Shown here: piece after piece, positions 1-64,000 of the stretch
How positions within the stretch are numbered: position 1 is the first letter of the stretch
Layout of the letters: each line of letters starts with the position of its first letter
NCBI GenBank assembly: GCA_035692005.1
Contig: DASSII010000102.1
Location: 135-64,134, forward strand
Direction: 5' to 3'
Source: Candidatus Limnocylindrales bacterium
GTDB lineage: Bacteria; Chloroflexota; Limnocylindria; Limnocylindrales; CSP1-4
DNA: 64,000 nt
The notes under the pieces: model-generated
Told to the model about the DNA's origin: nothing
The model's input: only the letters and a program-made list of their open reading frames with translations
The model's database searches: none
Position numbers and translations under genes: made by a program

Positions 1-44
1 TGCGCGATGTCATCCTGCCCGATCCGGACAAGCGCGCGGGCTGA
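1..44 (+). CDS. 3' end of a gene entering from the left (...LRDVILPDPDKRAG*), product unknown
   Basis: Open frame 3-44 with GC-rich third positions, ending in TGA at 42-44; too short to identify. Confidence 0.4.
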   Translation, partial: RDVILPDPDKRAG

Positions 45-392
45 CGGGGAGCGGGGGCCCGCCGGCGTTCACCACCCGCGGCCGACCACGGCCTGACCTG
101 AGCTGAGGCCGCACGGTCTGGCCTCGCCGGCCAGATGGGCTACCTCCCCGGCCGCCGGGCCCCAACCGAGTGTCAGCCCAGACACACGTTTGCTACGAAC
201 GTGCTGCGGTCAGCGCGGTGCGTCAGCCTCAGACACACATCCGGCACAGCCGAGCGTGATCGAGTGCGGAGGATGCACGCCCTGGTCGATGGGCCGATCG
301 ATCACGAGGCCCTGTCGCGAAAACGTGTCTGGCAGTGACACTCGGGCGGCAGGGACGCCCACCCGGTCGCTGACTCCCCACGTCCCGGTCAG
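41..392. ncRNA. Candidate large structured non-coding RNA/element, family not recognised
   Basis: Nested helices seen by eye: 54-61/156-163, 78-84/149-155, 89-94/106-111, 117-123/129-135, 166-175/336-345, 178-191/321-332, 255-263/298-306; imperfect outer pairing 41-57 with 375-392; lies between convergent genes. Confidence 0.45.
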
Positions 393-410
393 GGCCTTGG
401 GGGCGAGTGG

Positions 411-1076
411 TCAGGCCTTCGCGGCCAGGGCCTCGCGGGCCTTCTCCCAGTCCGAGCGGAACTGGACGATGCCCTTGTCGGTCAGCGGGTGATGGACCAT
501 CTGCTGGAGGACCTTGAACGGCAGGGTCGCGATGTGGGCACCGGCGAGTGCCGCCTGGGTCATGTGCAGCGGGTTGCGGATGGACGCGGCAAGGACCTCC
601 GTGTCGAGCTCGTGGATGGCCACGATCTCGGACAACTCGCGGATGACGATCATGCCGTCCTGATTGATGTCATCGAGCCGCCCGACGAAGGGCGACAACA
701 GGCTCGCCCCGGCCTTGGCCGCGAGCAGGCCCTGGTTGGCCGTGAAGATCAAGGTGCAGTTGGTCTTGATGCCCTCTTCAGCGAAGCGGCTCATCGCCTC
801 GAGGCCTTCCTCGCTCATCGGCACCTTGACCACGATGTTCGGGGCAAGCTTCGCGAACGCCCGACCCTCGCGCAACATGCCCTCGACGTCCTCGGCGACG
901 ACCTCGGCGGAGACCGGCCCGCTGGTGATCGTGCAGATCTCCTTGAGGACCTCCTCGTAGGTCATCCCGCTCGTCTTGGCGAACAGGCTCGGGTTCGTGG
1001 TGACCCCGTCGAGGACGCCCCAGCGGGCGACCGTGCGGATCTCTTCGATGTCCGCAGTGTCGAGGAAGATCTTCAT
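411..1076 (-). CDS. fsa: Transaldolase / fructose-6-phosphate aldolase family (short TalC/FSA type)
   Basis: MKIFLDTA, GVTTNPS, VVKVP (Schiff-base Lys), SPFVGR, LAASIR motifs; 221 aa. Confidence 0.93.
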   Translation of the reverse strand: MKIFLDTADIEEIRTVARWGVLDGVTTNPSLFAKTSGMTYEEVLKEICTITSGPVSAEVVAEDVEGMLREGRAFAKLAPNIVVKVPMSEEGLEAMSRFAEEGIKTNCTLIFTANQGLLAAKAGASLLSPFVGRLDDINQDGMIVIRELSEIVAIHELDTEVLAASIRNPLHMTQAALAGAHIATLPFKVLQQMVHHPLTDKGIVQFRSDWEKAREALAAKA

Positions 1077-1125
1077 GGGCTCGTCTCCAATCGGTCGGGG
1101 GCGCCGATTCTACGCCCGACGGCCG

Positions 1126-3060
<1,935 letters not shown>

Positions 3061-3189
3061 TCAGCATCCTTGCGCGATCCGTTGGCCAGCATCGTCTCGT
3101 GGGACCGGAATCGGACCGGCGAACGATCGAATACCGGGACTCCGCGCCGCAACATGCGCCGGTGTGGCTGCAGGGCTCGGTGCGTCCCA

Positions 3190-4035
3190 TCAACCGCCCC
3201 GGCGAGGCGGCCAGGACCCCGCTGGCGGATCGACCAGGTCGTCGCCCCACAGCTCGGGGCCACAGAAGTAGCCGTTCGGTGGCGCTTCGCCGGTGGGGAC
3301 CGGGCGGACCGTTGACCGATCGGCGAGTGTCCCCGCCAGCCACGCCTCGATCTCGCCGAACGTCGTCCAGCGCTGGAACGGCCAACCGGCCTCGAGGCAG
3401 ATGCGCTCCAGCGAGCGCTTGGCGAACACGACGTCGCTGTAGCCCGCGGCGTATCGATCGCTCTCGCCGTCGCCGATGAACACGACCCGCCGACCGGCCG
3501 CGCGATGGGCGAGGACGCGCTGCCGCTTGCACGTGCCGCACACGAAGCAGGTCGGGTGGCCGTTGGGGAACTCCATCGACGCGCGCCCGCCGGCGAACAC
3601 GGTCCGGGCGGTCACCACGGGGAGCTCCCCGACGCCGAGTGCGACGAGCGCGGGCCGGATGAAATAGCCGAATCCGTCGGACACGATCTCGACCGGGATG
3701 CCGGCCGCCTGCGCGCGGCGGACGAAGGGCACGAACCCAGGATCGTGGGGCTGGGCGGCGGCAGTCGCCAGCAGTGCCGCCTCGTCGGCGTCGACGAAGG
3801 CGATCTCCCACGCCATCAGCCGGCGCGATCCCATCAGCCCGGCGTCGTAGCGTGCGGCGGCCTCCTCCCAGATGTCCGGCGCGTGCTCGGCCATGACGAC
3901 GTCCGTGACATCGGTGAGCGAGATCGTGCCGTCGTAGTCGATGAGGATCGATAGCGGCACGTCACCTGGCCCGACGGGCGGGATCGGCGGATCGACGTCG
4001 GTCGTGTCGCGAACCAATCCGCGCCCGTCCGTCAT
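3190..4035 (-). CDS. HAD-IB family phosphatase, MtnX-like
   Basis: IDYDGTIS, IVSDGF, CGTCK, FIGDGESD motifs; ATG overlaps the TGA of the upstream DMT gene. Confidence 0.8.
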   Translation of the reverse strand: MTDGRGLVRDTTDVDPPIPPVGPGDVPLSILIDYDGTISLTDVTDVVMAEHAPDIWEEAAARYDAGLMGSRRLMAWEIAFVDADEAALLATAAAQPHDPGFVPFVRRAQAAGIPVEIVSDGFGYFIRPALVALGVGELPVVTARTVFAGGRASMEFPNGHPTCFVCGTCKRQRVLAHRAAGRRVVFIGDGESDRYAAGYSDVVFAKRSLERICLEAGWPFQRWTTFGEIEAWLAGTLADRSTVRPVPTGEAPPNGYFCGPELWGDDLVDPPAGSWPPRRGG

Positions 4036-4907
4036 CGGGAACGCGTGCCGGCTTGCCGTCGATAGGCCGCGCGCGTGAGGGCCACCCCACCGATGATGAT
4101 CGCCCCGCCGAGCACCTGTCCGGGCCGGATCGGCTCGCCCAGGATGACGAACGCCAGGACCACGGCCATCGCCGGGACGAGCGCCTGGACGGTGGTGATG
4201 CGCGTCGGACCGAGCAACCGCACGCCGGTGAACACGATGACGTTGGCGAGGGCCGCAGCCAGCAGCCCCGAGTAGGCGATCGACAGGACGATCTGGGGCC
4301 AGGCGGCGACCTGCTCGGGGCCGATGATGCCGGGCGCCAGCAGCTGGCCGAGCCCCACCGGCGCCAGCACCACCGTCCCGCCGACCGTGGCCCACGTGGT
4401 GAGCACCAGCGGGGAGTGGTTGCGCAGGACCATCGCGCCGAACGCGGTGTAGGTCGCCCAGCACAGGGCGGCGGCGACGGTCAGGGCGAAGCCGATGGGC
4501 GACCCGCTCAACTCGATGCCGACGCCGGCGCCGATGACGAGCACGACGCCGACGAACGACAGGACGACGCCCACTGCCTTGCGGGGATTGAGCGTGTCCG
4601 TCCCGATGGCCACGGCGATGACGGCCGTGAACATGGGCGTGGCCGCGATGAGCAGGGCCGAATCGCCGGCCGGGATCGTCTGCAGGCCGACGGTCCAGAG
4701 CATCTGGTAGACGCCGAACCCGAGACCCCCGAGGAGGAGGATCCGCCACGTCGACGGGCGCGGCAGGCGGATCTCCCCCTCCGACCAGCGCAGGAGCGCC
4801 AGCAGGGCGACCGATGCGACGAGATAGCGCGCGAACGTGAAGCCGACGGGCGGCAGGATGCCGATGACGTCCTTGACGACGATGAAGTTCGCCGCCCAGA
4901 CCGCCAT
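4032..4907 (-). CDS. DMT/EamA family transporter (true start may lie up to ~100 nt upstream)
   Basis: About 10 hydrophobic segments, W-x-x-NF start, two EamA-like halves. Confidence 0.85.
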   Translation of the reverse strand: MAVWAANFIVVKDVIGILPPVGFTFARYLVASVALLALLRWSEGEIRLPRPSTWRILLLGGLGFGVYQMLWTVGLQTIPAGDSALLIAATPMFTAVIAVAIGTDTLNPRKAVGVVLSFVGVVLVIGAGVGIELSGSPIGFALTVAAALCWATYTAFGAMVLRNHSPLVLTTWATVGGTVVLAPVGLGQLLAPGIIGPEQVAAWPQIVLSIAYSGLLAAALANVIVFTGVRLLGPTRITTVQALVPAMAVVLAFVILGEPIRPGQVLGGAIIIGGVALTRAAYRRQAGTRSR

Positions 4908-4956
4908 GACGGCGAGGACCGCGAGTTCGACCAGCCGCCGGTCGGTGGACGTTCGA

Positions 4957-4982
4957 ACGCCCGCCGATCGATCGGCGGGCGT
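4957..4982. repeat. Perfect 26-bp palindrome ACGCCCGCCGATC/GATCGGCGGGCGT
   Basis: Read directly from sequence. Confidence 0.9.
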
Positions 4983-5011
4983 CCGCTCAGGCGCGGGGAC
5001 GGACGAGTCGA

Positions 5012-5167
5012 TCAGGCGCCGTCGCGATCGAGTTCGAGCAGCTCCTCATCCGCCTCTTCGGTCAGCTTGAGCCAGACGAACAACCCCGCCAGCACGACGA
5101 GCGGGATGACGATCAGCGCCGCCAGCGTGATGCCGAGCGCGACGGCGACGGTCTTGAGAGCCTTCAT
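5012..5167 (-). CDS. Small (51 aa) single-pass membrane protein, absent from the ORF track
   Basis: GGAGGT SD then ATG; MKALKTVAVALGITLAALIVIPLVVLAGLFVWLKLTEEADEELLELDRDGA*; one TM helix and an acidic tail. Confidence 0.75.
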   Translation of the reverse strand: MKALKTVAVALGITLAALIVIPLVVLAGLFVWLKLTEEADEELLELDRDGA

Positions 5168-5203
5168 GGCGATACCTCCGAAGTCCTGGTGTCGGTCGTC
5201 TGG

Positions 5204-5740
5204 TCAGACGTTGGTGGTGCTGCTCGGCGTCGCGCCGGGCATCGTCACCGGATGCCGGTGACTCGGGCCGCTGGCCACCATCTGGGCGATGTCGTCGCGG
5301 GTGAACTCGGCGAGCTCGTGATGGCTGCCGGCCGCCCCGGCCACCATCAGCCGGACGACGAACGCGCCGTCCTGCTCGAAGAAGAAGACGTCGCGCGGCT
5401 TCTGCTCGTCCATGTAGCGACCGAGCACCCGGAACGCCGTCTCGTAGTAGCCCGCCTCGTGGACCGGCGGGGGTGGCGTGCGGCCGCGCCGCGCAGCCGC
5501 CTCTTCCATGAACCGGGCGATGTCGTCGTCGAGGAACGTCAGGGTCTCCTTGACCTGCGTGCCCATCGACTCGGACCAGGTGCCACCGGCCTGGCCGGCG
5601 ACCACGATGCCCTGCACGATGAACCCGTCCGGCGCCTCCACCAGGAGGACGTCCTTCATGCCGCGCTGATCGAGGAACGCGCCGATCGAGCGGAAGACCT
5701 CCTCGAAGTCCTGCCGCGGGCTGCCCTCGTAGATGCGCAT
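5204..5740 (-). CDS. Hypothetical protein with two similar internal halves
   Basis: GAGGAGG SD; FEEVFRSIGAFLDQRGMKDVLLVE resembles YETAFRVLGRYMDEQKPRDVFFFE. Confidence 0.8.
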   Translation of the reverse strand: MRIYEGSPRQDFEEVFRSIGAFLDQRGMKDVLLVEAPDGFIVQGIVVAGQAGGTWSESMGTQVKETLTFLDDDIARFMEEAAARRGRTPPPPVHEAGYYETAFRVLGRYMDEQKPRDVFFFEQDGAFVVRLMVAGAAGSHHELAEFTRDDIAQMVASGPSHRHPVTMPGATPSSTTNV

Positions 5741-5906
5741 GCGGAGCGGTCCTCCTCAGGAGATCCGGGATCCGGTCCGGCAAGCCCGCGAGTCCTTGGC
5801 GCGGTGCTCACGTGGGACGGGTGATCTCGGTGGTCGCGAGTGTAACGAGCGACCGTTCGCCCAGCAACAGGACGAATGACCGCGGCCGCCGGGTCAGGCC
5901 CCGCCC

Positions 5907-6851
<945 letters not shown>

Positions 6852-6936
6852 CAGCTCGGGCCCGATGGCGGGGTGCTCGAGACGCCGGGCGAAACAGGCA
6901 TGTCCGAAGCGTACTGCCGACGCTAGGCTGTCGGCC

Positions 6937-9033
6937 ATGCCGAGCCGCCGACCGATGACCCCGCCCGATCTGCGTCGCGTCGTCGCGGTCGAGGAGCTGG
7001 ACCTGGGCACGGACGGCCGGACGGCGATCGTGGTGCGCCGAACGATCCGTGGCGACCGCTACGTGTCGCACCTCGTCGCGATCGATCTGACCGCCCGCCG
7101 CCGCATCCCTCGTCCGGTCACGTTGACGACAGGCACGACCCGCGACACGCGTCCTCGACTGTCGCCCGACGGCCACAGCCTCGCCTTCGTCCGCGCCGAT
7201 CCGACCGATGACGCCGCGGTGGCCGCCCTCCAGATGCTCGACATCCGCGGCCCGCGGCTGGTTCGAGCGGTGCGGCCCGGCCGCCACGGCGCCGTCGGAG
7301 AGGTTGCCTGGTCGCCGGACGGACGACGCATCGCGTTCACCGCGGAGGTCGATCCGCCGCGGTTCCTCGTCGGGCGCGTGCCGCCCATCTCGGGCCGTGG
7401 CCCGGCGACCGACACCCAGGAGCCCCTCGCCCGCCGGATCACGCGCACCGACTGGCGCTGGGACGAGGAGGGTCATCGCGACCGCTGGTCGCACCTGTTC
7501 GTCGTCGACGCTCGAGCCGGCGCTCGTCCGCGCCAGGTGACGCACGGGGACTTCGGGGTCGAGGATATCGCCTGGCACCCGGACGGACGGACGGTCGCCT
7601 TCACGACGGACCGCGGTCCCGAGCCGGACCTCCATCCGCGGACGACGATCTGGGCGGTCGACGTCGACGCGGCCCAGCCGGCGGAGGACGCCGCGGGGGC
7701 TGAGCCGTGGGAGGTGGTGGCCGCCGCCGGCTGGGCGAACCACCCGGCGTGGTCGCCCGACGGGCGCTGGATCGCGGCCGTCGGCATCCTCGAGCCGGAG
7801 CCGCTCGACGACCTGAGCCCCGGCCTGATCCTCGGCCCGGCCGACGGCTCGCGAGCGCCGATCGCCCTGGCACCGGAGCTCGATCGACCGGTCGGCAACT
7901 GGGTCGATACGGACCTCAACGGCTGGATGGTGAGCGGCCGCCACGGCCCGCTGTGGCTCGATGAGCGGACGATCGTCGCGACCATCTCCGATGGCGGTCG
8001 GTCGCATCCATGGACGTTCGACATCGACCCGCGAACGGGCCACCCACGTGGCCATCGCCGTGCGGCCGACGGCGATGCCACGACCCACACCATCGCCGTG
8101 GCACGGAACGGGGTCGCCGCCGCGCTCGGGACGATCGGCACCCGGGCGATGGAGCTGCTGACGTTCGACCCCCGGGCGCGCGACGCGTCCACGGATGACG
8201 GCTGGACCACGCGCTCCAGTCTCGGCTCGCGCTGGCAAGCCGCCTTCGAGCAGCCGACGATGCGCCTCGTCCAGGCCCCGGGCGCGGGCGGCCCGATCGA
8301 TGTCCGCATCGTCAGCCCGCACGGAGCCGGCGACGGGCCGCTGCCGACCATCGTCGATGTCCATGGCGGTCCGCTCGGTGCCTGGGCCCCCGCTCCGCAC
8401 CTCGAGGTCTTCCTGCTCGCCGCCCGCGGCTACCGGGTCATCCTTCCGAACATCCGCGGCTCGGCGACGTACGGCCGGGAGTGGATCCGGCCACAACTCG
8501 GCGATTGGGGCGGAGTCGACGCCGCCGACGTGCACGCCGCCATCGATCACGTGGTGGGCATCGGCCTGGCCGATGCCGACCGGCTGGGCGTCCTCGGCCT
8601 GAGCTATGGGGGGTTCATGGTGCATTGGCTCGTCGGCACGACCGACCGCTTCCGGGCGGCGGTGTCCGAGAACGGCGTCGCCAACCAGGTCTCGGCCTGG
8701 GCCAACTCCGACAGCGGCCCCGAGTACGACCGCGCGGCACTGATGGGCGATCCGTTCTCCCCGTCCGGTGTCGACAAGCTCTGGCGCCAGTCACCCCTGC
8801 GCAACGTGGCCAATGTGCGGACCCCGCTGCTGATGCTCCAGGCGGAGGCGGACCTGCGTTGCCCGCCCCAGGACAACGAGCAGTTCTTCATCGCGCTGCG
8901 CCACCTTGGGCGAGTCGTCGAGTACGTCCTCTATCCCGGCGAGTCGCACGTCTACGCGTCAGCGGGCCGGCCCGACCGGCGGATCGACCGGATGACCCGC
9001 CTGCTCGACTGGTTCGATCGGTACCTGCGCTGA
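6937..9033 (+). CDS. S9 family peptidase (prolyl oligopeptidase/acylaminoacyl peptidase-like) with WD40-like propeller
   Basis: SPDG/WSPDG repeats, VHGGP, GLSYGG nucleophile, DLRCP, ESH; TAGGCT -10 box 7 nt upstream of ATG. Confidence 0.92.
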   Translation: MPSRRPMTPPDLRRVVAVEELDLGTDGRTAIVVRRTIRGDRYVSHLVAIDLTARRRIPRPVTLTTGTTRDTRPRLSPDGHSLAFVRADPTDDAAVAALQMLDIRGPRLVRAVRPGRHGAVGEVAWSPDGRRIAFTAEVDPPRFLVGRVPPISGRGPATDTQEPLARRITRTDWRWDEEGHRDRWSHLFVVDARAGARPRQVTHGDFGVEDIAWHPDGRTVAFTTDRGPEPDLHPRTTIWAVDVDAAQPAEDAAGAEPWEVVAAAGWANHPAWSPDGRWIAAVGILEPEPLDDLSPGLILGPADGSRAPIALAPELDRPVGNWVDTDLNGWMVSGRHGPLWLDERTIVATISDGGRSHPWTFDIDPRTGHPRGHRRAADGDATTHTIAVARNGVAAALGTIGTRAMELLTFDPRARDASTDDGWTTRSSLGSRWQAAFEQPTMRLVQAPGAGGPIDVRIVSPHGAGDGPLPTIVDVHGGPLGAWAPAPHLEVFLLAARGYRVILPNIRGSATYGREWIRPQLGDWGGVDAADVHAAIDHVVGIGLADADRLGVLGLSYGGFMVHWLVGTTDRFRAAVSENGVANQVSAWANSDSGPEYDRAALMGDPFSPSGVDKLWRQSPLRNVANVRTPLLMLQAEADLRCPPQDNEQFFIALRHLGRVVEYVLYPGESHVYASAGRPDRRIDRMTRLLDWFDRYLR

Positions 9034-9055
9034 AGCGCTACCTGCGCTGAAGCGC
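9022..9055 (+). repeat. 17-bp tandem duplication TACCTGCGCTGAAGCGC x2 spanning the S9 stop codon
   Basis: Read directly from sequence. Confidence 0.9.
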
Positions 9056-9093
9056 TCCCTGTGCTGACTGGACACGACCCGCATCATCGGTCG

Positions 9094-10695
9094 ATGACGA
9101 CCCTGCGCCGACCCCGCCGCCTCCGAACCGTCGCGCTCCTGGCCAGCGTCGCGCCGATGCTGCTCGCCCCGGTCTCCGTCAGGGCCAACGAGTTCCCGAA
9201 GGGCTACGAGGGCTATCACACCTATGCCGAGCTGGCGGCCGCGGTGGCGGCGACCGCCGACGCACACCCGACGATCGCCCAGCGCTTCAGCATCGGGACG
9301 AGCTACCAGGGCCGCCAGCTGTGGGCCATGAAGATCTCCGACAACGTGGCCACGGATGAGAACGAACCCGAGGTCATGTACGACGGCGGGCATCATGCCG
9401 ACGAGCACATGGGCGTCGAGATGGCGCTGCGGATCATGCACTGGCTGGCCGACGGCTACGGGTCGGACCCGCGCATCACGAACATCGTCAACACGCGCGA
9501 GATCTGGATCCTGTTCAACGTCAACCCCGACGGCTCGGAGCGCGACATCGCCGCCGGCCGATTCCACTACTGGCGCAAGAACCGCCAGCCGACGTCCGGC
9601 ACGCCCTACATCGGCACGGACCTGAACCGCAATTACGGCTATCGCTGGGGCGGCGGCGGACGGACGAGCTCCAACCCGCAAGCCATCACCTATCGGGGCC
9701 CCAAGGCGTTCTCGGCGCCGGAGACCCGAGCGGTCCGCGACTTCCTCGCCAGTCGGGTGGTCGGCGGCCGCCAGCAGATCCGGGCCGCCATCACCTTCCA
9801 CGAGGCAGGACGACTGGTCATGTGGCCGTACGGCTATACGACCACCAACGTCCCGGGCGACATGACCACGCCGGATCACGACGCGCTGGTCCGCATCGGC
9901 AAGGTGATGGCCGCCAGCAACGGCTATCGGCCCGAACAGGCCAGCGACCTGTACATCACCTCCGGCACGTCCCGCGACTTCGCCTACGGCCTGTACCGGA
10001 TCTTCTCGTACACGTTCGAGATGTCGAACGGCGACTACCTCGACGATGCCCGGATCGCCAGCGAGACCGGTCGCAACAAGGAGGCCGTGCTCTACCTGGC
10101 CGAGCGGGCGTGGTGCCCGTACAGCGTCCTCGGGACGTCCATGCGGACGGCGCGCTGTGGCGCGTTCGACGATGACTTCGAGGTGCGCAGGGGCTGGACG
10201 ACCGATCCCGACGGCACCGATACGGCCACGAGCGGACGGTTCGCGCGCGCCAATCCGGTGCCGACGTACTCGAGCGGCCCCAAGCAGCTGGGCAAGGTCT
10301 GGTCGGGCTCGATCGCCTTCGTCACCGGCGCGGCGGCCGGCAGCTCCGCCAACGCGAACGACCTCGACGGGCGGACGTCGATGCGCTCGCCTGTCATCAC
10401 CCTCCCGGTCACGACGGGCCAGCGCCTGTTCTTCCGCTACGTCTTCGCCCACGGCGCAAACTCGTCGTCCAGCGATCGGCTCGTCGCCAGCATCGAGAGC
10501 GGCGGGACGAGAACGCCGGTCGCCACGATCAGCGGATCGGGCAGCGATGTCGACGGGGCGTGGCGCTTCCGCTACGTGAACCTCGACGCCTGGGCCGGCC
10601 AGACCATCCGGATCCACTTCGCGGCGACCGATGGCGGGAGCAACAGCCTGGTCGAGGTCGAGATCGACGACGTGCGGGTCACCCGAGGGACGTAG
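9094..10695 (+). CDS. Secreted M14 zinc carboxypeptidase (carboxypeptidase T-like) with C-terminal beta-sandwich domain
   Basis: Signal peptide; HHADE (HxxE), WRKNR, DLNRN, FSAPET, ITFHE, TFEM motifs. Confidence 0.9.
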   Translation: MTTLRRPRRLRTVALLASVAPMLLAPVSVRANEFPKGYEGYHTYAELAAAVAATADAHPTIAQRFSIGTSYQGRQLWAMKISDNVATDENEPEVMYDGGHHADEHMGVEMALRIMHWLADGYGSDPRITNIVNTREIWILFNVNPDGSERDIAAGRFHYWRKNRQPTSGTPYIGTDLNRNYGYRWGGGGRTSSNPQAITYRGPKAFSAPETRAVRDFLASRVVGGRQQIRAAITFHEAGRLVMWPYGYTTTNVPGDMTTPDHDALVRIGKVMAASNGYRPEQASDLYITSGTSRDFAYGLYRIFSYTFEMSNGDYLDDARIASETGRNKEAVLYLAERAWCPYSVLGTSMRTARCGAFDDDFEVRRGWTTDPDGTDTATSGRFARANPVPTYSSGPKQLGKVWSGSIAFVTGAAAGSSANANDLDGRTSMRSPVITLPVTTGQRLFFRYVFAHGANSSSSDRLVASIESGGTRTPVATISGSGSDVDGAWRFRYVNLDAWAGQTIRIHFAATDGGSNSLVEVEIDDVRVTRGT

Positions 10696-10700
10696 CGTCG

Positions 10701-11096
10701 TCAGCGCGGCGAGAGCGTCGCGAGCCCGACGAGCCCGGCTGCATCGATCATGCGGCTGTCATACGTCACGATCGTTTCGAGGTCGTCGCCCACGGCGAGT
10801 GCCGTCGCCAAGTGGATCGCGTCGAGGGTGCGCATCACCTCCGGGGCGAGGATGCCGGCAGCGTCGAGGATCCGGTCGTCGATCGCGATGAGATCGATCC
10901 GGCGGAGGCCCTCGCGGATGAGCGCGAGCGCCTCTGGGCCGAGATGCCGGACCGCTCGAAGGGACTCGGTGCGCAGCAACCCTGACGATACGAATCGGGT
11001 GTCCTGCGTCGCGAGATGTGCTCGCAGTGCAACGGACTCGGCCTCCTCGACCAACAGCTTCACGAACGCGGAGCTGTCGAGGTAGACCGCCCTCAA
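10701..11096 (-). CDS. vapC: VapC family PIN-domain toxin
   Basis: YLDSSAFVKL, E, RTLDAIHLATA, TYD PIN residues; TTG start overlaps antitoxin stop. Confidence 0.92.
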   Translation of the reverse strand: MRAVYLDSSAFVKLLVEEAESVALRAHLATQDTRFVSSGLLRTESLRAVRHLGPEALALIREGLRRIDLIAIDDRILDAAGILAPEVMRTLDAIHLATALAVGDDLETIVTYDSRMIDAAGLVGLATLSPR

Positions 11097-11356
11097 TCCG
11101 CGCGACCCTCGGAGACGATCTCTGACGGTGGCCGGACGCCGGCGGGAAGGCGCATCGGCTCGAGCTCCAGCAACCTGCCCACCGCCCGTCGCAACAGACC
11201 CTCACGCTCCAGCCTGGCAAGACCGGATGGCATCGACTTCGTCAGGACGGCCACCGGTCGGCCGCGATCGGTGACCTCGATCGTCTCGCCGGCGGCTACG
11301 CGTCGAAGGGCCCCACTGGCATCACGACGCAACTCCCGCACTCCGATCCGTTCCAT
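11093..11356 (-). CDS. vapB: Phd/YefM-type antitoxin (VapB)
   Basis: MERIGVRELR, V-x-x-GE-x-I-x-VT-x-RGRPVA Phd fold; directly upstream of the PIN toxin. Confidence 0.9.
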   Translation of the reverse strand: MERIGVRELRRDASGALRRVAAGETIEVTDRGRPVAVLTKSMPSGLARLEREGLLRRAVGRLLELEPMRLPAGVRPPSEIVSEGRAD

Positions 11357-11376
11357 GTGCGACATGGTAGCACATG
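11354..11376 (-). promoter_or_regulatory. TA autoregulatory operator (CATGTGC-N9-GCACATG) overlapping a TACCAT -10 box and the start codon
   Basis: Perfect 7-bp inverted repeat; -10 box 7 nt upstream of ATG. Confidence 0.6.
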
Positions 11377-11389
11377 GCAATGGCGGCGG

Positions 11390-12328
11390 TTAGATGACTG
11401 CCAGCTCTAGCCGCGTCGACGTCAACTGCTTTGCCGCGGTGCGATGGCCGGCCAGCGCCGCTCGCTGGAGTGACGCTGCCAGCGGCCGGCCGGCGGCCCT
11501 GGCGGTGAACCAGCCGAAGAGGAAGCCGGCATCGAACGCGTCGCCCGCGCCGGTCGTGTCCGTGGCTGTCAGGCGTTCCGTCGCGACCTCGAAGCGGAGC
11601 CGCGCATCGGCGTCGCGAGCGAGCAGGGTCGCGCCCTTCGCGCCGCGTTTCACCACGGCCATCGGCGCCAGCTCGAGGAGGCCCTCGACCGCGTAGCGAC
11701 CGAGCAGTCCTTCGGCTTCCGACGCCGTCGCCAGCAGCAGGTCGGGCGCGATGTCCGCCACCAGCGTGCGGGCAGCCCGACGGCCCTTGGCAAGCAGTGG
11801 TCCGATCGACGCGAGATCGACGCTGACCATGGCGTGGGCCTCGCGCGCCAGCTCGATGGCTCGTCGGCCGGCCTGCCCGAGCGGTTCGCCGAGCAGCGAG
11901 TAGATCGGAACGTGCAGCGCATCGGCCCCGACGAACCACGCCGCCTTGAGGTCCCCCGGAGCGAGGAGGTCGGCCGCACTCCGGTCGGCCACGAACGAGC
12001 GCTCCCCGTCGGGCGCGACCAGGACGCCGATCCGCCCGGTCCGAGCGCCGGCCACCCGGCTGACGTGGCTGACGACGCCATCGCTCCGCACGGCATCGAC
12101 CAGCGCCCGTCCCGCCGGGTCCCGACCGACCGCGGCGATGAGCGTCGTCCGGGCACCGAGCCGCCCCAGCCAGCGCGCCGTGTTCGCCGCCGATCCGCCC
12201 TGGACCAGGGAGACGCGGCCGGCCACGTCGGTCCCATGCTCGAGCGGGCGGTCCGGGGCGAGGACCACGTCGAGCATGAGGTCGCCCAACACGACGATCC
12301 GGGGGCGATGCGGGCGAAGGGTCGGCAT
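11390..12328 (-). CDS. PfkB/ribokinase family carbohydrate kinase
   Basis: [30 protein letters not shown] motifs. Confidence 0.9.
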
Positions 12329-12371
12329 CGGACCCCGAGGATACAGCCGGCGCGCGACCTACAATGGCACG

Positions 12372-14528
12372 ATGACCGCCGTGACGCCGGACCTCGACCG
12401 CCTCGCCATCGACACCATCCGCACGCTGTCGATCGACGCCGTGCAGCAGGCGAACTCGGGGCATCCGGGCGCCCCGATGGGTGCCGCGCCGATGGCCTAC
12501 ACGCTCTGGACGCGCTTCCTGCGCCACGCACCGAGCCACCCGGATTGGCCGGATCGTGACCGATTCGTGCTGTCCGCCGGGCACGCCAGCATGCTCCTGT
12601 ACTCGCTCCTCCACCTGACCGGCTACGACCTGTCGCTGGACGACCTCAAGGCCTTCCGCCAGTGGGACTCGCGGACACCGGGGCACCCCGAGTACGGGCT
12701 CACGCCGGGTGTCGAGGCGACGACCGGTCCGCTCGGCCAGGGGTTCACCAACGCGGTCGGCATGGCCATCGCGGAACGGCGGTTGGCGGCGGAGTTCAAT
12801 CGCGACGGCCATCCGGTCATCGATCACTGGACGTACGTCATCGCGTCCGACGGCGACCTCCAGGAGGGCATCAGCTCGGAGGCGGCATCACTGGCCGGTC
12901 ATCTGCGGCTGTCGAAGCTCGTCGTGCTCTACGACGACAACGGCATCCAGCTCGACGGGCCGACCGCGATGGCCTGGTCCGAAGATGTTCCCAAGCGGTT
13001 CGAGGCGTATGGCTGGCACGCCCAGCGCGTCACCGACGGCAACGACATCGAGGCGATCGCGACCGCGATCGAGGTGGCCCGCGCCGACGACCGGCCGAGC
13101 CTCATCGCGGTCCGGACGCACATCGGCTTCGGCAGCCCGAACAAGCAGGACTCGCAGAAAGCGCACGGTGCCCCGCTCGGCCCCGACGAGGTCCGCCTGA
13201 CCAAGGAAGCGTACGGCTGGGATCCGGACAAGACCTTCTTCATCCCCGACGACGCCCTGGCGCTGTTCCGGGAGGCGGTCGGGAGCGGCGAGCAGCTCGT
13301 TGCGGAGTGGGAGACCCGGTTGCAGCGCTTCGGCGGGTCGTACCCGGATCTCGCCGACGAGCTGCGACGGCGGCTCGATGGCCGGCTGGCCCGCGATTGG
13401 GATGCCGGGCTCAAGACCTACGAGACCGGGACCGAGGTGGCCACCCGGAACGCCTCCCAGGACGCGATCCAGGCCCTGGCCGGGCCGGTCCCCGAGCTGT
13501 TCGGCGGCGCCGCGGACCTGTCCGAGTCCAACCTGACCGATGTCAAGGGCGAGCCGAACTTCAGCGCCGAAGAGGCGGGCCGAAACCTGCGGTTCGGTGT
13601 CCGCGAGCATGCGATGGGCGGCATCGCCAACGGGATCGCCTACCACGGCGGATTCATCCCGTACGACGCCACGTTCCTGACCTTCAGCGACTACATGCGC
13701 GGAGCCGTGCGCCTGTCGGCGCTCGCCGGCCTGCACGTCATCGATGTCTGGACCCACGATTCGGTCGGCCTCGGCGAGGACGGTCCGACGCACCAGCCGG
13801 TCGAGCACTACGCCGCCCTGCGGGCGATCCCGAACCTGTGGTTCGTGCGTCCCGGCGATGCCAACGAGACCGCCGCGGCCTGGGCGCTCGCGATCGAGCG
13901 TCGCGATGGGCCGGTGGCGTTGGCGCTCACCCGCCAGAAGCTCCCCGTGCTGGCCGGTACGGACGAGCGAGCGCGGGAGGGGGTGTCACGCGGTGGGTAC
14001 ATCCTGCGCGAGGCGAACGGCGGGCCGGCGGCGACCCAGCTCATCATGGTCGCGACCGGTTCGGAGCTCCAGCTGGCCTTCGCGGCGGCCGGGATGCTCG
14101 AGGCGGACGGCATCCCGACGCGGGTCGTGTCGCTTCCCTGCTGGGAGCGGTTCGAGGGGCAGGACCAGGCATATCGCGACGCGGTGCTGCCACCGGCCGT
14201 CCACAAGCGGGTCAGCGTCGAGATCGGCGTGTCGCTCGGTTGGGAGCGCTGGGTCGGCGACGAGGGCGCGATCATCGGGCTCGATCACTTCGGCGCGTCC
14301 GCGCCGGCCGGCACCATCTTCGAGCACTTCGGCTTCACGGCCGACCGCGTCGCCGATATCGGGCGACGGGTCGTGCGCGACGGGCTGCGCGGCCGCATCC
14401 CCACGCTCGACGGCGGCCACTTCGGTCAGGCCACGAAGGGGGAGGGCTCGGCGGGGGGCCATCCGACGCTGCCAGCGGGCGATCCGGGCGTCGACCGGAC
14501 CGAGGCCAGCGACCCTGGCCACAGCTGA
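12372..14528 (+). CDS. tkt: Transketolase
   Basis: [64 protein letters not shown]; TACAAT 6 nt upstream of ATG. Confidence 0.97.
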
Positions 14529-14587
14529 GCGTCGCGCGGACCCCTGCGCGAGGCGTACGGGACGAACTGGTGAAGGGAAGGCCCTCG

Positions 14588-15082
14588 ATGCGAATCGCGT
14601 TCGCCGCAGACCACGCTGGAGCCGTGCTCAAGGACGACCTCCTGCGACGGCTGGCAGCCGCCGAGTCACGCCACGCCTTCGTTGACCTCGGTGGCGATGG
14701 CTCGGACCCCGATGACGACTATCCCGACTTCGCCGAGCGGCTCGGCCGGGCGATCCAGCGCGGTGATGCCGACCGCGGCATCCTCATCTGCGGCTCCGGG
14801 GTCGGGGCCAGCGTGGCCGCCAACAAGATGCGTGGCATCCGCTCGGCGGTGTGCCACGACACGTACTCTGCGCACCAGGGCGTGGAGCACGACGACATGA
14901 ACGTGCTGACGCTGGGCGCCCGGGTCATCGGGCCGGAGCCGGCCTACGAATGCGCGGTGGCCTTCCTGGCGGCGACCTTCAGCGGCGAGCCCCGCCACGA
15001 GCGACGCCTGGCAAAGGTGCTGGCCATCGAGTCCGCCGAGGGCCGCGAGGCCCCCGAGGCCGCCGCGTCCACTGACACCTAG
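14588..15082 (+). CDS. rpiB: Ribose-5-phosphate isomerase B
   Basis: ADHAG, DYPD, CGSGVG, AANK, HDDMNVL, RHERRL motifs. Confidence 0.93.
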   Translation: MRIAFAADHAGAVLKDDLLRRLAAAESRHAFVDLGGDGSDPDDDYPDFAERLGRAIQRGDADRGILICGSGVGASVAANKMRGIRSAVCHDTYSAHQGVEHDDMNVLTLGARVIGPEPAYECAVAFLAATFSGEPRHERRLAKVLAIESAEGREAPEAAASTDT

Positions 15083-16272
15083 CCGCCGGACTCCGGCTCG
15101 GCGGCGACCAGGATCCGCCCGATCGTCGAGCCATCCTCGAGGTCCTCGGTGCCCACCGCGACGATGACGTCACCGTCGACCGCGGCGTCGACGACCGCGA
15201 CGGTGCCCTCCCCCGGTTCCGGCAGCGGGGTCCAGATCCAGCCGTCGGGGCTGGACCACGCGCTCGCGCCGTCGATGGCGAGGAACCCGTGCTCGCCCGC
15301 CGGGACGATGACGCTGCCGCCGTTGGCCGCCGGCGAGTCGTCGGGCAGGCGACCCCACGAGGCGCCGTCGGCCGACCACCACGCGACGGACCGCCCAGCG
15401 CATGCCGCCAGCGATCCGCAATCGGCGGCGACCAGGCCCTGGACGATCGAGCCCCAGCGCCCGATCGCGAGCTCGTAGCCCTGGGTCTCGGACTGGACAT
15501 CGACCGGGCTGGCCTGCCAGCGGATGCCGTCAGGCGACCGTTGCACGATCGGCGGGTGGACGCTCGATCCGAGGGCCGCGAACCCCGCGGCGGTGGCGAC
15601 CGGATCGACGATGCCCTCGATGGCGCTGCCGTCGAGGGTGACCCGCTCGAACGCCCGGCCGTCGGCCGACACCCAGGCCGCGGCGCCGCCATCGCTCGCA
15701 TCCCCAGTGGCCAGGAACCCGCGAGCGGAGGCGGTGAGGGACTCGGGGAACGCCTCGGTCGTGCCGGCGGCCGCGGGGAGACGCCCCCACACCCGTCCGT
15801 CCTCGGACCGCAGGAACACGGCCATCGGCGTGTCGCGCGCGGGACCACCGTCGACGACGCCGAGCGCGACGTACGCCGCACCCGACACGTCCGACGGACC
15901 CGGTGACGCCACCGCGACCAGCTCGACGCCGGCCAGCGCTGTCGCCGGGCCGACCTGGGACCACGTCGCCCCGTCCGGTGAGAACCAGATCTCGCCGTTG
16001 CGGGTCCCGTCGACCTCCCGATAGCCGACGGCGACGAACCCGGTCGTCCCTGCGCTGACCGCCACGACCCGTTCCGCCTCGACCCCGACCGGGATCGGCG
16101 GCAGCGAGGCGTTCGTCCAGGCGACGTCCCCCCACGGCTTCGCGCCGGCGGGCAGTGGCGGTGGCGTCAGCGTCGGCGACGGTGCGGGCGTCACGGTCAG
16201 GGTCGGCGTGCAGGCCGACGCCACGAGCGCGACGGTCAGCGCCACGACCCGCGTGATCGATCTCCCCGGCAT
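15079..16272 (-). CDS. Hypothetical lipoprotein with Pro/Thr linker and W/SxDG (BNR-like) repeats
   Basis: Lipobox-like VASAC after a hydrophobic stretch; repeated WFSPDG, RSEDG, WVSADG, RSPDG, WWSADG, WSSPDG. Confidence 0.75.
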   Translation of the reverse strand: MPGRSITRVVALTVALVASACTPTLTVTPAPSPTLTPPPLPAGAKPWGDVAWTNASLPPIPVGVEAERVVAVSAGTTGFVAVGYREVDGTRNGEIWFSPDGATWSQVGPATALAGVELVAVASPGPSDVSGAAYVALGVVDGGPARDTPMAVFLRSEDGRVWGRLPAAAGTTEAFPESLTASARGFLATGDASDGGAAAWVSADGRAFERVTLDGSAIEGIVDPVATAAGFAALGSSVHPPIVQRSPDGIRWQASPVDVQSETQGYELAIGRWGSIVQGLVAADCGSLAACAGRSVAWWSADGASWGRLPDDSPAANGGSVIVPAGEHGFLAIDGASAWSSPDGWIWTPLPEPGEGTVAVVDAAVDGDVIVAVGTEDLEDGSTIGRILVAAEPESGG

Positions 16273-16352
16273 CGGTGCAGTGTGCCGCACGCTCCGCTGC
16301 GGCGGGAGGCGTCGTACCATGGCGTCCCCGGACCCATCCCTCGGAGGCCACG

Positions 16353-18071
16353 ATGACCGATCCCGGCTCGTCCGGCGCCCGCGCCGCATCGATCGCGCCG
16401 GGCGACGGCGCAGCGGCGTACGCGGCGGCCCTCGACGAGGCGCGTCGACACGAATGGGCGAACCGGCTGTTCGATCGGGACGTGTCGCTGTGGACCACCG
16501 ATCCCGACGTCGCCGAAGCGGTCGCCGGGCGGCTCGGTTGGCTGGATGCACCGGCCCACTTCGCCGATCGGATCCCGGCGCTCGAGGGCTTCGGCGACGG
16601 CATCGTCGAAGCGGGCTTCACGACCGCCGTCGTCGCCGGCATGGGTGGCAGCAGCCTCGCGCCCGACGTGCTGCACCGGACCTTCGGGACGCAGGCTGGC
16701 TACCTCGACCTGCGCGTCCTCGATTCGACCGATCCCGAGGCGGTGCGGGCCGTGCTCGACGACCTCGACCCGCTGCGCAGCCTGGTCATCGTCGCCAGCA
16801 AGTCGGGCACGACGACCGAGCCGAACGCGTTCCTCGCCGCGGCCTGGGAGCGGGCCCACAGCGCGCTCGATGCCCGCGACCATCACGCCTTCGAGACCCC
16901 CGGTGCGGTCATCACCGCGATCACCGACCCAGGCCGCAGCCTCGAGGCGATCCCCCATCACGATGCCTTCCGCGAAGTCTTCCTCAATCCGCCCGATATC
17001 GGCGGGCGGTACAGCGCGCTCACCTACGTCGGGCTCGTGCCGGCCAGCCTCATCGGACTGGACCTCGATGCGCTGCTGGCGAGCGCCTTGACGATGCTCG
17101 GGGCGTGCCGCGAACCCGACCCCGCGGATAACCCGGGGGTCGCCCTGGGCGTCGCCCTCGGCACCCTCGCCCGGTCGGGGCGTGACAAGCTCACGTTCCT
17201 GCCCGATGACGAGATCGCCGCCTTCGGGGCCTGGGCCGAGCAGCTCATCGCCGAGAGCACGGGCAAGCATGGGGTCGGCATCGTGCCGGTCGATGGCGAG
17301 CCGCTCGGTGCGGTCGGCGCGTACGGTCCGGACCGGGCGTTCGTGCGACTCGCGCTCGACGGTGGCACCGACGGCGGTCGGGCGGCACTCGCCGACGCCC
17401 TCGAAGCGGCGGGCCATCCGGTGATCCGCATCGCCCTCGCCGACCCGATCGACCTGGGCGGCGAATTCGTGCGCTGGGAGGTCGCGACCGCGATCGCCGG
17501 GGCGGTGCTCGGGATCGACCCGTTCGATCAGCCCAACGTCGAGGAGGCCAAGCAGCTGACCCGCGACCTGCTGGCCAGCGCCGAGCGGGGCGACCCCGCG
17601 GTCGACACGACCACCCCGGTCCGTTTCGACGACCCCGACCTCGCGGCTACCGTGCGCACCCACCTCGCCCGGCGCGTCCCGAACGCCTATCTGGCGCTCC
17701 AGGCATTCATCGCCCCGACGCCGGAGCGCGACGCTGCCTTCAGCCGGATCCGGGCGCGCCTGCGCGACGCGACGCGCAACGCCACGACGGCCGGCTACGG
17801 ACCACGCTTCCTGCATTCGACCGGACAGCTGCACAAGGGCGGCGCGCCCATCGGCTGGTTCATCCAGCTCACGTCGGATCATCCGGCGGACCGTGACATC
17901 CCGGGCTGGCCGTACACGTTCGGGCAGCTGATCGACGCCCAGGCTGCGGGCGATCTCGCCGCCATCGCCGGCCATGACCTGCCGATCCTGCGCGTGCATC
18001 TCGGGGCCGATCCGGACGCCGGGCTGGCGGCGCTCGAGCGCGCGCTCGATGGCGCACTGGCCCCCACCTGA
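16353..18071 (+). CDS. pgi: Glucose-6-phosphate isomerase (homologous to the PGI half of bifunctional Tal-Pgi)
   Basis: LGWLD, GMGGSSL, SKSGTTTE, IGGRYSAL, EQLIAESTGK, PFDQPNVEEAK, GPRFLHSTGQLHKGG. Confidence 0.88.
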   Translation: MTDPGSSGARAASIAPGDGAAAYAAALDEARRHEWANRLFDRDVSLWTTDPDVAEAVAGRLGWLDAPAHFADRIPALEGFGDGIVEAGFTTAVVAGMGGSSLAPDVLHRTFGTQAGYLDLRVLDSTDPEAVRAVLDDLDPLRSLVIVASKSGTTTEPNAFLAAAWERAHSALDARDHHAFETPGAVITAITDPGRSLEAIPHHDAFREVFLNPPDIGGRYSALTYVGLVPASLIGLDLDALLASALTMLGACREPDPADNPGVALGVALGTLARSGRDKLTFLPDDEIAAFGAWAEQLIAESTGKHGVGIVPVDGEPLGAVGAYGPDRAFVRLALDGGTDGGRAALADALEAAGHPVIRIALADPIDLGGEFVRWEVATAIAGAVLGIDPFDQPNVEEAKQLTRDLLASAERGDPAVDTTTPVRFDDPDLAATVRTHLARRVPNAYLALQAFIAPTPERDAAFSRIRARLRDATRNATTAGYGPRFLHSTGQLHKGGAPIGWFIQLTSDHPADRDIPGWPYTFGQLIDAQAAGDLAAIAGHDLPILRVHLGADPDAGLAALERALDGALAPT

Positions 18072-18110
18072 CCCCACCACATCGACCAATCCCAGGGAGG
18101 ATCGATCCAC

Positions 18111-19016
<906 letters not shown>

Positions 19017-19023
19017 CACGACC

Positions 19024-20733
19024 GTGGCGGGCACGCGCGCCAAGGACGGAGCGAGGGTCCGCGCCAGGGTCAAGGACCCGGCCCCGATCGACGCGCCCCC
19101 CGATCAGCCCATCCCCGCCCAGCCGGCGCCTCGGACCAAGGACGTGCCGCGGACGATGAAGGCACTCCGGGAGGCCCGTCGCGGAAAGCGCCCACCGAAA
19201 GCCAAGCCGGTCGAGAACCTGCTGCGCGAGGGCCTGCGCCTGGAGCGCGTGCCCGATCCGTCGGTCCTCGTGCTGTTCGGGGCGACCGGTGACCTTGCCC
19301 ATCGCAAGGTCATGCCCGCGCTCTACCAGCTGTGGCGGACGAACCTGCTGCCACAGGAGTTCATCCTCCTCGCCGTCGGCCGGCGTCCGTACGACGACGA
19401 CGCGTTCAGAGCCGAGATCCGGACCTCGCTCGAGGAATACAGCCGTGTCCTGCCGCTCGACGACACGGCATGGGATACGTTCAGCGAGCGGATCCGCTAC
19501 CAGCGTTGCGACTTCTCCGATCCAGCCGGCTTCGACGCCCTCGTCGGGGTGCTCGACGACCTCGATGCGCACGAGGGGACGCGCGGCAACCGGCTGTTCT
19601 ATCTCGCGACCCAACCGTCGCAGTTCGCCGAGATCGTCGCCGAGCTCGGCCGCGTCGGGCTCGATCATGAGACGCACGACGGCGGCTGGCGACGGATCGT
19701 CATCGAGAAGCCGTTCGGCCACGACCTCGACTCGGCGAAGCGGCTCAACCGCGAGGTCGGCAAGGTCTTCCGCGAGTCGCAGGTCTACCGGATCGATCAC
19801 TACCTGGGCAAGGAGACCGTCCGCAATCTGATGGTCTTCCGGTTCGGCAACACGATCTTCGAGCCGCTCTGGAATCGGCGCTACGTGGACCACGTCCAGA
19901 TCACCGTGGCCGAGTCCATCGGCATCGAGAACCGCGGCGCGTTCTACGAGGAGACCGGGGCGTCACGTGACGTCCTGCAGAACCACATGCTCCAGCTGGT
20001 GAGCCTCGTGGCGATGGAGCCACCGGCCACGTTCGAGGCCGATGCCCTGCGCGACGAGAAGGTCAAGGTCCTGCGCGCCATGGGCACCCGGCCGGCCGAC
20101 CCGGCGGTCGACATCGTGCGCGGCCAGTACGGCCCCGGCTGGGTGGCCGCCACAGCGGTCCCCGGCTACCGCGAGGAGCCGGACGTCGATCCCGCGTCGG
20201 AGACGGAGACCTTCGTCGCGTCCCGATTCAGCATCGACGACTGGCGCTGGTCGGGCGTGCCCTTCTACGTGCGGACCGGCAAGCGCCTGCCGAAGCGGTC
20301 GACCGAGATCGCCATCCAGTTCCGGGCGGTGCCCCACCACCTGTTCCGCGACACGGGCGCCGAGCCCGACGCCAACCTGCTGGCCATCCGCATCCAGCCC
20401 GACGAGGGCATCATGCTGCGCTTCGGAGCGAAGGTCCCGGGGCTCGGCCTGGATGTCCGCTCGGTCACGATGGATTTCACGTACGGGTCCGCGTTCAGCG
20501 TCGACTCGCCCGACGCGTACGAGACGCTCATCCTCGACGCCCTCCAGGGCGACGCATCGCTGTTCACCCGCGCCGATGAAGTCGAGGAGGCGTGGAGCCT
20601 GGTCGACCCGATCGTGGAGGCGTGGGCCGAGATGGATGCCCCGAGCTTCCCGAACTACGCCGCCGGCACCTGGGGTCCACCCGAGGCCGACGAGCTCCTC
20701 GCCCGCGACGGCCGTCGCTGGCGACGGATCTGA
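19024..20733 (+). CDS. zwf: Glucose-6-phosphate 1-dehydrogenase
   Basis: FGATGDLA, EKPFGHD, RIDHYLGKE, DVLQNH, RTGKRL, DAYETL; about 60-aa basic N-terminal extension. Confidence 0.96.
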   Translation: MAGTRAKDGARVRARVKDPAPIDAPPDQPIPAQPAPRTKDVPRTMKALREARRGKRPPKAKPVENLLREGLRLERVPDPSVLVLFGATGDLAHRKVMPALYQLWRTNLLPQEFILLAVGRRPYDDDAFRAEIRTSLEEYSRVLPLDDTAWDTFSERIRYQRCDFSDPAGFDALVGVLDDLDAHEGTRGNRLFYLATQPSQFAEIVAELGRVGLDHETHDGGWRRIVIEKPFGHDLDSAKRLNREVGKVFRESQVYRIDHYLGKETVRNLMVFRFGNTIFEPLWNRRYVDHVQITVAESIGIENRGAFYEETGASRDVLQNHMLQLVSLVAMEPPATFEADALRDEKVKVLRAMGTRPADPAVDIVRGQYGPGWVAATAVPGYREEPDVDPASETETFVASRFSIDDWRWSGVPFYVRTGKRLPKRSTEIAIQFRAVPHHLFRDTGAEPDANLLAIRIQPDEGIMLRFGAKVPGLGLDVRSVTMDFTYGSAFSVDSPDAYETLILDALQGDASLFTRADEVEEAWSLVDPIVEAWAEMDAPSFPNYAAGTWGPPEADELLARDGRRWRRI

Positions 20734-20750
20734 ACGGACGGCCGAACGCG

Positions 20751-22010
20751 ATGTCGACCCCGTCCACCGCCGCCATTGCCCCGCTCGACCCCGAGCCGGT
20801 GCTGCGCTGGTCGGCCCGGGCGACCACCATCGCCGACATCGAGAAGGAACTCGGACGGATCTGGGCCAAGCAGGACCTGACCGCCGACATGGACGGGACG
20901 CCTGGGCGCCACATCGCCGCGCGCTCGAGCGTGATGAACCTGGTGGTCATCGCCCGACGCCCAGAGGTCGCGATCCGCGGCGCGGCGACCATCCAGGCCC
21001 TCACCGGGCGGCATCCGTCACGGACCATCGTCGTCCAGTCGGCCGATCCCGACGGCCCATCGTGGATCGATGCGCGAGTGGAGGCGCACTGCATCCTGCC
21101 CCACGAGGACGCCCCCGAGACGTGCGCCGAGACGATCCACGTGACCGCCGGCGGGGAGGCCGGGCGCCATCTCACGGCCATCGTCACGCCGCTCATCATC
21201 CACGACCTGCCGGTCACCATCTGGTGGCCCAACGAGCCACCCTTCACCTCGCGCGCCGCGATCGACCTGTTCGACGCCGCCGATCGCCTCGTCGTCGACG
21301 GCTCGAGCTGGAGCGGCGATGGGCTCGAGCGCCTCCAGCAACTGGCCCGGCTTGCCGACCTGTCGGCCATCGCCATCAGCGACTTCGCGCTGATGCGCCA
21401 GTCGCGCTGGCGCGAGGCCATCGCGGCCATCTTCGACGATCCGGACTTCCTGCCCTATCTGCGATCGATCCGGCGGATCGCGGTGACCTACGCCACGCAT
21501 GACAGCAGTGACGGCGAGGCGAACATCGTCAAGCCCCTGTATCACGTGGCCTGGCTGGCCTCCCGACTCGACTGGTCGGTGGCCAAGCCGCTCCACGCCG
21601 TCAGCGGCGCTGGCCAGGCGGCCCGGGCGCCGGCCGGGGTCCAGCGAGCCGCACCCGGGACGCGGCCGCTCGTTGGTCGGGGCGTGGCGGCGACGATGTC
21701 CGACGGGCGCGCCGATATCGCCGTGTCGATCCGGCCGGTGGTGTCGACCCTGGCGTCCGGCACGACGCTGCGGGTCGAGCTGCTCGCGGAGCGGCGCGGA
21801 TCCGAGTTGCGCGCGGACGTGACCGCCGAAGCCGAGACCGTCCACGTGCGCGTCTGGCAGGACGGCGTCGAGGCGCTCGATCGGCGCTTCCTCGCCGCCC
21901 GCAAAGGCGAGGTCGAGCTGCTGGCCGAGGCCATCGAGACCGGCCGCGAGGACCCGGTCGGACAGGGTGCCTTGCGGGCCGCGGCCAGACTGATCGGAGG
22001 ACCGACATGA
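20751..22010 (+). CDS. opcA: OpcA family G6PDH assembly/allosteric protein
   Basis: Directly after zwf; HPSR, DLPV-x-x-WW, RLVVD, SDFALMRQSRWRE pattern. Confidence 0.85.
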   Translation: MSTPSTAAIAPLDPEPVLRWSARATTIADIEKELGRIWAKQDLTADMDGTPGRHIAARSSVMNLVVIARRPEVAIRGAATIQALTGRHPSRTIVVQSADPDGPSWIDARVEAHCILPHEDAPETCAETIHVTAGGEAGRHLTAIVTPLIIHDLPVTIWWPNEPPFTSRAAIDLFDAADRLVVDGSSWSGDGLERLQQLARLADLSAIAISDFALMRQSRWREAIAAIFDDPDFLPYLRSIRRIAVTYATHDSSDGEANIVKPLYHVAWLASRLDWSVAKPLHAVSGAGQAARAPAGVQRAAPGTRPLVGRGVAATMSDGRADIAVSIRPVVSTLASGTTLRVELLAERRGSELRADVTAEAETVHVRVWQDGVEALDRRFLAARKGEVELLAEAIETGREDPVGQGALRAAARLIGGPT

Positions 22011-22810
22011 GCGAGCCGGAGATCCTCGTCGTCGATGACCCTGCCGCCGCCGGAGCGGCCGCCGCGGGCCGCATCGCGACCGCACTGGAGCTCGCCGTCG
22101 ACACCCGCGAGCGCGCGGACTGGGCGACGACCGGTGGTTCGGCCAGCATCGGGATCTACCGCCAGCTGTCGACACCTCCGCTCCGATCGATGGTGCCGTG
22201 GGATCGTGTCCACACCTGGTGGGGCGACGACCGCTTCGTCCCGCGCGACCATCCCCTGTCCAACGTCAGCGCGTTCGATTCGATCATGCTCGACGCCGCC
22301 GACGGCGAGGAGGGGACCGCGTTCGACTCGATCCCGGGCCTGCGCATCCCGATCGACAACCTCCATCCGTTCCGGACGACCGGCGCGATCGGCGCGGGGG
22401 CTGACGCGGCGGCCTGCGCAGCCGAACTCGCCACTGAGCTGCACGACGCCGGGCTGGCCGAATCGAACGGCTGGCCGGTCCTCGATCTGATCCTGCTCGG
22501 CATCGGCTCGGACGGGCATGTGCTGTCGGTCTTTCCGGGGTCAGCCGCCTTCGATTCGGTCGATTGGGCGATGGCCATCCCGGCACCGACCCACATCGAG
22601 CCCCATGTCGAGCGGGTGACCCTCAACCCGGCGCTGCTCGGGGTCGCCCGGCAGATCATCGTCGTCGCCACCGGGACGGCCAAGGCCGCGATCATCGGTG
22701 ACGTCCTCGGCGACGCGCGGGATCCGCGGCGCTGGCCGGCCCAGCTTGCGCGACGCGCGCACGCGACATGGATCCTCGATCGTCCGGCGGCCGCGAACCT
22801 GCCCGGGTGA
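22007..22810 (+). CDS. pgl: 6-phosphogluconolactonase
   Basis: TGGS, WWGDDRFVP, DLILLGIG-x-DGHVLSVFP, RVTL, ATGTAKA. Confidence 0.92.
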   Translation: MSEPEILVVDDPAAAGAAAAGRIATALELAVDTRERADWATTGGSASIGIYRQLSTPPLRSMVPWDRVHTWWGDDRFVPRDHPLSNVSAFDSIMLDAADGEEGTAFDSIPGLRIPIDNLHPFRTTGAIGAGADAAACAAELATELHDAGLAESNGWPVLDLILLGIGSDGHVLSVFPGSAAFDSVDWAMAIPAPTHIEPHVERVTLNPALLGVARQIIVVATGTAKAAIIGDVLGDARDPRRWPAQLARRAHATWILDRPAAANLPG

Positions 22811-23286
22811 CGCCCCACGACAGCGCAGCCGACGGGCTCATCTTCCGGCGGGCCGGGCCTGATGACGCCGCCGCGATCGGCGACGTCTGGTTGACGTCCT
22901 GGCGTGCCACCTTCGCCTTCCCGCCGGGACATCCCGACGACGACGTCCGCCGCTGGCTGCGGGAGGAACTGGTGCCGCAGGCCGAGACGTGGGTCGCGAC
23001 CGATCCCGCCGAGGCGGGTCGGGTCGTCGGCATGATGGCCCTGTCGGCCACGATGATCGAGCAGCTGTATCTCGCCCCCGAGTGGGTCGGTCGTGGCGTC
23101 GGTCATCGGTTCGTGGAGCTGGCCAAGGAACGACGGCCGGCCGGCCTCGAGCTGTACTGCTTTCAGGCCAATCACCACGCCCGGACGTTCTATGAGGGCC
23201 AGGGCTTCGTCCCGGTGGCCTTCGGGGACGGGTCCGCCAACGAGGAACGACAGCCCGACATCCGTTTCGCGTGGCGGCCGGCCTGA
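22807..23286 (+). CDS. GNAT family N-acetyltransferase
   Basis: QLYLAPEWVGRGVG acetyl-CoA motif, ARTFYE; GTG overlaps the pgl stop. Confidence 0.85.
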   Translation: MTPHDSAADGLIFRRAGPDDAAAIGDVWLTSWRATFAFPPGHPDDDVRRWLREELVPQAETWVATDPAEAGRVVGMMALSATMIEQLYLAPEWVGRGVGHRFVELAKERRPAGLELYCFQANHHARTFYEGQGFVPVAFGDGSANEERQPDIRFAWRPA

Positions 23287-23287
23287 G

Positions 23288-24115
23288 GTGCTGCAGCCGA
23301 CGGACGCGGCCCCCGACCGCATCGTCCGATCGCGGGATGCGACCCCCATCGCCGTGTTCTCCGCCGGTCTCGGGCCGCCGCTCATCCTGGTCCACGGCGC
23401 GGCCGCCGACCACACCACGTTCCGGGTCGTCGGACCGATGCTCGCCGAGCGATGGACGATCCACGCCATCGACCGACGCGGGCGTGGCGCCTCCGGCGAC
23501 ACGGCGCCGTACGCCATCGAGCGCGAGTACGAGGACGTGGCTGCGGTCGCCTCGGCCATCGCCGGGGACGCCGGCGGACGGGCCGACGTGTTCGGGCACT
23601 CATATGGCGGTCGTTGTGCGCTCGGCGCGGCGTTGCTCACGCTGGACATCGGCCGCGTCGTGTCGTATGAGGGCGCACCCACACCGCCGGGCGAGCGATA
23701 CGGCGACGCGGCGCTCGCCGAGGAGCTGGGGCGACTGGCGGCGGACGGACGGGACGAGACCCTGCTGGCCACGTTCATGACCCGGGTCGTCGGGATGCGT
23801 CCCGCGGAGCTCGCCGCGTACCGGGCCGATCCGGTCTGGCCGCGGCGCGTGGCGGCGGCGGCGACCATCGCCCGCGAGCTGGCGGTCGAGGCCTCTGCGG
23901 CGGCCGGCCTCGAGCGACTCGGCCAGGTCCGCCAGCCGGTCCTCCAGCTGCTCGGCGGTGACAGCCGGCCCGAGTTCGGGATCGCCACGCGGGCGCTCGA
24001 GGAGCGCCTGGCGGACGGTCGCGTCGTGGTCCTGCCCGGCGCGAGGCACGCCGCTCATCACACGCACCCGGCCGCGGTGGTGGCAGCCGTGGCGTCGTTC
24101 CTGGCCGGAAGCTGA
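23288..24115 (+). CDS. Alpha/beta hydrolase
   Basis: LVHG, DRRGRGAS, GHSYGG, terminal H in HAAHH. Confidence 0.88.
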   Translation: MLQPTDAAPDRIVRSRDATPIAVFSAGLGPPLILVHGAAADHTTFRVVGPMLAERWTIHAIDRRGRGASGDTAPYAIEREYEDVAAVASAIAGDAGGRADVFGHSYGGRCALGAALLTLDIGRVVSYEGAPTPPGERYGDAALAEELGRLAADGRDETLLATFMTRVVGMRPAELAAYRADPVWPRRVAAAATIARELAVEASAAAGLERLGQVRQPVLQLLGGDSRPEFGIATRALEERLADGRVVVLPGARHAAHHTHPAAVVAAVASFLAGS

Positions 24116-24141
24116 CCGCCGGCGCATGGGATACTGCCGGC

Positions 24142-24402
24142 ATGCCTGACCTCGGGATCATCGGCTGGATCGTCATCGGCTTCCTCGCCGGCGCGATCTC
24201 CGGCGCGCTCGTCGGTGGCCGCACGGCGCGCGGCTGCCTGCCCAACATCGTCGTCGGCATCCTCGGTGGGGTCGTCGGCGGCTGGCTGGCCGGCCAGATG
24301 GGCTTCACACCGGTCAACGGACTGATCGCCGCGCTGATCGTCGCCGTGCTCGGATCGCTCGTCGTGCGTCTCGTCCTCAACGCCATCAGCAGCGACCGCT
24401 GA
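24142..24402 (+). CDS. GlsB/YeaQ/YmgE family stress-response membrane protein
   Basis: IIGWIVIG-x-x-AG...GCL-x-NIVVGILGGVVGG pattern; 3 TM segments. Confidence 0.88.
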   Translation: MPDLGIIGWIVIGFLAGAISGALVGGRTARGCLPNIVVGILGGVVGGWLAGQMGFTPVNGLIAALIVAVLGSLVVRLVLNAISSDR

Positions 24403-24448
24403 TCCGGTCCCCGCAGCGCCGTCGTAGCGCGCGGACTACCATCAGCGC

Positions 24449-25585
24449 ATGACCGATTCACCCCCGGCTGACGCCCCGTCGCCCGCTGCCGCGTCGGCGG
24501 CCCGCCCCTACTCCCCGGGCCTCGAGGGGGTCATCGCCGGCGAGACGAGCCTGTCGTTCATCGATGGCGAGCGCGGCCGCCTGCTGTACCGCGGGTACCG
24601 GATCGGCGACCTCGTGGAACGCGGCACCTACCCGGCCATCGCCAACCTGCTGTGGACCGGCGACTGGGAGCCCGCCCACCACCTGCCGACGGGTCCCGTG
24701 CCTGCGGCGGTGATGGCCGTCCTGCGCGCGCTGCCCACGGACGCGAAGCCGATGGACGCCCTGCGCACCGCGGTCTCCGCGTGGGGCACGACCCGCGCAT
24801 TGCCCTGGCCTCCGACACCCGAGCAGGCACGCGAACTGACCGCCTTTTCGCCGTCCGCGCTGGCGGCCTTCGCGCGACTCCGGTCCGGCCAGGAGCCGAT
24901 CGAACCGGACCCGTCGCTCGACCTCGTGGCGGGCTTCCTCTACCAGCTGACGGGCAGCCGGCCCGACCCGGGCACCGCCCGGGCGCTCGACGCCTACTTC
25001 ATCGTCGGCGCCGAGCACGGCTTCAACGCCTCGACGTTCACGGCCAGAGTCATCACCTCGACCCGCTCGGACCTGGCCTCGGCCGTGGCCGGCGCGATCG
25101 GCACGATGAAGGGGCCGCTCCACGGCGGTGCGCCGTCGGAGGTCGTCGACCAGCTGGCCGAAGTCGGCTCGGCCGACAAGGCCGAGGCGTGGGTCCGCGA
25201 CGCGCTGGCGAAGGGTGAGCGGCTGATGGGCTTCGGCCATCGGGTGTACCGCGCGTACGACCCGCGGGCCCGCGCGCTGCGGACGGTCGCCGAGGGCATG
25301 GAGCACAAGCCGGCCTGGCTGCGACTCGCCATCGAGGTCGAGGATGTCGCCCTGCGCGTCCTGGCCGAGAAGCATCCGGATCGGCCGCTCAAGACCAACG
25401 TCGAGTTCTACGCCGCCCCGGTGCTGATGGGCGTCGGCCTGTCGCCCGACCTGTTCCCGGCCACGTTCTCGCTCGCCCGACACGCCGGCTGGACGGCCCA
25501 CGCCCTGGAGCAGGCCGCCAACAACCGGCTGATCCGACCCGACGTCAACTACGTCGGTCCAGCGGAGCGCGACCTCCCGGGCTAG
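24449..25585 (+). CDS. gltA: Citrate/2-methylcitrate synthase
   Basis: GLEGV, LLYRGY, EHGFNASTF, GPLHGGA, MGFGHRVY, NVEFY, GWTAH. Confidence 0.9.
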   Translation: MTDSPPADAPSPAAASAARPYSPGLEGVIAGETSLSFIDGERGRLLYRGYRIGDLVERGTYPAIANLLWTGDWEPAHHLPTGPVPAAVMAVLRALPTDAKPMDALRTAVSAWGTTRALPWPPTPEQARELTAFSPSALAAFARLRSGQEPIEPDPSLDLVAGFLYQLTGSRPDPGTARALDAYFIVGAEHGFNASTFTARVITSTRSDLASAVAGAIGTMKGPLHGGAPSEVVDQLAEVGSADKAEAWVRDALAKGERLMGFGHRVYRAYDPRARALRTVAEGMEHKPAWLRLAIEVEDVALRVLAEKHPDRPLKTNVEFYAAPVLMGVGLSPDLFPATFSLARHAGWTAHALEQAANNRLIRPDVNYVGPAERDLPG

Positions 25586-25590
25586 CCAGC

Positions 25591-25609
25591 AGCGATAGCG
25601 TCGCTATCG
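25591..25609. terminator. Hairpin GCGATAGC-GTC-GCTATCGC between convergent genes
   Basis: 8-bp perfect stem at the gltA/oxidoreductase junction; no U-tract. Confidence 0.45.
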
Positions 25610-26752
25610 CGCCGTCGCCGGTGTGAGATCCGCCGCCCGGCCGGTCGCCCGCACGCGATCGATGATGCGATCGACCACGAACGCCGCGTCCCGTCCGGCG
25701 CCCGCGACGAGCATCGACGCAAACGCGTAGGTGAACGGGATGCCGAGGAAGTACAGGCCGGCCACGGCGCTGGAGACCCCGCGGCGACCGGCCGGCCAGC
25801 CATCCGCTCCGACGAATCCGGGGACGGCGACCCAGCGGTAGTCGGGCGCGAACCCGGTGCACCACACGACATTCGCGACATCGAGCACGGTGCCGTCATC
25901 GAGCACCGGCTTGCCCTCGCGCGTCCCGGCGACCCGCTGATCGAACCGCTCGACCCCGACCCGGGCCAGGTCCACGCTTCGGACGCGGAGGAGCGGACCA
26001 CCGCCCGTGCGAACGGCGGGCGCCATCGCGCGGCCGATCGGGGTGCGCAGCGTGAGGATGTGTCGCGCCGCGAAGAGCAGGATCGGCAAGGCGATCCGTG
26101 CCCGCCAGGTGTCGATCACTCGCAGCGGCAGTTCGCCGCGGGCATGCCCGGCCAGGAGCGTTGCGTGCGATCGGGCCGCCTCGTACGCGATGTCGGCGCC
26201 CGAATGGCTCAGCCCGACGACGAGCACGCGTCCGGGCTGCAATTGCGAGGGATCCCGATAGTCACTCGAGTGGAGCTGTCGGATCGACGGATCGAGCTCG
26301 GCGGCAAACGCCGGCACCCGCGGGCGATTGAAGGCGCCGGTGGCCACGACCACCTGGCTTGCCTCGTAGTGGCGATCGCCGGCCGAGACCAGGAAGCCCC
26401 GGTCGTCGCCGGGCAGCTTGCGGAGACCGTCGACTCGCGTCCCGTGCACGACCGGCAGGTCGAAGCGCTGGGCGTACGTCTCGAGGTAGTCACCCATCTC
26501 GCGGCCACTCGGGTAGTGGTAGCTCGGAGCCGGGAACCGCATCCCGGGCAGGTTGTCGGCCATCGCCGGGCTGTACAGCCGGAGCGAGTCCCAGTGGGCT
26601 CGCCAGTGGTCGCCCGTGCGAGCATCGGCGTCGAGGATCACGAACGGCACGCCACGGCGCTTGAGGTGGTAGCCGGCAGCAAGACCCGCCTGCCCACCAC
26701 CGATGACCAGGGTGTCGATCCGCTGGACGTCGTTCACACCGTTCATGACCAT
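25604..26752 (-). CDS. Flavin-dependent oxidoreductase (FMO/CzcO-like)
   Basis: VIGGGQAG, WDSL-x-L-x-SP, VVATG, LHSSDY, VVWCTGF. Confidence 0.88.
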   Translation of the reverse strand: MVMNGVNDVQRIDTLVIGGGQAGLAAGYHLKRRGVPFVILDADARTGDHWRAHWDSLRLYSPAMADNLPGMRFPAPSYHYPSGREMGDYLETYAQRFDLPVVHGTRVDGLRKLPGDDRGFLVSAGDRHYEASQVVVATGAFNRPRVPAFAAELDPSIRQLHSSDYRDPSQLQPGRVLVVGLSHSGADIAYEAARSHATLLAGHARGELPLRVIDTWRARIALPILLFAARHILTLRTPIGRAMAPAVRTGGGPLLRVRSVDLARVGVERFDQRVAGTREGKPVLDDGTVLDVANVVWCTGFAPDYRWVAVPGFVGADGWPAGRRGVSSAVAGLYFLGIPFTYAFASMLVAGAGRDAAFVVDRIIDRVRATGRAADLTPATAR

Positions 26753-26919
26753 GTCTCCCCTGTCGGTCGAGTCTTCGGAGGCGACCGATCGTCACCGGTC
26801 GCCGCCTGCGACGGTACGGGGGCCCCGAGGCACCGCGCATCGGCGGTAGTACCCAATCGATGGCTGGTGGGTGAGTGGGTACCGTCGGGCGCGACCCTGG
26901 CGCGGCCGGGTCCGCTCGT

Positions 26920-28554
26920 CTAGCGAAGGCCGTGCTCGATGGCGTAGGCCGTCGCCGCCGCCCGGGACGAGATCCCGAGCTTCGTGTAGATGTTGCTGAC
27001 GTGCCGATCGATCGTCCGCTCGCTCAGCCCGAGCTCGGCCCCGATCTCGCGATTGGTGCGACCCGCCGCGACCGCACGCAGGACCTCGATCTCGCGCGGG
27101 CTGAGACCGCCGGGACGCGCGTCGTCGCTTGATCCCGCCAGCGCGTCGAGCCGGGCCAGGTCCGGCGCGGCGCCGAGCTCGCGGAACGTCCGCCGGGCGG
27201 CATCGAACTCCAGGCCGGCCGCGTCCATGTCCCCGATCTCGCGGCAGGCCAGCCCGATGAGGACCCGGACCCGCGCGGCGTCGTACGGTGCATCGAGGCC
27301 CTGCCACAGGCTCCAGGCCCGGCGCAGGGTCGCGAGCGCGGCGCGGGGGTCACCCTCGGCAAGGCGTACCCGGCCGTCGGCACGCGCCGCCGTGGCAGCC
27401 AGGAGCGGGGCGCCGGAGATCGCGGCCAGTTCGATCAACCTGTCGGCCGCGTCGCGCGCCGCCGACCGTTCGCCACCCGCGAGCAGGATCTCGACCAATG
27501 GCTCGAGCAACCGGGGTCTGGTCATCTCGTCCGCCTCGTCGACGGCGCGGCGGATCGACGCTGTAGCCGCAGCCTGATCGCCCTGGGCCGAGCGAAGGAG
27601 GGCCAGGCCGGGTTCGGGCCGCCGGCCCCAGCGGCTCGCCTCGCGGTAGTCGGTCTCGGCCTGCTGGTAATCGCCGCGCAGTCGATGCAGCTCGGCCTGC
27701 TGGTAGTGCGCTTCGCCGAGCGCCGGCTCGATCGGTGGCCGCGACAACCAGTCGTGGGCCCGTCGCGCCTCGACATCCGCGTCGCGCCACCGGCCGTGGA
27801 ACTGCATGAGCTCCGCGCGATACACGAGGCATCGGCCGCGGAATGGGACGAGGTCGTCCTGCGCATCGCACCAGCGGCTGAGGGCCTCCGTCCATTCCTG
27901 GGCACGACGCAGGTCGAACAGCGAGACGTACGCCTCGATCGATGCGCAGTAGACGATGCCCACGACCGTCGGGGAGACCTCGCCGGTCGCGACCGAGACC
28001 ATCGCCTCATCGAGCAACGCGACCCCGCGGTCCGTGTCACCCAACGCGATGGTCGACTGGCCTCGACCGAGTCGACCGAGGGTCGTCAGATCCGGGTCGC
28101 CCGATCGGTCGGCCCGCGCCGAGACGCGCTCGAACAGCTCCAGCGCCAGGGCCGGTTCGTTTCGCTCGAGGTGATACAGGGCCTCGGGGATGAACAGCAG
28201 TCCGCGCTCGACGCTGTCGGGATCGGCCTCTTCCGCCAGACGAGTCGCGCGCGCCAGCCAGCCGCCGGCCTGGGCTACGTCGCCTCGCAGGCCGAAGCCC
28301 ATGATCAGGTGGAACGCATGTCGGACGGCGCGCAGAGGTTCGCCCTGCTGGAGCGCTGCCAGATGCGCCCGTTCCCACGCCCGGGCCGCGTCGTCGACGT
28401 GGCCGTTCATGTGCGCGGCGAGGGCCAATCGCTCGAGATCGGCGACCTCGAGCGGGCGCGCTCGATCGGCAGCCGTCAACCGTGCGTAGGCTTCCCCCCA
28501 TGCCTGCCGGGCGACCGCCCCGCGTCCAAGCTCGAGCGTGTCCGTGGTGGTCAT
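26920..28554 (-). CDS. LuxR family transcriptional regulator with TPR-like N-terminal region (MalT-like)
   Basis: C-terminal LSPREIEVL...TNREIG...LSERTIDRHVSNIYTKLG HTH. Confidence 0.92.
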   Translation of the reverse strand: MTTTDTLELGRGAVARQAWGEAYARLTAADRARPLEVADLERLALAAHMNGHVDDAARAWERAHLAALQQGEPLRAVRHAFHLIMGFGLRGDVAQAGGWLARATRLAEEADPDSVERGLLFIPEALYHLERNEPALALELFERVSARADRSGDPDLTTLGRLGRGQSTIALGDTDRGVALLDEAMVSVATGEVSPTVVGIVYCASIEAYVSLFDLRRAQEWTEALSRWCDAQDDLVPFRGRCLVYRAELMQFHGRWRDADVEARRAHDWLSRPPIEPALGEAHYQQAELHRLRGDYQQAETDYREASRWGRRPEPGLALLRSAQGDQAAATASIRRAVDEADEMTRPRLLEPLVEILLAGGERSAARDAADRLIELAAISGAPLLAATAARADGRVRLAEGDPRAALATLRRAWSLWQGLDAPYDAARVRVLIGLACREIGDMDAAGLEFDAARRTFRELGAAPDLARLDALAGSSDDARPGGLSPREIEVLRAVAAGRTNREIGAELGLSERTIDRHVSNIYTKLGISSRAAATAYAIEHGLR

Positions 28555-28659
28555 CGGATCAGGGCGCTCCGGGGGCATGCTACTCCGCCGCCCGCGGCCG
28601 CCTCACACCTCGGAGGAAGACGACCCGATCGCGCACCGTTGCCACCGATGCGATCGCTG

Positions 28660-29664
28660 CTACAACCAGCCGCGCCGCCGGAACAGGATGACGAGCACGA
28701 CGAGCAGGATGGCCATCGACAGGAGGATCACGAAGAACGTGATGGCCTGGCCTTCGCCCGGGAAGGACACGTTCATCCCGAAGATGCTCGCGATGAGGGT
28801 CAACGGCAGGAGCACGACGCTCGCCGCGGTCAGGATGCGAAAGGAGTCGTTCAGTCGGTGCGACAGCACCGATTCGTTGGTCGATTCGATGCCTTCGATG
28901 ACTTCCTTGTAGTTCTCGAGCGTGTCCCAGATGCGCTCGGCGGCGTCGGAGATGTCGTCGAAGTAGATCTCGAGCTCTTCCTGCAGGTAGCGCTGCTTGG
29001 TCCGCTCGAGGTCGCGCAGCACCGCGCGCTGCGGGCGAGTGATCTTGCGAAAGTTGATGATCTCCTGCTTGGTGTCGGAGATGTCGCGCACGATCTCGCT
29101 CGAGCGGCCCTCGAAGATGTCGTCCTCGAGCCGCTCGAGCTTGAGGCCGGTCTTGCGCAGCATCGGGAACGATGCGTCGACGCCCGTGTCGACGATCTTG
29201 TACAGCAGGTAGCCGGAGCCTTTGCTGAAGACCTCCTCGCGCAGGTCGGCCTTCTCGCGATAGCGGTCGAACATGGCCGACAGGGGCGGCAACGGGATGT
29301 TCGGCATCGTGATCAGGTAATCGGGGCCGAGGAACAGGTCGAGCTCGGCGGTCAGGATCCGGCCGGTGTCCTTGTCGAACAGCGGGAAGTGCAGAACGAT
29401 GAACACGTAGTCGTCGTACTGGTCGAGCTTGGGCCGCTGGTTGCGCGAGAAGACGTCCTCGTAGTCGAGGGGATGGAAGTCGAAGTGCTCCTCGAGCCAG
29501 TCCCGATCAGCCGTACGCGGCGACTCGATGTGGACCCAGCGGATGCCGGCCGCTTCGATGATCTCCGGATCGGCTGCGGCCTCGGGCACCACCACGTCCG
29601 CCGGCCCGTCGGGGCGGCGGTTGCGCGGTCGGGGCCGCGGGCGCGGCAGGGCAAGATTCGGCAC
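28660..29664 (-). CDS. corA: CorA family Mg2+/Co2+ transporter
   Basis: FDFHPLDYED, QRPKLDQY, YFDDI-x-D, TLIASIFGMN signature; TACCAT 6 nt upstream of GTG. Confidence 0.92.
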   Translation of the reverse strand: MPNLALPRPRPRPRNRRPDGPADVVVPEAAADPEIIEAAGIRWVHIESPRTADRDWLEEHFDFHPLDYEDVFSRNQRPKLDQYDDYVFIVLHFPLFDKDTGRILTAELDLFLGPDYLITMPNIPLPPLSAMFDRYREKADLREEVFSKGSGYLLYKIVDTGVDASFPMLRKTGLKLERLEDDIFEGRSSEIVRDISDTKQEIINFRKITRPQRAVLRDLERTKQRYLQEELEIYFDDISDAAERIWDTLENYKEVIEGIESTNESVLSHRLNDSFRILTAASVVLLPLTLIASIFGMNVSFPGEGQAITFFVILLSMAILLVVLVILFRRRGWL

Positions 29665-29762
29665 GGCGTGATGGTACGGCACGGCGACCGGGATTCGTCC
29701 GCGTCGTGATGTCGTACGGTTGGCGTCCCGACGCATGGGGTGCGTCCCGACAACGGGAACCG

Positions 29763-30692
29763 ATGACCGATCTGCCGCTCGACCAGTCCCGCGACCATCA
29801 GCTCACGCTCGTCGACCGGTCGTGGCGCCATCGCCACGACATCGTCGGCCTCACGCTCGTGGCCGCCATCTGGCTGGCGATCGTGGTCTTCTCGTCCCCA
29901 TGGGGCCGGCTGTGGGGCACCGGCCAGGATGCGTACTGCTACTGGCTGCCATCGCTGGCCGACCCGTACGCGCGCTCGGACTGGACCGACCCGATCGCCT
30001 ACGTGTACTCACCGGCGTTCCTGCAACTGCTCGAGCCGATCCGGGCCCTGCCGTGGCAGGCGTTCATGGCCGTGTGGACGGGAATCCTGCTGGCCTGCCT
30101 GTTCGTGCTCACCGGTCGCCGCTGGTTCGCGGTCGGGGCGGTCGTGGCGCTGATGGAGCTGGCCGGCGGCAACATCCACCTGGTCCTCGCGGCGGCGATG
30201 GTGCTCGGGTTCCGCTGGCCGTGGACGTGGTCGATCGTGCTGTTGACGAAGATCACGCCCGGCATCGGGCTGCTGTGGTTCGTGGTCCGGCGCGAGTGGC
30301 GGTCGTTGGCCTGGGCGCTCGGCGGGACCGCGGTCGTCGTGGTCGCGTCGTTCGCGTTGTTGCCGTCGGCGTGGTCCGATTGGGCCGAGGTCCTGAGCCG
30401 CGTCGCCGGGCGGGACGGAACGTGGGCCGCCGTGCCGATCCCGTTCGTCGTGCGGCTGCCCGTGGCGATCGCCGTCGTCGTGTGGGGGGCCTGGACGGGG
30501 CGTCGCTGGACGGTACCCGTGGCTGGGATGCTCGCGTTGCCGGCGCTGTGGTACGGCGGGTTGTCGATGCTGCTGGCGGTGATCGCGTTGCGGGAACCGG
30601 CGTCGCCGGCCCGGCCGCTCGGCGGGTTCGGGCGGTTCGGGCGGTTCGGGGCAGCCGGCGATGGGGTCTCCTCGGGTACGACGGGCGCGTAG
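29763..30692 (+). CDS. GT87/DUF2029-like membrane glycosyltransferase
   Basis: DAYCYW, YVYSPAF, GNIH, LLTKITPG motifs; polytopic membrane protein. Confidence 0.75.
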   Translation: MTDLPLDQSRDHQLTLVDRSWRHRHDIVGLTLVAAIWLAIVVFSSPWGRLWGTGQDAYCYWLPSLADPYARSDWTDPIAYVYSPAFLQLLEPIRALPWQAFMAVWTGILLACLFVLTGRRWFAVGAVVALMELAGGNIHLVLAAAMVLGFRWPWTWSIVLLTKITPGIGLLWFVVRREWRSLAWALGGTAVVVVASFALLPSAWSDWAEVLSRVAGRDGTWAAVPIPFVVRLPVAIAVVVWGAWTGRRWTVPVAGMLALPALWYGGLSMLLAVIALREPASPARPLGGFGRFGRFGAAGDGVSSGTTGA

Positions 30693-30703
30693 TCGCGACC
30701 CGC

Positions 30704-30752
30704 GTCGCGGTCACGGTCGCGGTCGCGTCGCGGTCGCGGTCACGGTCGCGGT
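30704..30752 (+). repeat. Degenerate hexamer repeat (GGTCGC/GGTCAC) of about 8 units
   Basis: Read directly from sequence just after the GT87 stop. Confidence 0.8.
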
Positions 30753-30778
30753 TGGTCGGGTGCCCCCGCGGCGGGGCT

Positions 30779-31108
30779 CGCTGCCCTTCAGGCATCGATC
30801 TCGTGCCCAAGGTCGCTCGCCGCGCGCCGTCGGCCGCCGCGGAGGGAGCCGCACGTCGCTTCGGTGTTCGTAGCTGCCTCGCAGGCATCGATTTGTCCTC
30901 GAAGCCGCGGGTTCCGGGCCGTACAGGGACCGAGGACGCAGATTCGATGCCTGGGCGGCATCGAATCGCTCACCGCACCGCAGGGCTCCGTCCGCGGCCA
31001 GCGTCGCTCCACCTCTCGATGCCCCGGCGGCATCGTTCCGCCTCACGTGGCCCGGGTCCGCGTCCCGCGAGCACGCATGGCCCAAGGATCGATGCCTGGG
31101 CGGCATCA
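30779..31108. repeat. REP/BIME-like cluster of five TGCC-N5-GGCATC palindromic units
   Basis: GGCATC at 30791, 30884, 30957, 31029, 31102 (spacing 93, 73, 72, 73); units 1-2 inverted relative to 3-5; between convergent genes. Confidence 0.65.
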
Positions 31109-31151
31109 CGCCCCCGAGCGGTCCTCTCGAGACCGCCGCGTGCACACCCCG

Positions 31152-32435
31152 TCACGTCGGGTTGGAAGCGGCCACCCGAGCCGGTCGACGCGTCGCCATC
31201 ACGACCGCACCGACCAGGAACACCACTCCACCGAGAACGAACGGCCCGGGCAACCCCGTCAGGGTCACGACCCCCGCACCGACGGCCGGGCCGATGATTC
31301 CCGCGGTGTAGAGCGGCAGGTAGACGAGATTGAGCGTGACCGAGCGTCGGTCCGCCGGCACCTCCGTCGCCAGCATCCCGAACACCATGGCACTGACGGT
31401 GGCGGTGGCCGTCGAAAGCAGCACGGCCAGGCCAGCGAGCGCCGCGACTGCCGGCACGAACGGCATCAGCAGGATCGCGGCTCCCCCGCCGGCGAGGGCG
31501 GCGACGAGCACGGGTCGGAAGCCGATCCGGTCGCCGAGCACACCGCCGAACGGTGCGATGAGGCCGCCCACCAACGCGGCCGTGCCCATCACCAGGGCGA
31601 TCCCGGACGCGAGACCGGGACCGGTGCCGACCAGGCCCTCGACGACGACCGGGATGTACGGCCGACTCATCTGGTTGGCGAGGAATGACACGCCGAAGAT
31701 GAGGAAGATGCGGCGGACCGTCGCGTCGCCAAGGACGCCGCGGACCGCACCGAACGCCAGGGTCAGGACGCGGCCCTGCGGCACGACCTCCGGGCGAACC
31801 TCACGGGACCCGAAGGTGACCAGCAGCGCGGTCCCGATCGACAGGGCCGCCGAGGTCCAGAAGACCATCGACAGGGACCATCCAAGGCCGTCGATCAGGA
31901 CGCCCGCCAAGGTCGGGCCAAGCGCCATGCCGACCGCGCTCGACGCGCCGAAGATGCCCATGATCGTGCCCAGTCGGCGCCGCGGCGTCACATCCCGGAT
32001 GCCCGCCAGCATGACCCCCGTATTGCCCAGCTGGAAACCGATCAGCAGCATGCTCACGGCGAGCTGCCAAGGCTCTCGCGACAGGGCCACACCGGCGAAG
32101 ACGACCGCCTCGACGAGGGCACTCCGCACGATGACGGCCTTGCGGCTGTACTTGTCGGCCCACACGCCCCACAACGGCACGAGCGGCATGCCGACCACGA
32201 AGATCAGCGCGCTGAACAGCCCGACGAAGGCGAGCCGGTCGGTCTGCGGGACCCCCATCTCGCGCAGGTATGACGGCACCAGGGCAAAGATCTGGCTGAC
32301 GCCGAGGCCCTCGATCATCGAGGTCACCCAGAACACCGCGACCAGGACGCGCCAGTCCTGGGCCGGCCGCCCGGAGCCCGTGCGCGGCGCGGACGGCGGG
32401 CGCGGTGGGACTGGGACGATCGGATCCGGGGTCAC
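31152..32435 (-). CDS. MFS transporter (DHA1-like)
   Basis: WGVWADKYSRK and GVLGDRIGFR loop motifs, 12 TM segments; TACGCT 7 nt upstream of GTG. Confidence 0.88.
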   Translation of the reverse strand: MTPDPIVPVPPRPPSAPRTGSGRPAQDWRVLVAVFWVTSMIEGLGVSQIFALVPSYLREMGVPQTDRLAFVGLFSALIFVVGMPLVPLWGVWADKYSRKAVIVRSALVEAVVFAGVALSREPWQLAVSMLLIGFQLGNTGVMLAGIRDVTPRRRLGTIMGIFGASSAVGMALGPTLAGVLIDGLGWSLSMVFWTSAALSIGTALLVTFGSREVRPEVVPQGRVLTLAFGAVRGVLGDATVRRIFLIFGVSFLANQMSRPYIPVVVEGLVGTGPGLASGIALVMGTAALVGGLIAPFGGVLGDRIGFRPVLVAALAGGGAAILLMPFVPAVAALAGLAVLLSTATATVSAMVFGMLATEVPADRRSVTLNLVYLPLYTAGIIGPAVGAGVVTLTGLPGPFVLGGVVFLVGAVVMATRRPARVAASNPT

Positions 32436-32794
32436 GAGCTGGAGCGTACTCGACGCGAAGGGAGGGTCGCTCGACGCGGCTCGGACCGCGAACACCGCCG
32501 AATCCCGCCCCGGGGAGCGTTCGGGGAGGTCCCGCCGGCGCTCGATGCCGTTCTGGTCCCGATGACCCCCGATCCACCCACGCGTCACGCACGGTCAAGC
32601 GATGGCATGCCCGATCGCCGATCGCCGGGTGCCGCCAACAGCGCCCAAACCTCCGGGGGCGGGGATTTGGCGGTGTCGGGCCCGCGACCCCGGGCGAGAA
32701 TCCCCTCCGCGGCCCCTGGCGACGAGGGTGGCGATCACCGGTCGAGCCTCAGCGGCCCGCCTGCCGCGCCATGACGCTCGGCGCACACGAAAGC

Positions 32795-33053
32795 GCCCGA
32801 AGGAACTGGTGGGAGGACCGGCCGGTCGGTTCGCAACGGCTCTGAACAAGTCCAGAGTCCTTACGCTCCGCCCGAGACCCTCATCCGCTGGCCTTGCGGC
32901 CCTCGAACCCGGTTCCCGGGACCGTCCCGAGGATCACTCCCCGGTGCGGTCTGGCGGTTCGCACCTGCCCCTTCGGGCAAGACGAAATGTACTGTCGCGG
33001 GCGGTCCACGGGCAACGGCCTTATCCACGAACTTCGGTCGAACGATCGGTGCG
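32795..33053 (-). ncRNA. Candidate structured ncRNA in the 730-bp MFS/Rieske intergenic region (some 6S-like features)
   Basis: Complementary pairs 32795-32803/32970-32978 and 32868-32878/32994-33004 (10 of 11); GGCC-GCAA-GGCC tetraloop hairpin; GAACCGGGTTCGAGGG segment; TACATT -10-like box at 32991-32986. Confidence 0.35.
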
Positions 33054-33095
33054 TTATCCCCGGATTTCCCGCCGATGTGGACGGTCTGTGGAGAA
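33002..33095. promoter_or_regulatory. Cluster of DnaA-box-like 9-mers
   Basis: TTATCCACG 33021, TTATCCCCG 33054, TGTGGAGAA 33087, weaker TGTGGACGG 33076 and CGGTCCACG 33002; none is a perfect consensus. Confidence 0.4.
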
Positions 33096-33169
33096 CGTCG
33101 CGCATCCGCAGCTGGTCGCGAGGGCGTACGCTCCCACGAGAGCCCGACCCATGCCGAGGAGGTTCGACC

Positions 33170-34039
33170 GTGGCACGACTACTGGCTCGACTCGTCGCCA
33201 TCAACGACGGCTGGGCGAAACCGTTCGGCGAGTTCAACCGGCGCTGGCTGACGGCCGTGTTTCGGCCGATGCTCCCGATCCGCGACTTCCTCAACGGTCG
33301 ATGGCTCGGCCATCCGCTGCATGCCGCCATCACCGACATCCCGATCGGCCTGCTGCTCGGGGTCGTCCTTCTCGACGTAGTCGGCCAGTCGGCTGCCGCC
33401 GACATCACGCTCGTCGCGACGGTCCTGACGATGCTCGCCGCCGCCGTCAGCGGCATGGCCGACTACAGCGACACGAGCGGGACGGCCCTGACCAGGGCCA
33501 CGCTCCACGCGACGCTGATGGTCGTGGCGCTGGTGCTCCTCCTCGTGTCGATCGCGCTGCGAGCCGGCGCCCCGCTCGATCGCACCATGCCGATCGCGCT
33601 ATCCATCGCGGGACTGCTGATCGTGACCGCCGGCGCCTTCGTCGGTGGCGACGTCGTGTACGTGACGGGTAATGCGGTCGACCGGCACGCGTTTCGCGGT
33701 GCCGGCACGAAGTGGATCCACCTCGACACCCGGGAGATCGCCGACCTGGCGAACCTTCCGGAGGCGACGCCGACCAAGATGAAGGCCGGCAGCAACGATC
33801 TGGTCGTCGTTCGGACAGGGGCGACGATCCAGGCACTGCACAACGTCTGCGCCCACGCCGGCGGCCCGCTCGACCAGGGCGAGATCGTGGACGGCTGCAT
33901 CCAGTGTCCGTGGCACGGCTCGCGGTTCCGACTCGCGGACGGCTACGTCCAGCGCGGCCCGTCGGTCTACGACCAGCCGGCATACGAGTTGCGCGCTGCG
34001 GAGGGCGGTGGATACGAGGTCCGGCGCCTCCCGTCCTGA
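33170..34039 (+). CDS. DUF2231-like membrane domain fused to a Rieske 2Fe-2S domain
   Basis: GAGGAGG SD; GHPLHAAITDIPIG; C-x-H (CAHAGGPL) and CPWHGSRF Rieske ligands. Confidence 0.9.
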   Translation: MARLLARLVAINDGWAKPFGEFNRRWLTAVFRPMLPIRDFLNGRWLGHPLHAAITDIPIGLLLGVVLLDVVGQSAAADITLVATVLTMLAAAVSGMADYSDTSGTALTRATLHATLMVVALVLLLVSIALRAGAPLDRTMPIALSIAGLLIVTAGAFVGGDVVYVTGNAVDRHAFRGAGTKWIHLDTREIADLANLPEATPTKMKAGSNDLVVVRTGATIQALHNVCAHAGGPLDQGEIVDGCIQCPWHGSRFRLADGYVQRGPSVYDQPAYELRAAEGGGYEVRRLPS

Positions 34040-34091
34040 CGTCGTCGCCGATCGGCCCCTCGACCGCCCGCCACGACCGAGAGCCCGCCCT

Positions 34092-34643
34092 GTGCCGATC
34101 CTCGAGATCCCGGACCCGGCCCTGGTCGTCCTCGTCGGCGCCGCCGGGTCCGGCAAGTCGACCCTCGCCGCGCGGCTGTTCGATGCGGACGAGGTCCTCT
34201 CGTCGGACGCGCTGCGCGAGGCGGTGTCCGGCGATGCGGCGGATCAGTCGGCGTCCGCGATGGCCTTCCGCATCCTTCACCGGACGCTGGCGCGCCGACT
34301 GGGAGCCGGGCGCCTCACCGTCGTGGATGCGACCAACGTGCGGCGGGTAGACCGTCGATCACTCCTGGAGCGCGCTCGAGTGGCCGGGGTCCCTGCCGTC
34401 GCCGTCGTGCTCGACATCGACCCGGTCCTGATCCAGGCGCGCAACGCCAGTCGCCCGCGGGTCGTCGACCCGACAGTCGTCGATCGGCACAGCCGCGCGG
34501 TCCGGACGACCGTCGATCGGGGCGACCTGGCCGCGGAGGGATTCCTGTCCGTCACGATCCTCGTGGGTCCGGGCGAGGTCGCGGGCCTGGCGATCGTGCG
34601 CAGGCCCGCCGGCCTCGACCGCACCGGGCCAGACGCTCTATGA
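34092..34643 (+). CDS. AAA_33/polynucleotide-kinase-like P-loop protein
   Basis: LVGAAGSGKST, LSSDALR, VVDATN. Confidence 0.85.
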   Translation: MPILEIPDPALVVLVGAAGSGKSTLAARLFDADEVLSSDALREAVSGDAADQSASAMAFRILHRTLARRLGAGRLTVVDATNVRRVDRRSLLERARVAGVPAVAVVLDIDPVLIQARNASRPRVVDPTVVDRHSRAVRTTVDRGDLAAEGFLSVTILVGPGEVAGLAIVRRPAGLDRTGPDAL

Positions 34644-34970
34644 GCCCCGGCGGACGACCCCGAACGCGCGAGCGCGAAGCTCGACCCAGACCCCGTTGCG
34701 GAGGTATACGTCGTCGCGCACGATCGCGAGCGCGGCCACCTCGGACGGGGCTCGGACGATGACGACGGAAGCCGACACGTCGGCGAACGCGCCGACCGCG
34801 ATGTACGTTCCGGCTTCCAGCAGTTCGCGGCAGCGCGCGAGGTGTTCGGCACGGAACGGTGTTCGGGTCTGGGCGCCGTCGGGCGCGTAGGTCGCCTCGA
34901 CGAACCAGGCCGGTTCGAGCGGTGAGGCCGGCGGGGCCGGCGCGGCCGGCGCGGCCGGGATGTCGTCCAT
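34638..34970 (-). CDS. YciI family protein
   Basis: RTPFRAEHL, G-x-Y-x-x-VG, DDVY-x-x-NGVW pattern. Confidence 0.75.
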   Translation of the reverse strand: MDDIPAAPAAPAPPASPLEPAWFVEATYAPDGAQTRTPFRAEHLARCRELLEAGTYIAVGAFADVSASVVIVRAPSEVAALAIVRDDVYLRNGVWVELRARAFGVVRRGS

Positions 34971-34979
34971 CAGTCGAGT

Positions 34980-35843
34980 CTACGTGGCCGAGCCGGCGCC
35001 GATCAGCGCGACCGCCATGCCGGCCAGCACGATCCCGATCGTGTGCTCGCGGGTGACCCGCTCGCGCAGGAACGCGGCCGCGAGGATGACCGTCGCCACC
35101 GGGTACAGGGCGGACAGGACCGAGGCGACCGCCAGCAGTCCGGTCTGCACGGCCAGCAGGTAGCAGCTGTTGCCGATCATGTCGAGCACGCCGACGAGCG
35201 CGAGTGCCGGCAGGATCGGACGGCCCGGGCGCCACGCCTGGCGGGTCACCAGGATGGCCCCCACGACGAGCGCCGCCTGGACCGCGCGGATGACGGTCAG
35301 CGACGCGAACACGTTGCCGTTCGAGAGGCCGGCGATGACCACCCCGAACAGGCCGATGGCCACCCCCGAGATGAGCGCCTCTGACAGGCCGGCGCGACCG
35401 CCGCCTTCATCCGCCACCCGCGACACCAGGACGACTGCGACCACGGCGACGACGATGCCGAGCTGGACGAGCGGCGCCGGGATCCCCTCCAGGACGACCC
35501 CGGCCACGACCGGGATCACCGCCGCCAGCACACCGGTGACCGGAGCGACGATGCCCATCCGCCCGACGGCAAGTCCCCGATATAGCGCGGTGATCCCGAC
35601 ACCCCCGAACACGCCCGCCAGGAGGCAGAGCAGGAGGTCCCGACCGGCCGGGAAGCGCTCCCCACCAAGCAGCGCGAGCGCCAGCGCGAGGGCCATCCCG
35701 ACGACCTGGGACACGAGCACCACCCCGAATACCGGGGAGCGACGGCTCGCCAGCCCGCCGCCGAAGTCGCCGGCACCCCACGCCGCGGCCGCCGCGAGGC
35801 CGAGGATCACCGTGAGCGTGCCCGCCGGCAGGTCGAGGATCAG
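34980..35843 (-). CDS. DMT/EamA family transporter (start approximate)
   Basis: WGAGDFGGG, LYRGLA-x-G-x-M-x-x-VAP, LYPVATV, LRER motifs. Confidence 0.85.
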   Translation of the reverse strand: MILDLPAGTLTVILGLAAAAAWGAGDFGGGLASRRSPVFGVVLVSQVVGMALALALALLGGERFPAGRDLLLCLLAGVFGGVGITALYRGLAVGRMGIVAPVTGVLAAVIPVVAGVVLEGIPAPLVQLGIVVAVVAVVLVSRVADEGGGRAGLSEALISGVAIGLFGVVIAGLSNGNVFASLTVIRAVQAALVVGAILVTRQAWRPGRPILPALALVGVLDMIGNSCYLLAVQTGLLAVASVLSALYPVATVILAAAFLRERVTREHTIGIVLAGMAVALIGAGSAT

Positions 35844-38053
35844 GCGCTCGCCTCGCCTGACGTCGGCCGGGCCGGCGCCAGGGACGGATCGTCGACGGCG
35901 TCGTCGACGGCGGTCGGCCCGGGCAACTCGACGACCGCGTCGGCAGCGGCGTCGTAGCGGTCGGACGTGGTCAGGTAGATGATCTGGAAATCGGCCGCGA
36001 CCCGCTTGAGGAGCGCAAGGGCCCGGGTCGCCCGCACGTCGTCGAGCGTGACGAACGGATCGTCGAACACGAGCGGGGGCCGCCGGTCGCCGGTCACCAG
36101 CCGGACCAGGCCCAGACGCGCCGCCAGGTACACGAGATCGAGGGTGCCCTGGCTGAGCGATCCGACCGGGACCCAATCGCCGCGTTCGGGTGCGTGGACG
36201 TCGATGTCCAGCGTCTTGTCGTCGACGCGCACCCGCCGATAGCGGCCACCGGTCACGGTCGACACGTCACGGACCATGTGGCCTTCGAGGTAGCGCGTCG
36301 CGGTCTTCATCGTGGCGACCTCGGCGCGCTCGATGGCGCGGAGCGTCGTCTCCAGCACGCGGTGGCGTCGCTGCAGCGCGCCCAACTGCTCACGCCAGAC
36401 CGCCAGACGCTCGCTCTCGGCCGCCACCTGCTCAGCGTCGACCGCGTTGTTCTCCACCCGGGCGCGGGCGTTGGCCTCGTCGTCGCGAGCCCGCTCGAGG
36501 GCAGCCTCCTGGTCGCGGACCTCGACCTCGAGGCGTTCCCGTGCGCGTGGCTCCTTGGCGATCGGGCCGAGGCCCTCGAGGGCGCTCGTCTTCTGCTCGA
36601 TCTCGAGCGCGGCGGCATCGCGTTGCGCGCCGAGGGTCTCGCGCGGGGCAGTGCCGACGAGGCCGGCGAGCTGCGCCTGCAGCTGGTCCATCCGCGCGAC
36701 ATGCGCCTCCTCGCGTGCCAGGAGGTCCTCGGCCGCGGGCAGGCCGTCGAGCCCGAGTGCGCCCAGCTGCTGCTCGGTGTCGGCCTCCGCCTGCTTGAGC
36801 TCGGCCTCCATCTCGGATCGTCCGCGCAGGCGGCGATCGATCTCGACATCGCGCAGCTGCTCCTGCATCGCCGAGCCCCGCCGCAACCAGAACGCGACGA
36901 GGGTCAGGATCAGGCCGATCCCGACGACCGCGGCGGCAAGGTACAGCGGTGCGGGGCCAAGCCTGGCGACGCCGAGGAGATCGAGTCCGAGCGTCACGGC
37001 CGCGACGACGATGCCGAGGACGACCAGGAGCATGCCCCAGCGCGAGAGCGGCCGCCAGGTCGGCTCAGGTGCGACATCGAAGCGCACCTCGACCTCGCCC
37101 GCCAGCGCGGCGCGCAGTTCGCGCATCCGGGTGTCGAGGCCGCGCAGCCGCTCGACCGACTGGCGCACGACCGGGAGGGGGTTCGGCGACGGGTGCGTCT
37201 GGGCCAGGCCATCCAGCTCCGCCGACACCTCGACCGCATCGCGGAAGCGGTCGAAGCGCTCCTTGGCCGCGGCTCGCTCGGCCTGCAACCGTTCGGCCTG
37301 GCGCGCCTTCTCGAGCAGGCTGCGACGCTCCGCCAAGGTCGCCTCGGACTCGGCTCGGCGCTCACGGGCGCCGGACAGGCTGTCGCGGTCCCGCTCGAGC
37401 TGGCCCAGGGCGAGCTCACCGGCCTCGACCGAGCCAGCGGTTGACGCGACCGCAGCCTCCGCCACCTTGAGTCGACCGGGATTCTTGTCTCCCTTGGTCG
37501 TCAGCTCGTGGAGGGCGCGCTCGAGCTTCTTCTTCGCGCGGCCCGTGCCCCGATCGGCGCCGCTGATGCTCGCCTGGAGTCGGTCGCGAAGCGCGCTCTC
37601 GTCGCGCGCGACATCGCTCAGCTCGTGGTGACGGACGGACGCGGTCGAGCGGAAGAAGGCCTCCGTCGGGATGCCGGACAGCTCGGCGAGGACCTGGTCG
37701 GCGAGCGCGGGATCGGACACCGTCTGGCCGTCGTAGCGGAGTTCGACGGTGCCCTTCTGGCCACCGAATGTCTTCTCCAGCGTGCCGCTCGCCCGCCGGC
37801 CGTCCTCCTCGTCCTGCTCGAACTCGAGCCCGATCCACGTCCGGGCGTCCGCTCCAGCGTCCCACGGGCGGAGCGATTCGAGGTCGGCGGCGCTGCTCGT
37901 GACCCGGCGGGTGAGGGCCAGCTCGATGGCACGCTGGATCGTCGTCTTGCCGGCCTCGTTGGGGCCGCGAACCACCGTGACGCCCGGGGCCAGGTCGATG
38001 TCCAGTTCCCGATAGCGACGCAGGTCGCGGACCTGCAGCCGGCGGATCCTCAC
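35840..38053 (-). CDS. SMC/Rad50-like ATPase (YhaN-like) with central transmembrane hairpin
   Basis: Walker A GPNEAGKTT, signature LSQGT, Walker B/D-loop LVFDDPF, long coiled coils, no Cys, two TM helices near the midpoint. Confidence 0.88.
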   Translation of the reverse strand: MRIRRLQVRDLRRYRELDIDLAPGVTVVRGPNEAGKTTIQRAIELALTRRVTSSAADLESLRPWDAGADARTWIGLEFEQDEEDGRRASGTLEKTFGGQKGTVELRYDGQTVSDPALADQVLAELSGIPTEAFFRSTASVRHHELSDVARDESALRDRLQASISGADRGTGRAKKKLERALHELTTKGDKNPGRLKVAEAAVASTAGSVEAGELALGQLERDRDSLSGARERRAESEATLAERRSLLEKARQAERLQAERAAAKERFDRFRDAVEVSAELDGLAQTHPSPNPLPVVRQSVERLRGLDTRMRELRAALAGEVEVRFDVAPEPTWRPLSRWGMLLVVLGIVVAAVTLGLDLLGVARLGPAPLYLAAAVVGIGLILTLVAFWLRRGSAMQEQLRDVEIDRRLRGRSEMEAELKQAEADTEQQLGALGLDGLPAAEDLLAREEAHVARMDQLQAQLAGLVGTAPRETLGAQRDAAALEIEQKTSALEGLGPIAKEPRARERLEVEVRDQEAALERARDDEANARARVENNAVDAEQVAAESERLAVWREQLGALQRRHRVLETTLRAIERAEVATMKTATRYLEGHMVRDVSTVTGGRYRRVRVDDKTLDIDVHAPERGDWVPVGSLSQGTLDLVYLAARLGLVRLVTGDRRPPLVFDDPFVTLDDVRATRALALLKRVAADFQIIYLTTSDRYDAAADAVVELPGPTAVDDAVDDPSLAPARPTSGEASA

Positions 38054-39237
38054 AGGGCGACCTCGTGCCCAGCCAGCAACAGCCGTCCCAGGCGCAAGGC
38101 GTCCCGCAGCTCGGCCGCCTCGTCGGAGCGGTCCGGGGTGCCGTCCGCCGGACCGGCCTCGAGCTCGGCGATGCGCGCCTCGAGGTCCCGGATGAACGCT
38201 CCGGCGACCGTGTCGGCCGAGGGCAGGAGGCCCTCGGTCAGGGCGGGCGTACTCACGTCACGGACGCGCACCTTGAGGAACGACGACGCGAGCGCGGTCT
38301 CGATCTCGTCGAGATGGAGGTCGAGCTCGTCCGGTCGGACGCCGACGATCCGGGCGTCGAGCACGAGGTCCGGGTCGGCCTGGCGGACCAGCCGGTCGAT
38401 GAGGTCGGGCTGCGAGGCGATCGACGCCGCATCGACGTCGAGCTTCGTGAAGCGGGTCCGGCCGACCTGATGCTCGGTGATGGTCACCAGGGGACCAGCG
38501 GCCGTCGACTCGAGGTCGACGAGCAGGACCTTGCCCGCCCGATCCTGGTCGAGCGCGACCGCCTCCGGGGCTCCGGCATAGGCGTAGGTGACGCCGCCCG
38601 TCTTCGAGTGCTGGGCCGAATGCCAGTGCCCGAGCGCGAGGTAATCGAGGCCGCTGGCCGCGATCTCGTCGGTGGTGATGACGACGTCGTCCCGTTCGGT
38701 CTTGCCGGGGATGGCGACCGAGCCGTGGATCATCCCGATCTTCCAGGTCGCCGCTGTCCGATCGGCCGCGACGTCGAGGTCGCGCAACGGGCTGTGCGGT
38801 GCACGCTTCATCCCGAACACGGGTCCGTACACGACGGCGTCGCAGGCGGCCAGATGGACCGACGGGTTGCCTGGCGTCAGGATCGACACCCAGTCGTCGT
38901 CGTGGGTGCTGCCGGCGAGCGTCTTGAGGTCGTAGGCCCGGTAGATCGACGCGCGGTCGTAGCAGTCGTGGGTGCCCGGGATGATGACCGTCCGGATCTT
39001 CGCAGCGGCCAGGCGCTTGAGCTGGGCGGCCACCCGCTCGACCGATCGACGCGGCTGGACGTTGCTGTCGAACAGGTCGCCGGCGACCAGGAACAGGTCC
39101 ACCTTCTCGGCCAGCGCCAGATCGATGGCGGCCGCGAACGCAGCGAACTGCCGTTCGCGCTGGGCGCTGGCCTGCTCGCCGAGGTCATCGTGGCGAGCGC
39201 CGAGATGGACATCCGCGGTGTGGACGATGCGGAGCAT
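38050..39237 (-). CDS. Mre11/SbcD-like DNA repair exonuclease (metallophosphoesterase)
   Basis: HTADVHLG, VAGDLFD, IPGTHD, MIHGS, YLALGHWH, YAGAPE. Confidence 0.9.
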   Translation of the reverse strand: MLRIVHTADVHLGARHDDLGEQASAQRERQFAAFAAAIDLALAEKVDLFLVAGDLFDSNVQPRRSVERVAAQLKRLAAAKIRTVIIPGTHDCYDRASIYRAYDLKTLAGSTHDDDWVSILTPGNPSVHLAACDAVVYGPVFGMKRAPHSPLRDLDVAADRTAATWKIGMIHGSVAIPGKTERDDVVITTDEIAASGLDYLALGHWHSAQHSKTGGVTYAYAGAPEAVALDQDRAGKVLLVDLESTAAGPLVTITEHQVGRTRFTKLDVDAASIASQPDLIDRLVRQADPDLVLDARIVGVRPDELDLHLDEIETALASSFLKVRVRDVSTPALTEGLLPSADTVAGAFIRDLEARIAELEAGPADGTPDRSDEAAELRDALRLGRLLLAGHEVAL

Positions 39238-39364
39238 CGGGCGGGTCTGGCCTCCGTGGTCGGCGGGCTGGTCGATCACGATCCGGTGGCCCCGTCCAGG
39301 GAATTGGCGCGAGCGAGGCGCCCCCATGACTCCCCGCTCGCCGTCCCGGATCCTCGCGGGCCAT

Positions 39365-39385
39365 TGTGACAGGTACGTTGTCACA
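39365..39385. promoter_or_regulatory. Inverted repeat TGTGACA-N7-TGTCACA, putative operator
   Basis: Perfect 7-bp arms between the divergent sbcD-like and zinc-ribbon genes. Confidence 0.5.
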
Positions 39386-39593
39386 CTCGCCAGCGCCATG
39401 GCCTGCCTGATTCAGGAGCCCGTTGTATCCTGCGCCGCACGAAGAACCGGTGCGCCCCGCAGACAGGGACTCCACATCGGCACCTGGGTCAAGCGGGCCC
39501 GGCTCCCATCCGCCAGCCTCGCATTCCCGACTGCCGACACGGTCGCCCTCCGCGGGCCGCACCTCGCCGACCAACGCGCCCCGGAGGAGCATC

Positions 39594-39932
39594 GTGACCT
39601 ACGTCGATCGGACCCTCAACTGCGTCGATTGCGGTGTGGAGTTCATCCATTCCGCCGCGGATCAGGAGTACTACGCGCAGAAGGGGTTCTCGAGCGAACC
39701 CAAGCGCTGCACGAGCTGCCGGGCCAGCCGGCGCGCCGCCCGGGACGGCGGCTATGACGTCCGCGACATCGGGGGCCCACGCGGGTACGAGCGCGGTGAC
39801 GACCGACCCGAGCGTGAGTACTTCGCGGTCGTCTGCTCGTCGTGCGGCAATCAGGCCCAGGTCCCGTTCCGTCCGCGCATGGATCGGCCGGTCTACTGCT
39901 CGGACTGCTTCCGGACTGTCCGCCCCGACTGA
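39594..39932 (+). CDS. Zinc-ribbon protein with CxxC-x17-CxxC domain
   Basis: GGAGG SD; CVDC...CTSC and CSSC...PFRP...PVYCSDC. Confidence 0.9.
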   Translation: MTYVDRTLNCVDCGVEFIHSAADQEYYAQKGFSSEPKRCTSCRASRRAARDGGYDVRDIGGPRGYERGDDRPEREYFAVVCSSCGNQAQVPFRPRMDRPVYCSDCFRTVRPD

Positions 39933-39950
39933 TCAGGCGGCCCGGGCGGG

Positions 39951-40658
39951 TCAGACCCGGAACACCTCGCCGGCGCGGAAGCGCTCCCGCCGGCGACCCC
40001 GCCAGACGGTGACCCTCGCCGCCCCGTGGACCTGCCAGCCGCCGTCGTGACCGACGACGGCGGTCTGTTCGTCGATGCCGAGCACGACCGAGCCGCGTGG
40101 GGCCTGCAGGGCGATCAAGGCGCTGAGCGGTTCCGGCCACGCGTCGTAATGCGGGACCACCGACAGGCCGGGCGCCACGCCCAGGCCGGCGCCCCAACGC
40201 AACGGGAAGGGCATCAGCCGGAGGCGGAAATCGAAGGCATGCCGGGCCAGTGCCATGGCCCCGGCCGAGCAGCCGACCAGGGCGGCGCCACGCCGATGGG
40301 CGGCGACCAGCGCGCGACCGACCGCCGAGCCGTCGAGCGCCTCGATCAGATGGGCCGGCTTGCCGCCCGACAGGTAGATGAGGTCCGCCTCGCCGATGGC
40401 CTGCGCAGCGCCTGGGTCATCGGCCTCGCCGCGGTCCCGGACGAACACCGCCTCGACCTCGGCACCGAGCTCGCCGAAATGCGCCACGCCCATCGCCGCC
40501 CAGCGCTGGAAGACCGCTTCGCCGTCGGGGTACGAGGCCGTCGGCAGGATCGCCACGCGCGGGCGAGCGACGCCGGTCGAGGCGAGCAGACTGGCATCGA
40601 AAGCGGACATCGCGGGGAGGAACTCGCCAGCGCCGACGAGCGCCACAGGACCGGGCAT
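39951..40658 (-). CDS. Peptidase S51/cyanophycinase-like type 1 glutamine amidotransferase-fold protein
   Basis: LVGAGEF, ILPTAS, YLSGG, GCSAGA, VPHYD. Confidence 0.85.
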   Translation of the reverse strand: MPGPVALVGAGEFLPAMSAFDASLLASTGVARPRVAILPTASYPDGEAVFQRWAAMGVAHFGELGAEVEAVFVRDRGEADDPGAAQAIGEADLIYLSGGKPAHLIEALDGSAVGRALVAAHRRGAALVGCSAGAMALARHAFDFRLRLMPFPLRWGAGLGVAPGLSVVPHYDAWPEPLSALIALQAPRGSVVLGIDEQTAVVGHDGGWQVHGAARVTVWRGRRRERFRAGEVFRV

Positions 40659-40689
40659 ACCGCGTGAGTCTATCTGCGACACTGCGCCG

Positions 40690-42279
40690 ATGACGTCCCG
40701 GCAGCGCTGGACCCTCCTGGCCACGATCATCGGCTCGGGGGCGGTCTTCCTCGACGGGACCATCGTCAACGTCGCCCTGCCCCGTATCGGACGCGAACTG
40801 CCGGCCACGTTCGTGGGCGTGCTCGAGGGGCAGACCTACATCGTCAGCGGCTATCTCGCCGTGCTCGCGGCATTGCTCATCCTCGCCGGGGCGCTGTCCG
40901 ACCGATTCGGCCGACGGCGAACGTACGTCATCGGTATCGCCGGCTTCGCGATCACGTCCGCGCTGTGCGGGCTCGCCCCCACCTTCGAGTGGCTGATCGT
41001 CTTCCGGCTGCTGCAGGGGGCCGCCGGCGCGCTGATGATCCCGGGCGCGCTGTCGATCATCACCCAGACCTTCGCGGCCGAGGAACGCGGCCGGGCGTTC
41101 GGGATCTGGACATCGGCCACGTCGGGGCTCGTGCTGCTCGGCCCGCTCCTCGGCGGGCTGGTCGTCGACACCATCGGTTGGCGCTTCGCCTTCCTCGTGA
41201 ACGTGCCGTTCCTGGCCGTCGCCCTGTGGATCGCGTTGCGGCACGTCGAGGAGTCGCGCGACCTTGGTCGCCCGGGACGATTCGACTGGCTGGGCTCGAT
41301 CGTGGCGGCGATCGCGGTCGGCGGGCTGTCGTTCGGCATCATCCGGGGCGGAGAGCAGGAATGGGCGGACCCGCTGGCGTGGGCGTCGATCGTCGCTGGT
41401 GGCATCGCGCTGGTCATGTTCCCGGTGCTGATGGCGACCCGCCCCGATCCGCTCGTGCCGCTGGCCCTGTTCCGGTCACGGACGTTCAGCTCGATCAACG
41501 TCGCGACCTTCTTCATCTACGGCGCGCTGTACGTCGCCCTCAGCTACCAGGGCCTGGTGCTGCAGGGCGTCTTGCACTACTCGGCGCTGGCGGCCGGCGC
41601 GGCGGGCCTGCCGATGGGCCTGTGCCTGGCGTTCTTCTCGACCCGCATCGGCGCGGTGGCCGGCCGGATCGGGGCTCGCCCGTTCATGACCGCCGGGCCG
41701 CTGATCATGACCGTCGGCCTGCTGTGGTTCACCCGGCTGCCGGTCGATTCCGATCCGTGGCTGGCGGCAGTCCAGGCTCCCGCGAGCCTGGTGCCGCCGC
41801 TCGACTTCGTCGTCGACATCCTGCCCGCCGTGCTGCTGTTCGGCATCGGGATGTCGCTCATCGTCGCCCCGCTGACGAACACGCTGATGGGGTCCATCCC
41901 GGTGCGATTCTCGGGCCTCGGCTCGGCGATCAACAACGCCATCTCGCGCGTCGGCCAGCCGCTGCTGGGGGCGCTCATCTTCGTTGCCATCAGCGCCACG
42001 TTCTATGCCAACCTGGGCACGCTCGTGCCCGGCCTGGATCCCGCCGATCCGGCGGTCCGCACCACATTCGCGCCGCTCAATCCGCCGCGATCGGGCGCCT
42101 CGCCGGCGGACGTCGCGGCGGCCGCCCAGGCATCCGTGCTGGCGTTCCACGACGCCATGCGGGTCGCGGTCGTCCTCCTGCTCATCGCCAGCGCGGTGTC
42201 GTGGTTCGGGCTGCGCGACACCGACCGGGCCGGCGCCCGCGTCGCGGCCCGCAGCGAGCGACCTCGTGCCGACGCCTGA
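40690..42279 (+). CDS. MFS transporter, DHA2 (14-TM) family
   Basis: LDGTIVNVALP, GALSDRFGRR, RLLQGAAGAL, GGLVVD-x-x-GWR. Confidence 0.92.
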   Translation: MTSRQRWTLLATIIGSGAVFLDGTIVNVALPRIGRELPATFVGVLEGQTYIVSGYLAVLAALLILAGALSDRFGRRRTYVIGIAGFAITSALCGLAPTFEWLIVFRLLQGAAGALMIPGALSIITQTFAAEERGRAFGIWTSATSGLVLLGPLLGGLVVDTIGWRFAFLVNVPFLAVALWIALRHVEESRDLGRPGRFDWLGSIVAAIAVGGLSFGIIRGGEQEWADPLAWASIVAGGIALVMFPVLMATRPDPLVPLALFRSRTFSSINVATFFIYGALYVALSYQGLVLQGVLHYSALAAGAAGLPMGLCLAFFSTRIGAVAGRIGARPFMTAGPLIMTVGLLWFTRLPVDSDPWLAAVQAPASLVPPLDFVVDILPAVLLFGIGMSLIVAPLTNTLMGSIPVRFSGLGSAINNAISRVGQPLLGALIFVAISATFYANLGTLVPGLDPADPAVRTTFAPLNPPRSGASPADVAAAAQASVLAFHDAMRVAVVLLLIASAVSWFGLRDTDRAGARVAARSERPRADA

Positions 42280-43069
42280 TCCGCCACATCGGCCCGGCGA
42301 CGACGGCGGCACGCCGCCGGGCGCCCCGCGCGACTGGGATGGACGGACCTATGACCGGATCGCCGACCCCATGACCCGCTGGGGCGTCGGCGTGCTCGAG
42401 CGGTTGCCGCTGCGCGGCGACGAACGGGTCCTCGACGCGGGTTGCGGGTCGGGTCGGGTGACCGAGCGCCTGGCCGAGCGACTGCCCGCTGGCCGGGTCG
42501 TCGCGCTCGACGGTTCGCCCTCGATGATCGACGCTGCTCGCGACCGCCTGGCGCGCTTCGGCGATCGGATCGACTTCGTCGTTGCCGACCTCGGCCGCCC
42601 GCTCCCCGTCGAGGGCGGGCTGGACGCGGTCTTCTCGACCGCCACGTTCCACTGGGTCGCGGACCACGATGCCCTGTTCGCCAACCTCGCCGCCGTGACC
42701 CGGCCGGGCGGCTGGCTCGTGGCGCAGTGCGGCGGCGCGGGCAACGTGGCGCGGATCATGCGGGCGCTCGCCACGGTCGGCGACGGCTGGCTGGGGCCGG
42801 CCCACTTCGAGACCGTCCTGGCGACGACGACCCGACTCGATGCCGCCGGCTATGTCGATATCGAGTGCTGGCTGACCGACGAACCGACGCGCTTCGAGCC
42901 TGGTGCGCCGTTCGAGACCTACCTGCGCACGGTCGCTCTCGGTCCGCAGCTGGAGCGGCTGCCCGAGGGCGAGCGCGATGGGTTCGTCCACGCGGTCGCC
43001 GAGCAGATCGGCGAACCGCTCATCGATTACGTCCGGCTCAACATCGTCGCCCGGCGGGGCGATCGCTGA
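42266..43069 (+). CDS. Class I SAM-dependent methyltransferase (Tam-like)
   Basis: VLDAGCGSG, DAVFSTATFHWV, PGGWL, DYVRLN. Confidence 0.88.
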   Translation: MPTPDPPHRPGDDGGTPPGAPRDWDGRTYDRIADPMTRWGVGVLERLPLRGDERVLDAGCGSGRVTERLAERLPAGRVVALDGSPSMIDAARDRLARFGDRIDFVVADLGRPLPVEGGLDAVFSTATFHWVADHDALFANLAAVTRPGGWLVAQCGGAGNVARIMRALATVGDGWLGPAHFETVLATTTRLDAAGYVDIECWLTDEPTRFEPGAPFETYLRTVALGPQLERLPEGERDGFVHAVAEQIGEPLIDYVRLNIVARRGDR

Positions 43070-43081
43070 CCCGCCGGCGGG

Positions 43082-43633
43082 TCACCCGTCGGCGACCCGG
43101 AACGGGGCACCGTGGCCGGGCATGACGATGTCGGCGATGGCGAGGACGCGCGCACGACCCGCCTCCAGCAGCGCCAGGTCCGACGCGAACGGATCGACCG
43201 CGGGCGAGCGGTCGGTGTGCCACCACAGGTGGGTCAGCGCATAGACGCCATCGTCGGCCTCGACGATGAGCGAGGCGTCCTCCTCCGAATGGCCGGGCGT
43301 CAACCACAGCTGGCTCTTCGGCGAGAGGTGGTAGCCGTCGCCGTCGTGATCGAGCCACAAGTCGTCGATGTAGCGCGCCCAGAAGTCGACGACCTCGGCG
43401 TTGGGGAACAGCGCCACATTCATCGTGTGATCGGGGTGGTGATGGCTCAGGAAGACGTGGGTGACCGCCTCGGGGGCGACCCCGAGCTCGGCCAGTGGGT
43501 CGAGGATCAGGGCACGGCGCGCGACCATGCCCGGGTCGACGACGATGCGCGCGTCGCCGTCGAGCACGAGCGCGACGGTCGAAGCGGTGTGCTCGCCGGT
43601 GTAGCCGGCGTGGAGCAGATGGACGGACGTCAT
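43082..43633 (-). CDS. MBL-fold metallo-hydrolase
   Basis: VVDPG, SHHHPDH, TPGH, MPGHG. Confidence 0.88.
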   Translation of the reverse strand: MTSVHLLHAGYTGEHTASTVALVLDGDARIVVDPGMVARRALILDPLAELGVAPEAVTHVFLSHHHPDHTMNVALFPNAEVVDFWARYIDDLWLDHDGDGYHLSPKSQLWLTPGHSEEDASLIVEADDGVYALTHLWWHTDRSPAVDPFASDLALLEAGRARVLAIADIVMPGHGAPFRVADG

Positions 43634-43738
43634 GGCTCCGGATGCTACGCCGTCGCGGGCTGCGGGATGCAGCCGGGTCGGGGGCTGGGACGCTGGCAGA
43701 CTGCTCGCCCACGACCACCCAGCCAGGAAGGAGGCCGC

Positions 43739-45397
43739 ATGACCGCCCAGATCGATCAGCCCGCCGATGTCGTGCTCTCCGGCGGCCGTATCGCGACCAT
43801 GGACGCGGCCCGCAGCATGGTCAGCGGCCTCGCGATCCGCGGCGGCCGGATCGTCGCGGCCGGGCCCGACACGGCCGTTCGGACGTACGTCGGACCACGC
43901 ACCCGGGTCATCGAGCTGCGGGGTCGGACGGTCACGCCCGGGTTCCAGGACGCCCACGTCCATCCGATCCACGGCGGGCTGGCCCGTCTTCGGTGCGAGC
44001 TGCACGACACCCGCGGCCGCGAGGACCTGCTGGCGGTCATCGCCGAGTACGCGCGGACCCACCCCGACGAGGCCTGGATCCGTGGTGGCGGCTGGTACAT
44101 GGCCGATTTTCCCGGTGGCACGCCACGCCGCGAGGATCTCGACGCCATCGTTCCCGACCGCCCGGTCTTCCTCACCAATCGCGACGGCCACGGCGCGTGG
44201 GTCAACACGAACGCACTCGAGCTGGCCGGGGTCACGGCCTCGACCGCGGACCCCGGCGACGGTCGCATCGAGCGGGATCCCGACGGTTCCCCGAGCGGCA
44301 CGCTCCACGAAGGAGCGATGGATTTCGTGGAGCGCCACCAGCCTGACGACACTCCCGCCGACCTCGAGGCGGCGCTCCGTCTCGGCCAGGCGTACCTCCA
44401 TTCGCTGGGGATCACGGCCTGGCAGGACGCGATCGTCCGACCGGAGACGGAGGAGCGGGCGTACGTGGCGCTGGCGTCACGGGGCGAGCTGACCGCGCGG
44501 GTCGTGGGGGCGATGTGGTGGGAGCGTCATCGCGGCGTCGAGCAGATCGAGGAGTTCGAGGCACGCCGCGAGGCGACGTCGATCGGGCGCTATCGCGCCA
44601 CGAGCGTGAAGCTGATGATGGACGGCGTGCTCGAGAACTTCACCGGCGCCATGCTCGAGCCGTACGGCGACGGCCACGGGGGCACGACCGACAACCGCGG
44701 CCTGCTCCAGATCGATCCGGACGGACTGGCCGATTGGGTGCCGCGGCTCGATGCGCTCGGGTTCCAGCCGCACTTCCATGCCATCGGCGATGGCGCGGTG
44801 CGGGCCTCGCTCGATGCCGTGGCGGCCGCCCGGCGGGCCAACGGCCCGTCCGACACGCGACCCCACGTCGCGCACATCCAGGTCATCCATCCCGATGACA
44901 TCGACCGCTTCAGACAGCTCGGGGTCGCGGCCAACGCCCAGCCGTACTGGGCGTGCCACGAAGGGCAGATGGACGACCTGACGGTCCCGTTCCTCGGCGA
45001 CCGCTGGCGCTGGCAATACCCATACCGCTCACTGCGGGCCGCGGGTGCGGTGCTGGCCATGGGCTCGGATTGGAGCGTGTCGACGCCCGATCCGCTGCTC
45101 GAGATGGAGGTCGCTGTCGAGCGCATCGCGGACGAGGCACGAGGCGAGCGCGAACCGTTCCTGCCCGACCAGCGCCTCGAGCTCGTCGATGCCCTGGCGG
45201 CGTTCACGGCGGGTTCGGCGTACGTCAATCACCTCGACGACACTGGCACGCTCGAGGTCGGCAAGCTGGCCGACCTGGCCATCCTCGATCGTGACCTGTT
45301 CGACCGGGCAGCCGGCGCGATCGGCGAAGCACGGGTCGTCGGCACGTTCGTCGAGGGCGTGGCGGTCTACGAGGATGCCGCGCTCGAGGGCGGCTGA
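43739..45397 (+). CDS. Amidohydrolase (YtcJ/amidohydrolase-3 type)
   Basis: AGGAGG SD; PGFQDAHVH, GTLHE, HFHAIGD, HVAHIQ, GSDW, GKLADL. Confidence 0.9.
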   Translation: MTAQIDQPADVVLSGGRIATMDAARSMVSGLAIRGGRIVAAGPDTAVRTYVGPRTRVIELRGRTVTPGFQDAHVHPIHGGLARLRCELHDTRGREDLLAVIAEYARTHPDEAWIRGGGWYMADFPGGTPRREDLDAIVPDRPVFLTNRDGHGAWVNTNALELAGVTASTADPGDGRIERDPDGSPSGTLHEGAMDFVERHQPDDTPADLEAALRLGQAYLHSLGITAWQDAIVRPETEERAYVALASRGELTARVVGAMWWERHRGVEQIEEFEARREATSIGRYRATSVKLMMDGVLENFTGAMLEPYGDGHGGTTDNRGLLQIDPDGLADWVPRLDALGFQPHFHAIGDGAVRASLDAVAAARRANGPSDTRPHVAHIQVIHPDDIDRFRQLGVAANAQPYWACHEGQMDDLTVPFLGDRWRWQYPYRSLRAAGAVLAMGSDWSVSTPDPLLEMEVAVERIADEARGEREPFLPDQRLELVDALAAFTAGSAYVNHLDDTGTLEVGKLADLAILDRDLFDRAAGAIGEARVVGTFVEGVAVYEDAALEGG

Positions 45398-45400
45398 CGC

Positions 45401-45485
45401 GGGTTCGGGCGACCGTCGGGGCGACGGCGCACATGGACGGATGACGATGCCCGATTCGCGCCGGACGACGGTGTCGCCCGAGCCC
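45401..45485. repeat. Long imperfect hairpin (13-bp arms GGGTTCGGGCGAC/GTCGCCCGAGCCC plus inner stem)
   Basis: Read directly; starts 4 nt after the amidohydrolase stop. Confidence 0.55.
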
Positions 45486-45549
45486 GGCTGGGGCGATGCT
45501 CCTGTTGCGCACCGGAAGGACCGGGGACGCAGAAAGGAGCGATCAAGCG

Positions 45550-45759
45550 ATGAACGCACTCGCCGTCCTGTACGTGAACGAGCATCTGCAGGAACTGCTC
45601 GATGAGGCAGCCGAGCGCCGCGCGCTCGATAGCGACCGACCGTCCCTGCGTCAGCGGATCGCCTCCGCTGCGGCCGGTGTCCAGGCCCGCCTGGCGATGC
45701 CGCTCGACAATCGCGGCACGATCCTCCCGAAGCTGCAGGACTATCCCTACCGGGGCTGA
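45550..45759 (+). CDS. Small hypothetical protein (69 aa) ending LPKLQDYPYRG
   Basis: AGGAG SD, GC3-rich codons, followed by an intrinsic terminator. Confidence 0.75.
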   Translation: MNALAVLYVNEHLQELLDEAAERRALDSDRPSLRQRIASAAAGVQARLAMPLDNRGTILPKLQDYPYRG

Positions 45760-45797
45760 GACCTCCTCCTCTCGGCCTCGTCCGACCTCCCTCCCGA

Positions 45798-45836
45798 ACG
45801 AAACCCCCGGTTCCTCCTCCGGGGGTTTCGTCTTGT
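45798..45836 (+). terminator. Intrinsic terminator ACGAAACCCCCGG-N8-CCGGGGGTTTCGT
   Basis: 13-bp perfect stem with a T-rich tail. Confidence 0.8.
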
Positions 45837-45861
45837 CCGGCGAGGGCTACCCTAGGCGGCG

Positions 45862-46311
45862 ATGGAGCCGCGACTGAGCCTGATCACGCTGGGGGTCGAG
45901 GACCTCGACCGGGCGATCGCCTTCTACCGCGACACCGTCGGCTGGCAACCGGCATCGGTGGTCGACGGCGATGTGGCGTTCTTCGACCTCGGCGGCGTCA
46001 TCCTGGCGTTGTGGCGGCACCGCGACCTGGCCGCGGATTCCGGCGTGGCGAGCGACGCTCTGGGGAGCTATCACGGCTTCGCCCTCGCCCACAACGTTCG
46101 ATCGCGCGCGGAGGTCGACGCCCTGTTCGCGCACCTCGCCGAGCGGGGCGGCAGCATCGCCAAGTGGCCGGTCGAGACGGACTGGGGCGGCTATTCGGGG
46201 TACTTCGTCGACCCGGATGGCCACCACTGGGAGATCGCGCACAACCCGTTCTGGACGATCCGCGATGACGGACGGATCGACCTGCAGGGCGACCGGGGCA
46301 GCTCCGGCTAG
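45862..46311 (+). CDS. VOC/glyoxalase family protein
   Basis: LSLITLGV-x-DL, LAHNV, WGGYSGYFVDPDGHHWEIAHNP. Confidence 0.92.
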   Translation: MEPRLSLITLGVEDLDRAIAFYRDTVGWQPASVVDGDVAFFDLGGVILALWRHRDLAADSGVASDALGSYHGFALAHNVRSRAEVDALFAHLAERGGSIAKWPVETDWGGYSGYFVDPDGHHWEIAHNPFWTIRDDGRIDLQGDRGSSG

Positions 46312-46928
46312 GAGACGTGGCCCGACCGATCGGGGGGCAGGTCGGTCGGTGTGTCGACGTCGCGCAAGGTGGCCCCGGCCGGGTCGTCGACGCGCCAGGC
46401 CGCGGGCGGCATGGCAGTCACGTCGAGGACGGTCAGCAGGGCGCGCAGCCGACGCTCCCCCTGCGTCAGCAGCCCATCGACGGCCGCACCGGCGGGCGTG
46501 CGTCGGACCGCCATGGGCAACGGACGCGGACCGGTGTCATCGGCAAGGATCACCAGGTCGTGCGTGTCGAGGCCGCGCACCAATGCCCGCAGCACGGCCG
46601 CGACGAGGGTCGGCATGTCACCACCGACCACGACGACGCGCTCGACCGATGACGGCATCGCCCGCAGCCCGACCGCCAGGCCGGCCAGCGGTCCCTCGAA
46701 CGGCCGGTTGTCGGATGCGACGATCACCCCACCGGGAACGGCGAGACGCGAGCCGGGCGACGTGACCACGACGACGGGGTCGCCGAGGCCACGGACCGCA
46801 TCGATGGCATGAGCGAGCAGCGTTCGCCCGTCGATCGATTCGGCGAGCTTGTCGCGTCCGAACCGCGACGACCTGCCGCCGGCGAGCACGATCGCGCCGA
46901 CCCGGCCCGCGGTCCGCTCGGCGGTCAC
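46308..46928 (-). CDS. mobA: Molybdenum cofactor guanylyltransferase-like NTP transferase
   Basis: IVLAGGRSSRFGRDK, GPLAGL, GDMP, DVDTP-x-DL; adjacent to the sel/fdh locus. Confidence 0.8.
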   Translation of the reverse strand: MTAERTAGRVGAIVLAGGRSSRFGRDKLAESIDGRTLLAHAIDAVRGLGDPVVVVTSPGSRLAVPGGVIVASDNRPFEGPLAGLAVGLRAMPSSVERVVVVGGDMPTLVAAVLRALVRGLDTHDLVILADDTGPRPLPMAVRRTPAGAAVDGLLTQGERRLRALLTVLDVTAMPPAAWRVDDPAGATLRDVDTPTDLPPDRSGHVS

Positions 46929-46948
46929 GGCGCGGCGGTCACGGCGCG
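46921..46948 (-). repeat. 14-bp tandem duplication across the selB stop / mobA start
   Basis: GCGGTCACGGCGCG x2 on the + strand. Confidence 0.9.
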
Positions 46949-48738
46949 GCCGCGATCGGCGCCTTCGGCCCCGGCAGGTGACCGCTCGGCGTCCGTCGCA
47001 GGATCCCGCGGCGATCGAGGTCCTCGAGGATGGCCATCACGTAGCGGCGGCTGGTGCCGGTCGCGTCGCGGAACGCGGCAGGCGTCAGTGGCGCACGGGT
47101 GGCCATCGCCAGCGCGCGCGCGGCGAGGTCCCGATAGGTCGACATCGCGTACGCAAGCTCGGGCTCGAGCACGACGATCCGGCCGGCGCGCTCGAGTGAC
47201 CGGACACCGGCCGGGGGGCAGCCGACGGCCTGGGCCGCCGCGGACAGCGACGGTGGCGCCGGGACCGCGAGCACGGCCTCGAGGCGATCCATCGCGGCCG
47301 CCAGGACGGGATCGACGCGCGACGCGGGCGAGCCCGGCAGCCGCAGGCGATCGCCATCGCGGACCAGCCGCCCGTCGGCGACCAGCTCGTCGATCAGGCC
47401 GGCGGCCGCCGCCACGGCCTCGTCCCGGCGCAGGCTGACCACCCGCCGGATCGATCGGCTGACCGTCGCGCGGACGGCGGTGAGCGCGGCATCGGCGACC
47501 ACCGCCTCCATGACCGTCGCGAGCCCGATCTCGCGGACGTCGTCGGCCAGGCGACCGTCAGCGGCCCCGTGCAGGTCGCGCGTCGCCACTGCGGCGTGCC
47601 CGCCCGCGGCGACGGCGGCCGCCAGGGCACCGACGCGGTCTGGTGTCTGGCGTCGGCGCGAGACGCCTCGCGGGGGATGGACATCGAGGATCGTGCCACC
47701 GATCGGGTGGAGACCGGCGCCCCGGCGCAGGACGAACCGATCGCCCGACGCAAGCGCCACCGGTGACGCCAGGCGGACGACGCCGGCGGTCGTACCGTCG
47801 GGCAGGACCAGCGCGTCCCGTCCGGACCGCCCGACCTGGGCCTCCGTGGCGGCCGTCCCGGCGTGGAACCGGGCGTGCGCACGATCGGCGATCGCCGAGC
47901 CGAATGTCGCCAGTGCCCGGCTCGTCGCCTGGATGGTCGGGTCGGCCGTCAGGACGTCGCCACGGTGCACCTCGTCGGCCGTCGCACCGGCGATGTTGAG
48001 CGCGGTCCGGCCGCCGTCGGCGCGCTCCACGCTCAGCCCGTGGACCTGGACCTCGCGGACCCGGACGGTCCGGTCGCCGGGCACGACCCGGAGCGTGTCG
48101 CCGCGCGAGATCGGCCCACCGCGCAGCGTGCCGGTCACGACCGTGCCGCGGCCCTTGACCGCGAAGACCCGGTCGATCGCCACTGCCCCCGGGCGAGTGG
48201 GTGCGACGACGCCACCGTTCGCCGCAGCGACGCGTGCGGCCAGCCCGGCGAGGGCGGTGCGGATGGCCGCAAGACCGTGGCCGGTCAGCCCCGACGCGGC
48301 CACGACCGGCGAACCGGCAAGGCTCGTCGGCGCGAGGAGGTCCGTGATCGCGGCAACGACCGACACGATCCGCTCGGGCTCGACGGCGTCGACCTTGGTG
48401 ACGACCACGACGCCCGGGCCGATCGACAGTGCATCGAGCAGCCCAAGATGCTCGAGCGTCTGGGCGCGAGGCCCGTCATCGGCCGCCACGACCAGCATGG
48501 CGGCGTCGATCTCGCCGGCGCCCACCAGCATGTTCCCGACCAGCCGGTCGTGCCCCGGCACATCGACGAAGTCGATGACGGTCCCGTCATCGAGCGTCAG
48601 GTGGGCGTACCCGATGTCGATCGTCATCCCCCGCCGGCGCTCCTCCGGCAGGCGATCGGCATCGATCCCGGTCAGTGCGCGCAGCAGCGTGGTCTTGCCG
48701 TGATCGATGTGCCCGGCGGTGCCGACGACGACCGTCAT
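46939..48738 (-). CDS. selB: Selenocysteine-specific elongation factor
   Basis: GTAGHIDHGKTTL, EERRRGMTID, DVPGH, IDRVF-x-x-KG-x-GTVVTGT; C-terminal SRRYVMAILEDLDR winged helix. Confidence 0.95.
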   Translation of the reverse strand: MTVVVGTAGHIDHGKTTLLRALTGIDADRLPEERRRGMTIDIGYAHLTLDDGTVIDFVDVPGHDRLVGNMLVGAGEIDAAMLVVAADDGPRAQTLEHLGLLDALSIGPGVVVVTKVDAVEPERIVSVVAAITDLLAPTSLAGSPVVAASGLTGHGLAAIRTALAGLAARVAAANGGVVAPTRPGAVAIDRVFAVKGRGTVVTGTLRGGPISRGDTLRVVPGDRTVRVREVQVHGLSVERADGGRTALNIAGATADEVHRGDVLTADPTIQATSRALATFGSAIADRAHARFHAGTAATEAQVGRSGRDALVLPDGTTAGVVRLASPVALASGDRFVLRRGAGLHPIGGTILDVHPPRGVSRRRQTPDRVGALAAAVAAGGHAAVATRDLHGAADGRLADDVREIGLATVMEAVVADAALTAVRATVSRSIRRVVSLRRDEAVAAAAGLIDELVADGRLVRDGDRLRLPGSPASRVDPVLAAAMDRLEAVLAVPAPPSLSAAAQAVGCPPAGVRSLERAGRIVVLEPELAYAMSTYRDLAARALAMATRAPLTPAAFRDATGTSRRYVMAILEDLDRRGILRRTPSGHLPGPKAPIAAAP

Positions 48739-50105
48739 CCGCCCTCCGCCAGCACCCGCTCCAGCGCGTCCGCCAGCGCGGCGTCGGCCTCCGGATCGAC
48801 GGTCCGCAGATCGAGCACGACCCGGTCGTCAGCCAGCCGAGCGATCACGGTCGGGGTACCGTGGCGCAGTGCGGCGAGCGCGCGCGCCGGCGAGCTGACC
48901 CGAAGCGCCAGCCCCCACGAGGGCAAGGTCTCGCCCGGCAGCGATCCGCCACCGACGGTCGATCGGAGCTCGACGCGGTCGACTCGCTCGCCGAGCCCAT
49001 CAGCCAACGCCGCGGCTCGCGCGCGCAACCCCTCGAGCGGGGCAGACAGCATGACCCAGACGGGGATCTGATCGGTGGCCAGGCCTGCCCGGTACAGGCC
49101 GAGCGTCCGGGCCATCCCGAGCAGCGTCACCTTGTCCGGGCGCATGGCGCGAGCGAGGGGGTCTCGCCGCATCCGGTCGATGAGATCGGCCCGGCCGACG
49201 ACCAGGCCGGCTTGCGGGCCGCCGACCAGCTTGTCGCCGCTGAAGGTCACGACGTCGGAGCCGGCCGCGAGGCGCTCGCCGGGTGTCGGTTCATGGGCCA
49301 GCCCGTAGCGCTCGGTCGGCAGGAAGGCGCCAGAACCGAGGTCATCGATGACGATCGCTCCGTGGCGGTGCGCCACGGCGGCCACCTCGGCCGGGTCGGG
49401 CACCGCGGTGAAGCCACGCATCGTGAAGTTCGACGGGTGCACCCGCAGGACCGCTCGGGCGCGGCCCTCCGCGAGCGGCGCCTCGAAGTCCGCGGCGGTC
49501 GTCCGATTGGTCGTCCCGACCTCGATGAGCTTCGCCCCGGCCCGGCGGATGATGTCCGGGATCCGGACGCCGCCGCCGATCTCGACCAGCTCTCCGCGCG
49601 ACACCACGACGCCACGACCGCGACCGGCCAGCCCGACGGCGAGCGCGACCGCGGCGGCGTTGTTGTTGGTGACGACGGCATCCTCCGCGCCGGTCAGGGC
49701 GATGAGGTGCTCTTCGGCCTCGCGGAACCGTCGGCCGCGGCGGCCCGTGGCCCGATCGATCTCGAGCAGCAGGTAGTCGGTCGCCGCGTCGACGGCCTCG
49801 GCGGCGTGCTCCGCCCAGGGCGCGCGCCCGAGGTTGGTGTGGACGATCACCCCGGTCGCGTTGATGACCCACACCGGGTCGTGGCCGACCCACGCCTCCA
49901 GCCGGGCGATCAACCGGTCCGCCAGCTGGTCGAGCGTGGCCGGCGCGACGTCCGGGTCGTCCGCCGCGATCGCGGCCCGCTCGTCGGCGATGACCTCGCG
50001 CGCGGCCGCCGCGAGCGCGGCCGGGTCGCGCCCGACCTCCAGGCGCGGACGGACCGCGGCGAGGACGCGTTCGACGCTCGGGGGACGGGGACGCGTGGTC
50101 GACAC
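48735..50105 (-). CDS. selA: L-seryl-tRNA(Sec) selenium transferase
   Basis: VINATGVIVHTNLGRAP, NNNAAAV, SRGELVEIGGG, EVGTTNRT, VHPSNF, FSGDKLVGGPQAG. Confidence 0.96.
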   Translation of the reverse strand: MSTTRPRPPSVERVLAAVRPRLEVGRDPAALAAAAREVIADERAAIAADDPDVAPATLDQLADRLIARLEAWVGHDPVWVINATGVIVHTNLGRAPWAEHAAEAVDAATDYLLLEIDRATGRRGRRFREAEEHLIALTGAEDAVVTNNNAAAVALAVGLAGRGRGVVVSRGELVEIGGGVRIPDIIRRAGAKLIEVGTTNRTTAADFEAPLAEGRARAVLRVHPSNFTMRGFTAVPDPAEVAAVAHRHGAIVIDDLGSGAFLPTERYGLAHEPTPGERLAAGSDVVTFSGDKLVGGPQAGLVVGRADLIDRMRRDPLARAMRPDKVTLLGMARTLGLYRAGLATDQIPVWVMLSAPLEGLRARAAALADGLGERVDRVELRSTVGGGSLPGETLPSWGLALRVSSPARALAALRHGTPTVIARLADDRVVLDLRTVDPEADAALADALERVLAEGG

Positions 50106-50128
50106 TCGAGCGGCACCTCAGCGGTCGG

Positions 50129-50225
50129 TGGCGGGAGCGCGTGGGAGTCGAACCCACCACGCCACGCCGAGCGCGGCGTCACCGGTGTTGAAGACCGGGA
50201 GACCCACCGGGACCCCTCCGCTCCC
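50129..50225 (-). tRNA. selC: tRNA-Sec (anticodon UCA)
   Basis: 97 nt; anticodon arm CCGGT-CTTCAAC-ACCGG, 6-bp D stem with CGGT loop, long variable arm, GTGGG-TTCGACT-CCCAC T arm, G73 and encoded CCA; between selA and selD. Confidence 0.96.
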
Positions 50226-50267
50226 ACGCTCGATGGTAGCGCGGGTGGTCTGGCCTATCATCGGCTG
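50226..50267. promoter_or_regulatory. Back-to-back promoters for selC (TACCAT, - strand 50238-50233) and leaderless selD (TATCAT 50256-50261)
   Basis: -10 hexamers 7 nt from the tRNA 5' end and 6 nt from the selD ATG. Confidence 0.6.
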
Positions 50268-51323
50268 ATGACCGCGCTCGAGGAGATGGCCCCGTTCCGC
50301 CTCACCAGCCTGACCGACTGCGGCGGCTGCGCCGCGAAGCTGGGCGCCGACCTGCTGGGCGATGCACTCGCCGGTCTGGGGGCCGAGACGGCCCCAGCCG
50401 AGCTGATCGCCGGACTCGACCCGCCGGATGACGCCGCCGCGTACCGGGTCAGCGACGAGCTCGCCATCATCGGCACGCTCGACTTCTTCCCACCGCTCGT
50501 GGACGACCCGCGGACCTACGGCGAGATCGCGGCCGCCAATGCCCTGAGCGACGTCTTCGCGATGGGCGGTCGCGTGCTCTTCGCGCTGTCGATCGCGGCA
50601 TTCCCCGAGGAGCTGCCGCGGGAGGTGCTCGCGGCCATCTTCGAGGGCGCGTCGGCGAAGGTCCGCGAGGCGGGTGGCACGCTGGCCGGTGGTCACACGA
50701 TCCGCGATCCCGAACCCAAGTACGGCCTGGCGGTCGTCGGCGCCGCGCATCCCGACCGGCTGCTGCGCAAGGGAGGCGCACAACCCGGCGACACGCTGAT
50801 CCTGACCAAGGCGCTCGGGACCGGCGTGCTCGTCAGCGGCCACCGCCAGGGTCGTACGCGGGCGGCGGATCTCGACGCCGCGGTCGACTCGATGCGGGCG
50901 TTGAACCGCGACGCCGCCGAGGTCCTCGTCGCCGACGGCGTGCGGGCGGCGACCGACGTCACCGGCTTCGGCCTGCTGGGGCACGGCCTGGAGATGGCCC
51001 GGGCGTCGGGGGCCAGGTTCGTGTTCGAGGCGGGCGCCTTGCCGGCGCTCAGCGGCTCGCTCGAGCTGTCGGCTGCGGGGCTGGAGACCGGCGGGGCGGC
51101 CCACAACCGTCGCTTCGTGGCGAGCGAACTGACGGTGTCGGACGGCATCGACCCGGCGCTGGTGCGCCTGGCCCGTGATCCGCAGACGAGTGGCGGGCTG
51201 CTGGCGGCCGTCCCGGCCGACCGGCTGGCTGACGTTCGGGCCCACCTGGCGGGCGCGGGTGCGAACGCCTGGATCATCGGTCGAGTCGAGGCCGGTGTCG
51301 GCATCGCCCTGGTCGGCGGGTAG
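50268..51323 (+). CDS. selD: Selenide, water dikinase (Cys form)
   Basis: CGGCAAK, DDAA, TLDFFPP, AANALSDVFAMGG, GGHT, TDVTGFGLLGH, DPQTSGGLL. Confidence 0.96.
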   Translation: MTALEEMAPFRLTSLTDCGGCAAKLGADLLGDALAGLGAETAPAELIAGLDPPDDAAAYRVSDELAIIGTLDFFPPLVDDPRTYGEIAAANALSDVFAMGGRVLFALSIAAFPEELPREVLAAIFEGASAKVREAGGTLAGGHTIRDPEPKYGLAVVGAAHPDRLLRKGGAQPGDTLILTKALGTGVLVSGHRQGRTRAADLDAAVDSMRALNRDAAEVLVADGVRAATDVTGFGLLGHGLEMARASGARFVFEAGALPALSGSLELSAAGLETGGAAHNRRFVASELTVSDGIDPALVRLARDPQTSGGLLAAVPADRLADVRAHLAGAGANAWIIGRVEAGVGIALVGG

Positions 51324-51333
51324 CCAGCGAGCC

Positions 51334-52056
51334 ATGGAGATCGCCCCCAGGGTGCGCCGCATCGGTTCGACCAAGGTCAACGTCTACCTGATCGAGGAAG
51401 CAGGCGGCGTGACCGTGATCGACGCCGGCCTGCCCGGCTACTGGGCGGACCTCACCAGGGAGCTGGCCGCCATGGACCGGTCACTCGACGATGTCCGGGC
51501 CGTCCTGCTCACCCATGCCCACGACGATCACATCGGCTTCGCCGAGCGGGCGCGCACGGAACGCCGGGTGCCGATCCGGGTCCACGCCGAGGACGCCGGC
51601 CGGGCCCGTGGCGAAGCCGTGCCGAAGAACGAGGGCGGCGGCTCGATCCGGCCGTGGCCGCTCATCACCTTCCTCGCCTTCGGCATCCGGCGTGGGTTCA
51701 TCGGCACCAAGCACATCGGCGCGGTCGACACGTTCGACGACGGCGCGACGCTTGATGTCCCGGGCAGTCCGCGGGTGATCCACGTCCCGGGTCACACGGC
51801 GGGGAGCGTCGCGTTCCACCTGGCCGACCGGAGCACCCTGCTGGTCGGTGACGCGTTCATCACCCTCAACGTCGTCAACGGCGCGACCGGACCGCAGTTG
51901 TTCGCGAACTTCAACCTCGACAACGCCCAGGCGTTGGCGTCGCTCGATCGCTTCGACGGCATCGAGGCCGAGCACGTCCTGCCCGGCCACGGGGAGCGCT
52001 GGACCGGCGGCGTCGCCGAGGCGGTCCGGTTGGCGAGGGCGACGAGCGTGCGGTAG
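51334..52056 (+). CDS. MBL-fold metallo-hydrolase
   Basis: VIDAG, THAHDDHIG, PGHTAGS, VGDA, LPGHG. Confidence 0.88.
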   Translation: MEIAPRVRRIGSTKVNVYLIEEAGGVTVIDAGLPGYWADLTRELAAMDRSLDDVRAVLLTHAHDDHIGFAERARTERRVPIRVHAEDAGRARGEAVPKNEGGGSIRPWPLITFLAFGIRRGFIGTKHIGAVDTFDDGATLDVPGSPRVIHVPGHTAGSVAFHLADRSTLLVGDAFITLNVVNGATGPQLFANFNLDNAQALASLDRFDGIEAEHVLPGHGERWTGGVAEAVRLARATSVR

Positions 52057-52166
52057 GCCGTGCCCCCGAACTCGGCCGGCCCCCCACTCCACCGCGCGCC
52101 ACTAGCGAGCCCGCCGCCTCCGGAGCGCTACACTCGGGCGGTCGTGCTCCGCAGGAGGCCACCCGA

Positions 52167-54080
52167 GTGGCGAAACCCTACGTTCGACTGACCCAGCCCC
52201 TCGTGCGCGACACGAAGGACAGCGACCTGCGTCCCGCGACCTGGGACGAGGCGCTCGATCGCGTGGCCGACGGGTTCCGCGCTGCGAAGGCAGCGCACGG
52301 CCCGACGACCTTCGGCACCTTCAGCTGCAGCAAGGCGACCAACGAGGTCAACTACGCGGCACAGAAGTTCAGCCGGACGATCCTGGGCAGCAACAACATC
52401 GACAGCTGCAACCGGACCTGACACGCCCCGAGCGTCGCCGGTCTGGCGACCGTGTTCGGTGCCGGTGGCGGCACAAGTTCATATCGTGAGGTCGAGGACA
52501 CCGATCTGATCGTCCTGTGGGGCAGCAATGCCCGCGAGACGCATCCGATCTTCTTCCACCACCTGCTCAAAGCCGTCCACAAGGGCGCCCGGCTGTATGC
52601 GGTCGATCCGCGCCGGACGTCGTCGGCGGAGTGGGCCGACACATGGCTCGGCCTCGACGTGGGCAGCGACATCGCGCTTGCCAACGCGGTCGGACGCGAG
52701 ATCATCGCCGCCGGCCTGGCGAACCGCGCGTTCATCGAGCGGGCGACCGTCGACTTCGAGGCCTACCGGGCGAAGGTCGACAGCTACACGCTCGACTACG
52801 CCGAGCGTGAGACCGGCGTGCCGGCAGCCGCCATCCGCGACCTGGCCCATGCCCTCGCGACGGCGCCGCGGGCGATGATCTGCTGGACGCTCGGCATCAC
52901 CGAGCATCACAACGCGGTCGACAACGTCCTCGCCCTCATCTCGCTCGTGCTGCTGACCGGTCACGTCGGCCGCTACGGCAGCGGCGTGAACCCGTTGCGT
53001 GGCCAGAACAACGTCCAGGGCGGCGGCGACATGGGCGCCCTGCCCGACCGCCTCGTCGGGTTCCAGCATGTCGAGAACGACGCACTCCGCTCGAAGTTCG
53101 ACGAGGCGTGGGGCGTGACGGTCCCGCCCAGGCGCGGCTGGCACCTGTCGGGCATGTTCGACGCGATGGAGCGCGGCGACCTGACCGCCGTCTACTGCAT
53201 CGGCGAGAACCCGGTCCAGTCCGAGGCGGACCAGCGCCGGACGATCGGGTTGCTCACCGGCCTCGACTTCCTCGTCGTCCAGGACCTGTTCCTGACCAGG
53301 ACGGCCCAGCTCGCCGATGTCGTCCTGCCGGCCGCGGCGTCGTGGGCAGAGAGTGAGGGCACCGTCACCAACTCCGAGCGGCGGGTCCAGCGGGTGCGCA
53401 AGGCGGTCGAGCCGCCGCCGGGTGCCCGGGACGACCTGGCCATCATCTTCGAGCTCGCGAACCGGATGGGCGGGCAGTGGGGCGAGCCGGACGCCGAGGC
53501 GGTCTGGGACGAGGTCCGCCGCCTGTCGCCGGTCCACACCGGGATGAGCTACCGGCGCCTCGAGGAGCTCGGCGGGCTCCAGTGGCCGTGCTACGACGAG
53601 GACCATCCGGGCGAGCTGTTCCTGCACTCGCGCCTGTGGGAGGATCCCGTGCCGGGCAACCGGGTGCCGTTCGTGCCGGTCGATCATGACCCGCCGATCG
53701 ACAAGCTCACCACGGAGTACCCGATCCGGCTGACCACCGGACGCCGCCTCGATTCGTACAACACCGGCGTCCAGTCAGGCGGCTACACGTCCCCCCTGCG
53801 CCGCGGCGAAACGCTTGACATGTCGCCCGAGGACGCCGAGGCGTACGGGCTGGTCGACGGGGAGCGGGTTCGCGTCACGTCTCGCCGCGGCCAGGTCGAG
53901 GTCCCGATCCGGATCCACGACAGCATGCGCCCCGGGCTGACGTTCATGACCCTGCACTTCCAGGACGACGTCGCCACGAACCTGCTGACGATCGACGCCA
54001 CCGATCCGAAATCGGGCACGGCCGAGTTCAAGGCGACGGCCATCCGCATCGACAAGCTGGAGGCGGCGCTGCCGGCCTGA
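52167..54080 (+). CDS. Selenocysteine-containing formate dehydrogenase catalytic (Mo-bisPGD) subunit; in-frame TGA at 52419-52421 (Sec85); 637 aa
   Basis: ORFs 52167-52421 and 52452-54080 are in frame, joined through DSCNRT-U-HAPSVAGL (compare FdhF CARV-U-HGPSVAGL); LRGQNNVQG; EGT-x-TN-x-ERRVQ; AGGAGG SD. Confidence 0.93.
52434..52450 (+). promoter_or_regulatory. Bacterial SECIS hairpin GTCGCC-GGTCT-GGCGAC
   Basis: Begins 12 nt after the UGA; GGUCU apical loop resembles the E. coli fdhF SECIS. Confidence 0.8.
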
Positions 54081-54129
54081 CCGGACGGTCCGGGTCTGAC
54101 CGGTCGTCGCGGCGCTACACTCGGACACC

Positions 54130-55977
54130 ATGGACCTGCACGTGATCGGGCCGCTCGCGTCGCCAGCCGAGCGTGCCGCGGTGGACAGCGTGCTCGGGCC
54201 GCCCGAGTCGGGCTGGGTCGGCGGGGCTCGTCGACCGGGGATCGACGGCCACGTCGCCCGCGGCGGTCATGCGGTCCGGGCCCGGCGGACGGAATTGCTC
54301 CCCGCGCTCCACGCGGTCCAGGACCGGATCGGCTGGATCAGCCAGCCCGCGCTCAACTACATCTCGCGGCGGCTCGCCGTCCCACCGGCCGAGGCTTACG
54401 GCGTCGCCACGTTCTACGCGCTCTACGCGACGACGCCACGGCCGCCCGTAGTGGCTCACGTCTGCGACGACATCGCCTGCCGCCTGGCGGGTGCGGAACG
54501 GATCTGCGAGGACCTCGAACGAGCGGTCGGGCCGGACGGCGATGCCGCCCGCGACGGCCAGGTCGGCTGGCGTCGTTCGCCGTGCCTCGGTCTGTGCGAC
54601 CTGGCGCCGGCTGCCCTGATCACCCGCGCGGGTGACGTCCCGCAGGTGGCGAGCGCGGCACCCATCGACGCGGCCGGCGTCATCGCCCGGCTCGACGGGG
54701 CCGTGACGGACCGCCCCGCCCCGGCCCTCCGGCAGACCGGCCAGCCCGGACTGCGGCTGCTCCGTCGAGTGGGCGTGGTCGACCCGACCTCGCTCGATGA
54801 CTATCGCGCCCACGGCGGGTATGTCGCCCTGGCGCGGGCGATGGACCTCGGCCCGGCGGGCGTGATCGAGGAAGTGACCGCATCGAAGCTGATGGGCCGC
54901 GGCGGCGCGGCCTTCCCGACCGGTCGCAAGTGGGCGGCCGTGGCCGGTCAGCCGGCCCAGCCCCACTACCTCGTCTGCAATGCGGACGAATCCGAGCCGG
55001 GCACGTTCAAGGATCGGGTGCTCCTCGAGGGCGACCCGTTCGCGACGGTCGAGGCGATGACGATCGCGGGCTTCGCCACCGGCGCCACGCGCGGCTACCT
55101 CTACCTGCGCGGCGAGTATCCCGAGGCCGAGCGACGGGTGCAGGCGGCGATCGAGGCAGCCCGCTCCGCGGGTCTCCTCGGGCCGGACGTGCTGGGCTCG
55201 GGGTTCCCGTTCGACATCGAGCTCCGTCGCGGCGCCGGGGCGTACATCTGTGGCGAGGAGACCGCCCTCTTCGAATCGATCGAGGGCAAGCGCGGCGAGC
55301 CGCGTAACAAGCCACCGTTCCCGGTGGAGGTCGGGCTGTTCGGCAAGCCGACGGTCGTCAACAACGTCGAGACGCTGGCCAATGTCCCGCTCATCCTCGA
55401 GATGGGCGGCGAGGCCTATGCGCAGATCGGCACGGAGGGCTCGACCGGACCGCGGCTGTTCTGCCTGTCGGGCAACGTCGTCCGCCCCGGGGTCTACGAG
55501 GTCGAATTCGGGGCGACCCTCGGTGAGCTCATCGCGATGGCCGGCGGCGTGACCGCGAGCCGCGACATCCGGGCCATCCTGCTCGGTGGCGCGGCGGGCG
55601 TGTTCGTCGGACCGGACGCGCTGTCGATGCCGCTCACCTTCGAGGCGACCCGCGCCGCCGGGGCGACGCTCGGCTCCGGCGTGATCATGGTGTTCGACGA
55701 GACCGTCGACCTGGTCGACACGCTGCGACGGATCGCCCGCTTCTTCCGCGACGAGTCATGCGGGCAGTGCGTGCCGTGCCGGGTCGGCAGCGTCCGCCAG
55801 GAGGAGCTGCTCGCGCGGCTCGCGGCCCGATCCACCGTCCGCTCGCGCGCCGAGGAGCTGGTCCTCCTGCGCGACATCGGCCAGGCGATGCGCGATGCAT
55901 CGATCTGTGGGCTTGGCCAGACCGCGTCCTCGGCCATCGAGTCGGCGCTGCGCACGCCGGGGTTGGTCGCCCTGTGA
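54130..55977 (+). CDS. NuoE-NuoF (FdsG/FdsB-like) fusion, NAD(H)-dependent flavoprotein subunit
   Basis: CDDIAC and CLGLC 2Fe-2S ligands; GRGGAAFPTG, NADESEPGTFKDR, GAGAYICGEETAL, ESCGQCVPCR, SICGLG. Confidence 0.92.
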   Translation: MDLHVIGPLASPAERAAVDSVLGPPESGWVGGARRPGIDGHVARGGHAVRARRTELLPALHAVQDRIGWISQPALNYISRRLAVPPAEAYGVATFYALYATTPRPPVVAHVCDDIACRLAGAERICEDLERAVGPDGDAARDGQVGWRRSPCLGLCDLAPAALITRAGDVPQVASAAPIDAAGVIARLDGAVTDRPAPALRQTGQPGLRLLRRVGVVDPTSLDDYRAHGGYVALARAMDLGPAGVIEEVTASKLMGRGGAAFPTGRKWAAVAGQPAQPHYLVCNADESEPGTFKDRVLLEGDPFATVEAMTIAGFATGATRGYLYLRGEYPEAERRVQAAIEAARSAGLLGPDVLGSGFPFDIELRRGAGAYICGEETALFESIEGKRGEPRNKPPFPVEVGLFGKPTVVNNVETLANVPLILEMGGEAYAQIGTEGSTGPRLFCLSGNVVRPGVYEVEFGATLGELIAMAGGVTASRDIRAILLGGAAGVFVGPDALSMPLTFEATRAAGATLGSGVIMVFDETVDLVDTLRRIARFFRDESCGQCVPCRVGSVRQEELLARLAARSTVRSRAEELVLLRDIGQAMRDASICGLGQTASSAIESALRTPGLVAL

Positions 55978-57071
55978 CCGACGATACGACGGGGCTGTCG
56001 ATGACCCGCGACCCGGCACCCGATCCGGCCACCCCGCATGCCGGTCAGCCGCCGGCCGCCCAGCCGCTGACCGAGATCGTGCTGCAGCCACCGGCCCGGG
56101 CCTCGCGAGTACCGATGGCGCCGGAGATCGAGCCACCGCCGCCGATCGAGATCACGATCGACGGCCGGCCCGTCAGCGTGCCGGCCGGCGCCACCCTGTT
56201 GACCGCCCTGCGCGAGCATGGGGTCGAGACGCCGACGCTGTGCTATGCCGATCACCTGACCCCGGTCAACGTCTGCCGGGTGTGCGTCGTCGAGGTCACC
56301 GGTTCCCGCGTCCTGGTGCCCGCCTGCTCGCGCGTCGCCGAAGCGGGCATGGACGTCCAGACCGACTCGGAACGGGTGCGAACGGCGCGCAAGGTCGTCC
56401 TCGAATTCCTCGGCTCATCGGTCGACGTGTCGCTCAGCGGGCCGGCCGTGCCCGACGGATCCATCCACGACTACATGGACCGCTATGGCGCTGACCCGAC
56501 CCGGTTCGGTCCCCCGGCGCCGCCCGCTCCGGCCGGCGAGCGCGACCGGCACGAGGCCGGTCACCACCACGCGCCGACCGGCGATGCCGCCGCCACCGTC
56601 GCCCAGCCGACGAAGGTCGACAACGAGCTGTACGTGCGCGACTACGCAAAATGCATCCTCTGCTACAAGTGTGTCGAGGCCTGCGGCGAGGACGCCCAGA
56701 ACACGTTCGCCATCGCCGTGGCCGGTCGCGGCTTCGACGCCCGGATCTCGACCGAGCAGGCCGTGCCGTTGCCCGAGTCCGCGTGCGTCTACTGCGGCAA
56801 CTGCATCGGGGTGTGCCCGACGGGCGCCCTGATGGCCAAGCCCGAATACGACATGCGAGCGGCGGGCACGTGGGACCCGTCGGCGCAGACGGTGACCGAG
56901 ACCATCTGCCCGTACTGCGGGGTCGGCTGCGTGGTCGAGCTGCACGTCCAGGACGATCGCGTCCTCAAGGTGACTTCGCCGCTCGACTCGTCGGTCACCG
57001 AGGGTCATCTGTGCGTGAAAGGGCGGTTCGGCTTCGATTTCGTCAACGAGCGGCCGAAGCCCCCCGCCTGA
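55974..57071 (+). CDS. FDH Fe-S subunit (2Fe-2S + 2x4Fe-4S + MopB 4Fe-4S), i.e. the N-terminal module of FdsA/NuoG-type proteins
   Basis: C-Y...VCRVC...C; CILCYKC-x3-C; CVYCGNC-x3-CP; CPYCGVGC...LCVKGRFG. Confidence 0.9.
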   Translation: MTDDTTGLSMTRDPAPDPATPHAGQPPAAQPLTEIVLQPPARASRVPMAPEIEPPPPIEITIDGRPVSVPAGATLLTALREHGVETPTLCYADHLTPVNVCRVCVVEVTGSRVLVPACSRVAEAGMDVQTDSERVRTARKVVLEFLGSSVDVSLSGPAVPDGSIHDYMDRYGADPTRFGPPAPPAPAGERDRHEAGHHHAPTGDAAATVAQPTKVDNELYVRDYAKCILCYKCVEACGEDAQNTFAIAVAGRGFDARISTEQAVPLPESACVYCGNCIGVCPTGALMAKPEYDMRAAGTWDPSAQTVTETICPYCGVGCVVELHVQDDRVLKVTSPLDSSVTEGHLCVKGRFGFDFVNERPKPPA

Positions 57072-57106
57072 TCCGCAGCGCGCATCGGACCCCTGTCAGG
57101 CGCCGA

Positions 57107-57970
57107 TCAACCCCAGCCGCTGAGGTCGCGCAGGTCGATCCGCCGGTCGTGGGCGTACACGTTGAAGCCGTCGCCGCGCAGGAAGCCGACCAGCGTGACC
57201 CCGAGGCGCTCAGCGGTCTCGACCGCCAGATCGGACGGCGCCGACACGGCGCACACGATCGGCACGCCGGCGACGGCCGCCTTCTGGACGATCTCGAAGC
57301 TGACGCGTCCGCTGACCATGAGGATGCGATCGTGGAGCGGCAGGGCACCGGCGAGCAACTGCGAGCCGACGACCTTGTCGAGTGCATTGTGGCGACCGAC
57401 ATCCTCGCGCAGGACGACCAGCTCGCCGACCGGCGTGAACAGGGCAGCCGCGTGCAGGCCGCCGGTCTGATCGAACGCGCGTTGCGCCGCGCGCAGCATG
57501 TCCGGCAGGGCAAGGATCACCGTGCGCGACACGATCGGTCCGTCTGGCAAGGGCGCGCTCCGGACCGCGACCTCGTCGATCGACGCCTTGCCGCAGATGC
57601 CGCATGACGCGGTGGCGATGAACCGTCGCTCAGCCACCACGCCGGCGTCGAACGGGCGCGACAGGCGCACGACGATCGTGTCGTCCGGCTGGCTGAGCGA
57701 CGCAGGGTCACCGCCTTCGGTGCCGACCACCTCCGGGCCCTCGATGAGGCCCTCGCTGCGCAGGAAGCCGACCGCCAGCTCCGCCTCGTGACCGGGGGTG
57801 CGCATCGTGACCGCGACGGCGACCGGGTCCTGATCGGGGCCGGCGGCGCGGATCTCGAGCGGTGCCTCGCCGACGATGCGGTCCGGCCGGACCTCGAGCG
57901 AGGCGCCCCGGACGGTCACGACCGAGCGGGTCGCGATGTGGCGGGTCGGTGGAGCGGAGCCTTCACGCAT
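57107..57970 (-). CDS. fdhD: Formate dehydrogenase accessory sulfurtransferase
   Basis: MRTPG, SCGICGK, TGGLHAAA, EDVGRHNALDK, SGRVSFE, SAPS-x-LA; TACACT 7 nt upstream of ATG. Confidence 0.95.
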   Translation of the reverse strand: MREGSAPPTRHIATRSVVTVRGASLEVRPDRIVGEAPLEIRAAGPDQDPVAVAVTMRTPGHEAELAVGFLRSEGLIEGPEVVGTEGGDPASLSQPDDTIVVRLSRPFDAGVVAERRFIATASCGICGKASIDEVAVRSAPLPDGPIVSRTVILALPDMLRAAQRAFDQTGGLHAAALFTPVGELVVLREDVGRHNALDKVVGSQLLAGALPLHDRILMVSGRVSFEIVQKAAVAGVPIVCAVSAPSDLAVETAERLGVTLVGFLRGDGFNVYAHDRRIDLRDLSGWG

Positions 57971-58079
57971 CGCGGCGAGTGTACTGGTGCCCCCCGTGAC
58001 CGTCGGGGCGTCGTCTCCCCGCGCGTGGACGGCGATACTCCGACGGCCGGCCTCGGCTTCGGCTGCCACGAGGGGAACC

Positions 58080-58817
58080 GTGAACGATTGGGTCTGTGAC
58101 AACTGCAAGTCCATCAACCGCGCATCGGCCGCGTCCTGCTACAGCTGTGGCGGGGTCCGCGAGGTCGTCGACGCGCGCGAGAAGCGGGACCTCGCCAACG
58201 CCGGCACGGGCCTCGATCCGATGCCGGCCGGCGAGGGCCTGGCGCCCTCGCCATCGGGTGGCTCGGGCGTCGGCGCGTTCGCCCTGTCGGGCGCCGCTCC
58301 GGGCGGGCTGATCGGCGACACGTCGAGTGCGATCGGCGCCTTCACTCGCCCGACGTCGGCAGGTCCGGCCGGTGGCGCGGACGTCCTCGGCGGGCTGCTC
58401 GTCGGCGCGCTGGCGGCGATCGTCGCCTCGGCGGTGTGGTACGGCGTCGTGGCGGTCACCAACTATCAGGTCGGCATCGTCGCCATCGCGGTCGGGTTCC
58501 TCGTCGGTCAGGGCGTGGTCCTCGGCGCTCGGCGCCACGGCCACGTCGCGCTGGTGGCGATCTCGGTCGTGTTGACGCTGCTCGCGTTGGCCATCAGCGA
58601 GTACCTGATCGTGGTCCACATCGTCAACCAGGAGCTGGCCGCGGAGGGCGCCTCGGTCGATGTCATCCAGCCCCTCGGTCTGGTGGTCGAGGTCATCACC
58701 GAATCACTGAAGGCCGAGCCCCTGACCCTCGTGTTCTGGGCCATCGCCCTCTTCCAGGCGTTCATCATCCCCGCGCGGATGATCGGCGATCTCGGTCGGC
58801 AGGATCGGCCGGCCTGA
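58080..58817 (+). CDS. Membrane protein with N-terminal RanBP2-type zinc finger
   Basis: WVCDNCKSINRASAASCYSC matches W-x-C-x2-C-x3-N-x6-C-x2-C; Gly/Ala linker; about 4 TM helices. Confidence 0.8.
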   Translation: MNDWVCDNCKSINRASAASCYSCGGVREVVDAREKRDLANAGTGLDPMPAGEGLAPSPSGGSGVGAFALSGAAPGGLIGDTSSAIGAFTRPTSAGPAGGADVLGGLLVGALAAIVASAVWYGVVAVTNYQVGIVAIAVGFLVGQGVVLGARRHGHVALVAISVVLTLLALAISEYLIVVHIVNQELAAEGASVDVIQPLGLVVEVITESLKAEPLTLVFWAIALFQAFIIPARMIGDLGRQDRPA

Positions 58818-58843
58818 CCCGGGCGGCCCCCGGCTCGCCTCCC

Positions 58844-60079
58844 CTAGCGGTCGAGGAACACCGCTCCGCCCAGCGGCCGCAGGCAGTGGGTCGAGCTCAT
58901 CGCCTGGTGGTAGCCACCGGCATTGAGCAGCGCGACGATGTCGCCCTCGTCGACCGGCGGCATCGGGTACGCCTCGGCGAACACGTCACTCGCCTCGTTG
59001 ATGTGCCCGGCGACCGTCACCGTCGCGGTCCGCTCCGCCGCGGCATCGCGACACAGCACCAGCTCCTGGGCGAAACCGTAGATGAAGTACGCGCAATTGA
59101 CGTTCCAGCCGAGGTCCAGCCCGACGAACGTGACGCCGCGCCGTTGCTCGACCGTCACGACCTCCCCGAGCAGGATCCCGGCGTCCTTCGAGAGATAGTC
59201 GCCTGGCTCGGCCGCCACGCGGACCCCGAGCGGCCCGAGGTGGCGGGCCACCGCCGCGGCATACGCCCCGAGGTCGATCGCCTGCTCGTCGGCGCGCGCC
59301 GGCACGCCGAGCCCGCCGCCCACGTTGACCTCCTCGACCGGATGACCCGCGGCGCGCAGCCGTTCCACCGCCTCGACCGCCGCCGGCAGGGCCGCCTCGA
59401 ACCCAGGCAGCCCGTCGGCGAGCCAGCCGGATCCCGCGTGGAAGTGGACGGTGTCGATCGCGAGGTCGTGCCGCGCGACCGCAGCGAGGGCATCGTCGAG
59501 CCGTTCGAGCCCGACGCCGAACTTCGTCGGCCGGGCACCGCTGTACTCGAGCTGCCGGTTGTAGCCCGCCCCGGTCGCGGGATCGATCCGCAGCCCGACG
59601 CGCGTTCCCGGCGCCCGGCGGCCATACCGTTCGAGCTGGCTGATGGCGTCGAGATTGAGGTGGATGCCGTGCGCCAGGAGCACGTCGAGGTCGCGGTCCG
59701 ACACGTTCGTGCCGGTGAAGCTGATCTCATCCGCTTGCCAGCCGCAGGCGAGCGCCCGCTCGACCTCGCCGGGCGAGCAGGCGTCGATTCCCACGCTGGC
59801 CGGGCTGCCCGGCGTCCCGAGGTCGCGCAGCACCGACAGGATCTCGGGCAGCGGATTGGCCTTGAGGGCGAAGCGGAGGCGGAAGGGCAGCCCGGTCGGG
59901 GCGAACGCCGCCTGCATCGCCCGAGCGTTCTCGGCGAACCGGCGGCGGTCATAGGCGAACAGCGGCGTGCCATGCTCGCGCGCCAGCGATTCGGCATCGA
60001 CCCCGGCGATCGCCAGGCGGCCGGCCTCGATGTCCAGCCCGGGACGCACCCACCAGGGCGCACCGACGACGGTGGTCAC
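58844..60079 (-). CDS. lysA: Diaminopimelate decarboxylase-like group IV PLP decarboxylase
   Basis: FALKANP, DACSPGE, HFHAGS, VNVGGG, EPGDY, AGGY; start approximate. Confidence 0.75.
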   Translation of the reverse strand: MTTVVGAPWWVRPGLDIEAGRLAIAGVDAESLAREHGTPLFAYDRRRFAENARAMQAAFAPTGLPFRLRFALKANPLPEILSVLRDLGTPGSPASVGIDACSPGEVERALACGWQADEISFTGTNVSDRDLDVLLAHGIHLNLDAISQLERYGRRAPGTRVGLRIDPATGAGYNRQLEYSGARPTKFGVGLERLDDALAAVARHDLAIDTVHFHAGSGWLADGLPGFEAALPAAVEAVERLRAAGHPVEEVNVGGGLGVPARADEQAIDLGAYAAAVARHLGPLGVRVAAEPGDYLSKDAGILLGEVVTVEQRRGVTFVGLDLGWNVNCAYFIYGFAQELVLCRDAAAERTATVTVAGHINEASDVFAEAYPMPPVDEGDIVALLNAGGYHQAMSSTHCLRPLGGAVFLDR

Positions 60080-60098
60080 GCCGACGCCCCGGCCCGGG

Positions 60099-60368
60099 TC
60101 AGGCGACGACGCGTGGCCGCGACCGGCCCGCTCCGCTCCCCGGCGTCCAGCGGTTCGGTCCCTCCTCGACATCGACCCCGATCGCCTCCACCAGGCGCTG
60201 GCTCGCCGCAGCGACCTCGGCGATGGCGGATTCGAATGCCTCGCGGTTGCGGGCGCTGGGCTCGCGATAGCCACTCAGCTTGCGGACGAACTGGCGGGCG
60301 GCTGCCTCCAGTTCGCCGGTCGTCGCCGTTTCCCCGGGACGACGGAGGGTCTTGATGCTCCGGCACAT
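60099..60368 (-). CDS. DUF2277 family protein
   Basis: MCRSIKTLR...E-x-x-AAARQFVRKLSG pattern. Confidence 0.85.
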   Translation of the reverse strand: MCRSIKTLRRPGETATTGELEAAARQFVRKLSGYREPSARNREAFESAIAEVAAASQRLVEAIGVDVEEGPNRWTPGSGAGRSRPRVVA

Positions 60369-60386
60369 GCGAGTACGGTAGGGCCC
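60369..60386. promoter_or_regulatory. 18-bp bidirectional leaderless promoter (TACGGTA read as TACGGT on + and TACCGT on -)
   Basis: Only 18 nt between the divergent ATGs; -10-like hexamers 7 nt and 6 nt from the two ATGs. Confidence 0.6.
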
Positions 60387-61268
60387 ATGGCCACTCCCCG
60401 CCAAGTCGCCACGCTGGCCGTCGTCGTGGCGGCCGGTGTCGCGCTCGGCATCGGCATCGATGTCATCCGCGTCGGGGGCATCGACACGTGGCTCGACCGC
60501 CATCGGCCGCCCGTTGTCTATGAGCGGCTCGGCCGGCGCGTCGACATCGGTGGTCGCGCGCTGTACCTCGATTGTCGCGGGCAGGGCAGCCCGACCGTCG
60601 TCCTCGAGTCAGGGATGGGCGACGGCGCGGGCGGCTGGGGCTCGGTACTCGATGCGTCCGCGACGACGACCCGCACCTGCGCGTACGACCGGGCCGGTCG
60701 CGGCTCGAGCGACCCCCGCGGGCGGCACACCGCCACCGATGCCGCGGCCGACCTCCGGGCGCTGCTCGCGGCGGCCGGGGAGCGTCCACCGTTCATCGTC
60801 GTCGGTCATTCGCTCGGTGAGGCGTACGCCCGCGTCTTCGCGTCGCGCTATCGGACGGAGATGCGCGGCATCGTGATGGTCGACGGGTTCTCGCCCGATC
60901 TCCAGGTGGATGCCATCGAGCCGCTCCTGGGCGCGCTGCGTCCCGAGTACCAGGCCAGCCTGCAGTCGCTGCGCGATCTCGTGGCGCGCGTCGAGGATCT
61001 CGACTGGGCGACGTCCGAGGCGCAGCTCCGGGCGGCCGATGTCAGCGGCCTGCCGCTGGAGGTCCTGCGCGCACCGCGCGAGGAACCGCGCCTCGACGAG
61101 GCCGCCAACCGGGCCATCGCCGCGGCCTGGCAGGACGCCTACGGCTCACTGTCGCCCGGCCGGCTGCGCTACGAGATCGCGTGGGGGGCCGGACACATCA
61201 TCCAGGCCGACCGACCCGATCTGGTCATCGCGGCGATCGATCGATCCGTGCGGGCCGCCCGTGACTGA
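60387..61268 (+). CDS. Alpha/beta hydrolase with N-terminal membrane anchor
   Basis: VVLESG, YDRAGRG-x-S, VGHSLG, VMVD, GHIIQ. Confidence 0.85.
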   Translation: MATPRQVATLAVVVAAGVALGIGIDVIRVGGIDTWLDRHRPPVVYERLGRRVDIGGRALYLDCRGQGSPTVVLESGMGDGAGGWGSVLDASATTTRTCAYDRAGRGSSDPRGRHTATDAAADLRALLAAAGERPPFIVVGHSLGEAYARVFASRYRTEMRGIVMVDGFSPDLQVDAIEPLLGALRPEYQASLQSLRDLVARVEDLDWATSEAQLRAADVSGLPLEVLRAPREEPRLDEAANRAIAAAWQDAYGSLSPGRLRYEIAWGAGHIIQADRPDLVIAAIDRSVRAARD

Positions 61269-61695
61269 CCGACAGCCGGCCGCAGCGGTGATTGCCGCAC
61301 TCGGCCTCCGGGCACACCCCGAGGGGGGCTGGTACGCCGAGACCTGGCGCGCGCCGGCGGTCGGCACCACCCGACCGTCGAGCAGCGCGATCCTGTACCT
61401 GCTGGCGGCGGGCGAACGGTCGCATTGGCATCGCGTCGACGCTGACGAGATCTGGCAGTACGTGGCCGGCGACCCACTCGAACTGCGAACCGCATCCGAT
61501 GGACGGCCCCCCATCGAGCACCGGCTCGGCCGACCGCTGGCCGGCGATGGCATCCCGCAGGTCGTCGTCCCGGCCGGGACGTGGCAGGCCGCTCGCTCGC
61601 TGGGCGACTGGACCCTGGTCGGCTGCATCGTCGCGCCGGCCTTCTCGTTCGATGGGTTCGAGCTGGCGCCGCCGGGCTGGGAGCCGACCGCCTGA
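61261..61695 (+). CDS. Cupin domain protein (Cupin_5/DUF985)
   Basis: HPEGGWYAE, ILYLL, SHWHRVDADEIWQY, VGCIVAPAF. Confidence 0.9.
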   Translation: MTDRQPAAAVIAALGLRAHPEGGWYAETWRAPAVGTTRPSSSAILYLLAAGERSHWHRVDADEIWQYVAGDPLELRTASDGRPPIEHRLGRPLAGDGIPQVVVPAGTWQAARSLGDWTLVGCIVAPAFSFDGFELAPPGWEPTA

Positions 61696-61867
61696 CGGGC
61701 GCGCCGGGCGGCGGTGACGACGGTCACCGTCAAACGTGCCGGTGGCGGGAGTTGCAAGGCACCAGTTGCCGCGGAACGCGTATCCTGCGAACTCCTACGT
61801 GCTGCTCCGCGTCGACCGGTGTCGGCCGATCGGACGGCCTGCCATCATCGCTGGGGGATCCCGTTCC

Positions 61868-64000
61868 ATGGTCGTTCTGCCCCGCTCCGCTCGTCGGACC
61901 ACGCTCGCGCTGGTGTCCGTCGCTCTCGCCACGATCGTCGCCACGGGCACCGCGCTCGCCTCGACACCCGTGACGGTCGGCTACCGCGATCACAACTACG
62001 GCGGCGGCGCCAGCCGTCCGTCCGGGGACAAGCCGCAGTCGAAGCTGTGGTACGCGGGCGGTGCCTGGTGGGCCGGCATGTTCTACAACACCACGGTCAC
62101 GCCGAAGTTCTCCGAGTACCGCATCTGGAAGCTGAACGAGACGACCCACGCGTGGGCCGTCCAGGGCATCGGGACCAAGATGGATTCCCGCGACAAGTCG
62201 CATGCCGACTACCTGTTCGACAGCAACACGCTGTACGTCGCGTCGGCCCATCCGAAGGCGGACGCAGCCAACCCCGACGACCGCATCAAGTTCTACCGCC
62301 TCGCGTTCAACGGCAGCACCTACAGTCTGTCCCACGCGGCGGCCGTGCCGGGCAGCGAGGGCGGGACCAACAGCGCGGTCATCGCCAAGGGGTCCGACGG
62401 CAGCCTGTGGATCACCTGGAATGCCCTGGGCAAGGTCAAGTACGCCCTGTCACGCGACAACGGCGACACGTGGACTGTGGCCGCGGACCTGCCCGCCCAG
62501 CTTACGGACATCAAGGACGGCAACGTGCCGTCGAGCGACACCGTCGCCGTCGTCGCCTACCAGAACCGCATCGGCGTCATGTGGAGCGACCACAGCGCCA
62601 GTCCGCCGGCCGACACGACCGGCAACGGCTTCTGGTTCGCCTCGATCGCGGCCGCCGACGACCCGGCGGTGGGCGGCAACTGGACGCTCGACGCAAAGCT
62701 GCCGACGAAGCTCGCCAACTCGCTCGACGGCGAGCAGGCCGACAACCACCTCAACGTCAAGGTCGCGGCCGACGGCACGGTCTACGCGGTCGGCAAGACC
62801 GGCAAGGACACGGCCAACTGCGCCACCAACACGACCTTGCCGCTGATCGAGTTCTTCAAGCGCACCACCGCCGGGACGTGGTCGGTCTATCTCGTGTCGA
62901 CGGTCGCCGACTGCCAGACGCGGGCCCAGCTCGCCCTCGACGAGGAGCTCGGCGTGGCCTACGTCCTGCTGACCTCGCCCAACGGCGGCGGCACGATCTA
63001 CAGGAAGTCCGCCTCTCTGGGTGACCTCGACTTCCGTGGCGCCGCCAGCGAGGGCGCCCAGCTCGGCGTGCCGTTCATCAAGAGCGCGACCGAAACGCTG
63101 ATCGACGACGTGTCGACCACCAAGCAGCCGGTCACGGCCGCGACCGGCCTCGTGGCGATCGCCAACAACCTCAACCCGACGGCGGCCCGCTTCTATCTCC
63201 ACAACGAGCTGGACCTCGTCGCCAACGACAACACGGCACCGACGGGCACCGCGTCCATCAACGCCGACGCGGCCTACACGAAGCTGCCGGCGGTCTCGGT
63301 CGCGGTCCCCGCCACGGATGCGGGCAGCGGCGTGACGATGGTCCGCCTTGCCAACGTGGGCACCCTCAACGGCGGCGTGCTCGTCGACTCGAGCGCGCGT
63401 TCGTTCACCTACGGAACGCCGGTCGCCTGGACCCTCACCGCGGGTGAGGGGACGAAGACGGTCTGGGTCCAATGGCGCGACGCCGCGGGCAACTGGTCCG
63501 CGCCGATCACCGAGACCATCGGGCTCGATGCCACTGCCCCGACTGGCGGCTCCGTCGTCATCAATAGCGGCGACACGAACACCGAGACGACGTCCGTCAC
63601 GCTCGACCTGACCTCCGCGACGGACGGCTCCGGTAGCGGGGTCACCTCGGTCCTGGTCTCCAACAGCGCCGACTTCACCGGCGCGGTCTCGTTCCCGTTC
63701 GCGGCCTCGATCCCGTGGACCCTGCCGGGCGGCCTGCCCGCGCTCAAGACCGTCCACGTCAAGTTCGTCGATGCGGCGGGCAATGCCTCGACCGAAGTCA
63801 CCGACAGCATCACCCTCAGCGATACCACCGCTCCCGCCTCGGCCGGCGTGCCGGTCCATACCATCAGCGGACCGGTCAGCGGCGGCGTCCCGCTGCGCCT
63901 GGCCTGGACAGCCAGCAGCGCGGCCGACCTCGACCACTACATCGTCACCCGCTCGATGGACGGTGGCGCCTACGCCCAGGTCGGCCTGCCGACCACCAAC
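61868..64000 (+). CDS. Large secreted protein (signal peptide, propeller/BNR-like N-domain, Ig-like repeats, FN3-like domain), truncated by the window end; absent from the ORF track
   Basis: Open frame from ATG 61868 (MVVLPRSARRTTLALVSVALATIVATGTALA-STPVTVGYRDH...) to 64000 with strong GC3 bias; repeated PTG-x-x-x-IN-x-x-x-x-x-T and D-x-AGN-x-S motifs; LAWTAS...Y-x-V-x-RS-x-DGG near the end. Confidence 0.85.
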   Translation, partial: MVVLPRSARRTTLALVSVALATIVATGTALASTPVTVGYRDHNYGGGASRPSGDKPQSKLWYAGGAWWAGMFYNTTVTPKFSEYRIWKLNETTHAWAVQGIGTKMDSRDKSHADYLFDSNTLYVASAHPKADAANPDDRIKFYRLAFNGSTYSLSHAAAVPGSEGGTNSAVIAKGSDGSLWITWNALGKVKYALSRDNGDTWTVAADLPAQLTDIKDGNVPSSDTVAVVAYQNRIGVMWSDHSASPPADTTGNGFWFASIAAADDPAVGGNWTLDAKLPTKLANSLDGEQADNHLNVKVAADGTVYAVGKTGKDTANCATNTTLPLIEFFKRTTAGTWSVYLVSTVADCQTRAQLALDEELGVAYVLLTSPNGGGTIYRKSASLGDLDFRGAASEGAQLGVPFIKSATETLIDDVSTTKQPVTAATGLVAIANNLNPTAARFYLHNELDLVANDNTAPTGTASINADAAYTKLPAVSVAVPATDAGSGVTMVRLANVGTLNGGVLVDSSARSFTYGTPVAWTLTAGEGTKTVWVQWRDAAGNWSAPITETIGLDATAPTGGSVVINSGDTNTETTSVTLDLTSATDGSGSGVTSVLVSNSADFTGAVSFPFAASIPWTLPGGLPALKTVHVKFVDAAGNASTEVTDSITLSDTTAPASAGVPVHTISGPVSGGVPLRLAWTASSAADLDHYIVTRSMDGGAYAQVGLPTTN

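Follow-up and report, generated by a model that had tools for sequence, protein, structure and literature searches.

The window analysed here is a 64,000-nt stretch of contig C102 of a Limnocylindrales (Chloroflexota) genome, G000 (G000:C102:135-64134), and the contig begins only 134 nt upstream of it. At the left end of the window lies a plus-strand gene that is cut off by the contig end, with just its final 59 codons present on the contig, and this gene is convergent with a minus-strand fsa gene of the transaldolase / fructose-6-phosphate aldolase family. Both genes had been placed in this way by a preliminary description of the DNA and are confirmed; the gap between them measures 366 nt. 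No sigma-70-like promoter was found at the gap, and window positions 1-1200 hold no intrinsic-terminator-like site (a GC-rich stem-loop with a T/U run). The features of the locus, in window coordinates, are as follows.

1-44, plus strand: 3' end of the upstream gene (stop codon at 42-44), truncated by the contig end
45-165, no strand: "domain 1", a GC-rich, single-copy spacer outside the repeat, with a chance-level fold and without unit remnants, copies or homologues
166-171, no strand: left flank CCGAGT, complementary to 340-345
172-339, plus strand: complete repeat element composed of unit B1, unit B2 and inverted unit A' (three unit-model hits, E = 1e-8 to 9e-13)
172-213, plus strand: unit B1, the tandem copy, with head GTCAG-CCCAGACAC (unit model, 24.7 bits; pairs with A' in the minimum-free-energy fold)
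222-263, plus strand: unit B2, with head GTCAGCCTCAGACAC (unit model, 37.9 bits)
296-339, minus strand: inverted unit A', with head GTCACTGCCAGACAC on the minus strand (unit model, 33.8 bits)
340-345, no strand: right flank ACTCGG, the partner of 166-171
346-410, no strand: right-hand spacer, single-copy, running from the element to the fsa stop (unit-model and genome copy search)
411-1076, minus strand: fsa (Pfam TAL_FSA, E = 3e-60)

The gap was initially proposed to be filled by a single novel structured non-coding RNA of about 350 nt (41-392) folding into two multibranch domains. The helices listed for this RNA do exist as complementary segments. They include GGGGCCCG at 54-61 with CGGGCCCC at 156-163, 78-84 with 149-155 and 117-123 with 129-135 in domain 1, and the closing helix of domain 2, CCGAGTGTCA at 166-175 with TGACACTCGG at 336-345, in which 10/10 positions are complementary; segments 178-196 and 314-332 are 74% complementary, and the minimum-free-energy fold of the gap recovers most of the list. 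However, when folding energies are compared with those of dinucleotide shuffles, the whole 370 nt gives only a weak signal that is equal on both strands (z = -2.36 on the plus and -2.34 on the minus strand, with an equally stable fold being reached by 3/100 and 2/100 shuffles). Domain 1 alone (45-165, 77% GC) is at chance level (z = -0.70 and -1.08 on the two strands), whereas domain 2 alone (166-345) reaches z = -3.85 and -3.67 with 0/200 shuffles as good, and hence domain 2 alone exceeds chance. The helices of domain 1 and of the spacer are what a sequence of 77% GC yields by chance, and nothing beyond GC richness speaks for the outer helix suggested between 41-57 and 375-392. The gap has no Rfam match on either strand at a permissive threshold (best E = 2; Rfam 15), domain 1 has no other copy in the genome and no homologue in the genus or class, and the syntenic gap of two congeners is far shorter, as described below. 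Domain 2 is a repeat which is present at four other loci of the same genome without any domain-1-like neighbour, and its fold signal stems from its inverted-repeat architecture and not from a multibranch fold. A large RNA spanning the whole gap is extremely improbable on this evidence. On either side of the repeat, domain 1 and the spacer to its right consist of unremarkable GC-rich DNA present in one copy, in which a unit-model search of the window finds no unit remnants. Domain 1 was also considered as a degraded unit or second repeat and rejected, since it has neither unit remnants nor other copies.

The fallback put forward in the preliminary description, a non-autonomous mobile element, is essentially right for domain 2, but it does not extend to the whole gap and its ends differ: inverted-repeat ends had been suggested at 41-57/375-392, and the actual repeat occupies 172-339, with the GTCAG...CAGACAC heads as its termini. 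The shared motif GTCAGCCCCAGACAC and its reverse complement were first recognised when a search of the genome with the gap sequence returned incomplete copies of domain 2 from three further contigs, and a sequence-only unit model was built from an alignment of 15 arms as ~45-nt units. The building block of the family is thus a unit of ~45 nt beginning with (T/C)GTCAGCCCCAGACAC, a head of 15-16 nt that is nearly invariant as (T/C)GTCAG-NNN-CAGACAC. The unit model finds exactly 15 units in G000, with nothing else below E = 0.3, and the motif with up to two mismatches occurs in only five clusters of the genome. Extra genomic copies, which had been named as evidence against an RNA, are therefore present, but they are few. 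The five loci, each found by both motif and unit model, are given in contig coordinates.

C102:306-473: the window copy
C4:8382-8550: second locus
C36:8664-8904: third locus, with 2+2 units, adjacent to MreB
C41:8100-8217: fourth locus
C109:14512-14681: fifth locus

Other features were observed near these copies or elsewhere in the window. A tandem GC-rich minisatellite (GGCGGGTCCGCGGCGGGTC...) lies at G000:C36 about 8460-8590 (L003 1260-1390), just upstream of the 2+2-unit element. A tRNA gene is located ~600 nt from the C41 copy (L004 2228-2310) and is conserved at the orthologous G369:C19 locus (L096 938-1020). At window positions 30779-31108 there is a separate local cluster of short, TCGATGCCTGGGCGGCATCGA-like palindromes, whose sole other genomic match is 41 nt at 85% identity on contig C37; membership of this cluster in the GTCAG family was considered and discarded, as the unit model has no hit there.

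A survey of architectures covering 174 unit hits at 62 loci shows that in the typical cluster a single unit stands opposite one or several inverted ones. The length of the inner hairpin formed in this way is close to constant: among 52 hairpins from at least 12 genomes, 24 measure 118 nt, 23 measure 119 nt, three 120 nt and two 117 nt, so that 47/52 are 118-119 nt long. Additional units are found on one side, in the same orientation and with a 51-nt period. The simple 1+1 arrangement accounts for 15 of the 52 clusters, 1+2 or 2+1 for 32, and larger arrays for five; with a 118-nt hairpin plus one tandem arm at 51 nt being the commonest arrangement, the commonest form of the element is 169 nt long. 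Oriented by their duplicated side, the elements prove asymmetric: that side bears CACAGCCGTGCACG...GC.CAGA and the single side CTACGAAGCGATCGATCACGAGG..CTGT. The head is near-invariant in all three units, B1 included, apart from its central triplet, which varies (CCC, CCT, TGT, TGC) and is often mismatched between the arms, giving a 3x3 internal loop. Copies within one genome are only ~70% identical, and the number of loci per genome is 5-10, with G000 at five. In another genome, G043, a diverged unit with the head GTGTCGCTCAGACAC was observed (e.g. G043:C561, L133 1541-1660), to which the model matches only from position 5-8 on; this variant may constitute a separate subfamily.

The window copy follows the canonical plan closely. 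It measures 168 nt and not 169 because unit B1 has lost one C relative to the consensus, a 1-nt deletion, and B2 accordingly begins 50 nt after B1 in place of the 51-nt period of the family. B2 to A' (222-339) constitutes the canonical 118-nt hairpin. The domain 2 closing helix of the preliminary description corresponds to the pairing of B1 with A', and the canonical hairpin is its alternative, the pairing of B2 with A'; in folds of whole elements, B1:A' is preferred over B2:A' in 13/16 copies. The flanks at 166-171 and 340-345 extend the palindrome by 6 bp, an extension found at the window copy only. The same three-unit build recurs at other loci and in other genomes.

Units of this family were found in 15/131 genomes of the genus, with 31 in G369, 29 in G362, 15 in G000, 14 in G391 and, at the threshold used, 10 in G046. 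Across the class, sampled with 301 genomes of 57 genera, units are confined to this genus and absent from the other 56. An exact-pattern scan of 185,579 species, each represented by one genome, returned a single other genome, a MAG of Candidatus Limnocylindrales bacterium with four loci. Metagenome contigs gave seven pattern matches, four of them with the family geometry, and viral contigs gave 0 matches to the pattern. The head motif appears in none of the papers of the library searched. The element at 172-339 is a member of a previously undescribed, genus-restricted and patchily distributed family of non-coding palindromic intergenic repeats. Many of its members sit at contig ends in fragmented assemblies, and the window copy itself lies 305 nt from the end of its contig.

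Every copy lies between genes, in most cases 20-100 nt beyond a stop codon. When genes were called by codon-position GC and about 55 clusters classified, the flanking genes proved convergent at about 20 of them, co-directional at about 30 and divergent at about 5. The neighbours are housekeeping genes, including those for a quinolinate phosphoribosyltransferase-like protein, glutamate dehydrogenase, RNase Y and MreB. A constant co-orientation of the element with its upstream gene, seen in 5/5 early cases, was dropped in the larger set of co-directional contexts, in which the polarity of 10 elements agrees with the genes and that of 6 opposes them. Immediately outside the element, T stands at -1 in 27/48 copies and A at +1 in 35/48, and the arrangement is often AT|element|AT. 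Since AT is self-complementary, these flanks may be a 2-bp target duplication or merely the end of the palindrome. Longer direct repeats were not seen, and no unambiguous target-site duplication was found; a long spacer duplication at the C4 site was considered as a target duplication, and its signal was too weak for such a claim.

Comparison of orthologous loci shows that four of the five sites of G000 are empty in other genomes. Fsa is 74-94% identical across 18 congeners, and a homologue of the upstream gene adjoins fsa only in G008 and G044, where the convergent gap is ~50 nt compared with 366 nt in the window and similarity to the window extends only ~18 nt beyond the stop codon; in nine other genomes it goes no further than the fsa stop codon. 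This comparison was made without the sister genome G369, in which the contig breaks inside fsa. In the congeners with the closest Fsa (91-94% identity; L055-L062), a different minus-strand gene was observed downstream of fsa, indicating that gene order at the locus has been rearranged within the genus. The other four sites were queried across the genus with joined flanks. In many congeners the genes on either side of the C4, C36 and C41 sites lie directly or almost directly next to each other, compared with spacers of 320, 611 and 343 nt, respectively, in G000. The MreB-adjacent spacer varies from ~20 to ~1150 nt among congeners, which marks it as an insertion hot spot.

The same comparison also reveals shared copies. 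G000 and G369 carry orthologous copies at four loci, with an element identity of 79-89%, similar to that of the flanks, and these copies hence predate the split of the two species. The ~70% identity of copies within a genome excludes a recent burst. Next to RNase Y, at the site corresponding to G000:C109, a third genome (G391:C2, about 2072104-2072274; L107 1504-1674) carries the element inverted relative to those of G000 and G369, which reflects either a separate insertion into that spacer or an inversion of the element as a whole. Within a genome, tandem arms are more similar to one another than to their orthologues, as in G000:C109 (L030 1513-1682) and G369:C30 (L045 3976-4144), where the arms are near-identical within and different between species. 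This likeness points to concerted evolution, by repeated duplication or conversion of the 51-nt arm.

The position of the copies after genes raises the question of a function at the RNA level, in which the element would be a long hairpin in 3' UTRs that either stops transcription, perhaps in both directions, or protects 3' ends against exonucleases, with B1 and B2 offering alternative pairings with A'. Some REP elements have been shown to protect 3' ends against exonucleases or to stop transcription. Enrichment of the repeat between convergent genes and its depletion between divergent ones, at a short distance from stop codons, are consistent with such a role, as is the conservation of length and heads across species. 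Moreover, the near-palindrome folds alike on both strands, so its orientation need not matter. The two arms also change together. In 35 oriented hairpins, 85.7% of cells are paired in the palindromic structure and 17 pairs are changed on both sides, and the covariation score (0.228, compared with 0.184 in shuffles, 0/500 of which score as high, and well above slid controls) can be taken only as evidence of arms changing together, because the structure, a simple hairpin, was derived from the same alignment and the inheritance of subfamily variants common to all three units can mimic such a signal. RNAalifold retained the terminal helix alone. However, the element has no U-tract and no terminator-like site, nothing at gathering score was found in Rfam at 15 further loci (that is, no Rfam family at 16 loci including the window copy), and the orientation relative to the upstream gene follows no rule. 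Most congeners manage with spacers of ~50 nt at the same sites, and neither a fixed strand nor syntenic conservation, as would be expected of a structured RNA, is found. A primary role at the RNA level is unlikely, though its probability is not negligible.

The presence of filled and empty orthologous sites (at the window locus, C4, C36 and C41), together with the multiple copies, the patchy range, the two orientations at one site and the breaks in assemblies, indicates behaviour similar to that of MITEs and REPINs. As in MITEs such as Correia/NEMIS of Neisseria and Nezha of cyanobacteria, the repeats are small (118-169 nt), non-coding and dispersed between genes, carry conserved terminal inverted repeats, fold into a long hairpin and are polymorphic in presence between related genomes. 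In contrast to MITEs, they have no related autonomous insertion sequence among the genomes searched and no unambiguous target-site duplication, their copies are old and not near-identical, and one terminal arm is regularly duplicated. The search for an autonomous partner found no heads 0.7-3 kb apart, all unit hits in the 131 genomes lying in clusters of at most 400 nt; most of these genomes are MAGs, which tend to lose insertion sequences, and the near-complete G046 and G391 were included. An apparent singleton unit in G046 (L047) was set aside, as it is actually a degenerate 118-nt hairpin.

The family also resembles REPINs and REP/BIME repeats. Short extragenic units arranged as inverted doublets form hairpins of ~100-120 nt in both cases, and both show clusters or tandem duplicates, a position downstream of genes, diversity within genomes and largely vertical inheritance. 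However, REPINs are mobilised by RAYT, and no RAYT/Y1 transposase gene (PF01797) was found in 18 genomes of the genus, including the element-rich G000, G046 and G066, by a search whose positive control matched 6/14 reference genomes. The single unit of the family is not palindromic, forming no hairpin by itself in the unit alignment, and lacks the GTAG-type head of REP sequences. There are ~5 loci per genome here compared with tens to hundreds for REPINs. The units of a BIME alternate in direction, but those of a tandem array here all point the same way, at a fixed interval of 51 nt. A further comparison is with the BOX elements of Streptococcus pneumoniae, which are likewise intergenic, with a modular boxA-boxB(n)-boxC structure and predicted stable hairpins. 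The modular build and the variable number of one tandem module are alike in the two families, but sequence and host phylum are unrelated, and the repeated module here is the terminal arm itself. Without a RAYT gene, an autonomous partner or a clear target duplication, the element is placed in neither the MITE nor the REPIN family proper.

The element at 172-339 is nevertheless probably a non-autonomous palindromic repeat of MITE/REPIN type, restricted to one genus and now mostly inherited vertically. Two inverted ~45-nt units make up the 118-119-nt hairpin, one arm of which is usually duplicated in tandem at 51 nt to give the 169-nt form. Such an element would have reached the spacers between genes, at positions shortly after a stop codon, probably by transposition and mobilised in trans by an enzyme recognising the conserved heads. 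Vertical inheritance with slow decay would now predominate, and repeated rounds of duplication or conversion would keep the tandem arms of a genome similar. Counting against a mobile element are the lack of an autonomous relative and of a clear target duplication in the sets searched, the low copy number, the ~70% identity of copies within a genome and the copies shared by G000 and G369. In addition, the conserved length, heads and asymmetric internal motifs hint at some selected function, for which a purely selfish element would have no need. Together with element polarity and the position after genes, the conserved length and heads leave room for an adopted function, the main candidates being an mRNA 3'-end hairpin and a protein-binding site.

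The second of these candidates could also be the primary role of the units, which would then serve as binding sites for a host DNA-binding protein (a nucleoid-associated or topology factor, as in BIMEs), with the near-dyad head GTCWG-N3-CWGAC as the putative recognised site in a fixed 51-bp phase. It is the sequence of the head and not just its pairing that is near-invariant, even in B1, although the inner hairpin forms without that unit; the spacing is a constant 51 bp, and tandem units remain alike within a genome. However, only 15/131 congeners have the family, which rules out any core cellular function that depends on it, there are just five loci per genome, and no candidate protein was identified. 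This role is very unlikely as the main explanation of the family.

A further proposal combines geometry and recognition. Here, the 169-nt element would be a selected module of fixed geometry, recognised by a protein that is neither RAYT nor a classical transposase with matching ends. This would bring together the near-dyad head, the 118-nt hairpin, a spare arm phased at 51 nt that permits two alternative pairings, and the asymmetric conserved motifs of the apex. The proposal is decidedly unlikely in comparison with the mobile repeat of MITE/REPIN type, which remains the preferred reading.

Limnocylindria are an abundant, uncultured Chloroflexota lineage of soil and freshwater, and the family described here is the first of its kind documented in this class. 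A false lead is also removed: there is no new large RNA in the gap, where most of the dense pairing is a matter of chance at 77% GC. The build of the repeat is unusually regular, with a 118-nt hairpin and arm duplicates at 51 nt, and comes with no recognisable mobilising enzyme. Repeats of this type break MAG assemblies, and they can be used to trace how strains and species of the genus are related; the conserved head, in turn, prompts the question of which factor recognises it. Should the element prove to be a selected module, it would represent either a new REPIN-like mobilisation system or a hairpin device for 3'-end formation or termination that is specific to this genus of Limnocylindrales.

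Follow-up and report, generated by a model that had tools for sequence, protein, structure and literature searches.

A short-armed SbcF/SbcE-type nuclease-ATPase pair from a soil Limnocylindria bacterium, with a predicted membrane hairpin at the tip of its Rad50-like arm

SbcF and SbcE (YhaO and YhaN; Pfam AAA_27, COG4717) of Bacillus subtilis and other Bacillota are the reference members of a little-studied family of nuclease-ATPase pairs (Krishnamurthy et al. 2009/2010, PMC2811018). In B. subtilis they have roles in double-strand-break repair and transformation, they are without a CxxC motif, and the centre of YhaN was published as a 'unique hydrophobic, insoluble central domain' and not termed transmembrane; the same work describes polar and moving foci and no membrane protein (PMC2811018). 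SbcCD of E. coli and Mre11-Rad50 of archaea and eukaryotes offer the second comparison: an ABC head split by an antiparallel coiled coil with a CxxC zinc hook, and a Mre11-fold nuclease that includes a capping domain and, at the C-terminus, the helix pair by which Mre11 binds Rad50. Here we describe a pair with this overall plan, likewise encoded by adjacent genes, on the reverse strand of a 64,000-nucleotide window from contig DASSII010000102.1, part of a Limnocylindria MAG from an uncultured soil Chloroflexota bacterium. Our main reading, to which we give a probability of about two in three, is that the locus encodes the SbcF/SbcE (YhaO/YhaN) complex in its Limnocylindria form, a housekeeping DNA-end processor whose Rad50-like arm is tipped by a two-helix membrane hairpin.

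Direct reading of the open reading frames confirmed both genes, in the YhaO/YhaN order of nuclease and then ATPase. The YhaN/SbcE-type, Rad50/SbcC-like ABC ATPase (35840..38053, reverse strand; 737 aa) has a split head, an antiparallel coiled coil of ~140-190 residues per strand and a hydrophobic hairpin at the apex; both the protein and its arms are shorter than in YhaN (907-978 aa, arms of ~300 residues). The sequence-only reading had reported a protein devoid of cysteine with three ATPase motifs, and this was correct: there are 0 Cys in 737 aa, and all of the motifs could be located on the reverse strand. Walker A (GPNEAGKT, 37943..37966, aa 30-37) has the NEAGK[ST]T form of YhaN, where SbcC has TGAGKT. 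The ABC signature LSQGT (36143..36157, aa 633-637) lines up with Listeria YhaN LSQAT and with E. coli SbcC LSGGE (LSGGE/Q in SbcCD and Mre11-Rad50), and fits the LS[QR][GA]T pattern, a derived motif shared with YhaN. The Walker B and D-loop, LVFDDPF(VTLD) (36053..36073, aa 661-667, with DDPF at aa 664-667), carries an Asp at the site of the ABC catalytic Glu; this DD is common to the YhaN proteins of Listeria, S. aureus and Sphingomonas, whereas SbcC has DE. Both of our alignments (A1 and A2) keep D664 without exception; D665, P666 and F667 never vary in A1, and in A2 their conservation is at least 90%. Unlike YhaN, the ATPase has no H-loop His (LTTSD), and this residue is missing across its clade. 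Two arm motifs, GPIAKEPRARERLEVEV and RDDEANARARVE, are non-catalytic and very highly conserved.

Pfam AAA_23, SMC_N and AAA_27 each match the ATPase above cut-off, and hhalign aligns it with Listeria YhaN at 99.6% probability. The family (A2) profile gives 147 bits to S. aureus YhaN and 129.5 to Listeria YhaN against 19.4 to E. coli SbcC, which places the pair in the SbcE/SbcF (YhaN/YhaO) family, and neither protein reaches the cut-offs of the curated SbcC, SbcD and Rad50 models. With AAA_27 and the three shared motifs, these scores support the proposed YhaN/YhaO kinship. The broader proposal of a Mre11/Rad50-like pair is upheld by structure as well: Rad50 3aux is the best PDB sequence match of the ATPase (1.6e-12), and its AlphaFold2 model (pLDDT 78.4) has 7zr1 Rad50 as top Foldseek match (3e-16).

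The partner is a Mre11/SbcD/YhaO-like nuclease (38050..39237, reverse strand; 395 aa) with phosphoesterase and capping domains and a C-terminal helix pair. Pfam Metallophos matches it (1.7e-14), TIGR00619 sbcd, at 66.2 bits, falls short of its 77.65 cut-off, and the nuclease profile gives 68 bits to Listeria YhaO (range among YhaO proteins 52-68) and 40 to E. coli SbcD. Its AlphaFold2 model (pLDDT 89.4) finds Mre11/SbcD proteins as all of the top 50 PDB matches, led by 3av0_A (1.1e-15), the full-length Mre11 of M. jannaschii bound to Rad50. The motifs DVH, GDLFD, GTHD, IHG and GHWH supply all of the metal-binding motifs save for one substitution: in motif III (GTHD, 38965..38976, reverse strand, aa 88-91) a Thr replaces the metal-binding Asn of the GNHD that Mre11 and the reference YhaO and SbcD proteins have. 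The earlier call of an SbcD-like phosphoesterase with GTHD therefore stands. Across 27 sequences, including partner nucleases from Actinomycetota and Zixibacteria, G88 and D91 never vary, and conservation of T89 and H90 is at least 90%. The C-terminal helix-loop-helix (38074..38208, reverse strand, aa 344-388; AlphaFold2 helices 344-360 and 371-388), which lies in a conserved tail (...ELRDALRLGRLLLAGHEV.L), is predicted to correspond to the domain with which Mre11 binds Rad50, and would by that analogy bind the ATPase. A longer open reading frame extends to 39399, but the relatives, which all start MLRI/L-HTAD and one of which has a 396-aa gene call, lend that start no support; 39237, as first proposed, is most likely the true one. 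The nuclease stop TGA and the ATPase start GTG share the four nucleotides GTGA (38050..38053, reverse strand), an overlap read from the sequence and kept in 64 of 65 related loci besides the present one. The overlap fits the translational coupling of the two genes that was proposed in the first reading, and such coupling is probable.

The ATPase differs from SbcC and Rad50 at its apex, where ~50 very hydrophobic residues occupy the place of the CxxC zinc hook. They fold into two helices, each 21-25 residues long and separated by a ~9-residue loop, with predicted transmembrane helix 1 at 36974..37036 (aa 340-360) and helix 2 at 36884..36946 (aa 370-390), both on the reverse strand. The maximal Kyte-Doolittle 19-mer is 2.67 for helix 1 and 2.54 for helix 2, with Hessa sums of -1.7 and -2.5 kcal/mol; by the same simple Hessa-scale sums, the next-best window in the protein is at +7.8 kcal/mol. 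In the AlphaFold2 model, helix 334-359 spans the first segment and helix 368-433 the second, which is continuous with the returning coiled-coil helix and is followed by a conserved basic WLRR/RRQR stretch in which R391 is invariant. The adjacent hydrophobic helices that had been noticed by eye are therefore present where expected, and the substitution for the zinc hook extends well beyond this protein. All 28 aligned relatives have the hairpin; its mean pairwise identity is 37%, where the rest of the ATPase reaches 63-78%, its hydropathy averages +1.93 (minimum +1.48) compared with -0.54 elsewhere, and of its 47-63 residues 0-3 are charged. This pattern argues that the hydrophobicity is not chance and that a physical property is kept while the sequence varies. 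A mid-length hydrophobic block of 45-55 residues without CxxC recurs in 36 of the 37 distant representatives of ~700 aa (24-54% identity; Actinomycetota, Zixibacteria and other MAGs), and the YhaN proteins of Listeria (aa 426-471) and S. aureus (aa 465-513), both references drawn from yhaO-yhaN-yhaM loci, have a block of ~46-50 residues. By this comparison the hairpin belongs to the YhaN/SbcE family as a whole and does not single out this ATPase.

Does the hairpin enter the membrane? The apex of Rad50, SMC and MukB proteins is always a dimerisation element, and the hairpin could instead link two arms outside the membrane through a buried four-helix bundle, doing the work of the zinc hook in a soluble, cytoplasmic complex. 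The modest AlphaFold2 confidence in the hairpin (pLDDT 61-72) would suit such a bundle, as would the discrete, sometimes moving foci of B. subtilis SbcE-YFP, for which membrane staining was not reported. But the negative Hessa sums of two segments, each 21-25 residues long, the near absence of charge, and the Arg/Trp belts that flank the hairpin at both predicted cytoplasmic ends all speak for a bilayer; specific protein-protein cores are usually conserved in sequence, whereas here identity is low and hydrophobicity strictly kept, and the B. subtilis central domain was wholly insoluble on expression. We consider the soluble bundle unlikely. Because a conserved apical two-helix hairpin replaces the CxxC hook, the membrane-tethered DNA-end machine put forward in the sequence-only reading is still the best reading, with membrane insertion itself at the level of a prediction.

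We propose that the hairpin inserts in the bilayer with both ends cytoplasmic, such that the heads and the nuclease would hang roughly 20 nm beneath the membrane, and that hairpins lying side by side in the bilayer could join the arms at their apex in place of the zinc hook. On ATP binding, the heads of two ATPase subunits would engage and clamp a DNA end, and a Mre11-type nuclease dimer, docked by its C-terminal helices at the base of the coiled coil, would cut or trim it. The pair may in this way perform at the membrane the SbcCD/MR job on blocked, hairpin or broken DNA ends, before RecA or Ku. Unlike Bacillus, which has SbcCD too, this lineage appears to have the pair's nuclease as its sole Mre11-type one: of 13 genus genomes, 10 have a single SbcD-type match and an eleventh has a further, weaker one, and no match in the 13 reaches the canonical SbcD cut-off. 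It is as the sole such nuclease found that the pair most likely does the SbcCD/MR job. At 87% completeness, the present assembly could still miss a second MR/SbcCD, although the relatives agree on a sole nuclease. The Walker B Asp, the missing H-loop His and the motif III Thr mean that rates or even substrates could differ from those of Mre11-Rad50. Taken further, these departures, with GTHD for GNHD conserved across phyla and the His absent throughout the clade, could point to a membrane-bound SMC-like scaffold that mainly does something other than cut DNA ends, its ATPase and nuclease chemistry slowed or repurposed, either as a tether for the chromosome or nucleoid or for a non-DNA phosphoesterase substrate, and the conservation of the two non-catalytic arm motifs would agree with that. 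Against such a scaffold, which we hold to be quite improbable, the remaining Mre11-site metal ligands are invariant, nothing is missing from the capping domain or the helix pair, and the B. subtilis orthologues, which carry the same DD Walker B, show phenotypes in DNA repair.

The sequence-only reading had also proposed action against incoming phage or plasmid DNA, that is, an anti-phage or anti-plasmid module in which an ATP-gated nuclease at the membrane destroys foreign DNA on entry. Defence effectors are often SMC/Rad50-like ATPase-nuclease pairs, and this one shares that pairing and a generic ABC head, through weak PADLOC or PDB matches, with Lamassu LmuB, Gabija GajA, Septu PtuA, MADS MAD3-MAD4 and Wadjet JetC. 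The PADLOC matches cover the ABC heads only (mad3 70 bits, LmuB 56 bits), and none is specific for the pair. The nucleases of those systems are Toprim/OLD, Cap4, HNH or JetD, none of them Mre11-type, and their partner genes are absent here; MADS, for instance, needs eight genes in one operon, with MAD4 as its Toprim nuclease (PMC13662399), and MAD4 is absent at the locus. A nearby methyltransferase does match the mad2 SAM-binding domain, but it is of the small-molecule class I type, on the opposite strand and three genes distant, and PADLOC matches nothing in nine of the ten neighbours; none of the genes around the pair is a defence gene. Elsewhere in the family, one distant member sits two genes away from an EcoRV-type restriction-modification pair and, on a Sphingomonas plasmid, a 'YhaN family protein' without the transmembrane segments adjoins an AbiEii toxin; three other distant members lie among housekeeping genes (RNase J, FtsK, Lon, CarD, RtcB), and full-length homologues are absent from 72,556 plasmids and 50,697 phage records.

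Inheritance, too, speaks against defence. Gene order is constant across 80 species-level genomes (nuclease in 78, EamA in 79) amid transporter and metabolic genes, the identity of the pair tracks that of its neighbours, and all 17 genomes of its family carry the pair; near-universal vertical inheritance had been named beforehand, along with no effect on foreign DNA, as what would speak against defence, and such inheritance is what we see. A defence role against phage or plasmid DNA is thus very doubtful. On these comparisons the locus is a fixed core locus, syntenic and outside any island, that is housekeeping in its lineage, and the pair an ordinary, vertically inherited, short-armed member of the SbcE/SbcF (YhaN/YhaO) family. 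An EamA transporter gene follows the pair, where yhaO-yhaN-yhaM loci have the yhaM exoribonuclease. The only perfect LexA-like palindrome falls within coding sequence and shows no conservation. The pair may still act on incoming transforming DNA. ComEC is present and B. subtilis SbcE affects transformation (PMC2811018); for the SbcF/SbcE-type DNA-end processor that we favour, action on DNA arriving through ComEC is possible but secondary.

The ATPase (35840-38053, minus strand) is a 737-aa protein without a single cysteine, with a Walker A motif GPNEAGKT at aa 30-37, a signature LSQGT at aa 633 and a Walker B/D-loop stretch LVFDDPFVTLD at aa 661-671, so what the sequence-only reading had described of this protein (its length, its lack of cysteine, Walker A, LSQGT and DDPF) is borne out. 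It scores above threshold with Pfam AAA_23, SMC_N and AAA_27 (PF13514), the last being the YhaN-type N-terminal domain, which scores 31.6 bits against a gathering cut-off of 22 and is above cut-off in the whole-genome scan too. The nuclease (38050-39237, minus strand) lies directly upstream on the same strand, and its stop overlaps the ATPase start by 4 nt (GTGA), an arrangement kept in 64/65 related loci. Its reading frame is open upstream as far as 39399, and relatives start at a Met matching 39237 (MLRIVHTADVHLG), giving 395 aa; they lend no support to the longer ORF, which we rejected. The protein belongs to the calcineurin-like phosphoesterase class of Pfam. It has the canonical motifs I, II, IV and V; motif III reads GTHD instead of GNHD, and across 27 sequences, among them the partner nucleases of Actinomycetota and Zixibacteria MAGs, its Thr is conserved to at least 90%. 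An adjoining SbcD-like phosphoesterase with GTHD was also what had been noticed earlier, and the overlap, the start codon and the coordinates now agree with it.

By fold, both proteins are members of the Mre11-Rad50/SbcCD class. The AlphaFold2 model of the ATPase, built on 28 relatives (mean pLDDT 78.4), shows an ABC head, long antiparallel helices forming arms of ~140-190 residues, a disordered stretch at 320-330, and helices at 334-359 and 368-433. Foldseek places it first with Rad50 of the Chaetomium MRN complex (7zr1_D, 3.3e-16) and then with Smc5/6, MukB and SbcC, and by sequence the nearest solved structures are likewise Rad50 heads (3aux, 1.6e-12). The nuclease model (pLDDT 89.4, pTM 0.82) has the phosphoesterase domain, the capping domain and a pair of C-terminal helices (344-360 and 371-388) of Mre11, and its top 50 PDB matches are all Mre11/SbcD, the best being 3av0_A, M. 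jannaschii Mre11 in an Mre11-Rad50 complex (1.1e-15). The canonical sequence features are nonetheless missing. The ATPase search reached no curated NCBIfam equivalog, with 22 bits against a cut-off of 478.5 for the SbcC model TIGR00618 and at most 34 bits against cut-offs of 700-1087 for the Rad50 models, while the best curated match of the nuclease, the SbcD model TIGR00619, falls just under its cut-off (66.2 vs 77.65 bits). Where SbcC has TGAGKT, LSGGE and DE, the ATPase has NEAGKT, LSQGT and DD, so that the pair departs from the consensus at the signature (LSGG), at Walker B (DE) and at motif III (GNHD). Given the conserved DD Walker B, the missing H-loop His and the GTHD of motif III, the pair may not share the kinetics or substrates of Mre11-Rad50.

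Rad50 and SbcC carry a zinc hook at the apex of the coiled coil, which in E. coli SbcC is CPLC at residue 506; CxxC is absent here. Instead there are, at the exact mid-length of the ATPase, two adjacent hydrophobic segments, at aa 340-360 (36974-37036, minus strand) and aa 370-390 (36884-36946, minus strand), identified by Kyte-Doolittle 19-mers with means up to 2.67 and by simple Hessa-scale sums of -1.7 and -2.5 kcal/mol, against +7.8 for the next-best window of the protein. The two helices that had been proposed from the sequence are thus found in the middle of the ATPase, and in the AlphaFold2 model the second segment runs on into the returning coiled coil as part of helix 368-433. In the alignment of 28 relatives this hairpin is the least conserved region of the ATPase (mean pairwise identity 37% vs 63-78% elsewhere), but its mean hydropathy is +1.93 (minimum +1.48) vs -0.54 for the remaining protein, it holds only 0-3 charged residues, and it is flanked by two invariant residues, Trp W333 and Arg R391. 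Low identity with hydropathy kept and few charges is what one typically sees in helices that face lipid, and it is untypical of a specific protein core. Membrane anchoring of the ATPase by this predicted hairpin is well supported in silico, and to this extent the membrane-tethered part of the earlier interpretation stands as a prediction. A weak, sub-threshold Pfam match to DUF2231 across aa 329-401 reflects transmembrane-like composition only, and we do not count it as homology.

The pair is of a known kind, SbcE/SbcF (YhaN/YhaO), to which it adds a new member with short arms. A profile of the distant ~700-aa short family scores 147 bits on S. aureus YhaN and 129.5 bits on Listeria YhaN, 86.6 bits on a plasmid-borne 'YhaN family protein' without TM segments, and 19.4 bits on E. 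coli SbcC; hhalign gives the same ranking (Listeria YhaN 99.6% probability, E 2.9e-24; SbcC 96.7%, 3.8e-10), and the nuclease profile prefers YhaO (52-68 bits) to SbcD (40 bits). With AAA_27 also above cut-off, the likeness to YhaN/YhaO-type pairs that had been pointed out in the sequence-only reading is confirmed. In the alignment of the heads this ATPase and YhaN have derived motifs in common, namely NEAGK[ST]T, LS[QR][GA]T and DD replacing the Walker B DE. Listeria YhaN (907 aa) and S. aureus YhaN (978 aa) both lack CxxC and have a central hydrophobic block, at aa 426-471 and aa 465-513 respectively. The pair shares with SbcE/SbcF the AAA_27 match, the preference for YhaN over SbcC, the upstream phosphoesterase, the absence of CxxC and the hydrophobic central domain. 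It differs from the Bacillota proteins in size, as these are ~900-980 aa with heptad regions of ~300 aa, and in its operon, which in Bacillota runs yhaO-yhaN-yhaM whereas here the downstream gene encodes an EamA transporter and not YhaM. Large size and the yhaM operon belong to the Bacillota subfamily and probably do not define the family. The two YhaN references were taken from OR846761.1 and OR845005.1, yhaO-yhaN-yhaM loci as in B. subtilis; the labels of these records are 'UNVERIFIED_ORG: Listeria phage' and 'Staphylococcus phage', their operon is of the host type, and they appear to be contigs of host chromosome (from transduction or contamination) and not phage genes.

What is known of SbcE comes from the only experimental paper, in which the protein lacks CxxC; its 'unique central domain' is hydrophobic in the first half, proved completely insoluble upon expression and is not termed transmembrane there (PMC2811018). 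In the same work SbcE formed polar foci in competent cells and, with SbcF, contributed to double-strand-break repair and transformation (PMC2811018). In a later survey SbcEF still counts as poorly characterised (PMC6452273). We looked in the literature for Rad50-like or SMC-like proteins anchored in the membrane and found nothing relevant; the searchable open literature presents SbcE/SbcF as a poorly characterised repair factor with a 'unique hydrophobic central domain' and describes no membrane-anchored Mre11-Rad50 (PMC2811018; PMC6452273).

The hydrophobic apex extends well beyond the 28 aligned relatives. A profile search of 1.84 billion representatives returned 18,489 clusters at E <= 1e-3 and 5,916 at E <= 1e-10. 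We took 37 full-length ~700-aa representatives at 24-54% identity, from high-GC to Lys-rich organisms; none has CxxC, and in 36/37 a hydrophobic block, 45-55 residues long, lies at 0.41-0.54 of the protein length. Where members of this short form have a named source, it is an Actinomycetota or Zixibacteria MAG, and their annotation is just 'AAA family ATPase'. In the contigs of three distant members a ~375-aa phosphoesterase gene is directly upstream in every case, and the neighbours are of a housekeeping kind: RNase J, FtsK, Lon and CarD for the first, RtcB and archease for the second (with an EcoRV-type restriction-modification pair two genes off) and a tRNA methyltransferase for the third. 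Another relative sits on a mobilisable Sphingomonas plasmid (NZ_CP043640.1, 614-5339), where a 'DNA repair exonuclease' and the 1161-aa 'YhaN family protein' directly follow an AbiEii/AbiGii toxin gene. The latter has neither hydrophobic hairpin nor CxxC, and this pair is a soluble, possibly defence-linked branch of the same superfamily.

Could the pair in Limnocylindria, too, act against foreign DNA, as the sequence-only reading had suggested, or belong to a mobile element? The 80 loci retrieved from species-representative genomes are all from Chloroflexota, mostly labelled Candidatus Limnocylindrales, at 59-95% identity. Their gene order is near-constant (MFS, Rieske/DUF2231, AAA_33 kinase, sometimes YCII, EamA, ATPase, nuclease, a divergent double zinc-finger gene, peptidase S51, MFS, methyltransferase, amidohydrolase), and ATPase identity tracks that of the neighbours. 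In a 301-genome sample of the phylum the full-length ATPase gene is present in 17/17 genomes of the window's family, while a streamlined (~1.1 Mb) sister family is without it; the short form occurs in ~30 genomes of other families, and some YhaN-type gene in 102/301. The window's G+C is ~72%, with no break in composition around the locus, and tblastn against 72,556 plasmid and 50,697 phage records found no full-length homologue, only short head-domain matches; on these grounds we reject a mobile-element or plasmid origin. PADLOC likewise yielded only generic head-domain matches on the ATPase, with no specific full-length model, and nothing for nine of the ten neighbours. The tenth, a UbiE-like class I SAM methyltransferase (Methyltransf_25/11; 41984-43069, plus strand), matches mad2 at 87 bits across profile positions 284-416 of 492, which is the SAM-binding domain. 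MADS itself is an eight-gene operon, mad1-mad8, in which the MAD3 ATPase is paired with the Toprim nuclease MAD4 (PMC13662399). With no other MADS genes near the ATPase or the methyltransferase, and mad3 and mad2 matches limited to generic ABC heads and the SAM-binding domain, we reject this identity, and the specific model matches and partner genes of other known anti-phage systems (Lamassu, Gabija, Septu and others) are equally missing. Near-universal vertical inheritance with no effect on foreign DNA had been named in that reading as a refuting outcome; by the criterion of inheritance, given 17/17 family genomes and fixed synteny in 80 loci, a defence island does not hold up at this locus. 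The pair is not a defence system here, and this half of the earlier interpretation falls.

If not defence, what might the pair do for its host? No paralogue was found by tblastn in the window's own genome (87% complete). Across 13 genomes of the genus, TIGR00619 gives one match per genome in ten and a second, weaker match in an eleventh, with none of the matches reaching the canonical SbcD cut-off; neither tblastn nor TIGR00619 turned up a further SbcCD or MR, and we rejected that idea. Ku and ComEC are both present. As the sole Mre11-type nuclease found in these genomes, alongside Ku and ComEC, the pair is read as the lineage's housekeeping DNA-end-processing complex, which might also act on incoming transforming DNA.

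We can sketch how such a complex might work from the computed features: an overlapping gene pair with Mre11 and Rad50 folds, metal sites intact save for the Asn -> Thr change, a short coiled coil and, at its apex, a hydrophobic hairpin flanked by basic and aromatic residues. The hairpin would insert in the membrane with both ends cytoplasmic and a loop of ~9 residues outside, and an arm of ~140 residues would set the heads ~20 nm beneath it. ATP-driven engagement of the heads might then clamp DNA ends for the nuclease dimer, with hairpin-hairpin contacts inside the bilayer taking the place of the zinc hook. We speculate that in Limnocylindria and the uncultured carriers of the ~700-aa/~375-aa pair the sole Mre11-Rad50-type machine is membrane-embedded, with the transmembrane hairpin serving both as arm-tip joint and as localiser, with end recognition and resection at the inner face of the membrane, and with GTHD and DD marking a mechanistically distinct branch of MR; we put this whole proposal at slightly below even odds (about 0.45). 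If it is true, the zinc hook is no universal requirement for Rad50-type complexes. The locus alone changes little: the family has a name, and this is an ordinary member of it in the core genome. The question of interest, a membrane-embedded Mre11-Rad50 without zinc hook, is one for the family, as a transmembrane-type hairpin at the hook position is seen in sequences from Bacillota to Chloroflexota, Actinomycetota and Zixibacteria MAGs; if insertion is confirmed, the hook would be replaceable and DNA-end processing tied to the membrane in many bacteria.

Several smaller observations concern the locus itself. The gene divergent from the nuclease (39423-39932, plus strand) encodes a 169-aa protein with two treble-clef domains (zf_Tbcl and zf_Tbcl_2); it holds this position, with identity reaching 95%, in 71/80 Limnocylindria loci and is absent beside the three distant members, so that we record it as an observation and claim no functional link to the pair. 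The nearby membrane protein in which DUF2231 is fused to a C-terminal Rieske [2Fe-2S] domain (32894-34039, plus strand) is syntenic in 71/80 relatives as well. The sole perfect GAAC-N4-GTTC, a Gram-positive-type LexA box, in the 64-kb window is at 39145-39156, inside the nuclease coding sequence (codons E-R-Q-F). About 0.4 such copies are expected by chance in the window and the palindrome is intact in just 15/56 relatives, so the site is probably there by chance, and SOS regulation is rejected. Several MAGs with MFD... labels (loci L026, L037, L052, L065, L068-L071, L075 and L080) have an ATPase frame that is interrupted or fused, with ORFs of 68-1043 aa, which looks like assembly frameshift error and not pseudogene formation. 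Finally, two segments of the ATPase arm, GPIAKEPRARERLEVEV (aa 496-512) and RDDEANARARVE-N-VDAE (aa 523-541), in the region 36425-36565 (aa 497-543), are conserved beyond even the ATPase heads, and DxEIDRRLRGRS (aa 402-413), right behind the hairpin, is conserved to a similar degree; the conserved arm segments could be a partner-binding or DNA-binding surface.
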